From Lophium mytilinum (Eukaryota), in the NCBI GenBank assembly GCA_010093605.1, contig MU004185.1, positions 2,377,334 to 2,424,426 on the forward strand: a stretch of DNA of 47,093 nucleotides, in the 5' to 3' direction. The notes beneath the pieces were generated by a model. The model saw only the letters and a program-made list of their open reading frames with translations, did not search any database and was not told the origin of the DNA. Made by a program: the position numbers and the translations under genes. Within the stretch, counting starts at the first letter, position 1, and the number at the start of each line of letters is the position of its first letter. Below are positions 1 through 47,093 of this stretch, one piece after another.

Positions 1-1001
1 ATTAGAAAGGACAAGGTATAGGCAGGTCTTAGGAGAGCATATGATATATGATTCAGTTTATGCATCTTGTATGTGGGGCCCCGGGGTAGGGTCAACATCT
101 GTTCCGCTACCGCCAAGTTTGGAGTGTCTTACTTAATATGTCACCATGCCTGCTACGTAAAATACCCGAGAGCGGGAGGCTGTGGAGAAAAGCGGGAATT
201 CCAATCAATCGGTTAGGCGGGGAGCTGGAACAAGGTGGTTGACAGGCACGACAGGGTCTGCATCCATCCTGTGCTAGGGTCTGTCGCAGGCACCTCGCCC
301 AGGATGTTGATGTATATACGGTTAGTGATATGCAGATCATGCGACGGTTAAACGGGCGTCCCGCAACCTCCCCTGTCCGCCTAAACCTTCCGGTTCATTT
401 GGTGAAAGCCGTTGAACTTTCCCTATTGCGACCTCATCATTCCAACTGGGAACGTAGCGTACCTAGGATCGTTTCCTAGTTAGTCATAGTGCTATACTGT
501 GCCGTTCAACCTCCTCAAAGCCAAGGTCCGTGGCGTCAACTCTTCCAAGATGTAAGAGGACTATTTACATCCAAGCCTTTAGTCTGTAAAAGGCCCCAGA
601 AATCCTGCCGTACAGCTCTTGTAAGCCCGTTCCCCTTTGTATGCGAAGTCCAGAGCCTTATAAAGCCGTATAGGCCGGACAAGTGTTAGTTCTCAAGCCC
701 CTGTTAAGAAGCAGAGATACATGTCTTAGCTTCAAGGAGATTGTGGTGCGTGTTGCGACGACCCACCGTTGCAATTCCCCTGAGTTCTATGGAGCAGAAG
801 CGAGTCAAGTTGGCCCCTGATAACTTGATCTTACAGTGCCTAGTTAGGTAGTATGATTGTCGGTCCTCCTGACCAAGGGCATATAAATCTGGGCGAAGAA
901 AGCTTCTTTAGCCCATCAGTCGCTCTTTCGCACCCGTCACTCGTTTATTGATCGCTGTGAGCATATCACTCAGGCGTTTTCTTCCCACGAAGTAGTTCAT
1001 C

Positions 1002-3023
1002 ATGCTTGTCCTCAAGGCCCTCTCCCTTCTTTCGCTTTTGTCCTCTAATGTGTTGTAAGTTTTCAATCTCCCCACTCTGAATAGAGGTGTACTAACTTAG
1101 TGTAGTGGTCATTCCAACCATGGAACGCTTCACAAACGAGGCAAAGTGAGCTCAGGGAAGGACGCTTCCTTGTTGGAAGAGTACGAATATGTCGTTGTTG
1201 GTTCCGGCCCAGGTGGCTCTCCCGTGGCCTCCCGCCTCGCTCTAGCCGGCCACACTGTCCTCTTGATTGAGGCCGGGCAAGACTTCTCGGGCGACCCAAT
1301 CTATGAGGTCCCCGTGATGCACATTTTCGCCTCCGAGTATAAGGACATGCGATGGTCGTTCTACGTGAACCATTTTGCGGACCTCGAGAAGCAGAAGAAG
1401 GATCCCAAGATGACTTACAAGCTCGCCGACGGTAGCCACTACATTGGTCTCGACCCCCCTGCTGGTGCCGAGCCCCTGGGTATTCTCTACCCACGCGCTG
1501 CGGCACTAGGTGGTTGCGCCGCCCATAACGGGATGATCACTGTGTATCCCAACAACAAAGACTGGACATACATTCAGGAGCTCACTGGTGATGACTCCTG
1601 GGAACAGACCAAGATGAGAAATTACTACAAGAAGGCCGAGAAATGCCAGTATCTCCTGAACGACCCCACCAGCCATGGATATTCTGGATGGCTTACCACG
1701 ACAACGACGCCTCTGTATCTCGTTGTGCAAGATCTCAAGATCATCTCTCTGGTCCTCGCTGCTGCAAGTGCCATTGGAAAGCACGTGGTTTCCTCGCTTG
1801 TTACTACTGTTACCGGCCTCGCAAACATTCTCGCCAACGATATCAACAGTGAGAACTTCGGTGCCGACTCCTCCCTTCACCAACTCTACCAGATCCCTCT
1901 CTTCATGCACGCCGGGAGGTACCATCGTGGTGGCCCGCGTGAGTTCGTGGTTGATGCTGCCTCCAAATCCCGCTTGGATGTGGTTTTGAACACATACGTA
2001 ACCAACGTCACATGGGACCTCTCTGGCGATGTTCCTAAGGCAACCGGAGTCAACTTCATTCAGGGTACCGGTGTATATGGGGCCGACGAGCGCGCAAAGT
2101 CTGCTCATCTGCCCGGTTCAGTCAAGGCCACTAAGGAAGTCATCATTTCGGCCGGCACCTTCAATACTCCTCAGATCCTCAAACTCTCAGGTGTAGGCCC
2201 GCGTGCGGAATTGGAGAGCTTCAACATTCCCGTCGTCAAGGACCTTCCTGGTGTTGGAACTAACATGCAAGATCGATACGAGGTCGGTGTGGCAGCCCAG
2301 GCTCCCACAGACTTTGCTCTGCTCAAAGGCTGCACTTTTCTCAAGGGCGAAGATCCGTGCTACGACAAGTGGAAGAACGATCTCCTGACGGGACCCTACT
2401 CCACCAATGGCATTGCTCTCGGTATCCTCCAGAGATCCTCCGTCGCCGAGGACGAGAATGCCGACATCTTCATGAGCGGCTTCCCTGGTCTCTTCAAGGG
2501 CTACCGTGAGCAGTATGCCGAGATCGCCATCGCTGAGCGCAACTGGTGGACCTGGCTCGTCCTGAAGGCTCATTCTCGCAACAATGCCGGTAGCGTACTT
2601 CTCAAGTCTGACAGCCCGTTCGATATGCCCAACATCACCTTCAACTCCTTCGGCGTTGGCGGCGCTGACGACCTTACTGCTATCCGCGAGGGTCTGGACT
2701 TCGGTCGCCGTGCCTTCAAGGACCTCATCCCTCTCGATGGCGACTTTACTGAGCACTGGCCGGGACCAAATGTCACGAGCGACGCTGACCTCGACGAGTT
2801 CGCTTCCAACGAATCTTGGGGTCACCATGCCTGCTGCACCGCCGCCATTGGCGCCGATGATGACAAGATGGCTGTCCTTGACTCAAGCTTCCGTGTCCGT
2901 GGTGTATCCAACCTCCGTGTCGTTGATGCTTCCGTTTTCCCTAAGATCCCCGGCTACTACATCTCGTTGCCCATCTACATGATCTCCGAGAAGGCCGCTG
3001 ATGTCATCCTCGCTGACGCGTAA
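1002..3023 (+). CDS. Secreted GMC oxidoreductase (AA3, choline-dehydrogenase-like); join(1002..1054,1106..3023), 656 aa
   Basis: Signal-peptide exon MLVLKALSLLSLLSSNVF, then an intron gtaagt...ctaac...tag that joins in frame. Motifs: FAD-binding VVVGSGPGG...LLIEAG, RAAALGGCAAHNGMI, SAGTFNTPQILKLSGVG, catalytic WGHHACCT and LRVVDASVFP. Confidence 0.93.
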
Positions 3024-4000
3024 CGAGTTCGTCCGTTGGGATCATGGCACGACGCATGGTATATCATTAGGTTGGTCGTTGTATCATGCTTCAAATAGAT
3101 GAAGGGGCTTGGTGTTCGGCTACATAGAGGGGAGGGTTCGCTTCGTTGTTATTAATTTGTAATGTGAATACATCTACCCTACTTTCTGCAGTGCTAGTGA
3201 TTGCTGGTCCTCCTAGTGATGCTCAAAGATTTGGAAACTGGCATTGGTCCCATAAAGAATCATCCAAGTAAAAGGCGCTTTTGGTATGATGGAAATGGAA
3301 AAGTCAGGATAAGGTAAAAGGCTGGGATTTCCAGCTATTCAAATGAGCAATGCATGTTGTGCGTGGTCATAGAGTTAAAATGGTGTAGGGTCTGGTCCGT
3401 TAAGCTATGGATTACGTTGAGCTACGTAGAGCTCGTCGATCTCTGCTCGTGCGTCGGTCTTTGATAGCAAGGAATAGACCTTTTTGGTGAGCGTGGTCTG
3501 TTCTAGTTATGTCCTGGGATATAGTATACTTCATGAACAAGGCTGAAGGTCCATCCTCCCCTTTTCTCATTTCTTGTGCGCCTTTGGTCGCGATACTGCT
3601 TTCAGTCAGTCTACATATTTCGGTGTCTTGACTGAGATGCCCTACCTGGTCCTATCAAGCGGTGTTCTGTGAAGGATCTTATCGTAGCAACCCTCCCCTT
3701 GGTTATTAAGCCTATCGTTGTTACTATCTGGATAAACTTTGCCGCATCCTCTTACAAGAATATGCCTCTACAGTGATGTCAACCATTATCAGCTCTCCTT
3801 TAAAGTGTGGCTTTACAAACCTCAAGAGCGTCCCTTCTTGAAAAGCTCTTATCACAGTGGTCGCAAGGGAACGGCTTCACAGCCAGATGTATGCGCTTGT
3901 GTCGTTTTAAATCATGGTTTCGATTGAAGCTTTGTGGGCACTGATCGCACTTGAACGGCCTGTCGTTCTTGAGCTGCGGCGACGGTGAGCGGTGTCCTCC

Positions 4001-4822
4001 CTAGATGTGATTCATATAAGCCGCACGCCCTCCGATGAAGCCAGGCATCATGGTATGTGGTATTGCACCTACTAGCGCGAGCTGGCCATTCGGACTGTTC
4101 ACATTCGAGAAGATAGGGCCTAGCGGAAGATGGCCACCAAACGGGCGCTGATATGGATGTGACAAACGCAACGGTTTAGACAGCAAGGACATAAGCTGTT
4201 CTTGGCTGTCCGCTGAGAGCCCCGGCGGGACCAGATTAAAATCCATTCCCGGTCCTTCAGGACTCCTGTCTTTCATGTTTACCACCGATGTCTGTAACGG
4301 AGTCATAGAGCGTAGTCTAGATTCGTCTCTACTGAGGACATCTGCTAGCTCAAAACGAGATCTCTTGCCGAGAACCAGACGAAGACCGCTTTGATCGTGC
4401 TGCTTTAGACCTTTCTGCTTGTCGCCGGCTCGAATAGAACTTGAAGATGCAAGAGAAGCGAGTGGCCATGAAATATGGTTGCTTTGTATGGCCGCGCTCA
4501 TAGCCAAGTTACGCGCAGCTTTTACTGTCTTCTGCACCATATGCGTCGCTTGTTTCTGAACCTGCTCTGGGGTCCAGTCAGGATGCTGGGTGCGAACTTG
4601 TTGCATGTATTGGCCGAGGACGAGGAGATGGCCGCTGTATCGAGACTCGTAGACGTCCCGTTGGGTGATATTTCGACCGATTGGTGCTATTCCTCGACTA
4701 GCATCCGCGCCGTCACCGAATTCTCCGTGTTGAGCCGGCTGGGGGCTTTCTCGTACTGGATTATTTGAGCCGGCCATGGGCGATAGCATTGGGAACCTGT
4801 CGCCAGCAACTATCTTCTGCAT
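4001..4822 (-). CDS. Hypothetical intronless ORF (first ATG at 4822); may be a gene relic
   Basis: Long open frame with no recognisable full domain. It contains one amphipathic segment, QQVRTQHPDWTPEQVQKQATHMVQ. Confidence 0.3.
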   Translation of the reverse strand: MQKIVAGDRFPMLSPMAGSNNPVRESPQPAQHGEFGDGADASRGIAPIGRNITQRDVYESRYSGHLLVLGQYMQQVRTQHPDWTPEQVQKQATHMVQKTVKAARNLAMSAAIQSNHISWPLASLASSSSIRAGDKQKGLKQHDQSGLRLVLGKRSRFELADVLSRDESRLRSMTPLQTSVVNMKDRSPEGPGMDFNLVPPGLSADSQEQLMSLLSKPLRLSHPYQRPFGGHLPLGPIFSNVNSPNGQLALVGAIPHTMMPGFIGGRAAYMNHI

Positions 4823-6597
4823 TTCCCGTTCTTTAGAGCGCCGCAGCACCGGCGCTCCAAGGCCCTTCACGTCTTTTATAGACTAGCCTCAAAATTGGTA
4901 GGAGGGGCGCCCACCAGGGTTCAAGGCGGGCCGGAATGTTCTAGTCGGGCGCCTTGGGACTGTGATTGCTAAAGGGTGTGTTTTAAGGTTTGGACAATCA
5001 GAGCACTGCATAAGGGAAGCTGCCGCTCAACTTAATCATCAAGAAAATTCAAGCTGGAAGGCTGAGGTTGTCGTGGGAGGCTTGGGTACAGAATTACGCT
5101 ATACTACAAACTTACTAGCCGAAAGCTTGCCAACAACTTTCTTCATCCGCCAATCACAAAAGACTAGTAGCATTTTCTATGACAAGGCCAATGCATCTTT
5201 GTATAATAATTTCCTTCGTCATCATATTCTTAGTAATAGAAATAGCGCATAGAGTACAGTGTAAATGAAACTAACAAATAACGAACAAGGGAGAGGCAGG
5301 GGATTGGAGCCATGCACGTGCCACGGTTAGGCATATTACAATTAGAAGCTCCCAATTATAGCTCCATAACTTGCGGTGCCGTCACAGGTTCTCACTCTCT
5401 TACATGCTATATACAAATGTGTTAGTAGAGTGAATGCAGCTCTCCGCCCTGCTACCGTATGTACTGAGATTGTTGAGACGGGGCTCTTGGCGCGCCTAAA
5501 CCTATCCGAGTTACTGCAGGTCCAGTCTCGGGCTGTCAGGCGCCGATAGGCCCACATTTCAGCTCGATCGCGGCGAGCTGATACGCTGGACCAGGTATGC
5601 TTAAGGTAGCGGTGCCAAGAGCCCCGTCTCAACAATCTCAGTACATACGGTACTACAAAGCTACTAAATTGCAAGATCACTAGTCGTTGTAGCACAAGAA
5701 GCTACACCGCCGCTAATTCCTACGGATCTTTTCCTATGAATCCGTAAAGCTCTCTAGGGTATATATTTGGTTATTATCAAACAAAACCCCCTCGCGTCAC
5801 GTCGATGTTATTATAGATTGACTGAAATAACTCGAATGGTTTCATCGCACTTAGCAACTCTAGTAGATTAAGCTTCGTGGAATCCCAGTCTTATTGTGGT
5901 CTTTCTAGGAGGTGCCAGCGGATCCGAACACCCCGTTAAAGAAACCCTTTAAACTTGTAAAACTCCTCTGCTTGACTTCAGCCGCATGAGTGGATTGTGA
6001 GGCTATCTTAGTACTGCGTCTTCTCCTGAAAAATGATGAGGGTGGAAATATAGTAGGTGGCGGTGTTTGTCGGTGGTCCAGGTAGTCCGTTCGTAGTATG
6101 GCTTAAGGCGACTTCTGGCTCTTGCTCCGGTCTTCAATAGCTATCAATCGGCATTTTCGGTGAGCGTGGTCTGTATTTGTCATGTCCTGGGATATGGTAT
6201 ATTTCAAGAACAAGGGAACGGGTCTATTTTCATGTCCTGTAGTCTCATCCACGCTTTCAGTCCTCATACCGGGTCCACGCGGAGTTCTATTATTTTGGGT
6301 TCTGGCCAAGGCGCTCCCGTATCTCGTCGAGGCAGGGAAAATGCCAGGCGAAGACTGCGTTGGGATGGGTTGCGACGATGTGCTCTTGCAACACAGTGTG
6401 ATGGATAGACGTCAAGCATCTAAGGCTGGAAAGGATGTTGAACGATATATGACTCTATTGTGGCTAATATCTGAAGAAAGTATGGAAGTGTTTTACCATG
6501 GACAGTTCAAGATGCTTTGAATGTCGGGAACTTGTAAGCCGGTTCTCCTATCCTGGGTGAGTTCCCATGAAGTAAATTGGAAGAGAAAAGGACAATC

Positions 6598-7578
6598 TTA
6601 CGCTGCATCATCACCCTTATTGGAGGTGATTCTGTGAACAGCGGCCTGGAGCTTCTTGTCATTGGCGTCTGTGAAGCCTTTCATAACGCTCTCAATGTCG
6701 ATAAGGACGTCGCCTGGCATGTCTGTTCGCTGTTGGATCGCGAAGTCGCCGAACACGCCGAGGAAGTCTTCAAGCCTCCACTTATCGATGGGCGGGCATT
6801 CATACTCGCCGTCTTCGGTAGGGGCAAGCAAAAACCTCAGATATGAAATTGCACTGAAAAACGGATTCCACTCCGGATCCATTTCGAAAGAACAATCAAG
6901 TCCCATGATTTCATGAATACTCAAATAAGCACGCGAGGCATCTTCAACGGCCAAGCAAACGATACCTGTCTCAGAAGTGGAACCATCAGCAACATAAGAC
7001 ATTCCAAAATCGATAAGGACAAGATCTGGGAGTCCAGAGAAATGCTGCTGAGACGGATTTAGCATGAAGTTACTAGGATGCAGATCGCCATGAAAGATTC
7101 GAAAGCGATTCAAACACGCTACGGCTTCAAAAAGTTGGAGACAGATGTGTGCTATAAACCCCTTAGGGATGTAGCCAAGCTTGCGTACAGATGTCAATGA
7201 GAATTCCGCTACATTTGGGCCAAATATGACGCCCATTGCGTACGAAGGTTTGTTGGTAGGGTCTTGAAGGTCGCTTCCCAGAAGGTTGATGAATCGATGT
7301 TGCAGATGGCCAAGTTCCAAGGCCTGGACGGCCTTCAAAACCGCCACTTCGTTCTCGATTTCCTCCTTGCTATCAGCATCCTCTTTTTTCAACCGCTTGA
7401 CGATGCACAGTTGTGCCTTGACTTCGGAAAGGCTGAAAATAACTTTCCCATTGCTAATCTCTTCGCAGTATGTTTGAGGTAATGAAAAGTACGTGCACCC
7501 GTAACGACCTTCGCCCGCGCCAACAACGTCTATGTACCTCATCGGGTCTTCTACTTCGGGGATGTTGACACCGGCCAT
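6598..7578 (-). CDS. Atypical protein kinase-like protein, 326 aa, intronless
   Basis: Gly-rich VGAGEGRYG, beta3 Lys CIVKRLK, helix-C EEIENEV, catalytic loop FHGDLHPSNFML and VLIDFG. No APE motif, and the C-lobe is divergent. Confidence 0.75.
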   Translation of the reverse strand: MAGVNIPEVEDPMRYIDVVGAGEGRYGCTYFSLPQTYCEEISNGKVIFSLSEVKAQLCIVKRLKKEDADSKEEIENEVAVLKAVQALELGHLQHRFINLLGSDLQDPTNKPSYAMGVIFGPNVAEFSLTSVRKLGYIPKGFIAHICLQLFEAVACLNRFRIFHGDLHPSNFMLNPSQQHFSGLPDLVLIDFGMSYVADGSTSETGIVCLAVEDASRAYLSIHEIMGLDCSFEMDPEWNPFFSAISYLRFLLAPTEDGEYECPPIDKWRLEDFLGVFGDFAIQQRTDMPGDVLIDIESVMKGFTDANDKKLQAAVHRITSNKGDDAA

Positions 7579-8406
7579 CTGACCTGATATCTTGAAAGTG
7601 GATATTGGAGCTTGACCTGATTATGTGCTCTGAAAAGGAGAAAACGTTGTTTCCGATCGATTCGTCGGGATGCGCAGCTGGATTTATGTGCTGCAGGTGT
7701 TATTGTAAGGCAACAACGCAAAATGTGAACTTTTGGGAAAGGTATACAATGCAAGGTGTACAATGTTAGCACATTCGAGCACACTAGAGAGCACTGTGCA
7801 TCTGAGCGCCCGTCATCAATGAACTGCAAAAGGTTTCCCTACTTGAAGACATGAAGTGGACTTTCTTATGGCCGTTAGACTGGATCTCTTCCTCAAGTGC
7901 CGTGGTTCTATGCATACGTTCTTTCTGTCACTGCTCTCAGATGGCAACGGTGAAGAGCCGGACGAAATGGAAGTAGTGGGGTGCGACATAATGAAAGTAT
8001 GAGCCGGGTGAGTATCTGTGCTAGCTTGAAGTTAGTAAGGTGTTTATGTTGGCTGCGATTGAATGGTCAGGTATTCGAATGTACGAACTGAGTATTGAGG
8101 TGAAAATCATACACTGAAGTTGAGAGAGTTACAGGGCTATAGAATGTCAAAATTGAACGCAGTACGCCTTATCCAACGATGTACTTTTACATCGGATTGG
8201 AATATCGAGATTATGGAAGAAGAAGAAGAAGAAGATCTAATGATGCTGGTAACATTTATTAGTCTGCCTCGGGAGATTCGTGGAGCAGATGGGACGCAAC
8301 CACATCCTGGAGCTTTCGCTCGAAAGTTGACAAAACTCTTGCTTTCTAGAACAATGGCAATGTCCTCAACGACTGCAGACTCCTTTTGAGCTCGGCGCTG
8401 GGGGGC

Positions 8407-8461
8407 TCACAACGATGCTAGAGTTAGCATTTACTCGTCACAATAATGCTAGAGTTAGCAT
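8407..8461. repeat. Two direct copies (31-bp period) of TCACAAnnATGCTAGAGTTAGCAT, each containing the palindrome ATGCTA-gagt-TAGCAT
   Basis: ATGCTAGAGTTAGCAT occurs exactly at 8415-8430 and 8446-8461. Confidence 0.8.
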
Positions 8462-8765
8462 ATACCTGGGAATTTTGTTCGAAGCGGTCTTGCGACGCAG
8501 GGCGTTGGAAGTCTCGATGATATTCCGAGGAAAGGGGCGAGCGGATACATTGCTCGGAAAGGCTAGACTGGCATTCACATTCCGGCAGGGATATCTCCTC
8601 CGACGACAAGCCGAGTTTCTGCGCTTGGCCACGCTCGCGACATCTTCACTCATTGAGTAGTCAGCATATACGAGAGCGAAGCCTTGTGCATAGTAGAGAC
8701 CGCGCAATGCCTCACACGAGAATCCGCAACTTTGCCCGTGTTCCTCACCTGCACCGACCTCAACC

Positions 8766-10281
8766 ATGCCGGACAGCTATGGAACTCCGGGATCCGCCAG
8801 TCCTGTCGAACACCACGGTGGGGGGATGAAACGTAACTTCACAACCACACTACACTCTGATTCACTGCATATGCTAAAATTGACGCAGACCGGAGAAACT
8901 CGACCGTCCTCAATCCAAAGTCCTACGTTACGCCTGAAGTTTGGACGCAAGCACCCGTGCTGAAAGGCAGCACCAAGTTCGAGCCTCTGCCGAATATCAA
9001 GAATATCATGGTCACAGGAGGCGCAGGCTTCATGTACGCCCCTCTTCCCCAGAGTCGATTGTGCAGTGAAACGATGCCTGCGCCACACAAGAGTACAAGC
9101 TGATCTCCTGTCCACCTAGAGCATGCTGGTTCGTCCGCCACCTGACCCTGACCTACCCGGAATACAACGTCGTATCCTTCGACAAGCTGGACTATTGTGC
9201 CACGCTCAATAACACGCGCGTTCTGGAAGACCGTCCCAACTTTGCCTTCGAGCAGGGCGACATCACTTCTGACGCGGATGTGAAAAGGTGCCTGCGGAAA
9301 CACAGCATCGACACCATTTTCCATTTCGCTGCCCAATCGCATGTCGATCTCAGTTTCGGGAACTCGTACCAGTTCACGAATACGAATGTCTATGGAACGC
9401 ATGTGCTGCTGGAGAGGGCGAGGGCGCACGAGGTGAAGCGGTTCATTCATATCTCGACCGACGAAGTGTATGGAGATGTGGCCGATGACGCAGACGACTT
9501 GAGCGAAACGAGCTTGCTTGCGCCTACGAACCCGTATTCAGCGAGCAAGGCGGCGGCGGAGATGATGGTCAACGCGTATCGGAAGAGCTTCAAGTTACCC
9601 GTCATTACGGTGCGGGCGAATAACGTGTATGGACCACATCAGTTTCCAGAGAGTGAGTATCGCTTCTTAGTCTTCGCACTGCTCACTCTGACAATGCCAG
9701 AAATCATACCAAAGTTTATAATGCTGCTTCAGCGGGGGAGCAAGTTACTTGTTCACGGCGACGGCTCGCCAACTCGACGATACCTGTACGCTGGAGACAT
9801 TGTAGACGCTTTAGACACCATCTTTCACAAGGGCGTAGTTGGGCAGATATACAATATCGCGACCCAAGATGAGGTTTCGAACACTGAAATATGCCACAAG
9901 CTACTGGACATCTTCGGCTTACCACACAGCACGCCCGAGGAGCTCAGTAGATGGGTGGAGCACACCGAAGACCGGCCGTTCAACGACCATCGTTATGCTA
10001 CCGACGGTGCGAAGCTGGCGGCATTGGGATGGCATCCTCAGACGAATTTCGATGACGGGCTGAAAACGACTGTGGACTGGTATAGACGCTTCGGTGAAAT
10101 GTGGTGGGGAGATATCAGCCGCATCTTGACTCCGTTCCCAGTCATAGAGGGGAATGAGGTCTGGACACGAGAAGAGCACGACGCGTTGCCGTCAGACGGA
10201 GAGTTGGGGCCAGAGGAGAATAGAATGAATTGGACGAAGAAGGCGCTGAATAGCCTTCAGGCTTCTGGCGACACGGTTTAG
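8766..10281 (+). CDS. UDP/dTDP-glucose 4,6-dehydratase (rhamnose biosynthesis, extended SDR); join(8766..8832,8889..9033,9120..9652,9701..10281), 441 aa
   Basis: Spliced frame gives NIMVTGGAGFIA, FDKLDYCA, HFAAQSHVDLSF, ISTDEVYG, NPYSASKAA, NNVYGPHQFPEKIIPKF and DRPFNDHRYA. All three introns are GT-AG and preserve frame. Confidence 0.93.
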
Positions 10282-11463
10282 AGGCTTCGCCCAGATGTTT
10301 GACTCTCTCAGCGCTTTGGTAGACCTTTTTGGACGAAAAATCCATCCCGACAGTATGTCGTACCCGGCTACGACGAGGAACAGATAATCACTTTGACCCG
10401 GCACGAATCCCAGCAAAGGCACGTCGCCATAACTAGGCTCATATTTTTTGGCCCAATGCCTTTGAGACCACTCCGATCGGCACAGATACCGTGTGCCATT
10501 GTTACGAGGTCGGCCCCATCCCAGACATAGTCGCCCATTCTTGACGGTTCCGAGACGCTTCCGCCTAATAGAAGACAATTGAAAAGGAGATAGGGCAATA
10601 TATGATGATACTCTGTGGGACTTGCTGCAAAGCCGCATCCTTCAATGCCATAGCTTTCAATTTTGCGAGTGCCAGCCTCGAACCGAAGAGCGGCAATGAT
10701 TTCAATGAATCCTTGAATGTTCCAAAGCATTGTGATGCGTGCTGGCCACTGCTTCGGTTCGATTTTGGCCATCCTAGCGACAGTGCTCTGGGCATCTGGT
10801 GGCGGTTTAGGATTTAGTATGGTGTGGATTTACCATGAGACTTGATACCCTGTTGCTAGAATCCGTTCGCTGATGGCGGGATGCAGCATCGGTTTCAGCA
10901 TGGTCGCAAGAGCTATTGTACTATTTTAGGAGACTTCCGGTGAGGCCATCTTTGGAAGAAGCTCTGTCAGCTTTTTTTCAATATCGCTAGCCGTCCTGGG
11001 TAGGGTTGCATATTCGCATTGTTGGAGTTTGGAGAGCATGAAATGTATTTTGCTTGTAGAAAAGAAGAACTTACAGCGACTCTGTTAACCAGAAGCCTCC
11101 TGCATCTCCTGTATGATGCCTGGCTAATTATAGTGAAGGTGGCTGAATCAAGGGTGGCTAGACTGTGGTGCAAACCGAACAAACACGTGCTCCGCCACAC
11201 TTCCACGACGTCCCCCGGCCCCAACTTCAGCTTCAGCTGTCCTGAGACACTACCCCTCTCCCTGACACACCTGAATTCAGCGCCTGCTACACCACGACAG
11301 CACTCCAATCCACTCCCCTCAACTTTTGTATCTCAATTGCCCTCTTCGACTTCTTTCACACCTCAAATACACCCGCCAGACTCACCCTGCGAGTCACCCT
11401 AGGTAGCCCCGCCCACCACTCACCATCCTCACAACCTCCTCGCAATCTCCTCACAACCCCACG

Positions 11464-12864
11464 ATGAAGAAATTCGGCTTCGGCAAGAAGGGAGACGACG
11501 ACGACTCCTCCGCCCGCTCCGCCCTCTTCGGCTCCCGCTCCAAGAAAGACTCCAAATCGCCCGCTGCCTCAAACCCCTACGCCGCCCCTCCACCCCCCTC
11601 AGACCCGTACGCCGCAGCCCCTCCCCCATACGCTGGGTCCCAGGACTCCTTCCGCCGCGACAACAAATCACCTGCCGTTACCAGCCAAGGCGGTGCCTAT
11701 GGCGGCAGCGGTGGATACGGTGGCCAGCCGGGTCAGGGCCAGGCAGGCTACGGACGTAGCCCGTACGGCGGCGGAGCGCCAGAGCCCCAGGCTGCGAGAC
11801 GGCCTGGTGGCTATGGAGGACTGGGGAGGGCCGATAGCAACGATACTATGACTACGGATGCGGGGAGGGAACAGTTGTTCGGCGCGGCGCCGCAGAGGGC
11901 CCAGCAGCAGCCGAGTGCGCCGCCAGGACAATACGGCGGGTATGGAGGCGCTCCGGGTGTTGCTGGAGGTGCTCCCGGGGCTGGGGGCTTCGACGCTGGA
12001 CAATCGGGCGGATATGGTGCATACGGGGACCGTGAGCTCACGCAGGAAGAGCAGGAGGAAGAAGACGTGAACGCGTCAAAGCAAGAAATAAAGTTCATCA
12101 AGCAGCAGGACGTCAGCTCGACGCGGAACGCGCTGCGGCTAGCCCAGCAGGCAGAAGAAACAGGCCGAGATACACTGGCGAGGTTGGGCGCTCAAGGTAC
12201 GAACTATAACTCCCCTTCCACAATCTATAGAACAAACCTGCTAACGACAACGGTGCCCAGGTGAGCGCATCCACAACACCGAACGCAACCTCGACCTCGC
12301 CTCCTCCCAGAACAGAATTGCAGAGGAAAAGGCCCGGGAACTGAAGACCCTCAACAAGTCCATGTTCGCCGTCCATGTCGGCAACCCCTTCACCAGCGCC
12401 TCCCGCCGCGAAGCCCGCGACGCCCAGCTCATGGAAACCCACCGTACCGAGCGCGAACAGCGTGACGCCACGCGCAAACAGGCATGGGAATCGCAGAGCC
12501 GCGCGCAGGCCGTGGGACGCGACCTCAACGGCAACTTGATCCGGAAGCCGCCCGGGGGCAGCACGCTGGCGGACCGCGCGAAGTACCAGTTTGAGGCGGA
12601 TAGCGAGGATGACGAGATGGAGAACGAGATTGATGGGAACTTGGATGCGCTGCATGGCGCCGCGAAGAGGCTGAATGGGCTGGGCAGGGCTATGGGCCAG
12701 GAGGTGGATACGCAGAACCGGCATATCGAGAGGATTATTGGGAAGACGGATAAGGTTGACGATCAAATTGCTATGGTAAGCTCAATTCTTTTCTTGTTGA
12801 TTGTTGTGGGGATGTTGAGGCTAACACGTCGCAGAATCGTGCAAGGCTCGATCGTATTCATTGA
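11464..12864 (+). CDS. SEC9: Plasma-membrane t-SNARE Sec9 (SNAP-25 family); join(11464..12196,12261..12775,12835..12864), 425 aa
   Basis: Gly/Tyr/Pro-rich N-terminus and two SNARE helices (STRNALRLAQQAEETGRDTLARLGAQGERIHNTERNLD; EMENEIDGNLD...MGQEVDTQNRHIERI...NRARLDRIH). Canonical introns. Confidence 0.93.
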
Positions 12865-13166
12865 GAGTTCGTTGAAAGGGATGTATATGTGTTTGAAGTG
12901 TGTTCAGTATGGGGTTAGTTGTATGTGAATTGGGCTAAGCTACACAACGTAGGGGATAGAGTAGCATGGCATAATTGGTTGGAGTTCTAGCTTTATTATC
13001 TCTCATTGCCTTAATTAAGGACTTTCCAGATCTGCGCCTACAACTGCCATCTTTATAGGATTGAATTAAAAAGGAGCCATGCATTTTCATTTCCCTAATC
13101 GTACTACATATATGCGTAGAAACTTACCTTATATCACATGCACGCAACCCTTTGCGCTGGCACTAC

Positions 13167-16100
13167 CTAATCCGATAAGACCAACCTGAACGTCGCCACC
13201 TCAAACGCCCTTATCTCAATCTCGACCCCCTTACTCGTCCTCTCTCCATCGACTAGCACCTCCGTCTCTACTAAACTGATCTCCTCACCCTCGTCCTCGA
13301 GCACATTGCACTTCTCCACCCTCTTGACATCCAAAACTCCCCAACTCAGCACACCCCTACTCCTTCCACCCATGGCATCGTACAACCTGACAATAACGCT
13401 GCGATCTTTGCGCAACGGAATGCCAATGGACGGCATATCCTTGTCGTCCTCGCCGCGCTTTACGGTGTCGAGGACCAAGTTGTCGGCCCCGGAAATACGG
13501 AGGGAGGAGAGCAGGGGCGCAACGCTAGCTGGAGAGGTATGTGTAGCGAGGTGGAGTGGCGAGTTGAAGGCGCGAGCAGTGCGAATCGTCAGAGGCGAGA
13601 GGGGGCCGGTGTGCGGGAGAATGGCATAACGAATGTGATGGCGGCCTTGCATATATCATTAGCAACATGTTCTGTGCAAAGGGGAACATATACTTACCCA
13701 TATCAGCATGCGCATCCGGCGCCTTGGGCGCCCTCAACAAACTCAACCTCATCAAATCTCCACATGTCGCAAACCCATACTTCGACTCGTTCAGAATACT
13801 CACGCCGTACCCGGCCTCGCTCAGATCCGCCCACTTGTGGCAGCACACCTCGAACTTCGCCATATCCCAAGTTGTGTTGTAGTGGGTCGGGCGGCGCACG
13901 ATGCCGAATTGGGTTTCGTAGGAGGCTTCTTGGTTCACGATGTCCACTGGGAACTCAACCTTGAGGAATTTCATTGTCTCGCGCCATTCCACTTCGCTGC
14001 TCATCTCCACGTAGCTGGGGTTGTCGCCGATGGCCGCGGCGAGTGAAATGGTGGTTTTGATCCAGCTGTGTTCGCTGATTTTCGTCTCGACCTCGACGGA
14101 AACGCGGTGCGGACCGGACTCTGTGATAGCGGTTTTGGCGGCGTGGAGCTCTTTCCGTGAATCGAGGTGGTAGACTTCGACATCCCATGCTTGCCAGTAG
14201 AGTGGCTTGTCGTCGAAGATGACTAGCTGGTTGGCCTTCTTGCCCTTGGGAATGATTTCACGCTTAGCAGCGAGGTCGTAGAGGGAAGTGATAACGCCAT
14301 CAGAGACTTCGACTTTGAATTGGCTGTTGGAGAGCTCGTAGACGCCTTGGGCGGTTTCTTTAATGGACGCTGAATATGCGGGATAGGCGGACAGCATTGG
14401 GCGGACATCCAGCAAACCATCGCCATTGACTAGATAGTAGGGTTCAATTGATCTGGCAGGTTTGAGTAGCTCTGTACGGGACCAAGGAAGAGTGTTGAGC
14501 CCAACTAGTCTGCCTATCGAGGACTCGCTCGGATGGCCGAAGCCGAGCGCTTTCATAGCACCCTTCAAGAGTTTTTCGCCCGTCTTGAAGACCTTTGCGT
14601 ATAGCTAGGACAGCGTTAGTAGGTTGTAGATGCGAGATTACACGATACATACCTCATCCGAGTCGTCGTAGCACATCTCGATGGAACTACCAGGCAGACA
14701 GTCGTGGAATTGGCAGAGCAAGACATTTTCCCACATCTCGTCGATGTCCGACTTGGGATACTCATACTCGGAGTCTTTGATGCTTGCAAGAGTACCTAGG
14801 TACTCGAGGTCATGCAGCAGAATCTCCGAGTACCGGTTGTTTCGCTTGTTGTTTGCCTGGGTAGTGTATGTTCCACGATGAAGCTCGAAATAGAGCTCGC
14901 CGTACCAGGTGACCAGATCAGTGCCATCTGCAATCTTCTTTTCTAACTTATCGAAGAAGTCCTCCACAGAGCCGCCAAGCTTGATGCGGGGCAGAAGGCC
15001 GACCTTGTCGCTGATACCTCTGCACCGTCGAAGCTTCTCAATGTGCTGGTAGGTCGGGCCTCCTCCACCGTCACCCTTGCCGAAGACAAGAAGCGACGTG
15101 TGGTCTTGGTCTAGCGACTTGTGCTGCGTGACACTGCGCTTGACGTCGCCAAAGTTAGCTTCTGCAGTGTAGGTCTCGGATGGAGCCATATGGCAGATGA
15201 CCTGGCTACCATCGAGAGCAACCCAGTTGAAGGTCGTGTGAGGGAAGTTGTTGATGTTGTTCCAGCTCAGCTTCTGGGTAAAGAACCTGCTCATACCAGC
15301 CAGTCGGCAGATCTGTGGCAGCTGAGTGGAGTATCCAAAGGTGTCCGGAAGCCAGAAAGTCTTGCACCGCTGACCGAAACGACTCTCAAAGAAGCGTTGT
15401 CCGGCAACGAACTGGCGAACGAGGGATTCTCCGCTCGGCATGTTGGTGTCGTGTTCTACCCAGCTGCCTCCAATAGGTTGGAATGTGCCTTCTTTGACCT
15501 TTTGCTTCACGCGATCAAAGACTCCCGGGTACAGCGTCTCCAGCCATTTGTACTGCTGCGCCTGCGAAGCGCAGAACCTCAGCTCCGGGTATCGATCGAT
15601 GAGGTCGCATTGGTTCGACCATGAGCGTGCGACTTTGCGCTTCGTCTCTGCCCAAGGCCACAGCCAGCACGTATCAATGTGGCAATGCCCAATTCCACTA
15701 ACAATGGCTTCTTGGTCGCCGTCGTAGACCTTCTCAGAGTCGACCTTGTCACCCAAGAATTTCCGGGCGATCTTGCGGCACTCTTTGATGGCGTCGTTGC
15801 TTCCTTTGCCAGCAATGAAAGTGTCCATGATGGCGTTTCCAATCACACCAGCTTCGTGGGACTCCCACGAGTCGCCTGGAAACTCTCGAGACGCATCTGT
15901 TCGAATTAGCATTGAAGTGGCCCTAGAGTTCCTAGAAGCTTACCTCCGATCTCCCAGAAATCAAAGTAAAGTCCTCTAGCTTCAAGGTTGATAGCCACTA
16001 TGTCTGCTGTATGCAGTTGGAAGTACGTATTTGGATCTGGGGGTTGGATCGAGTCTCCGCCCGGTGCATTGCCAAACATCTTGTTGCATGCCATCTCGAT

Positions 16101-16670
16101 GTAGAAGACATGCTCTTTCCCATCTCTGTATGACTCTGGGAGCACCCACTCCACTCGCTCCCCACCGCCAGTCAAGCCATGGACAACGTCGCCAGACTCG
16201 GTCCAGATCAAGCCCTCGTTGTTCGCATCCCACCGGAACTCGAGGTGCTCCTTGTCCTTGAGCTCCTTGGGTACAGTCAATTGGATGCGGAACCAATGCG
16301 TCGACCAGCTGGGGCCAAACGCTTTGCCGACGCTCGTGGGGGTAAAATCGTGCGAGGTGGCGTCGTTGAAGGTTGGGCGCGAGAGGTCGGGTGGGGAGTA
16401 GACGGAGAGCTTGATCCATTCTGCGCCCGAGGCGCTAGCTTCGATAATCTTCCTGTATAAACGTTAGATATTTTGTTGATGTTGTTGTATAGTTTGAGGT
16501 TGTTCAAGCTATACTCACGGCGGGAGGTTCTGCTCTCTGTACTGGCCGTCGCCCATGAACATACGTAGCCGGTCGGCGTAGATGTTGTGAATCTTCTTGC
16601 CTACAGGACCAGCTGCAAGCTTCGGGTATGTGGCCGGGGGGCCCATCTTGAGGTGTGTTTCTCCTCCCAT
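13167..16670 (-). CDS. AMS1: Vacuolar/cytosolic alpha-mannosidase, GH38; exons 16670-16519, 16452-15944, 15896-14653, 14604-13698, 13645-13167; 1096 aa
   Basis: Motifs FGPSWSTHWF, GHCHIDTCWLWP, FWLPDTFGYS, GKGDGGGGP, GELYFELHRGTYT, LCQFHDCLPGSSI and RPTHYNTTWDMAKFEVC. Four frame-consistent introns, the last with an AAG acceptor. Confidence 0.95.
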
Positions 16671-17318
16671 GGTGTATAAGTTGGTATAGTTGGTGTGGTG
16701 TTGGATGATGCAGTGATGGAGCTCAGCTGCAGCTCCGTGCCTTGCAGCAAGAGGCGGGGATGGTGGCGCAAGCGGGAGCTCAGCCACCCATAATCCCTCG
16801 ACATCACTTCAACATCTGGACTTCGACATCACTTCACCACCACTCCGCCATCCACCTAGAATCGGAGCATAGCAGCGGAGGGAAGATATTCCTGAACATG
16901 CCCGTATTCTACTGCATGCCACCTCTTGTGCGAGGGTTGGCAGACACAAGATATGTCATGACCACCTCAATGTTACACTTCCCCTCACTCCCGTCCCTTT
17001 TCAAGCATCGGTCATGGGAGTGGATGCGATGAATGTGTTGGCATCACTCTCATTGCACACATCCAAAGAATCCTACGCTTTAGAGATCGGGGGGCTATGG
17101 CAGCCTACACTCTAGGGCTGCATCACTCCAAACATGCAAAATGATAAACAAGTCTTCCAATTTAGGTTCAATGCCCATTCAATTATCCACCATTTCACGC
17201 ATTACACGCTTCTTCACAGAAAACCATGACTCTCAACCCTCTCAATCTCGTCTCCCTTCCGTTGTCTTTCATTACATTCCTTGAAGCCTCATTCCCTTCA
17301 AATCTCCGGCTACCCAAC

Positions 17319-17816
17319 CTACGAACCCCCAATCCTCAAATACAAATCCGTAATCTTACACGCCTTGGTCACATCCATCTCCGGGGTCTTGATCCCGGGA
17401 CAATTATTGCCACTGACCTCCTCGTACCCAAACGGCTCCTGGTTGACCTTTCCAAAGCTATAGTAAATGTTCCCCTCTGCCGCATTGAGCGTGTAGCCGA
17501 AGATAAACGTGCCGGCGCCATTGTACAGCGCATCCGGCGCCTTTGTGATCTTCAGCGCTATCCCGGTCTTGGGGTCGTAGTGCTGGGACTCGGACCATAG
17601 CGTGTATGGGTAAATGGTTTGCATGGGGCCGGCCACGCTGGAGACGGACCACAGGTAGATGGGCTTCGGCGTGGCATTGTAGACGTTGATTTTGTGGGCC
17701 GTGGCGTCGGAGGTCTCCCGTGTGGCGACTGCGATGGCGCCCTCTTCGGGAGTGGGTCGCGCGTAAACGGTGGCGCAGAGGCCGAGGAAGAGGGAGACGA
17801 GGGCGAGAAGTTGCAT
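17319..17816 (-). CDS. Small secreted Bys1-family protein, 165 aa
   Basis: Signal peptide MQLLALVSLFLGLCATVYA. The pattern VYN..PIYLWSVSS...GIALKITK..DALYNG....FGYTL....IYYSF....EPF resembles the Bys1 (thaumatin-like fold) family. Confidence 0.75.
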   Translation of the reverse strand: MQLLALVSLFLGLCATVYARPTPEEGAIAVATRETSDATAHKINVYNATPKPIYLWSVSSVAGPMQTIYPYTLWSESQHYDPKTGIALKITKAPDALYNGAGTFIFGYTLNAAEGNIYYSFGKVNQEPFGYEEVSGNNCPGIKTPEMDVTKACKITDLYLRIGGS

Positions 17817-18889
17817 TTTTTAATTGTCGTGCAAGTGGTGTTGCTTCCAATGTTTCCCGTGAGCCGTGAAGCTTGATGTGGCGGAGGATGAAAGCGAGAG
17901 CAGACGAGAAGAGATATAAAAGCTCCGAGGTAAGCTATCAGTCCGGTCATGCTATCTGCATTCCTCCCACAAAGTCGTCATGGACTGCTCGCGCTGGTTC
18001 AATGGTCCTGTGCAATACGGATGTCCGCAGAAATAGATAGTGTTTGTGTTATCATGGGGCGGCCACGAGACAATGGCTATCTACTCACTTGACAACAGTG
18101 GATATTTCGTAGCACTCGAAAGGGTCGACGATCACTCCCGCTTCTCTGATGAGCCAGTACCTTTCCAGCATTTGCTTACGTGGGTTTGAATGTTCTGAAG
18201 ACTTCTGAAAAGAAGCATATGAGTTTCAATATTCGGTTTCAAGTCCCGCGCGTCTCGTTCGTTCCTAGCGGGCTATATTTTTCTCGGAAGGCGTGTTTGG
18301 CGAGGATGCAGATACTACTAAGCCTCCAATTTGATCCCTTCAAGAGCCAGTTGAGCATCGCGTGACATCTGAGCAGTGGGGAGCATACGTTACACTCTGG
18401 GGTGGCGCAAAGTCCCCGATATACCTCGAATAATTCCCAGTGCTTAAGTATTGATCGCCTCGTGATTTGACGTCTTGATCACAACACCTTGGTGGTTCTC
18501 CTTCCGTACAATTAAACTCCAACTCTTACACAACTTTTGATCATCCTTCAAATATGAGGGGAATTAGATGGGTATCGCAAGGACTTCGAGTGGAGGAAAT
18601 CACCTCGAATGCAACACCGAAGTGTGGCTAATGCCGTCCTCTGGAGGTACAGGTGTGGCGGATGATCCACCGCAGCCTCAACTCAATATTTCTTCGTAGA
18701 ACGAAACACATTAAGATTCCACCCTGCCAACTTTTGACGCGAATGGCATTTCTACTTCACTAGGAAAAGGTCTAGCCAAAGGTGTGAATTACTACGTAGC
18801 GATCTAACGACACCGAACCTTAGAAGTTCTCCGACTAATAGACGCCAGAAAGCCAGAGTCATGTGAAAGTCATGTGCTGCCTTGGAGGC

Positions 18890-19159
18890 ATTACGTAGCT
18901 TAAACTGTTCACAGTAGCCATCGACAACGGGAGTATGTGCCTGCTGGGTCTCGCTGCTGACAAGGCCGCTCTGCCTCTGCTCTCGGGTAGGCCACACAGT
19001 CTTCAGCACGAACGGTAACCGTTTTGATGCGCCGAAAAACTATTGGTACCTGTCCTACGGGGTATGATAGTCATTGAGGCGTGCGATGACCTTGATACCG
19101 AAGTTGACGAACTGGACTATTGCCAAAGCGAGAGCGACGAGCGCGAGGGTATCTGCCAC
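18890..19159 (-). pseudogene. Relic of a SesA-like N-terminal effector domain of a fungal NLR/NACHT protein
   Basis: Minus strand reads VADTLALVALALAIVQFVNFGIKVIARLNDYHT/x/VGQVPIVFRRIKT/x/LPFVLKTVWPTREQRQSGLVSSETQQAHTPVVDGYCEQFKL with two frameshifts and GTG where the ATG is expected. This matches the recalled SesA-type consensus IVQFVDFG.KV..RL....VP..FR.I...LP. Confidence 0.6.
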
Positions 19160-20094
19160 GCCAAATCACGAAGACGTCTGTGGGTAGGTAGCGAGAATGC
19201 AATTCAGATCGGTTTAGATGCTCAAAATCGTTATAGCTGGGGCCGTCAAGAATATGAAGCATGGGAAAACTGTCAGGCTGGACGCTGAACCTAAGCGCTT
19301 GGGGCTGATAAAGGATTATACCGCTAGTTTCGAATTGGCTTAGTGCTCTATCTCTGCGTTCCATCTTATGATACCCAGCCTAGTTCTAAACAGTAGATAG
19401 AAATTGGGTACTACTATGTACGTAGACTTACGTAGAGAAGACTACTACGAATCTATCTTTTTCATGGTTTTCTTGACGGCATGTTTCCTCGACCGCGAAT
19501 CAAAAGGCGCTGGTAGGGGTGGTCCACGCACGCTCGCTTCCCTCCTTCCTTGCCTGCAGAAGTGTTCGGATAACTCGATATCTTCAATTTACTTATGATG
19601 GCAATTGGTGACAGCGCATCAGATTGCCAGGCATGCCAGGGTAAGTTCCTGGCGCGCTATTTTGGCATCAAGCCGCATCCGTCCCGCGGGCGCTAGGGAC
19701 CCCTTTTAATGCGCACTAGTGGAACATCGGGGACTCCGCCTCCAGATTGGGATCCTGTCAAGCTCAATCCATCTTAGCGGATCGCTTACACCTCATGTTC
19801 CCCGTCTTTTGCTCCCTTGGACCTGACCCAGCCAGCCACGAGGTTCCAGAGCCGCGTGCTCGTGGCGTCTGGACCCTCGCTTTAGCCGCCAAATTCTCCT
19901 AGTTTCAAGACTATCGAAGCGGCGGTTGCTGTCTAGTCTTTCACGATGTGGAAATGAATGAACCACAAGCCTTTCAGGAGGGGGTATGTATAGGCGGCCG
20001 AGCTCTCGTGGTGTCCCTCGTCTAGCATCTCCTCCATCGTGGCCGCCTTCAATCAGTTGATATCGCACTCGTTGAACTTTATCTAGCATCCAAG

Positions 20095-21508
20095 ATGCAG
20101 TCTGTCGTTTCAGTCCTTTTCCTTCTCCTCGCCTTCTTCGACTTCGGTCTTTGCACTGCTACTTGCGGTCCTGCGGTAGCTTCGTGCGCAAAGTTGCCCG
20201 TAGCTTCTGGCAAAGCATGTTCATCCATCATCGGTACGCGCTGCGAGTTCTTCCTGGACACTGAGACGCCCTCTGACAAGCATTTGCCTTTTAGCCAGTA
20301 GCAAGCTGAAGATCGCAACATGCGAAAAGCCTAGGTCTACCATCGTGAAGACCGTGACTGTTACTCCGAAACTCGCGACTCGCTCCATCACCGTCAAGTC
20401 CACTCTCTCGAAGCCAACGTACGCCCCGGAACACTCTTTCAAGGTGCCCCGGGCAATGGGCTGATGTTTTGCAGGACTATTCGCCGTACATCCCTATCGA
20501 TAGAGACGGATTACACCACCGAGAGTCTATTCAGCACCGAGACTCAATTCAGCACTTTCACTGACGTCTCGTAAGTGACCCTAAAGCTATCCCGCTACAT
20601 CAATCTGTCAAGTCGGCGGCTGCTAACATTGCTGGACAGCACCGCGACTGAGTACGCTACGATAACGGTTCCGGAAACCACTACCTCCACCGCTACCACC
20701 GTCTCGTGAGTAATATTGGGAGAAAGCGGCAATGATTACGCTAACCTGCAGTAGAACAAGCACTTCGACGCTCACCACGACCTGGTTTGAAGAGGATCAC
20801 TGCGATGCCGCACCCGTCAAGCGTGACGGCCTCTTCAGGAGAAACAAGAACCCGCTTCCCAAAGACTGCTCATGCTATCTCACAACAAGCAAGTCGTGCA
20901 ACAGCCAGCCCACCACCATCTACAAAACGGTGACCAAGTTGCCCGCTACCACCACGAAGTCCGTCACCATTATCGCGACAGTCAACAAGGTCATTACGCA
21001 GTCCACAATCCAGCGCTCCACGACCCTGATCCAAGAAACCACGCTCATCGATGCTACCACTATCGTCCCGGTTTCCACTCTATCTTCCACGACCGAGACC
21101 TCCACGGAAACGGCCACTTCGACGGCCACCGAGGTCACCACCGTCACCGAGAGCGCTTCGGCCACAGCAACCGCTTACGTTGACCGCTGCGCGCCCGGGA
21201 ACATCGAGCAACTGAGCGGCATTCCCAGTTTCCTCAACGGCGTCGTGGTCCAGCTCGGTATGACAAGCGACTACCAGGGCGACTACTACTGCTGCCAAGA
21301 CTGCTTCAATAACGCCGACTGCGTGTACTGGGCTAAGAGCAGTCAGGCCTGCTATGGCTATTACACCTCACGGACTGGGCCAGAAGACGACTGCAAGGTC
21401 GCGGGTCAGTGCACGAGGGGTGTACAACAGTGGGAGGATACTACAAACCAGGGTGGAATGACTTACTACAAGGGGAAGTGTATGAGAGAAGCTCCAGGGC
21501 CGGCGTAA
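20095..21508 (+). CDS. Secreted Thr-rich, Cys-containing protein with a C-terminal PAN/Apple-like cysteine module; join(20095..20233,20295..20418,20475..20570,20640..20705,20755..21508), 392 aa
   Basis: Signal peptide MQSVVSVLFLLLAFFDFGLCTA, four GT-AG introns that preserve frame, two Thr-rich stalks, and a C-terminal CCQDCFNNADCVYW...CYGY...C...CTRG...YYKGKC. Confidence 0.8.
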
Positions 21509-22039
21509 TAAGTCCGGGATGGTGGTATTACTACATAATAATAAATCTTATTCTGATCCATACTCGGCGCCGTTGTCGGTTCATCCTGCATGCTTGAATA
21601 GAGTTTCAAATATGCCTTTCGTCGTCCCAACCGACGGCTTCTCTTGTCCTTTGCACCAACACAATTCCGAGCAATAGAGAAGGAAGGTAGAGATGAATCG
21701 ATAATCACGTGAGCCAAGGAACCCGCTCTTTGGCTTGAGAGCATAGAACTGCACAGGCAAAGGATATCATTTTCATGTTATACTTTAGATGGCCTACACG
21801 CGAGATGGACAGTTAGGATTGATTGGACGCGCAGAGTAAAATGAGGTTACTGGCTCCCCATTCTAGTTAGGCTGGCATTGGCAACGCTTGACCATGCAGA
21901 GGTCCGGCATCGCCATCTCCATCACAGCCTCTTCCGCATCACTCCAAATCGTGCCGTCTGCGTTTGACAAGTCTTTACACTATGGTTTGGCCGCCCTGCC
22001 AGGACAGGGGCCTATGCTTTCCAACAGCATGCACTCCCT

Positions 22040-24309
22040 TCAGGAAATTTCCTCCACATGCACTGCCTCTACCACCACTTCCGACGGCGTCGAAATGCCC
22101 GAGTCATCGCGCTTCCGCTTTCCAGCCACACTCTTCAGTAACGCGCAGATTTGGACGACACCCCCGTCAATAAGAGGGAGGAAGATTGCAATGATCAAAG
22201 CCACCCATAGCCAGAGGAGGGCGACGACAACCTAGGCCTTGAAGAGTCCCTTTGACATGATGGTCTTTGCGCCGTACGTTGGCAGCGGCCACAGCAAAAC
22301 CTGACCAACGATTGTGGCGGCACCCCATATTGCTGCATCTCTCGACGCACGTTTCATGTACCGCACTCGCTCAGGCGAAAAGTAATCTTCTCGGTTGAAC
22401 TAGTGACCGGTCGAGTGTTCCGACTGCACCTGTCCTATTGTCAAGAACGTGTCCCAGTCGAAATTCTGTGGCCGCCAGAATGATATGGCCAACGTGATCG
22501 GGAGCGGCACGAAGCATGAAGTCAAGCATCCGTACATGCACGGCAGTGTTTTGCCCGTCGACGTGATGGTGATCTCGCCGTACACAGCGAACGCGGTTCC
22601 GAACCAGACGGCGAAGCCGCAAAGCATGCCGACAATGGGCGAGATAATTGTGGCCGCTTGGCTCTGGCCTCTCCAGAGAAGAGTGAAGCATGTCGGGAAT
22701 GTCCCTGGGCTATTCCAGAGTCAGCAGTCTTCTATCACATATCCATTTCGCGAAAGGGGAGCTGCGTCTTACCAAACGACAATCCCAAGCATGTAGATCG
22801 TCCAGTTCAAGTCTACTCCACCCTTATGCAAGGCGGTCGCGAACGAGGAGATGAAGATCGAGCACCCCACCACTCCAATGTGCGACCACCTGATCAATTG
22901 TTTGTCGGTAGGCGTTTTGTTGATGTAGGTTCCATATACATCAAATGAGATGATTAAGCTGACCGCAATAAGTTGCGCCGAAGCAACGCTGGTACAAGCC
23001 ATGAAAAATATCAGCAAGATAGCCGCAGCGCCTCCCTTTCCGGCCACAGCAGAAGCAGTATATGGCAGAACCAGGCCACCTTTGAGCAATTAGTCGAATT
23101 TCGCAGGCTGACTTCAACGTGCACCTACCGGAAACCTCCGCCTGCGTCATAAGCCTTGGCCAGGTGGGAAAGGCTGGCGTTTGCTCCAATGCGACCGCAC
23201 CTAGATGCTTGTTAGTATTGTACTCGGGGACTCGTTTCCATTCGCGTATAGAAACCCACCAAGGCCAACGATCGTCCTAAACGCGAACGGGATGGCGTAA
23301 TAGGCGTTTCCGCCTAAGATGTATCCAGGAACAGCAGCCGCAACATCTGCCGAGAATCCTTTTTGCTACACGCCTGTGTCCATAATCACGATGCCGAAAT
23401 TCTGGTAATATGAATGATTCCGAAGAACACCGACTCTTTGCTCGTCATAGACAAGTACGAGCCGTAGTAATTGCCTTCCACAGGTCCGGACGCCGAAAGC
23501 TTGAGAATGGCGTCGTAGAGCGCAGAGATACTCCCATCTCGTTCATGACGAAGATCCTGATCGTAAACCACACCAGCACAACCATAATGATGAAGGTATG
23601 GATGTAGTCAGTGAGGAACGTAGCACGAAAACCTCCCCCGTACGTATACACTACAACACCAATCGGGAGCAAGTACGTGGAAGCGATAATATCTACGCCG
23701 GTTAACGAGGACACCGCCGTCGAGGCACCTACCAGTATCGAAGTGAAGTTGAAGATATTATTCAGAAGAGCAAAGATAATCCAGACAACATGTGCGATGT
23801 TTCCATACCGGACTTTGATGATCTCGAGCAGAGTATGGGCGTTTGGAGCCTTCAGTTTGGCTTGGATTGCAAGAAATGCGAAAAAGCAAATCATGGTACT
23901 CTGGCCGTTGGCCCACCAGACAGGAAGTGCGATTTCGTAACGGTATGTGAGATATGGTGCTCCAAGAAGCGCAGAGGTGAAAGTCCACGAAGGGATAACT
24001 GCGGATGCCGTCAACCCAATTCCCACGCTCCGATTGGCGACCATGAATCTGAATCATAGGACTGTTAACACGTTGTACACCCCCGTGGAATCAGAGTTCG
24101 TCTCACGTTTCGGTCGACTTGTTGTCCTCTCCGAAGGCATTTTTCAAGGTCCGAGTCACGAAGATCATGCCTAAGTTTCGTTAGCATTTTGCAGTCAATC
24201 GGATATCTCATGTGGAGCTTCACATACCAATCGCGAAGGCTACACCTAGACCAACTACCACACCATAACCAACTCCCTGGGAGAGTGGTGGTTGAAGAGC
24301 TTCACTCAT
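22040..24309 (-). pseudogene. DUR3: DUR3-like urea/polyamine transporter (sodium:solute symporter family), pseudogene
   Basis: Start MSEALQPPLSQGVGYGVVVGLG, with motifs FMVANRSVGIGLTASAV, KAPNAHTLLEII, GGFRATFLTDYIHT, QLIAVSLIISFDVYGTYIN and QNFDW. Frameshifts near 23535 and 23402; in-frame TAG at 23366-23368, 22400-22402 and 22232-22234. Confidence 0.88.
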
Positions 24310-25585
24310 GCTTCGTGTTCAAGTTTCAGCTCAGATATGATTACAACGTTCCGATGCAAGACACTCGCTACCAGTGCTACGGGAACGCTTTATAGGTCAT
24401 CGCCCATGCATACTGTCTCCCATCCGTCGAAATCCTGGACGCGATGCCAGCCGGCCGATTGACGTGTTAGACTACCTTACTTGTAGGTGTCAAAGAGCTA
24501 TCAAACTTTCGAGGATCCTGGGAAGCGGTCTACCAGCAATCCATTGTTGCGAGTACCCAATCATAGACACTGTAAGCACCACGCCAATGCCCTTGGAAGG
24601 TTTTCTTACGTTCTATCCTGTGCACCCGCTGGGTCCGCTGAATTGAGTCGGGTTCAAACGTGATGGGCGAAGCAAGCCCGATACCACGTTTAGCAGCTCG
24701 GTTTGCGAAACCTCGTCCGATTTTGATGATACGAATTTTTAGAATTCTTGCAAAGGCAGCGTTTCTCTAGCGCTTGTGTCTTGCAGATTCGATCTCACGA
24801 TTTCAAAGTTGGACTAATGCAGGAATCTACCCCGGAGGAAAGTCGTTTGGTGGGCCCACTTGTTGTACAGCATCATGAGAATTGGCGTATTCCTGAAGCT
24901 TTTTGAGAAGTTGCTCAACCGGAGGAGCGAGTTTATGATCGTCATGGACGGTGCGTTCCGATTGGCTTGAACATTTTGATCGACTTCGGTGGCGTAGCTG
25001 AAGACGGCACCTCCGTCCCAAACGTTTGCTTGGTGTGTTCAGCGTAAGTTTCAGTTTGAGGAGTGTATGAAAGTAGCTGGGTCAGTTTGACCTCCGCGGC
25101 CTATAAGCTGGATCAGGTGCTCAAAGGGAAGCCCCCAAGAGCCTGGAGATTGGTATTCGGTGGTCGTATCTCTAGCGATAGGCGTCAAGCCTCGCGTAAA
25201 GATCGGGGCTCAGTGATGACCGGGTTCGCCGAATTTGCCAGTCGCCCTGCATAATGCGTTTCCTCTTTCAGCAACGAGACTCGCGGAATTCGATCAAGAG
25301 CGGCTATGGTTGGTTACACCCTTGTCTCCGGTGTATCAATTGAGAGGTGCGGTACAGTGCGAGCCCCACCTGCCAGCTCAGCTGATCCACAGTAGGTAGG
25401 AAATAGAGCGCTACTTGCGACTTCAGCTCATTCGAACTGCGAAGTTCTGCTTGCAGGGACGAACTTATAAGAGAGAGGAGAGTCGACCAATGTGGGATCA
25501 ATGGAAATATATAGAACCCAGTTTCTAGACCCTCGAAACAAGTGTCTCCCTCCCAGCTACATCTGCGGTCGTTTCGTGGAGCAAC

Positions 25586-26552
25586 ATGAGCATGACCGAA
25601 GTCGAAAAGCCCGCCCAGCCAGTCAAGAAAGGGAATCCGTTTGCTGGCACGGAGGGAATCTACCTGCTTCCACACCACATCAAAGAAATCGAAAGGCTGA
25701 GGGGCCAGCATAGACTCATCCTTTCATCGACCGGGAACACCCTTCTCACCGCACCGATCAAAGAAAAGAAGCCTCGTGTGCTTGATTCTGGCGCAGCTGA
25801 TGGTAGAATGATCCACTTTCGCCGAGTGACTGGGCCGAGCTAACTGAACGCAAGGTACTTGGCTGCTCGATCTCCAAAGGCTATATCCACAGTATGAATG
25901 GTCTCTTCACGGCGTCGATATCGGTTCCGCGCTTTTCCCACACAAGAGTGGACCCTACGAGTCTCTCGACCTGCATGAACTCGACGCTCGAGCTCCAGCG
26001 CCGTCTAATCTTGGATGGGAGGGTTCTTTTGACCTCATCCACCAGCGTCTTCTGATTTGGGGGTTCCAGAAGAAAGATTGGCCGGCCGTCTTGAAAAACC
26101 AACTCGCACTCCTCAAACCTGGGGGCTGGATCCAATTGGTGGAGACGCAGTGGGTAGATCGTGACCACCCTTTCGACGCGGCGCAGTATCCAAATCTCGC
26201 AAAGCAAACTACTCTCCAGACATGGAGCACTGATGTGTCTGGTATGGATATCTTCATTGCGTACAACTTGGAGGATCATCTGAAGGAGCTTGGGTTCGAG
26301 AACGTAAGCAAGCGGGACTTCGTGCTCGGGTACGGCGCAAAAGCAAAAGAGGAGAGTCAGAACCGTCCCTCCGCTGATCTGTGGATCAAGACCTTCACCA
26401 GCTTTGGAGAGCGATGGCCTGAAGGCGGCATTCCAGGAGTTGCGAAGACGAAAGAAGAGTTCTACCAATTCTTGGAAGATTTGAAGAATGAGGTGTCCGA
26501 GGTCGGGTATGCGCCAAAAATCAGCTACGTTATTGGACAGAAGCCGCTGTAG
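25586..26552 (+). CDS. Class I SAM-dependent methyltransferase (SirN/GliN/LaeA-like); join(25586..25802,25855..26552), 304 aa
   Basis: YLLPHHIKEIERLRGQH, motif I RVLDSGAADGTWLLDL across the intron, LHGVDI, FDLIHQRLL and LLKPGGWIQLVE. Confidence 0.88.
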
Positions 26553-27349
26553 GATACCGTAGACAAGCTCTTAGATCGATTTGCACATCTACGCTGTCAA
26601 TAGAGATGACTTTGCGACTCGGTAAGCGGCCCCACTCGGGTCGCACATTTGCGTGATACATGGGAGTCTGGTCCCTCTGCTAGGTTGTAAGACTCAAGCA
26701 TCGCCCTCCTCCAAACCAGTATCCGCATTAAAGCGGAACCCTCCATTACCTTCCCCGCCAGTTTTACCAAACAAGATGGGTACCTTTGCGCCACAACACG
26801 CGTCCGTAGGGGCGTATCAATTGGGTTACAGCTCGTTCGATCTGGTCCGGGCCTTGTCACTGCTCCGATTGAATCACTAACAACTCCGGTTCAAGCGGAT
26901 CGTTGGGTCGGATTATTATCCGTCGGCTGTTCATTGGCCGCGCCGAGAATAGAGCTATGCTAATCTCACTAATCCGTATATGGTCACCTCGACGCTCGGG
27001 TGGGGCTTAGTCTGCCACTTCCATCACGCTAGTACGACCGCCTCTTCTGAACCTTCTGAGAAGAGGAATGGTCCAGCTGTTCGTTGGTATCAGGAACCAA
27101 AATTAGATGCTCTGGGAGCTCGGTGGGAGTCAGGTCCAGCTAATTTCGCCAGCCCCCTCCTTTCGGTGTATCTAATTAGCCGCTAGGCGGCGTTCTGTCG
27201 TGCCTGATTCTTAATACGTCCCTCCCCTTGATGATAGTACAAGAACTACGCGTTTCCTTCTCTTCTTTGTTTTCCATTGAAGCCCTGTTCACAAGTTTTG
27301 CTCAAGCGTACCATCACCCTTTGTTTGTCTTTGAGGATTTGCCTTCGTC

Positions 27350-29157
27350 ATGAAGATCAACGGTCTTGTAGCCATTATTTCCCTCGCCGGCTCGACGTAT
27401 GCTTCAAACTACACAGTCGGCCAGACCGTTGACACAGGAAGTGGTTCAGTCGTCGGCCATGCTGCGCCCATCGCCAGTGCTGTTTCTGAGTATTTAGGCA
27501 TTCCGTATGCCCAACCACCGGTCAAGAATTTGAGGTTTGCTCCTCCGCTTGCCTACACTGGGAACTCGACCATTAATGCGTCAGCTTTTGTATGTGCCAA
27601 CAGCATCGCCCCCGTATTCTTTAAGGTGTACTCATAACGATTAGGGTCCTTCGTGCACCGTAGCCAAAAGTAACGCTCTCAGCGCGTCCAATTCATCAAC
27701 TTCTCTGAACCTCACGGCTGCTGGAAGAATCATGGCAGCGGAGATCGGTGAAACGGGACTGAATCTCACACTTAGTGAGGACTGTTTGACAATGAACGTC
27801 TGGACGAAGCCCCAAACTGGTGATGCCAAGAAAGCCGTCCTCGTCTGGATGTACGGCGGATTCTACACCATCGGCTCCTCTGCCATACCTCTTTACAACG
27901 GCCAATTCATCGCTGACCAAGAAGACGTCGTCGTGGTTACCATCAAGTAAGGATTCTCCGCACTCTTACCGTCCTATTCCCCGGACCAGGGATCAAGTCT
28001 CACACGATATCTCCAGCTACCGCGTCAACATCTGGGGCTTCCCCTCCTCGCCAACACTTCCTCAGAACGTCGGCCTCCTCGATCAGCGGCTAGCCCTCGA
28101 ATGGATCCGCCAAAATATCGCCGCCTTCGCTGGTGACCCCTCTCGTATCACGCTGATGGGCCAGTCAGCCGGCGCCGGATCTGCGGACCTATATTCCTAC
28201 AAGTGGACAGAGGATCCTATCGTCAATGCCTTCATCATGGAGTCAGGCACCACGGAAGTCGTGGTCCCACTGAACGCATCCACGGGTGCAGAGCAGTGGT
28301 TCAATGTCTCCGCGTCGCTCGGCTGCGGTGGAGCTGATACGGAGGAAGCGCAAGTCTTGGCCTGTATGCGCCAGGTCAATTCGTCCGCTCTTGCATCCTC
28401 CCTTGGCTCAAACTCCTTCTCGCCTACCATTGACAACACCCTAGTGTTCGACAACTACACTGCTCGCGCCGCCGCAGGCGATTTCATCAAAAAGCCTCTT
28501 CTAATCGGCAACAACAACAACGAACCAAGCGTCTTCCGTCTCATAGCCCTCGCGAAAGGGGAGGACCTGCCAGACGCTTACTGGCAAGCTGTTGGCCTGA
28601 AGACATTCGACTGCCCTTGCGCTGCGCGCGCAAACGTTTCTATCTTCAACAAGGTACCCACCTGGCGCTATCGCTTCTTCGGAGTATTCCCAGACACCAA
28701 CCTTACTACCAACCCGGACAGTGGCGCCTATCACGGCAGCGAGATCCCCATGATTTTCGGCGTGCCGCCCGCTGGACAGGGCATTGCAAACAGCTCGCAG
28801 CAAGAGCTCGCGCTCATGAGTTATATGCGCGGCGCCTGGACGACGTTTGCCAAGGATCCAGTCGCGGGCCTGAGCAGGTACGAGGGCGGATGGCCAAGTT
28901 ACGATCCGGCGCAGGATACGCTGATTCGACTTGGCTTTGGTGAGCAAACAGGGACTAACGTGGGCTTGGCTGGAACATATGATGCTCCTTGTGGAACGCT
29001 GTTCTCGAGTATTTCGGGCGTGGGGAACGGAAAGAGCAGTGGGAATGGCACGTTGATATCGAACACCTCCAGCGCGGGTGTAGGATCAGCCCCCTGCGGC
29101 TACACTGTAGCTTTCGTAGTTGGGATCTTGTCGCTTGGGTGGATTTGCGCAATATAG
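27350..29157 (+). CDS. Secreted type-B carboxylesterase/cholinesterase-like hydrolase, probably GPI-anchored; join(27350..27589,27645..27946,28017..29157), 560 aa
   Basis: Signal peptide, YLGIPYAQPPVKNLRFAPP, SEDCLTMNVW, WMYGGF, NYRVNIWGF, nucleophile GQSAG, GNNNNE and GAYHGSEI. Ends in an S/G-rich linker plus hydrophobic tail. Confidence 0.92.
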
Positions 29158-29272
29158 CGAGGCAGTGGAATGATATTTAAGCTATGTGCAATACTGAAGC
29201 CATATCGTTTACCGTTCCCTTCTTACTTGGCCTTGATCACCGTCGTGCAGATAACTGCTAGGTAGGTGCGTG

Positions 29273-29590
29273 GAGAGGTTCGAGTTAGAGGGGCTCGAGT
29301 TAAAGGGGTTCGATATAGAGGATTGCTACTACGCCGTTCATTTTCTCTATTTTCTATTTTCTACTAAAATATAGAAACCTATACCCTCAATTATAAGGGG
29401 GTTAATTCTTCTAATATAGGCTATAGATAGGTTTATATCTTATTACTTTAAATAGCTTATCTTATCTAATATTATTTAAGGTTTTTTAGTTTTAAACTCC
29501 TCTAGGCAACTATAAATATTACTTTTGACTTTCTTTTTAATAGGAAATAGTAACTTCTTTTTATAGAGGAATAGAAAGAGCAGATAAATC
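29273..29590. mobile_element. Short RIP-degraded transposon remnant, starting with three 15-bp tandem units resembling a pogo/Tigger-type TIR end
   Basis: GAGAGGTTCGAGTTA / GAGGGGCTCGAGTTA / AAGGGGTTCGATATA at 29273-29317, followed by about 260 bp of TpA-rich, CpA/TpG-depleted DNA. Confidence 0.55.
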
Positions 29591-30200
29591 TAGTAATACG
29601 CAGATTGGTGACCTATGAAATCCCGGGCACAAGGAATTAGGGAAGAGTATGGAGGTCTGTACAAAGTACAAATGTTATATGTATTTCTTTGCAAACCTAT
29701 GACGCATATGCTTGAGGCGCTTGCTGAGCACAAATCAAGATTTGGTTTCGTCTGCTTTCCCGACTGATATGTGATAGCCCTTAATCTGCTGTCGCAACGA
29801 AGTGAACCCCCCACACTACTTCTTTTGACCAGCCAGTCAGAAGCTGCCATTCCTGCCATGGGCTTTGGGCAATCCATACTTTAGTAGTATGTAGTTGCAT
29901 GAGGCATCCAAGACTCCATTTACCGCCTGGAACAAAGACTAGCCGAGAACAAGTCATCAGAATGGAATCGGTGGGGTCTGGGTTGACGTCATGAACTCGA
30001 AATTCACTTCAGCAAGCCTTCGTGGCACGAACCGCTCTTGATGCATCAGAGAAGTGCAGCACGTATAGTTGGAGTCAGGTACATAGTCAATTGGCCAGAT
30101 GCTCGCTTATCTGTTCAGCTCGTTGTACAGGCCGCTGCGGACCGTCCGCTACCAGACACCCTGCTGCCGTCGTAACGGTAACTCTCCCGACTTCCTTTCA

Positions 30201-31876
30201 TCAGATTGAAATACCATTGATTCTGGCCAGGATCTGCTCTATGAACCTTATGCCGACGAGAATTCCATCTTTGTCCTCCTGGTTTGCATCCCCAAACATT
30301 TCATTCCTCGGATCCAGACACTCTAGACACGATGTTACAACCTCAGTATACACGTCCCCGCAGCGTGACGGAAGCTTCCTCTTCGCCATGCCCACGAGCT
30401 GCTCCTTGGTCCGAAGACGAGTACTTAGATGGGCAGCCTCGAAATCTGCATCGCAGATCTGGATCTCCGAGGAAGCCGGCGTAACAGGTGCAGCGGTCGG
30501 ATTCAATCCCGGATAGTGCACGAATGACTGCCATAGGCCTATCTCCAGCAAGCAAACACCAAGACTGTAAATGTCGTGCTGCATTACATAGCGATTCATT
30601 ACATTCGTTCCTTGGCGTTCCGGATGGCGATATAAGTTTCGATACCAGGCCGGGTCTCCGAGAGGTTGGTCTGCTGGTTTGAACGCCGGAATTGGTTGAA
30701 GCCAACTAGGAAACTCATGCCGAGCAATGAATCTCTGCTCGGAAATACGAGGATGTTCTCTGGTCTGATATTCTTGTGCACGAAGCCGGAGGTGTGGACG
30801 AAGCTGACCGAGCGAATTAACTGCTTAGCGATTCGCATAAGAGAATTGAGACTAGCACCAAAACTTCGGTCCAGAAGCAGTCCGCGAAGGCTAGCTGGGA
30901 CAGCGCTATTTTGAGGAGTCCCATACAGAAGCTCAACTCCGTTGACAGCCTTGGTCGCGGATTCTCGATGTCTGACCAGACCCCTGCAGCTGAGCAGGCC
31001 GAATGTAGATGGATCGATTTGCTGAAGTATACCCGCCAGCGATTCCACGTCAGCTTTAATCTTGGTAAAGTCCAGTGGTCCATGACTCCCATCCGGGGAT
31101 GTCACCGCTTCCGAAACATAAAGCCTGGTTTGGCCACCGTTCTCTCGAATGATTGCTCTCGCTGTGGAAAACATGATTGGAATATCTTTCGAGTTCTCCA
31201 GCGTTGCCCATTCAAGGTAGAGGCGGGCGCGGTAGTCTGGATGTGTAGCTGAACGAAGCTTCCACATGTTCGTAAGTGGATTTAGTTGGTTCTTCAAGAA
31301 GTCCATTTGCATGTTTGGCTCATTTGCTAATTCTCTGTTTGCTTGTCGAAGTTCGAGGTCCATGATTTTATTGCTGTTGAGTATCATCAAATACCAGGTC
31401 GGATCAAAGCGGCTTTGCCATGCCTCCAGCTCAATGACTAGTTCTCTCAGACTGTTTTTTATCGCCCACTTCCATTTTTTGAGGAAATCCGTAATCCTTT
31501 GCTTAGGCGAACGGTCATTCATGTCATTAACGGAGTTCTCCAGCGCAAGCTGAGTGATGGCTTGACGTAGTTTGCCTTCCAGTATATGTAACAAGTTCAG
31601 TTGACTTCTTGCCAGCTCCTTTTCGAGTGACTCGGAGATTTTCGAAAGAAAACGCATCTGAGACTCGATTCTGATCCAGATAGCATCCACCAACACCGTT
31701 TTCTCTTCGATTTCTCTGTCATGTGCTCTAAATCTTTGGCAGATCTCTTTGACTTCGTGAGCTGATCTGCCATTAGGCAACTTAAGTAAGCTATGAACGT
31801 CCTTTACCAGCACTATTCTCACTCACCTGATGCATACGTCGACCGCGCCAACGACCGCGAGTGCCAGTTCGGCCAT
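30201..31876 (-). pseudogene. HeLo/HELL-like N-terminal domain + pseudokinase (MLKL-like architecture); exons 31876-31827 and 31766-30201; 1-bp frameshift at about 30660; 538 aa if repaired
   Basis: Exon 1 MAELALAVVGAVDVCIR, then a helical bundle ending in KWKWAIKNSLRELVIELEAWQSRFDPTW. Kinase-fold motifs FGLLSCRG, FVHKNIRPENIL, LVGFNQFR; after a frameshift GDPAWYRNLYRHPERQG, QHDIYSLGVCLLEIGLW and YTEVVTSCLECL. Exon total is 1616 nt, one base short of a multiple of 3. Confidence 0.82.
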
Positions 31877-32520
31877 GGCTGACTGAGTATATCAATCGAA
31901 CACACGATTTGGGGATGAATCACCACGCTGGATGCACTCCCATTTTCAATGGAACGGACAGCGGTGAGGCAGACTCGTTCATCTTCATCTTTGCGACTCA
32001 AGCCCATTGCGAGGCTATGTTTTGGCGCCGACCCCCACGCCCAGCCAGCCACTTTGTGGCTATGCACAACTCCAAGCGCCGGGCGCATTCGTTGCGGCCT
32101 CAAAACGCGACCCCCTGTTATCCTGAACCAACCGCGTATCTACTATATACTGACACGGACGCCCGGCTGAGCACTTGTCTGATCGTCTCGTCTGGTCGGA
32201 AATCTACCCTACCATTGGACCCGTTGCACCGATCACCAATGACAATGGTCTCGGTGCGTCTCCTTTGACAGTGGCATCAATCCCATCGTTTTCATGCTCT
32301 TTTGAGTAACGAGCTCTTTTTCTGTTTTATTGCGGTCAATCTGCTTTGAAGCCCTCTTTCGCATCTTCCGTTATCATCTCTGCGTAAGTAATCGGGATTT
32401 CCTATGCGTAAGGGGAAACAGCCACTAAAGACGGAGCGGTATTTACATCCTCAAAGAAGTTCAAACAGGATCTGATTCTCTTCCAGCTAATTCGATAAAT
32501 ACTACCTGAGTTGGAACACG

Positions 32521-34821
32521 ATGGAACAGGTTCTAGAGCTTGTCTCGGCTTTGAAGTTGGACACGGAATTCTTGCCCGAAGGTGTGAAGCACAAGAGACA
32601 TATACCGAAGCCGAGATCAAGCCAGTCTTCCAAAGCAGCCAAGAAACGCAAAAGACCCAACAGAAATCTGTTTCAAATTGGGCAAGAGTCGCCTATGCAG
32701 ATCGAAGAAGAATCACTTGTCCATATCGAAGAGCGGTCGCCGACGAAAATCGACGCAGAGTCATCTCTTCCGATTGAGCAGGCCGTGATGACCGAGTTTG
32801 AAGAGACTTGGGACATTGAGCCAAGTTCAATCATTGGCCAGGGTGCTTTTGGAATCGTGCGGTTTGAGCGACGTCGACCACAGATGGTTAATCATACACA
32901 GACTGCTCACAATCAGGTTCGAGCAGTAAAAGAGATTAGGAAACTGGGCACTCCAGATTACATAAAAGAGCTCCAAGCTGTTGCACAGTTCTCGCAGGCT
33001 CAAGTATTTCAAATCGGTTCTCTCCACGATGAAAATACTGGCTGCTAATTTCTCCATCAGTACGAGCTGTATTTTGTTCAAAGCTATGGATGGTTTGAGA
33101 ATCAGGAGTCTGTGTTCATTACGATGGAATACTTGCGCCTTGGAGATTTGTCGCGCTTCAGAGACCGTAATGGCCCATTCCCCGAACAGTCGGCTGGGCT
33201 TATCGTGCGACAAGTCCTTGAAGGGATACGATTCATGCATGAGATCAATTTTGCTCATAGAGATTTGAAGCCGGGTGTGGGTGATACAATCTTGATGTTC
33301 ATGTCAACCCAGGCACTCACAGGAACGTAGAACATCTTAGTAGCATCCACATCGCCATGGGCTGTCAAAATAGCAGATTTCGGCATTAGTAAGCAGTGCA
33401 ACGAAGGAACGCAGTTGCAAACACAACTTGGTACTCCCGAATACATGGCACCCGAGCAAAAAGGTCATTTCAGAAGCAGTCAAGGTGTCACTACGTACTC
33501 GCTCTCCGTCGATATCTGGGCCATTGGTGTGATAGCCATGGAATTGATCCTAGCTCATCCATTCCTTTACCCCTCTGATCAGGAAGATTATACCCGAGGT
33601 ATCAAGCCGCTCGAATTTAATCACCCTTCGCAAATAGGTATTTCCGAGTCATGTCAAGATTTCGTCAAGAGCTTGTTAACTCCAAATCCTATACACCGAC
33701 CATCAGCGGAGGCTGCAATTTCCCATTCATGGTTCGCTCAAGTAGCGCTCTGGCTGAATGAAGATGATTCGTAAGTGCTCAAGAGTTACCCAATGATCGC
33801 GTCGGATTCCAACCAATTCACAGACTCTTCGTTCAAGATGAAGCTATCCCATCTCAACGCCGCGATGCTGCTACAGCTTCCCCAATGCCATTGCTCAGCT
33901 GGTCTACCTTCGGAAATCTACGGCTTACGAATAGATCGCCAAAAAGGACTCGCAACACGAGAAGTTCTAGTAATTCAAAAAGCAGTCGCAGCACAATAGG
34001 CTCTCGCAGCACCCAAAGAACTCAAAACCCATCAAGGACGTCGGAGACAGAGGTTACTATTCTGGATACTTATCAGGGACGATCTTTTGATGTCAGGCTT
34101 CTGGCTTCATCATTTCGACATCTCTCCCTGGATACCGTAAGTCTCTTTGCTCCAAACTCACGAACATTGTAGTGGTATGACATTAATTCTGCGCGCAGAC
34201 AAAATATTTCGTCTTGCGATCCGATAACGAGGCGGATATGGAACTGTGCTTTGCCCAAGGCAGGTGGACAGCGCTACCAAAGGCAAACAAAATGCTCGAT
34301 AACGGCTATCGGAGATCAGGTGGAAATGTGCTTATTTTCTTTTCGGTGGTCGAAAGGTACGTCCTTACTATCTTACATTCGCAGATACCACCGCTAATAT
34401 GGAAGACAAAAGTCGTAAATTCTACGGTATTGCTAAAATGACAAGTCCCGTGGACTGGAACACCACCGATCCCGACTGGGTACCCAGACCCGATGGCCAA
34501 GTTTACCATGGGTGAGTATCAAGGAATATTTTTCACTCGGGCCAGTTCTCTAACCTTGCGGTGACCAGGCGATTTACCGTTGATTGGGTTTGTTTGAATG
34601 AGCTATCCTTCGACAGAATCAAAGGCGTCCCAGCTTATCTTGGGAAGGGCCGCCTCGCTGTAGCCGTTATGGATGGGCAGGCGATTTGCCCTGAATCGGG
34701 ATACGAAATATTGAGGGCATACTCAGAAGAAGACCGAAGATCGCCGTGTAGCTTGGAGAGACGACAGATAAACGATGTCAATATGGAGGTTACGCTTGCG
34801 AGTTCCACTGTGCCGTACTAG
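32521..34821 (+). CDS. Ser/Thr protein kinase fused to a C-terminal YTH domain; join(32521..33003,33061..33276,33331..33770,33824..34136,34199..34356,34413..34511,34569..34821), 653 aa
   Basis: Kinase motifs IGQGAFGIV, RAVKEI, KELQAV, ITMEY, HRDLKPGNIL, KIADFGISK, GTPEYMAPE and DIWAIG. YTH-like: KYFVLRSDNEADMELCFAQGRWTA...NVLIFFSVVESRKFYGIAKMTSPVDW...DW...GRFTVDWV...LSF...MDGQAI...GYEIL. Six GT-AG introns give a stop-free 1962-nt CDS. Confidence 0.85.
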
Positions 34822-35388
34822 TGGCGCGACTTCATAGCAACTTTACTCGCTGGCAGCCAATTATTACAGCAGTTGACGCTCTGATGATTTCAGAAAACGA
34901 GTGTTATGGCGGTGCAGAGTTTGTCTGTGAGAACTCTTCCAGGCGACGTCATTAGGATCAGCACCCTTGACAAGGCGGAGTAGACCCTGAACGTGGCGGA
35001 GCAAGTTAGCCTTGCCGTATTCATCTCACATATATATCACACCAAGCTTAGATCTCCATCTAATAGACACAGATAAGTCGCGGCTTTGCATTTCTCGTCA
35101 TTCAAAACAAAAGGTCCAGCAAATTCTGCGTCCTCGAATCCGGCATCATTGACGGAAAGTGGAGATATCGCAAGACAGCACACGTTGCACCTAGGGATTA
35201 TATCGAGAGCAACATCTTTGCTTTCTTACTCGCATCTGACTCGTCGCAATGGCTGCAAAAGAGCCGTCCTCTTACTCGTCCGAGACCCGTCCAGAATACA
35301 CGCCATCCACCCTCCCTCATACCGCACCGTCGCCTCAACCCTACCCGCAACAAGACAAAACCAGACACAAGATGCACTCGCCGCAGCG

Positions 35389-35997
35389 ATGCCCAACGCG
35401 CTCTCGGTTCCCACATACCGCGGCGGCATCAAGCCCATAGCCTCCCGGTTCCGCCTCTACGCCGAATCCGGCTTCACAGGCCGCAAGAGCGTCACCTTCA
35501 TGCTGCCGGACAAACGCACACCAGCCTACTTCGTCGACTACCGCACCCATATTGCAGACCTCGTAGTCCACCGCGGCGCCTCTTCGGGTCCAGTCGTCGG
35601 AAACGTGCATTGTCACAAGTTCAGGCCAACCGAATTCGTCTTTGCGAACGGCCAAAAGGGCAAGATGTACAAGGACGGCTTCTTCACACGGAGGCATGTC
35701 GTCAACTTGCCGGCGGGGCCCGAGAAGGGTCAGTATTTCTGGAAGGGGACGAGCGATTACGGCGCGTCGCCCATGAGGGGTGGAAATTTGAAGCTTGAGT
35801 CGCCGAGCGGGACTGTCTTTGCGGCGTATTTGCGCTCGAGCGGCTCCAGGAAGGACGGCCAGCTGGATATTTTGGTTGAGGGGCTCGATCAAGACTTTGT
35901 GGATCAGATTGTGGTTAGTCTCATGGCGATGGCCGAGGAGGAGAGGAGGCGGCGGGGTGCTGGAGCTGGAGCTGCAGGAGGAGGCGGTGGGGCTTGA
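35389..35997 (+). CDS. Conserved fungal hypothetical protein, tubby-C/LURP-one/DUF6593-like, 202 aa
   Basis: GC3-rich intronless ORF with TPAYFV...DLVVHRG...PVVG...YFWKGT...NLKL...VFAAY...GQLDI...DQIVVSLMAMAEEERRR and a Gly/Ala tail, a pattern typical of this fungal family. Confidence 0.7.
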   Translation: MPNALSVPTYRGGIKPIASRFRLYAESGFTGRKSVTFMLPDKRTPAYFVDYRTHIADLVVHRGASSGPVVGNVHCHKFRPTEFVFANGQKGKMYKDGFFTRRHVVNLPAGPEKGQYFWKGTSDYGASPMRGGNLKLESPSGTVFAAYLRSSGSRKDGQLDILVEGLDQDFVDQIVVSLMAMAEEERRRRGAGAGAAGGGGGA

Positions 35998-36828
35998 TGT
36001 ACGTGCCGCCGACGGCGATGTAACATACGGTTTTCATCAAGGAACGGGGCTACTGATACCCTATTCTCATTTTCCCCGCTTTTAGAAAGAGTTGCCGTGG
36101 AGGCCCGTGGATTCGGTCTGTAGTCATTGACGACCCCTTTTATTGATTTTGTGCATTGCAAATCGGTGTTCAGGCTTGGGTTCACGGCTCTTTAGAAGAG
36201 CTTCCCGCGGCCCTTCTCCTAGCAACTGCGGCCAACCGTGAATGCTCACCAGGGCGTGTATTTACCGTTGAACAACGCTCCTTCCTGCGTCATCAGGTAC
36301 TCGAACACATCAAGCTTTGGTCGTTTGAAGGTCAGCTCTGAGGCGAAGTCGTGGGTGCGGAAACGCATTCTATGACAACTAGTGCCACTGTCATTGTTTT
36401 AGTGTAGTTCAGAAATACTGATTCCCTGCTCATTCTATCTTAAAGTCTGGCACACTTCTGCTTGGGCTCCACCACTCATCATTCCGCTTGTCTGGCCCAA
36501 GCAACTTCCCTTCCCTCCTGACGAACCAAGTCCAGTACTTGGAGGCATGCTACAAATCGCGTCCAAAGCAATGCCAGCTAGTAATAACAAGGCTACTGGA
36601 TGGAGCTTCCACTCGGAATTTCGTGGGACACGAGCGACATCGCTAAAGAACGTTCTCACCTGCATCTGCCACAGACATTTATTCCTTCTTATGTGGTGTA
36701 GGTTTCTTAAACAAGTCCATCTTAACGCCTGTACGCTGTGCAGCGGGGAAAGCACTAGCGATAGCGTAAGTAAGCTGCGGCCCATTTTATTTCGCTTTTA
36801 ATGTACTAGGAGGGCTCGGGTTAAGTAT

Positions 36829-38563
36829 TTATAGGGGCTAGAGGGTTAGAGTTATATAGAGAGAAGCTAGTTTAATATAGAGAAAATTAATCTTTAAGAA
36901 TTATATATAGTATAACCTTATACTACTATATTTAACTACTATAATATAAAATAGAGTATATATATAAAGAATAATACTTAAAATATAATATAATAGTATT
37001 CTATTAACTTTAATTTAATTTATAAGCTATAGTAGTAGCTTAAGATAGATATAAAGAGGCTATAGAGTATATAAATATAAAATAGAAATTACTTAAAGAG
37101 TTTAGTATAAGAATAGCCTTATACTTAAAAATTAGTATAACTACTACTATATATAACTACTATAATAAGTATAGAAGAAATATATAAAAAATTATATATA
37201 ATATATAATATAATAGTAATCTATTAACTTAGAATTAATTTATAGACTATAGTAGTAGTAGTAGTTATATATAGAGGTAAAATTCTAAATAATAAAAGTT
37301 ACTTAAAGAGTTTAGTATAATACTAGCCTTATACTTAATAAAGACCTTAACTAGCGCTATATAGAACTACTATAATATAAAGTTAAAAATATTTATAAGA
37401 AAAATTACTTATTATATAATATAATAGTATTATAGTAATTTAGAAATATTTTATAGGCTATAGTTATAGCTCTAGATAGATATAAAGAATAAAAAAAGAG
37501 GGCGGCTAGTAGCATAGAGTATAGCTCTATAATTAAGTAGCCTTCTACTACTATATATAATAACTTCTAGATATTAAAATACTATAATAGAGCTATAATA
37601 CTATATATAGTATATATAATTAAATTTAAAGTATTATAGAAAAGGTAAAGTTCTAGTAGTAGATACCTATAGAGGGTAATAGATATAATAGAAAGAGTTT
37701 TATATTATAATAGTCTTACCTTAGTATAGGTTACTACTAGATAGTATTCTTATATATTAGAAATTTTAGCTATATTAAATAAAATATATAAAGTAAAGAG
37801 TAGAATATAGTTTATATAATATTTATAGATAAAGTAATTAATAGAGCTACTATAGAAAGCCTTTCTACTAGAGCTCTTTTCTAGTAACCTTAACTAAGTA
37901 GCTATATCTATAAGAGGTATTAAAATAGATTAGATAGAGTAAGCTCTATAATAAAAATATTAATAAATTCTTATTTTTTACTAATTATACTCTCTAACTA
38001 CTTTCTACTTCTTAGCTTTATATTTTAAACTATTATCCCTCTTCTTACTATATCTAGTAGTTAGTATAGAACGCCTCTAAAAGTACTAGAATAAAGAAGA
38101 GTAAAAAGTAGCTAAATTATACTTAATAGTAGATTTAAACTAATATAAGAGAAATAAAAAGAAAAAGGCTATAGACTAAATAGCTATAGTAGAAGAGGCT
38201 AGTAAGCCTACTTTTACTTCTATTCTAGAGCTATTTCTAATTATCTTTAAAAACTCTAGAAGTCTTTCTAGTATAAATATTAGGGCCCCTTATTCTACCC
38301 GCCCTGCGCCTATACTCTCTTAATAACTAATAATATCTTAAAAGCCTTTAGAGAAAACTATTATATAACTTATAATTAGTATATCTTTTATAATCTTTTA
38401 GTATTTATAGTTAGATTCTAATAAATTTAAGTAGAACCTATCTTAATAGAAGAATTATTACCTTCTACCTCTACTTAATCTATATAATATACTCCTCTAT
38501 AGTAGTCTACTTATAGTAGTATTTATTCTACTATTTCTTCTCTATCTATTTAATCTATATAAC
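36829..38563. mobile_element. Unclassified repeat element A, copy 1 (heavily RIPped, interrupted at 38563)
   Basis: Colinear with 42257-43992 (offset about 5428). Both copies begin TTATAGGGGCTAGAGGGTT. Confidence 0.85.
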
Positions 38564-39257
38564 TATTATAGTATAAACCTAAAATAATAATAATTATATA
38601 CTAAGGTTATATACCGCCCCTTATATAACCTAAGTAAAACGCTAGCCTAAGGCGCTAGACTATAGCCTATATACTAGCCTTAAACTATAACCTCTTAAGA
38701 GCTTCTAGCTCTCTCTCTTCTTTTTAGCTTAGATTTTTATAATAGTTAATATATCTTATTACTTATATTATATTAGCCCTCTATATAATCTAAGCTTACT
38801 TTTCTATACTTAAAATCTTATTAATTTTTTCTAGAACTCTATTATAAGATCTAGGTATTTTTACTAAAACTAATTAAATATTTTTCTACTAGCCTAGCTA
38901 TATAGCTATATATAGTATCTAAGTTTAACCTAGTAGACTATAATCTAGTACTACCCCCCTTAAATAAGCTAGTTAATTTAATAGCTAGGCTTTAAAATAA
39001 TTTAAAAACTCTAGGCGCTATAAGTACTAATCTAAATACTTTAGAAGAACTATCTATTATCTATACTTCTATAACTCTAATAACTACTAGTAATAAAAAG
39101 GCCCGCTATACTACGCGCCTTATATACTTTTAGGGCGCAGCTAAAAGCTCTTCTATTCTAGCTATTATTTCTAGCTTCTACTATAGAACTAGAGAACTAA
39201 TTCTAAATATTTAAAAATAGACCTAAGCCTTCTTATAGACCTTAGATAATACTTAGC

Positions 39258-39310
39258 GTACTAATATCTAGCGCGCTAATATCTAGCGCGCTAATACCTA
39301 GCGCCCTAAA
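39258..39310. repeat. 15-bp tandem repeat (CTAGCGCGCTAATAT)x~3.5 within the Gypsy element
   Basis: Directly visible: ctaatatctagcgcgctaatatctagcgcgctaatacctagcgccctaaa. Confidence 0.7.
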
Positions 39311-41847
39311 TACTTAGTAGATAATCTAGTTAATACTACTAAACTCTTAAACTAGAACTAGAACTAGACTATTACTAATAAACTTAATCTAGATTATAAC
39401 TCTAATAATAAAGGCGGCTTTATTACGCCTAGTATAAACGCCCTAGATAAGCGCGCTATTTAGTTTATAACTAAGGATAATATAAATAAATAAACTAGAA
39501 GTAAGCTATACTTTACTTATTACTATATCTCTATAGTAGACTAATAAGTATCTATTCTAGTTATATACTATAAAACTAAATAGGTTTTAGATACTAAACC
39601 TAAGTATATAGATATTTCTAAAAAGCTATAAAAAAGTAACCTCTAGCGCTATATTTAGCTACTAGTTTAGCTTCTTAACTATTATACTAATAGTACTATA
39701 ACTATTAATATTATAGTTATAAATAAGACTAAGTTTACTACTATAGTAAATAAGAATAACTTTATATAGTAGAAATCCTTCTAGAAGCTCTATATAGAAT
39801 ATAAAGTTAGCTTTAAAAAAGCTAATAATAAAGATAAGCTCTATAATAAACTCTAGAATAAGTATTAAAAGTATAAGTAGAATATAACTAATAGTACTAC
39901 TATAGTAGAATAAAAGTTAAAGGCCTATTATACTAAATAGTTATAGTATACTACTAGTACTTACTAGGCTAATTTTAAGCTTAACTAAATATACTTATAC
40001 TATAACTACTAGTATAGAAAGTATTAGACCCTTAAGAGAATGTATAAATAGCTTACTACTTATATTAAGAAACTTAAATAATAGCTTTATTAATAGGGGG
40101 CTTTATACCTATAGCCTCTAGACTCTAACTATAATTCTAATAATAATAGTACTTATTCTTTTATACCTATAGTTCTACTTTATTAATACTCTATTAGCTA
40201 GCCTCTATAGTTTAACTCTATTAAGAGTAAGTCCGCTACTCTATTTACGCCTATTTAGGACTCTAGTGCATATATAGTAATATATTACTACTCTAATCTA
40301 GATAAGTTTAGTAGTAGTAATAAAAATAAGCTATTCTACTAGTAGTAGTATATATAAGTACTTAGTAAGCTAGATATCTATATACTACTATATACTACTA
40401 TATATTATTATATAGTATATATCTATAATAGACTTAAAGAAAAAGCCTTTAATATAATCTTCTATTAGGCTAAATCTAATAGTAATAAGCTATACCTCTC
40501 TATAGAAAAACTAATTAATAACCTAGATAAGATCTATAGACCTTTTAATAAGGCGGCTAATATATATACTAATTTATATAATAGTAAGTTTATATAGAAA
40601 AAAGATAAGCGCGTTATAATCTAGATAGAATACTTTAATACTAGTATAGCCTCCCTCTACCTTAAAGACTCTAGAAAGATCTACTATATATAATATAATC
40701 TTACTAATAGCCTTAAGTATAAGGCCGCTAATAGATAAGATAGTAATATAATAACCTTTATTATATTCCTCTAAACCTTAAAATTCTAGCTTAATATTAT
40801 TAAACTAAATAAGAATATCTATAAAAATAAGAATACTTCTAAGTCTATGCATAATAACTATAAAGCTACTAGCGCTAGATTAACCTCTACTATACCTTAC
40901 TACCCGCTACTTACTAATATAATGCGTATATCTAAAAATAATACTAGTAATACTACTTTAAGTACTTCTATAAATAACTTTCTAGGCCTCTTTAGTTATA
41001 ATTACCGCACTATTATACGCCTTAAGTAGCTAGGTTACTATTAGAACTATCTAGAGTATAAATATATAGCTAATAGTAACGCCCTATATATTAGCTAATA
41101 GCTAGTCCCTATCTATAAGGTTAGTAGTCTTACTAATAAGATTAGTCTTACTAGCGTTAATATTAGCGCTATAAATACTAGCTCTATCTATAATAAGATA
41201 ATAGAAAATACCTAGTTTTTAGTAATAGTTACTACTAAGAACCTCTAATAGCCTTTAATAATAGAAAATTAAGAGTAGTTATAGATAGAATTACTATTTT
41301 AAAATAGAAGATTAAACTAGCTATTATATATATATCTACCCTTATACTATAGCTAGTTAATAGTAAATAGTTTAGCTTCTTAGATAGAATTCTCTAATTT
41401 AATTCTATTTTTAACTTTTTTACTACTAAGATTCTTTCTAATATAGAATTAGGCTTTTAGTTTCTTTATTTAAAGACTGTGCGTCTTTATAAAATATCTA
41501 TCTAACCCCTTTTATAACCTATTATTCTTAAGCTTACTAATAGTAAGCTCTTAGTTATACTAGACTATACTATAGATATTACCTTTTATATTAGTAACTA
41601 CTATAATACTATTACCTACTATATTATAGATACTAGATAATATAATATAATTCTAGATATACTCTAGCTCTAGCTTTATAACCCTATAGTTAGCTTTAAA
41701 AGGACCTAGCTAGTCTTTTAATTTAACTACTATATATCTAACTATCTTTATTATAGTAGGCTAGTTATTATAAAAAGCCTTATCTATTTAAAATATATTA
41801 AAATTAAACTATACTAGAACCTAGGTAATTTCTATAGCTCTTAATAT

Positions 41848-41910
41848 AACTCTAACTCTAACTCTAACTTTAACTCTAACTCTAACTCTAACTCTAATTC
41901 TAATTTTAAC
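41848..41910. repeat. (AACTCT)n hexamer repeat, probably RIPped (GACTCT)n encoding Asp-Ser
   Basis: About 10 units downstream of the protease relic. A TG->TA change converts GACTCT arrays into AACTCT. Confidence 0.7.
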
Positions 41911-42256
41911 CTTAGTCTAGTTATAGAAGGCCCTAATAATATAAAGAACTCTTTTTAGCTTAATTATAATAGTAAGCCTCTTCTACCTAAACTAGTTTTA
42001 CTAAATAAGCCCCTAGTATATAATATTTAATTTATCTCTATATACGCCTACTCTATTATAGCTAAATATAATAAAAATATAGTAATAATAGTTACTTTAT
42101 AAGATTTTAAATAGTTATATTAACCTTTAGAGACTAATAAGTAATATATCTATAAATAATAGATTATAAATCTAGTAGATATTACTACTAAGAACTACTA
42201 ATAATTTAAAGAGAAAATAATAAAATTACCTTATATAAAGAACTAGCTTTAATAAA

Positions 42257-45200
42257 TTATAGGGGCTAGAGGGTTAAAGTTAGGTAGAGAGAAGCGAGTT
42301 TAATATAGAGAAAATTAATCTTTAAGAATTACGTGCAGCACAACCTTGCACCGCCGCATTTAACTACTATAATATGAAATAGAGTATATATATAAAGAAT
42401 AATACTTAGAATGCAATGCAATAGCGTTCTATTAACTTTAATTTAATTTACAAGCTATAGTAGTAGCTTAAGGTAGATATAGAGAGGCCGCAGAGTGTAT
42501 AGGCACAGGATAGAAATTACTTAAAGGGTTTAGCGTAAGAATAGCCTTGCGCTTAAGAATTAGTGTAACTACTACTGCATGTAACTACTATAATGTAGTA
42601 TAGAAGAAATATATAAAGGATTATATATAATACATAATATAATAGCAATCTATTAACTTAGAATTAATATATAGGCTATAGTAGTAGTAGTAGTTATATA
42701 TAGAGGTAAGATTCTAAATAATAGAAGTTACTTAAAGAGTTTAGTGTAATGCTAGCCTTATACTTAATAAAAACCTTAACTAGCGCTGCATGGAACTACT
42801 ATAATATAAGGTTAAAGATATTTATAAGGAAAATTACTTATTATACAATGTAATAGTATTCTAGTAATTTAGAAATATTTTATAGGCTATAGTTATAGCT
42901 CTAGGTAGGTATAGAGGGTAAGAAAAGAGGGCGGCTAGTAGTATAGAGTATAGCCCTATAATTAAGTAGCCTTCTACTACTGCATATAATAACTTCTAGA
43001 TATTAAGATACTATAATAGAGCTATAATACTATATATAGTATATATAATTAAATTTAAAGCATTATAGAAAAGGTAAAGTCCTAGTAGTAGATGCCTATA
43101 GAGGGTAATAGATATAATAGAAAGGGTTTTACATTATAATAGCCTTGCCTTAGTATAGGTTACTACTAGATAGTATTCTTATATAATAGAAATTTTAGCC
43201 GCATTAAATAAAATATATAAAGTAAAGGGTAGAATATAGTTTATATAATATTTATAGATAAAGTAATTAATAGGGCTACTACAGGAAGCCTTCCTGCTAG
43301 GGCCCTTTCCTAGTAACCTTAACCGAGTAGCAGTATCTATAAGGGGTATTAAAACGGGTTAGGCGGGGTAAGCCCTATAATAAGAATATTAATAAATTCT
43401 TATTTTTAACTAATTATACTCCCTAACCGCTTTCTACTTCTTAGCTCTATATTCTAAACTATTATCCCCCTTACTACTATACCTAGTGGTTAGCATAGGA
43501 CGCCCCTAAAAGTACTAGAATAAAGAAGAGCAAAAAGTAGCTAAATTACGTTTAATAGTGGATTTAAACTAACGCAAGAGAGATAAAAAGAAGAGGGCTA
43601 TAGACTAAATAGCTATAGTAGGAGAGGCTAGCAAGCCTACTTCTACTTCTATTCTAGATCCATTTCTAATTATCTTTAAAAACCCTAGAGGTCTTTCTAG
43701 TATAAATATTAGGGCCCCTTATCCTACCCGCCCTACGCCTACGCCCTTTTAATAACTAATTACACTTTAGAAGCCTTTAGAGAAAACTATTATATAACTT
43801 ATAATTAGTATATCTTTTACAATCTTCTAGTATTTATAGTTAGGTTCTAATAAACTTAAGTAGAACCTGTCTTAATAGAAGAATTATTACCTTCTACCTC
43901 TACTTAATCTATATAATATACTTCTCTGCAGCGGTCTACTTATAGTAGTACCCGTTCTACTATTTCTTCTCTATCTATCTAACCTACGTAACCTACATAA
44001 TATACTCCTCTATAGCGGTCTATCTATAGTAGTATCTATTCTACTACTCCTCCTCTATCTACTAAACCTACCTAATATTCTACTCTAGGGCGGGCTACTT
44101 ATAGTAGTACTTATTCTCTTACTTTTCTAACCTCTTAACCTACTTAACTAATATAACTTTCTTATACCTAGTAGTTTACTAGCAGTAGTATATACTCTAG
44201 TAAGTTAAGAGCGGCTTAATATATACCTAAAATTTAAAGCAATATAGAATTAATAGAAGCTGTAGAGTAAGATTAGAGTAATAGTAGTAAGTATACTATT
44301 ATATAGACTATTAAGGGAGCAGCAGTTAAAGAAGAAGAAGAAGCGGCTAAAGAAAGTAAAGTAAATAAAGAAGTAGCCTAAGCAGATAAAGAAGTAGAAG
44401 AGGCAGTATTAGAGTTACTATTACCTACATCTTCTGCGTTATCTCCTTATATACCTGCATTACTACCGCCTCTAGATACTAGAGAGGTGTTACCCTCTCT
44501 ATTACTACCTTCTAGCGTAGGGACACCTTAGTAAGCCGTAAATAATAATAATAGAGCTCTAGGCTAGGTTCTACCCGCTATATGCTATCTCTATAAAGCG
44601 TTTCTTAAACCTATAGCTATACTATATATATATATAGGCGTATATACTATCCTTACCCTCTAGAATACTCTATAGATAGCTATAATACTATGCATAAGTT
44701 TACGCGCTTAATAAACTATAGCGGCTTCTACTCCTGCATAACTAGAACTAATAATATAACGCTAAATACTAGCCCTTATTACTATATTACTACTCTATAT
44801 ACTTGCGTAAATAACTAATAAAGAGATTATAGCGGAATTATTCTTAGCGTAATAAAATAAGGCTGTAGAAGTGCTCTCTAGAATAGACACTATAGAATAA
44901 ATAGATAAGAAGGAAATGCTAGCTAATATAAGTTGGTTTATATAACTAGCGTATAATAATAGTTAGGTTTAGATAGAGTAGTACGCTGCCTTATTATCTC
45001 TCCGCCTAACGCTAGTAACTAAGGTTGTAGAAGAGGAATTTACCTAACTTAAGAATAAGGTAGAAGCAGGTGTAGATATAGATAAGGTATTAGATAATAG
45101 AGTTAAAGAGGGTAGAGAAGATATATATATATAAGAACAGTAAGATACTATAGATAAATTACCGGGTTTACTTAATAAAGTTACGCTAGAGAATTAAGGT

Positions 45201-47093
45201 AGTAGGGTAGATAATACAGCCTTAAATAGTAAAGGCAATAGCAAGAGTATAGATAAAGTTATAGATAAGATAGACCCTAATAGGTAAGTATTATAAGCCC
45301 TATAGCTTATATAAAGCTAATATATATAGGCATAATAATCTATTAGTAAATACTCTATATATAGTAAGTATAATCTAATTAGCGTTAGAAGTCTAGTATA
45401 CTTACTATATATCTTAACTCTTTCTATTTAGATAATATAGTAGCTAATATTATAATATAGCAAGTAACTATATAATAGTTTCTTAGAGCAGATCCCTTAG
45501 CTAAGTTACTAGCTTTCTCCTAGCTTAGAACCTTCCCTTCTAATAAGAGCCTATTATAGCTAATACAGCCTTCTATCTAATAAGCTAACTAGAGCTATTA
45601 TAGAGAGAGGATAATTCTAATAACTTTAATAATATCCTATAGAAATTAATATTAAGCGGAGAAACTAGTAATATAGAAACTCTAAGGCTTAGTTTTATAA
45701 GGTCTAAAGCTAGCTTTATAGTAAATAAAGAGATTAAAATCCAGCGAGTGTATAATATTAATAGCGTTATTATTAGTATCTCTACTTTAGCAGCCTATAA
45801 TTTATACTTCTTACTATCTCTATAACTATCCTTTCTCTAAAGTATTACTTAAAACTAACGCATTATAATATGCGGCTATAAGCTCTATATAATAAAGTAG
45901 CTTTATATAGGGTATAGGTATAAGTATTAATTTAAAACTTATATATTTTTCCCCTAGATACTAACACTAAATAAGTAGAAGGGCGATACTTTATATCTAC
46001 TAGATATAATGCAAGCAGCTTAGCTTAATAATATTATCTTACCTGCAGTAAAGTATACTCTAACACCCAATAAGTAGTAGTATATACTATACAGTTTTAA
46101 TATTATATAGGGTAAAGTAAGCATTAAGAAAGAAAAATATATAATATTATCTAGAGACTCTTATATTAATACTAAGTATATAATTCTATAGTATTAACTC
46201 TAAGAATTCTAGGACTAAGTTCTTTACAACGCAGAAAACTTTATAGAAATAGATACTATACCTAAAGATTTATTTAAAGGAGTATTTCTAGTAGTCTTAG
46301 GTTATAATCTAAAAATGGCATATAAGTCCTTAAGTATAATTTAAAGCAGGGATTAGCTACTATGTACTTTAACTACTACTTTTAATAAAAACCTAATTAA
46401 TATGCTAGATAAGGGGATATAGGTTAACTATAGATATAAAGATGTCCTAACTACTAATTAGCTAGATACCGGGGTTACCCTTCTACGTAAAACTAGCTGC
46501 AATAACTACTAGGCCACTTACTTCTATAATAGCGGAAAAGAAAAGATTTATATAATATTATACCCCTACTATCTTATCTAGGGCGTGTTATCTCTAACGG
46601 TAGAGCTCTAAGTAGGCAACTGTAGCCGTATTAGTAGTATAGCATATAATAAAATCTATAATAGTAATAAGATTATACTTAAGTTACCTATTAAGAATAT
46701 TACGCCCTTTTATAATACTTAACTAGAAGCTCTTACGTTTTTAACTAAAATAATTAAGTAGTAGTTTAAAGCGGCAGGTAGCTCTAGAGGATTATTAAAA
46801 AGAAAATAGCTTTAGAATAGTCTTGCTACTATTCTCTAACGCTACTATACTATACTCTAGAGAGATAGACACTTATCCTATAGAGTTTAAACTAAGTTCT
46901 AAGTACTTCTTACTATACTTAAGTAACTTAAAGAAAGCGCAAGTCCTAAATTTACTATAAAGAATAGGCTAGATAATAGTAGTAAGCCTTATTACCCCTA
47001 CTAGGTTCTTTCTATAGAAGAAGTTAATGCCTTTACTATTATAAACCTTAATTACTAGGTATTTCTTTTCTAGGTACTATCTCTTTAGGTTAC
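42257..47093. mobile_element. Unclassified repeat element A, copy 2 (less RIPped); continues as unclassified RIPped DNA to the window end
   Basis: 42257-43992 aligns to 36829-38563 but retains many CA/TG/CG dinucleotides. It has internal ~215-bp and ~80-bp tandem repeats. The right end is not identified. Confidence 0.75.

Follow-up and report, generated by a model that had tools for sequence, protein, structure and literature searches.

The animal RIPK3-MLKL axis joins an active kinase to a partner, MLKL, that consists of a four-helix bundle, brace helices and a pseudokinase. MLKL is activated by phosphorylation, and a GFE motif stands at the DFG position of its pseudokinase. Plant MLKLs (AtMLKL1-3, Pm13) likewise comprise a bundle (of the HeLo type in plants), a brace and a pseudokinase; we know of no linked activating kinase for them. 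In fungi, HELL-pseudokinase proteins are noted in a 2025 review, the available text of which says nothing of a partner kinase, a gene pairing or a YTH domain in connection with them (the term 'YTH' occurs 0 times in that text; PMC12881547). The same text describes fungal death clusters of adjacent sensor and executor genes (NLR with HET-S/HELLP; protease-repeat proteins with gasdermins), with WD40 or ANK sensors, and names what stimulates and activates fungal death pathways as a major open question (PMC12881547).

We analysed a window of 47,093 nucleotides from Lophium mytilinum (assembly GCA_010093605.1, contig MU004185.1, positions 2,377,334 to 2,424,426), within which two genes resemble in predicted architecture the parts of the RIPK3-MLKL axis. 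In the protein of gene A (31876-30201, minus strand), a four-helix bundle is followed by brace helices and a pseudokinase, and gene B (32521..34821, plus strand) encodes a kinase with a YTH domain. The genes stand head to head with their ATGs at 31876 and 32521 and 644 nt between them, the same positions as in the original prediction of a divergent pair. RNA contigs of run X3 (records 4 and 5) reach into the shared intergenic region (31877..32520) from both sides. The 5'UTR of gene A extends to at least 31982, the 5'UTR of gene B begins at or before 32122 and holds a 103-nt intron (32384-32486), and the gap between the ends of the two transcript contigs is at most 139 nt. This arrangement is consistent with a bidirectional promoter; we infer the promoter itself, since true transcript ends cannot be read from contigs. 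Transcription and splicing are seen for both genes.

Gene B has seven coding exons (32521-33003, 33061-33276, 33331-33770, 33824-34136, 34199-34356, 34413-34511 and 34569-34821), all joined in one RNA contig of run X3, and their translation is identical to the deposited 653-aa protein P0121. The protein kinase domain (residues ~97-368; 32809..33735, exons 1-3) is recognised by Pfam Pkinase in exon 2 (E 4.6e-15) and exon 3 (1.7e-26) and contains the Gly-rich loop, VAIK Lys, alpha-C Glu, HRD, DFG and APE. Among 25 kinase-YTH proteins, G106/G108/G111, K137 and E150 are nearly invariant, and H227-R228-D229, D249-F250-G251 and A273-P274-E275 are invariant. The nearest solved kinases belong to the CAMK group (STK17B, 7.9e-32; RAD53, 2.1e-31; CaMK1D, 1.1e-29); the kinase is not a RIPK/TKL relative. 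In the RNA contig, the Ser/Arg/Thr-rich linker exon that follows (33824..34136) is joined in frame; it has no Pfam family match.

The YTH domain (residues ~485-620; 34199..34719) is spread over exons 5-7, which match Pfam YTH (PF04146) with E 2.6e-10, 0.002 and 0.0025. Exon 5 by itself reaches 40.6 bits against a cut-off of 22.1, and exons 6-7 extend the match to position 133 of 135. These matches and the full set of catalytic motifs bear out the expectation of an intact kinase carrying a YTH domain. Among solved structures, YTHDC1 is the closest relative (E 1.2e-14), and we assigned cage positions from the YTHDC1 residues that we take to form the m6A cage. All 25 kinase-YTH proteins keep W507 and W559, which align to the two YTHDC1 cage tryptophans; at the third position, 568, at least 90% of them have W, and Lophium has Y. 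By this alignment, the gene B YTH domain has a complete m6A-type aromatic cage. It resembles the m6A readers YTHDC1, YTHDF1-3 and Pho92/Mrb1 in its Pfam YTH match, two cage tryptophans and aromatic third position but, unlike them, is fused to a protein kinase. We found no paper describing a kinase-YTH fusion.

Gene A consists of a short first exon, one intron and one long exon, all on the minus strand. Exon 1 (31827..31876; codons 1-16 plus 2 nt), seen in the sequence and in the RNA contig, begins the hydrophobic N-terminal helix MAELALAVVGAVDVCI. The 60-nt GT..AG intron (31767..31826) is removed in X3 record 4, which joins 31827 to 31766. Its position after codon ~17 is kept in the family, with a frame-breaking stop at codon 17-19 in nine of the ten relatives' loci examined; one relative, L024, has no such intron. 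An orthologue, P0002 (81% identical), stands in for the gene A protein in an AlphaFold2 model (pLDDT 86.2, pTM 0.88). The model has N-terminal helices at residues 2-30, 34-63, 66-91 and 104-146 (pLDDT mostly 85-95), brace helices at 150-166 and 175-190, and a kinase fold at 196-538 that reaches Z of about 20 against many kinases. Mapped onto gene A, the remainder of the bundle (residues ~18-146) lies at 31379..31766 and the brace-like helices between bundle and pseudokinase (residues ~147-195) at 31232..31378. The pseudokinase N-lobe, together with its C-lobe as far as the activation-loop Thr (…HKNIRPEN…GFNQFRRSNQQTN), assigned from the kinase fold and conservation, lie at 30665..31231.

The gene A family numbers 1036 representatives at E<=1e-30. 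Across 76 members, the HRD Asp position is occupied by N in 69, S in 4 and D, G and K in 1 each, so that the catalytic Asp is missing from 75 of 76, and the DFG Asp position is G in all 76. Judged by these substitutions, the gene A kinase domain is predicted to be catalytically dead. Activation-loop position 383, 11 residues past the G-F motif, has T in 64 of the 76 members and S in the other 12; this invariant Ser/Thr is a concrete candidate phospho-site. Gene A shares with MLKL the loss of the catalytic Asp, a G-F-x in place of D-F-G, and a conserved activation-loop Ser/Thr.

The original prediction described the protein as a HeLo/HELL-like helical domain followed by a pseudokinase. The four-helix bundle and the pseudokinase stand, and the HeLo/HELL label finds no counterpart in Pfam, where not one of the 76 members gives a match to HeLo, Helo_like_N (HELL) or SesA even at E<=5. 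Residues 1-195 have HeLo (PF14479) clusters as their ESM-Atlas feature neighbours (0.94, with 178/256 features shared, 0.92 and 0.89), and some sources label gene A relatives 'het-s domain protein'. Positions 3-17 are 73% small or hydrophobic in 50 members, against a background of 46%. A separate N-terminal structure model, likewise a four-helix bundle, was made from L024, which is 27% identical to the Lophium protein. With this model, Foldseek returned no PDB match at E<=0.001, and VIA gave Z of 8.0 for the MLKL NTD, 7.9 for AtMLKL3 (6ka4, over 120 residues) and 10.9 for the Rx CC, values within the chance range for helical bundles. Among the top 34 of 48,161 chains are Rx CC, MLKL NTD, AtMLKL3, MLA13 and a wheat resistosome, again within that range, and designed proteins outscore both MLKL and AtMLKL3. 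Homology of the gene A bundle to HeLo is suggested.

The reading frame of gene A is broken in the activation loop. Where the orthologues read ...QQTNLLGDPAW..., one base of the first Leu codon is missing in Lophium (30662..30664), and the unrepaired frame reaches a stop at 30599-30601, giving 405 aa. The remainder of the pseudokinase C-lobe continues in the -1 frame (30201..30662) with 153 stop-free codons and a stop at 30201-30203; identity to P0002 is 81.2% before the break and 90.2% after it (P0002 residues 386-538). The frameshift to which the original prediction alluded is genuine, since the 1-nt deletion recurs, with 0 differences and 0 gaps, in contigs from two runs of DNA (probably of the source sample) and one of RNA (another sample and study). 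The deposited model P0001 masks the break with a 45-nt 'intron' (30670-30714), which we rejected because the RNA contig spanning 30102-30755 retains that stretch; the present result corrects the P0001 gene model. The deletion is very recent in the sequenced Lophium strain. With the executor gene broken, the pair is therefore probably not functional in this strain, in which the kinase-YTH gene is still intact and transcribed.

Divergent linkage of the two genes is widespread. In fungal metagenome contigs, a related (P0121-like) kinase lies divergently within 3 kb upstream of gene A at 31 of 40 distinct loci (dereplicated, upstream flank of 2 kb or more); the remaining nine have no divergent kinase. 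When at least 3 kb of upstream sequence is required, the count is 26 of 34 dereplicated loci, compared with 1 of 32 for kinases in the 3 kb downstream and 1 of 22 for the interval 3-10 kb upstream. Pfam also marks one further kinase ORF 3-10 kb upstream in L003. Seven named species, including Lophium, have both proteins on apparently one contig (the reported contigs are of identical size), and the two genes carry successive locus tags in Xylaria hypoxylon (g8265/g8266) and X. multiplex (g8878/g8879). The pairing spans Dothideomycetes and Sordariomycetes; the synteny by which the original prediction was to be tested was recovered strongly. Distances among gene A proteins and among kinases co-vary (Mantel r 0.82, 38 pairs, reached in 0 of 2000 permutations), as shared descent would also produce, and 25 of the 38 have the same nearest neighbour in both matrices. 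We found no description in print of a pairing between a kinase gene and a four-helix-bundle pseudokinase gene.

The C-termini of the partner kinases vary, as had been expected of them: among 30 loci, 10 carry WD40, 2 ANK, 2 YTH, 1 KA1 and 1 a weak SH3 match, and 14 have no recognised domain. This variation looks like that of immune sensor domains. Pfam matches of the partner genes include no NACHT or NB-ARC.

On this evidence we consider it probable that the pair is a unit of a widespread, undescribed fungal two-gene module that follows RIPK3-MLKL-like logic with a non-homologous kinase side, in which a kinase with an exchangeable sensor acts on gene A as effector. Gene B would supply a catalytically competent CAMK-type kinase whose exchangeable C-terminal domain (WD40, ankyrin, KA1, YTH or unknown) serves as the sensor or targeting part. 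Gene A would be the effector, its bundle, with a hydrophobic first helix, being braced onto a pseudokinase that lacks the catalytic and metal-binding aspartates and keeps the invariant activation-loop Ser/Thr. From these features we infer how the two proteins might bind and what they might do. A ligand of the sensor domain (for YTH, methylated and possibly foreign RNA) would activate or cluster the kinase, which would phosphorylate the pseudokinase activation loop; the freed bundle would then oligomerise and permeabilise membranes, leading to regulated cell death or a defence response. A fuller version is tentative, though we regard it as possible: a phosphorylation-driven, necroptosis-like fungal immunity in which modular sensor kinases (WD40, ANK, KA1, YTH, unknown) directly switch on linked MLKL-like executioners, the trigger of the YTH variant being a transcript, for instance of a mycovirus or transposon, that is methylated or aberrantly methylated.

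Pseudokinases also act as partners or scaffolds of active kinases, as in STRAD-LKB1 and KSR-RAF. The two genes could accordingly form a signalling pair that has no role in cell death, with the pseudokinase as allosteric partner or scaffold, the helical head as a coiled-coil adaptor, and the YTH domain guiding the kinase to methylated cellular mRNAs so as to regulate RNA metabolism, for instance during development or meiosis. Linkage and co-diversification fit any obligate partnership, the absence of Pfam HeLo from the 76 members and the low specificity of the bundle matches speak on the same side, and housekeeping fungal YTH proteins are known (PHO92 and Mmi1, described in the available part of PMC10826363). 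The exchangeable WD40/ANK/YTH C-termini, hydrophobic first helix and HeLo-cluster neighbours are, however, typical of fungal non-self and cell-death genes rather than of core signalling pairs, as are the patchy distribution and fresh inactivating mutation, and we judge a pure signalling role rather unlikely. That the adjacency is fortuitous, or reflects a shared promoter alone, is hardly credible: divergent pairs are common in compact fungal genomes, and nothing further speaks for it, whereas the pairing far exceeds both flank controls (26/34 against 1/32 and 1/22), is kept across two fungal classes and is accompanied by the correlated distances.

The sign of the phosphorylation could also be the reverse. 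In a guard logic, phosphorylation by the kinase would hold the effector silent; if the kinase lost its activity, or a pathogen factor sequestered its sensor domain, the effector would be released, with YTH as an integrated decoy rather than a sensor of RNA. The invariant Ser/Thr and the linkage fit inhibitory phosphorylation equally well, but phosphorylation activates MLKL, the only characterised analogue that we know of, and the cage conserved in 25 proteins argues for retained ligand binding. Although the available text of PMC12258605 considers integrated-decoy kinase domains in fungal NLRs, we hold a guard arrangement to be quite unlikely. Less likely still is an allorecognition (heterokaryon incompatibility) pair, whose polymorphic alleles would kill only in mismatched combinations after hyphal fusion. 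Two-gene death clusters do overlap with allorecognition systems in fungi, according to the available text of the review (PMC12881547); a weak HET-domain ORF adjoins the pair in L001, and gene A copies at L003 and L004 are at least 97% identical and differ in whether the kinase neighbour is present. The partners nevertheless keep much of their sequence from species to species (81-90% identity with Mytilinidion), unlike hypervariable het alleles.

The sensor-kinase and effector module that we favour differs from each of its closest relatives. Unlike in RIPK3-MLKL, the kinase is CAMK-like and carries exchangeable sensor-type domains, and the genes are linked and divergently transcribed. Adjacent sensor and executor genes are shared with the fungal amyloid and protease death clusters, but here the signal would pass by phosphorylation, from a sensor with no NOD/NACHT module, and gene A, unlike amyloid-signalling effectors, ends in a pseudokinase. 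Gene A is of the same architecture class as the HELL-pseudokinase proteins noted in the available text of PMC12881547, and the conserved, linked, active kinase is a concrete candidate activator for proteins of that type. If confirmed, the module would make a kinase switching on a four-helix-bundle pseudokinase a recurrent solution outside animals, would widen fungal two-gene death-cluster logic from amyloid and protease signalling to phosphorylation, and would open several sensor domains, a reader of RNA modification among them, to study. If the immune version is true, linked sensor kinases would take the place that NLRs or proteases hold in other fungal death clusters, and the YTH variant would be the first eukaryotic death switch to read an RNA modification through a YTH domain.

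The two head-to-head genes of the original prediction were found as described, with ATGs at 31876 (-; gene A, the effector, a helical head followed by a pseudokinase) and 32521 (+; gene B, the kinase-YTH gene), 644 nt apart. Gene B, modeled from splice signals, comprises seven exons and six introns of 53-62 nt, ends with a stop codon at 34819-34821, and encodes 653 amino acids. The deposited protein (P0121) matches this model at every residue (100% identity). A 2242-nt contig from X3, a sequencing run labeled 'RNA?' that contains spliced contigs, spans all seven exons with borders exactly those of the model; a further intron of 103 nt (GT..AG) in the 5'UTR (32384-32486, +) was seen only in the RNA contig. 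Pfam assigns exons 2 and 3 to Pkinase and exons 5-7 to YTH, and because the X3 contig joins all seven exons, the kinase and YTH domains are parts of one mRNA. The intact-looking kinase carrying a YTH domain, as originally proposed, is thus borne out, and gene B is intact in this strain.

Gene A, to which the deposited protein P0001 (523 residues) is 99% identical, contains an intron of 60 nt (31767-31826, -) following codon ~17 that is confirmed by a spliced contig extending to 31982. Lying at effector codon ~17-19 within the first helix, this intron is retained in nine of the ten related metagenome loci checked and absent from L024 (comparison of L001, L002, L008, L012, L017, L019, L032, L062, L068 and L073 with L024). 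The transcript contigs of the two genes, whose ends are not true transcript ends, terminate at most 139 nt from each other, and a shared bidirectional promoter is therefore likely.

Ordinary genes surround the pair: a carboxylesterase at 27796-29157 and, at a greater distance, genes for a methyltransferase, a solute symporter, an alpha-mannosidase and an epimerase. From about 2 kb past gene B to the end of the window (37001-47093), some 10 kb of sequence with a G+C of 20-33% looks like a RIP-type AT-rich block, which places the pair at a compartment border. Elsewhere in the window, a 340-residue ORF at 6601-7620 (-) may be a further kinase-like or pseudokinase gene; its match to Pkinase is weak (E 6e-10, profile positions 12-153).

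The kinase-YTH fusion is found across diverse fungi. Of 26 proteins found with gene B exon 3 (E<=1e-20), 25 have both Pkinase and YTH; these are spread over Lophium, Pseudogymnoascus, Emericellopsis, many Xylariales, Lasiodiplodia and Sordariales. The exception, Venturia inaequalis P0123 (585 residues), is the third-closest kinase relative (75% identity in exon 3) and has no YTH Pfam annotation, which may reflect loss of the domain, a different C-terminus or a faulty gene model. A homologue search with the YTH region returned three proteins, each a kinase-YTH fusion. Alignment of the 25 kinase-YTH proteins shows invariant or nearly invariant catalytic motifs. The closest solved kinases belong to the CAMK group (STK17B, RAD53, STK17A, CaMK1D, DAPK3), so the gene B kinase is not a RIPK relative. 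The YTH domain is closest to YTHDC1 (E 1.2e-14); W507 and W559, invariant in the 25 proteins, align with the two tryptophans of the YTHDC1 m6A cage, and at the third cage position (568) at least 90% of the kinase-YTH proteins have Trp and Lophium has Tyr.

Gene A belongs to a large family: a profile of 76 relatives, run against 1.84 billion proteins, identified 1036 cluster representatives at E<=1e-30, and the best 150 of these are mostly 450-600 residues long with near-full profile coverage. An AlphaFold2 model of P0002, the intact, 81%-identical Mytilinidion orthologue (pLDDT 86.2, pTM 0.88), has four long helices (2-30, 34-63, 66-91, 104-146) and two shorter helices (150-166, 175-190), followed by a kinase fold that matches many kinases with Z about 20. 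Among the 76 effectors, the position of the HRD Asp is Asn in 69 and Asp in only one, and that of the DFG Asp is Gly in all; by these sequence motifs, the family is a true pseudokinase. Eleven residues past that Gly, the activation loop carries Thr (64) or Ser (12).

The original prediction of a HeLo/HELL-like helical domain joined to a pseudokinase held for the helices and the pseudokinase, whereas the HeLo assignment found no match in Pfam, where HeLo-type models hit none of the 76 effectors even at E<=5. In ESM-Atlas, HeLo clusters (PF14479; 0.94 with 178/256 features shared, then 0.92 and 0.89) are the closest named neighbors of residues 1-195, followed by Helo-like and SesA clusters, and some sources label effector relatives 'het-s domain protein'. 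The first helix contains 73% small or hydrophobic residues (50 members) versus a background of 46%. The head of the intron-less relative L024, modeled alone (204 residues, pLDDT 81.4) and compared with 48,161 representative chains using VIA, matched, among others, the potato Rx CC (Z 10.9), a wheat resistosome (Z 8.3), the human MLKL NTD (Z 8.0, 119 residues, rmsd 3.4), AtMLKL3 (Z 7.9) and MLA13 (Z 7.8), all within the top 34; designed bundles score equally or higher, and Z values below about 13 are common for helical bundles. The HET-s HeLo domain was absent from the best 50 matches of the wide VIA search with the N-terminal model, and Foldseek returned no match to that model at E<=0.001. With the full-length effector model, the matches listed by Foldseek and VIA were kinases only, with no MLKL among them, and when solved structures were searched with a profile of the family alignment, the best 60 matches were to kinase domains only. 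Weighing the ESM-Atlas, naming and bundle matches against the Pfam, Foldseek and designed-bundle results, we regard HeLo kinship of the head as likely rather than assured.

The proposed survey of kinase-effector adjacency in other fungi found the arrangement to be widespread. For seven named species, one of them Lophium, the longest contig recorded for the two proteins is of equal size, from which we infer that both genes lie on one contig, and Xylaria hypoxylon (E0Z10_g8265/g8266) and X. multiplex (GQX73_g8878/g8879) have consecutive locus tags. A metagenome-contig scan with the effector alignment identified 80 loci in 66 groups at 97% DNA identity. Where at least 2 kb of upstream sequence is available, 31 of 40 groups have a P0121-like kinase on the opposite strand within 3 kb; where 1-2 kb is available, 2 of 4 do. 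With at least 3 kb upstream the count is 26/34, against 1/32 for a kinase within 3 kb downstream and 1/22 for one 3-10 kb upstream. A second Pkinase ORF at L003:6008-6787 (-; E 4.8e-27), past the partner kinase and additional to the 1/22 control count, suggests tandem kinases at that locus. Of the nine exceptions among the 40 groups, six have no kinase (L025, L027, L053, L055, L059, L069), and three have kinases elsewhere (L066 and L067 upstream on the same strand, L078 downstream). The effector copies of L003 and L004 share at least 97% DNA identity; a divergent kinase accompanies the former, and the latter has no kinase hit in 8.9 kb upstream, reflecting either presence/absence variation or an assembly difference.

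Effector and partner-kinase distances are correlated across 38 pairs (Mantel r 0.82; 0/2000 permutations as high), and the nearest neighbor is the same for both proteins in 25 of the 38. At the level of sequence distances, this shows long-standing joint inheritance, to which shared descent contributes, and not contact. A complex prediction for the X. hypoxylon pseudokinase (180-526) and kinase (36-335), with alignments unused, scored 0.02 against a mark of 0.34 and gave no evidence either way.

The C-termini of the partner kinases vary, as a tabulation also suggested at the outset revealed. ORF pieces downstream of the kinase domain were scanned with Pfam at 30 loci (E<=1e-3 and E<=1e-5), yielding WD40 at ten (L018, L020, L023, L026, L029, L032, L038, L060, L061, L077), ankyrin at two (L022, L051), YTH at two (L001, L017; confirmed directly), KA1 at one (L040:7142-8545, -; E 2.5e-10) and a weak SH3 at one (L035). 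At L032, L038, L040 and L077, a single ORF contains both this C-terminal domain and the end of the kinase domain. Nothing was recognized at the other 14, several of which have extensions of 350-570 residues; these may hold split domains, since the survey of single ORF pieces missed the intron-split YTH of L017 until the locus was examined directly. KA1 is a phospholipid-binding module of MARK/AMPK-related kinases, and the KA1-ended kinase of L040 adjoins a putative membrane-attacking effector. The partner kinases thus resemble fungal NLRs and gasdermin-controlling proteases, in which repeat and reader domains are exchanged on a constant signaling domain (PMC12881547). Beside the kinase-YTH/effector pair of L001, an ORF (5390-5812, -) weakly matches the HET domain (E 4.4e-4, which falls short of the cut-off).

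The frameshift alluded to in the original prediction is real. The frame of the long exon of gene A shifts at 30662-30664, where the orthologues P0002, P0003 and P0007 read FNQFRRSNQ(Q/P)TNL(L/F)GDPAW and the first Leu codon is one base short in the window; the frame therefore reaches a stop at 30599-30601, giving 405 residues. The deletion sits two codons past the activation-loop Thr/Ser position. Contigs of two DNA runs, probably from the source sample, and of an RNA run from a different sample and study carry it, with 0 differences and 0 gaps over 30001-35000, which establishes it as real in this strain. Rescue at the RNA level was considered and rejected: in the RNA contig the sequence is identical to that of the DNA. 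The P0001 model hides the frameshift by excising 45 nt (30670-30714, -) as an 'intron', which also drops the G-F-x motif and the activation-loop Thr; an RNA contig (30102-30755) is collinear with the DNA across it. The 153 codons downstream of the break are free of stops and share 90.2% identity with the Mytilinidion orthologue, versus 81.2% before the break, so the deletion is recent.

The literature searched, with subscription journals mostly outside it, described neither a kinase-YTH fusion nor a linked activating kinase, nor a kinase paired with a HeLo-pseudokinase gene; in a 2025 review, the gene A architecture receives a one-sentence mention (PMC12881547). Less likely rival readings are a kinase/pseudokinase partnership without a killing role, guard logic, or a role in allorecognition. 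The best reading is a sensor-kinase/executioner cassette working like RIPK3-MLKL, its steps beyond the anatomy being proposed as follows. The sensor domain of the kinase would engage a ligand, the kinase would then phosphorylate the invariant Ser/Thr in the activation loop of the pseudokinase encoded next to it, and the four-helix bundle would be let go to attack membranes. Dangerous genes often get freshly broken, and the executioner of this proposed cassette is freshly broken in this strain.

Follow-up and report, generated by a model that had tools for sequence, protein, structure and literature searches.

A spliced fungal gene in Lophium mytilinum that joins a protein kinase to a YTH domain

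Introduction

The YTH readers known so far recruit other proteins, be they decay, splicing or translation factors. Human YTHDC1 acts through bound partner proteins and has no kinase domain, and in YTHDF1, YTHDF2 and YTHDF3 and in yeast Pho92/MRB1 the YTH domain is paired with low-complexity effector regions, not with an enzyme. Schizosaccharomyces pombe Mmi1 is also a fungal YTH-domain protein without a kinase, and its YTH domain binds RNA without m6A and does not bind the m6A consensus, according to the available part of PMC10826363. As described in that part, the survey's fungal YTH phylogeny comprises PHO92 and YTH1 clades alone, with no word of kinases. By the same account, writers of the METTL3/METTL14 type are gone from the Pezizomycotina and MTA1, a METTL4 homologue, is the one that remains, so that it is less sure than in yeast or animals how abundant the ligand is in these fungi, and what it is. 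The source also reports that m6A could be measured in F. graminearum and M. oryzae RNA. Here we describe a gene of Lophium mytilinum (Dothideomycetes) that lies in the window, the whole 47,093-nt stretch of contig MU004185.1 that was analysed, and whose protein carries a YTH domain behind a protein kinase.

Results

Gene structure and transcript evidence

The fused kinase-YTH gene is a real and apparently expressed fungal gene with seven coding exons and a 5' UTR intron (Table 1). The initial annotation had proposed six GT-AG introns hiding one 653-amino-acid frame in the order kinase, linker, YTH, and both the introns and the order proved correct. When the introns, all GT..AG and 53 to 62 nt long, are removed from the window sequence, a coding sequence of 1962 nt (653 amino acids and a stop) is left, and its translation is letter for letter that of the database protein P0001, "kinase-like protein [Lophium mytilinum]". 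A 2242-nt contig from the public run X1 lacks the six coding introns as well as the 5' UTR intron, which had been missed, and its exons sum to 2242 nt. The contig holds the kinase and YTH exons in a single frame across the joint 33770/33824, so that intron 3 with its in-frame TAA, where the transcript might have ended, is absent from it. Run X1 is the one sequencing run listed for this sequence, and it is presumed, not recorded, to be RNA; its contig informs on joints rather than on where transcripts end, how strongly the gene is expressed or which minor isoforms exist, and the 3' end of the contig falls 16 nt before the end of the stop codon. Because X1 and the assembly probably share their source organism, the run may underlie the public gene model. 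The 5' UTR exon contains three tiny uORFs of 9, 7 and 3 codons, and the first coding exon reaches 5' to 32487 as UTR in the contig. When the exon pieces were scanned singly, five of the seven matched Pfam, with colinear Pkinase and YTH profile positions; the two without a match were coding exon 1 and the linker exon.

Table 1. Positions within the window of the kinase-YTH gene, its exons, introns and domains
Feature	Position	Strand	Remarks
5' UTR exon (minimum extent)	32122-32383	+	First piece of X1 contig
5' UTR intron	32384-32486	+	103 nt, GT..AG; contig joint 32383/32487
Coding sequence	32521-34821	+	
Coding exon 1	32521-33003	+	N-terminal cap (aa 1-30), disordered basic segment, kinase N-lobe (GQGAFG, VAVK)
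Protein kinase domain (aa 102-368)	32824-33735	+	Pfam PF00069, 173.4 bits; across introns 1 and 2
Intron 1	33004-33060	+	57 nt, GT..AG; absent from X1 contig
Coding exon 2	33061-33276	+	Kinase with HRDLKPGN; Pkinase profile 61-126, E 4.6e-15
Intron 2	33277-33330	+	54 nt, GT..AG; absent from X1 contig
Coding exon 3	33331-33770	+	Kinase C-lobe; Pkinase profile 128-263, E 1.7e-26
Intron 3	33771-33823	+	53 nt; absent from X1 contig
Coding exon 4	33824-34136	+	S/R/T-rich disordered linker, then conserved YTH lead-in TYxGxxFDxxLL
Intron 4	34137-34198	+	62 nt, GT..AG; absent from X1 contig
YTH domain (aa 485-620)	34199-34719	+	Pfam PF04146, 95.0 bits; across introns 5 and 6
Coding exon 5	34199-34356	+	YTH part 1 (R491, D497, W507); YTH profile 1-50, E 2.6e-10
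Intron 5	34357-34412	+	56 nt; absent from X1 contig; joint with 4-nt ambiguity
Coding exon 6	34413-34511	+	YTH part 2 (W559, Y568); YTH profile 54-77
Intron 6	34512-34568	+	57 nt; absent from X1 contig; joint with 1-nt ambiguity
Coding exon 7	34569-34821	+	YTH part 3 (FTVDW, D605-G606), YTH profile 85-133; C-terminal helix, low-confidence tail
Stop codon	34819-34821	+	End of coding exon 7; X1 contig covers the exon to 34805

Kinase domain and N-terminal region

On the whole spliced protein both profile scores are far beyond chance (cut-offs of 31.7 bits for PF00069 and 22.1 bits for PF04146). The best solved relatives of the kinase are STK17B (E 7.9e-32), Rad53, STK17A and CaMK1D, whose scores of 113.6 to 106.5 bits lie within about 7 bits of one another, and we class it as a Ser/Thr kinase of the CAMK group and of the RD type. 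This protein shares its full set of catalytic motifs with STK17B/DRAK2, Rad53 and CaMK1 (PDB 3lm0, 5xzv, 6qp5; E 7.9e-32 to 1e-29), but the match is confined to the catalytic domain, and the Lophium protein has no FHA domain, calmodulin-binding segment or death domain. The names "Serine/threonine-protein kinase 17B" and "RAD53 like" that relatives bear in databases are probably similarity transfers rather than signs of orthology.

The motif set consists of G106/G108/G111, K137 (the VAVK lysine, codon 32929-32931), E150, H227-R228-D229 (D229, 33262-33264), K231, N234, D249-F250-G251 (D249 of the DFG, 33376-33378) and A273-P274-E275. It is kept in 44 to 51 of 51 aligned family rows, the shortfalls being almost all gaps in truncated models: D229, K231, N234, D249, F250, A273, P274 and E275 occur in every row, and K137 in 45 with gaps in the other six. 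With all catalytic residues kept, the predicted kinase is apparently of the active type. Thr264 in the activation loop is invariant in the 31 rows of alignment A4 and stands nine residues before the APE, the spacing of Thr197 in PKA.

A short, folded and conserved cap (aa 1-30, motif LV..S.L.TEF) precedes the kinase. It was rejected as a signature of kinase-YTH proteins, as kinase-only relatives have the same cap. The NLS-like KKRKRP that had been pointed out before the kinase is indeed present (residues 41-46, 32641-32658), inside a segment predicted to be disordered. Venturia has it as KKRKR, but neither Pseudogymnoascus nor any other aligned member does, and it was rejected as a nuclear localization signal of the family.

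YTH domain and its pocket

The YTH domain covers positions 1-133 of the 135 in the PF04146 profile, and the motifs by which it had been recognized (GRW, DPDW, FSV..S..F.G.A.M.S, FTVDW and DGQAI) are all there. The closest solved YTH domain by sequence is that of human YTHDC1 (E 3.1e-15, 59 bits), with YTHDF1 at 48 bits. The YTHDF, Pho92 and MRB1 chains are weaker matches (E 7e-12 to 1e-6, the MRB1 chains at 4e-10 and 1e-6), and the Mmi1 chains are marginal (E 0.041-0.12). An AF2 model of the domain (pLDDT 88.6, pTM 0.82) matched 153 PDB chains in Foldseek at E <= 0.001, and the best 40 of the 153 were all YTHDF2 or YTHDC1 with TMt of 0.76-0.85. The best fold match of all was YTHDF2 (4rdn_A, E 1.1e-13, TMt 0.84), from the set of YTHDF and Pho92/MRB1 structures (PDB 4rdn, 4rcj, 4rcm, 4u8t) whose sequence match is the weaker one. 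YTHDC1 was also among the top matches (7l4y_B, TMt 0.78), and over YTHDC1 structures (PDB 4r3i, 6rt4 and others) the TM was 0.76-0.81. The N-terminal kinase and an MRB1 match weaker than that to YTHDC1 set the protein apart from the Pho92/MRB1 and fungal YTH1 readers.

In the HMMER alignment W507, W559 and Y568 (codons 34265-34267, 34477-34479 and 34504-34506) pair with W377, W428 and L439 of YTHDC1, and D497 pairs with N367; the YTHDC1 numbers come from chain indices and agree with the usual numbering. The three YTHDC1 residues are the methyl-adenine cage, with N367 contacting a ring nitrogen of the adenine, so the tryptophans of GRW and DPDW, earlier called cage-like, align with cage residues. 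The two proteins further share a basic residue at the K361 position (R491 here), a Ser or Thr that follows the first Trp, and the Asp-Gly of the RDGQ loop. They differ at the third cage position, where Lophium has Tyr and YTHDC1 has Leu, and at N367, which is replaced by Asp; a third cage position that is always aromatic and an Asp at the N367 position are YTHDF-like features. Among 51 family rows the W507 and W559 positions are each Trp in 50, with one gap, the third cage position is Trp in 46, Tyr in four and a gap in one, and the D497 position is Asp in 48, Asn in one and a gap in two. The near-invariance of these four positions suggests selection on the methyl-adenine pocket, which, as judged from W507, W559, Y568 and D497, is intact, and the domain is predicted to be of the m6A-reading type. 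R475 of YTHDC1 contacts RNA. Its equivalent is Met in Lophium, so that the RNA contacts may differ here, and over the 51 rows the position holds Tyr (34), Phe (6), Met (4), Ile (1), Arg (1) or a gap (5).

Linker

The predicted full-length model has two confident domains joined by a linker with pLDDT of about 30. Some 90 residues (aa 377-465, pLDDT <50) are disordered and presumably flexible. The linker has 21 Ser, 14 Arg and 13 Thr among 105 residues and is rich in RS and RT dipeptides, not in RxxS/T. We rejected the idea that it contains CAMK-type auto-phosphorylation sites, as the pattern Basic-x-x-S/T occurs twice, compared with 5.06 +/- 1.70 in 2000 shuffles, of which 1972 reach two or more. 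The peptide that follows intron 3, VQDE.IPSQR.D...SP.PL.SWSTFGNLRLT, is conserved in Lophium, Pseudogymnoascus and Venturia. Pfam found only Pkinase and YTH on the whole protein, the region between them being predicted disordered. A fungal NLR-like sensor with a kinase head was rejected on the same search, in which the central NACHT or NB-ARC NTPase was absent.

Family distribution

The initial annotation had called the architecture unusual. This holds against the YTH proteins that have been studied, but kinase-YTH proteins form, by sequence comparison, a conserved family in public protein sets, annotated merely as "kinase-like protein". Both domains were found by profile search in at least 46 of 120 protein clusters among the matches listed, from at least 42 named species of Xylariales, Sordariales, Hypocreales, Leotiomycetes and Dothideomycetes, and the order kinase then YTH was seen in seven of the best 150 representatives at 50% identity. 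For the relatives we rely on predicted gene models, several of them plainly faulty: P0004 is missing YTH exons, in P0005 an intron has been read through, and P0191 has been fused to a P450. The nearest kinase relatives without YTH, among the matches listed, belong to Pezizomycotina and have WD40, ankyrin, RhoGAP or BAG C-termini; they share the cap motif with the Lophium protein and differ in the C-terminal module. The YTH-bearing proteins form a clade of their own (100% SH-aLRT) against five cap-sharing kinase outgroups. Distribution is patchy and the gene tree is at odds with taxonomy; a tree constrained to keep the three copies from Leotiomycetes as one group is 278 lnL units worse (p-AU 6e-65, in a test chosen after the tree had been seen).

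Discussion

We consider it reasonably probable that the 653-amino-acid protein is a fused reader-effector, in which the YTH domain tethers the kinase to nucleic acid marked with N6-methyladenine. The YTH domain would dock the protein on this nucleic acid, most probably m6A in RNA, and the tethered kinase would then phosphorylate proteins on or near the bound RNA. Such a protein would be a modification reader with a built-in effector, which might be regulated through the invariant Thr264. What the analysis shows is the gene structure, the spliced, fused mRNA as seen in the X1 contig, the identity and fold of the domains, the conservation of their residues and the spread of the family. That the YTH domain binds m6A and the kinase is catalytically active, which substrates and cell compartment are involved, and that Thr264 has a regulatory role are the parts of this proposal that we infer.

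The same fusion might instead read N6-methyladenine outside mRNA, in single-stranded or damaged 6mA DNA or in methylated snRNA or other non-coding RNA, with the kinase signalling at chromatin or the spliceosome and not on mRNPs. We regard this as unlikely, though several observations point to it: the retention of METTL4-like MTA1 alone in the Pezizomycotina, in the available part of PMC10826363; the greater sequence similarity of the domain to nuclear YTHDC1 than to YTHDF1; the basic KKRKRP motif in Lophium; and the YTHDC1-N6mA DNA complexes (7l4y, 6wea) among the fold matches, which give DNA binding by the YTH fold a precedent. On the other side stand the m6A measured in RNA of two of these fungi in the same source and the lack of conservation of KKRKRP in the family; the present data fit either an RNA or a DNA ligand. 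It is highly improbable that the domain is Mmi1-like, binding a specific unmethylated RNA motif by another surface and directing the kinase to a sequence-defined set of transcripts. Mmi1, itself fungal, indeed has a YTH domain that leaves the m6A consensus unbound, as the available part of PMC10826363 has it, and the R475-equivalent position is not basic in the family, but the Mmi1 chains match far less well than YTHDC1 or the m6A-binding yeast MRB1, and the cage positions and D497 are nearly invariant. Hardly credible is an annotation artefact in which a kinase gene ends at the TAA 33772-33774 and a separate YTH gene begins at the ATG 33887. The unspliced frame stops at that TAA, so that retention of intron 3 would yield a kinase-only product of 380 amino acids, and 113 nt further on comes the in-frame ATG (M in SPMPLL); however, the X1 contig joins 33770 to 33824 in frame, three genera conserve the peptide from this junction to the Met, the two-domain order is found again in the clusters listed above, and about 110 nt is little space for a terminator and a promoter.

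Two further readings make the protein a sensor. In one, which we think quite unlikely, binding of RNA or DNA with N6-methyladenine would concentrate the RD kinase and trans-activate it through Thr264, the ligand being the cell's own co-transcriptional m6A or a foreign nucleic acid such as mycoviral RNA or bacterial 6mA DNA. If this were true, nucleic-acid modification would be turned directly into a phosphorylation signal by a new class of epitranscriptome effector, possibly an innate-immune-like fungal sensor that has moved between fungal classes. The other, very unlikely in our opinion, places the protein in a modular fungal set with a common kinase head and varied C-termini, in which the YTH domain would detect methylated nucleic acid that is foreign or abnormal and so trigger a stress or defence response. 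The shared cap and diverse C-termini of the closest kinase-only relatives are in line with such a set, as are the patchy distribution and the conflict between tree and taxonomy, although old paralogy with losses also gives incongruent trees. NACHT and NB-ARC domains are absent, no defence-type gene neighbourhood was seen, and no functional link to the neighbouring genes was found.

If the kinase is active and the YTH domain reads m6A, the reader-effector that we favour would be, to our knowledge, the first direct coupling of m6A reading to protein phosphorylation. The family is relevant, too, to the role of m6A in the Pezizomycotina, where METTL4-like MTA1 is the only writer kept and few readers are recognized in the available part of PMC10826363. 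No description of a kinase-YTH protein was found in the openly accessible literature, and an exact-phrase search returned 0 results; supplements of PMC10826363 (Fig. S1, Table S1) could list members. That survey, in its available part, dropped YTH hits whose protein names were judged "irrelevant", and this may explain why the family has gone unnoticed. Among the species that carry the family are some closely related to Podospora anserina, which is genetically tractable.

Gene structure and transcript

A single spliced mRNA of Lophium mytilinum, a Dothideomycete that a taxonomy check places in the order Mytilinidiales, encodes a complete YTH domain flexibly tethered to a kinase. Before splicing the gene offers only fragmentary open reading frames; removing the six introns proposed in the initial annotation from the window sequence leaves a single frame of 1962 nt (653 codons and a stop). 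Its translation is identical to P0001, publicly named "kinase-like protein [Lophium mytilinum]", and the gene model is already present in databases.

The public sequencing run X1, whose kind is merely guessed as RNA, contains 73% of the region's sampled words. One of its contigs spans 32122–34805 and omits exactly the six introns as well as one in the 5' UTR, and since all seven are missing it must derive from spliced RNA. Its exons put together come to 2242 nt and their longest ORF is the same 653-aa protein, the contig breaking off 16 nt short of the last base of the stop codon. Three very short uORFs occur in the 5' UTR. Termination at the stop at 33772–33774, earlier considered as a way in which the YTH exons could be separated, is not what the contig shows: the joint 33770/33824 removes this TAA, which would give a kinase-only product. 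X1 probably comes from the sequenced strain, and may thus underlie the public annotation.

Intron 3 begins with GTAAGT (33771–33776), a 5' splice site that sets an in-frame TAA right after exon 3. Were this intron retained, translation would therefore stop after 380 aa and leave an isoform with the kinase alone. Splicing might in this way switch the kinase between a tethered and an untethered form; contigs reveal neither transcript ends nor minor isoforms.

Features of the kinase-YTH gene, its protein and its surroundings (introns 1–6 are each GT..AG and 53–62 nt long)
Feature	Position	Strand	Remarks
Sodium:solute symporter fragment			Further upstream
Class I methyltransferase-like ORF	25848–26552	+	PF13489, 30.4 bits; further upstream
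Carboxylesterase-family ORF	27796–29157	+	PF00135, 152.6 bits; further upstream
Divergent neighbour gene	30201–31822 (~30.2–31.8 kb)	-	Upstream of kinase-YTH gene
5' UTR intron	32384–32486	+	103 nt, GT..AG; absent from 2242-nt contig
Kinase-YTH gene	32521–34821	+	653 aa
Intron 1	33004–33060	+
Intron 2	33277–33330	+
Intron 3	33771–33823	+
Intron 4	34137–34198	+
Intron 5	34357–34412	+
Intron 6	34512–34568	+
Downstream ORF, DUF6593	35077–35997	+	306 aa; sub-threshold match (24.6 bits, cut-off 27)
N-terminal cap	aa 1–30		Confident in full-length model
Disordered segment	aa 43–85		Contains KKRKRP
Linker	aa 377–465		pLDDT ~30; between folded kinase and folded YTH domain
C-terminal tail			Floppy in full-length model; beyond folded YTH domain

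Domain architecture

The proposed order of kinase, linker and YTH domain in one frame is borne out by the intron-less contig, the Pfam pair and a full-length structure model (pLDDT 72.3, pTM 0.59). Whole-protein Pfam searches place Pkinase (PF00069) at aa 102–368 with 173.4 bits and YTH (PF04146) at aa 485–620 with 95.0 bits, covering profile positions 1–133 of 135, and exon pieces scanned singly match the two families colinearly, in five of the seven pieces. As modelled, the protein amounts to two independent domains on a flexible tether. The linker is abundant in RS and RT dipeptides; CAMK-type autophosphorylation of it was rejected because basic-x-x-S/T is not enriched there (2 observed versus 5.06 ± 1.70 in shuffles).

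The kinase has the full catalytic motif set (GQGAFG, K137, E150, HRD D229, K231, N234, DFG and APE) and is, judging from these residues, apparently active. Its closest solved relatives belong to the CAMK group, STK17B (7.9e-32) being followed by Rad53, STK17A and CaMK1D. T264 lies 9 residues ahead of APE, a spacing which we take to be that of the PKA Thr197 activation site and which would fit an RD kinase controlled by loop phosphorylation.

Among solved chains, sequence search puts the YTH domain nearest to YTHDC1 (3.1e-15), then Arabidopsis CPSF30 YTH (3e-13), YTHDF1 (6.8e-12), yeast MRB1 (4.1e-10) and YTHDC2 (2.8e-08), with Mmi1 a marginal match (0.041 or weaker). For the structural comparison proposed earlier, the C-terminal 187 residues were modelled with AF2 on an alignment of 32 relatives (pLDDT 88.6, pTM 0.82), and the model gave YTHDF2 and YTHDC1 as top Foldseek matches (E ~1e-13, TMt 0.76–0.85, rmsd 1.9–2.9). 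The two tryptophans assigned to the methyl-adenine cage, W507 and W559, do align with W377 and W428 of YTHDC1, and Y568 aligns with L439. D497 stands in place of N367, R491 of K361 and D605-G606 of D476-G477, and the position of YTHDC1 R475 is occupied by Met.

Distribution and evolution of the family

With one YTH exon as query we recovered a Pseudogymnoascus protein of 602 aa in which Pfam likewise finds both domains, and a region search additionally gave Madurella and a Venturia model without two YTH exons. An exhaustive HMMER search with P0001 against 1.84 billion representatives listed 150 proteins, at least seven of which (P0006–P0011 and P0020) have a YTH domain by phmmer with the YTH part, all near the top. 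A profile search from eight members scored 8000 candidates, and at least 46 of the 120 clusters listed, from 42 named organisms and one further, have both PF04146 and a Pfam family of kinases in their precomputed annotation; Venturia is counted outside these through the partial model P0004, whose precomputed annotation is missing PF04146. Members occur in Xylariales (many), Sordariales (Podospora, Cercophora, Triangularia, Chaetomium, Apiosordaria, Achaetomium, Canariomyces, Madurella), Hypocreales (Dactylonectria, Emericellopsis), Verticillium, Leotiomycetes (Pseudogymnoascus, Amylocarpus, Hyaloscypha, Halenospora) and Dothideomycetes (Lophium, Lasiodiplodia, Venturia), class placement having been checked for six organisms and presumably holding for the others.

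In an alignment of 57 rows, 51 of them family members including fragments, D229, K231, N234 and D249 are each present in 51/51, and W507 and W559 each in 50, with one gap. The third cage position is W in 46 and Y in 4, and that of D497 is D in 48 and N in one. At the level of these aligned sequences, strong purifying selection on the catalytic and cage residues is evident.

In a quick maximum-likelihood tree of 52 rows, from which the fragmentary P0008, P0186, P0193, P0195 and P0020 were excluded, five kinase-only outgroups lie apart from the YTH-bearing kinases (SH-aLRT support 100%). A subclade of Lophium, Venturia, Pseudogymnoascus and one further sequence has 100% support too, and a long stem; it is marked by the Tyr variant at the third cage position, by a linker that is long and S/R/T-rich, and by four residues inserted ahead of Y568. 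The Lophium and Pseudogymnoascus proteins, from different classes, are 70–73% identical from end to end, part of the linker included, and other Leotiomycete copies are placed elsewhere in the tree; forcing the three Leotiomycete copies into a single clade changes the log-likelihood by -278 units and is rejected by the AU test (p-AU 6e-65, in a test picked after the tree was seen). Old paralogy with losses would explain both the cross-class similarity and the split Leotiomycetes, and so would horizontal transfer. P0003 and P0004 were the relatives set against the Lophium protein here.

P0194, labelled Lasiodiplodia mahajangana (Dothideomycetes), falls within Nemania (Xylariales) on a very short branch, a placement that would point to wrong labelling or contamination of the assembly, or else to a recent transfer. 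The closest non-YTH kinases also have the N-terminal cap motif and end in other modules (WD40, ankyrin, RhoGAP, BAG); because they combine the same cap with other C-termini, the kinase head looks, within Pezizomycotina, like a module open to reuse.

Possible function and novelty

To our knowledge, the studied YTH proteins, whether the fungal Pho92/MRB1, Mmi1 and YTH1 or the animal and plant readers, are without an enzyme domain. The initial description of the architecture as unusual holds in this respect, but not as regards its occurrence, since it recurs as a family. The fungal proteins, as treated in the accessible text of PMC10826363, differ from the Lophium protein in lacking its kinase. 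That paper, the widest fungal YTH survey found, collected 2,029 fungal PF04146 proteins and, according to the same text, excluded "irrelevant protein names" and proteins beyond 300–1000 aa; the word "kinase" is nowhere used in that text, supplements aside. A kinase-YTH protein is likewise not described in the accessible part of the EVE/DCD/YTH architecture survey PMC7641849, and no description was found in the literature searched. The architecture thus appears to be undescribed and unstudied, although gene models are public, and the Lophium protein may be regarded as a YTH reader that carries its own kinase.

We favour, with some reserve, a reading in which the YTH domain would bind nucleic acid marked by N6-methyladenine, with m6A RNA the likeliest ligand, and would thereby localise the kinase to proteins on the same nucleic acid. 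The ligand is less certain because Pezizomycotina, according to the accessible text of PMC10826363, have only the METTL4-like MTA1, and because YTHDC1 can bind 6mA DNA (entries 7l4y and 6wea, among the fold matches).

Genomic surroundings

The flanking genes in the window suggest no functional link to the kinase-YTH gene, and the carboxylesterase and methyltransferase ORFs look like ordinary metabolic genes. The downstream ORF has a Gly/Ala-rich C-terminus, and X1 contigs span 35101–35600. The divergent neighbour consists of a 407-aa and a 207-aa ORF piece, both long, with an intron probably lying between them; its N-terminal ~300 aa gave no Pfam match. It shows a weak, divergent kinase match near the catalytic loop, with HKN replacing HRD (Pkinase 21.6 bits, under the cut-off; best PDB E 1.4e-4), and may be a pseudokinase. 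The 5' ends of this neighbour and of the kinase-YTH transcript lie ~300 nt apart.
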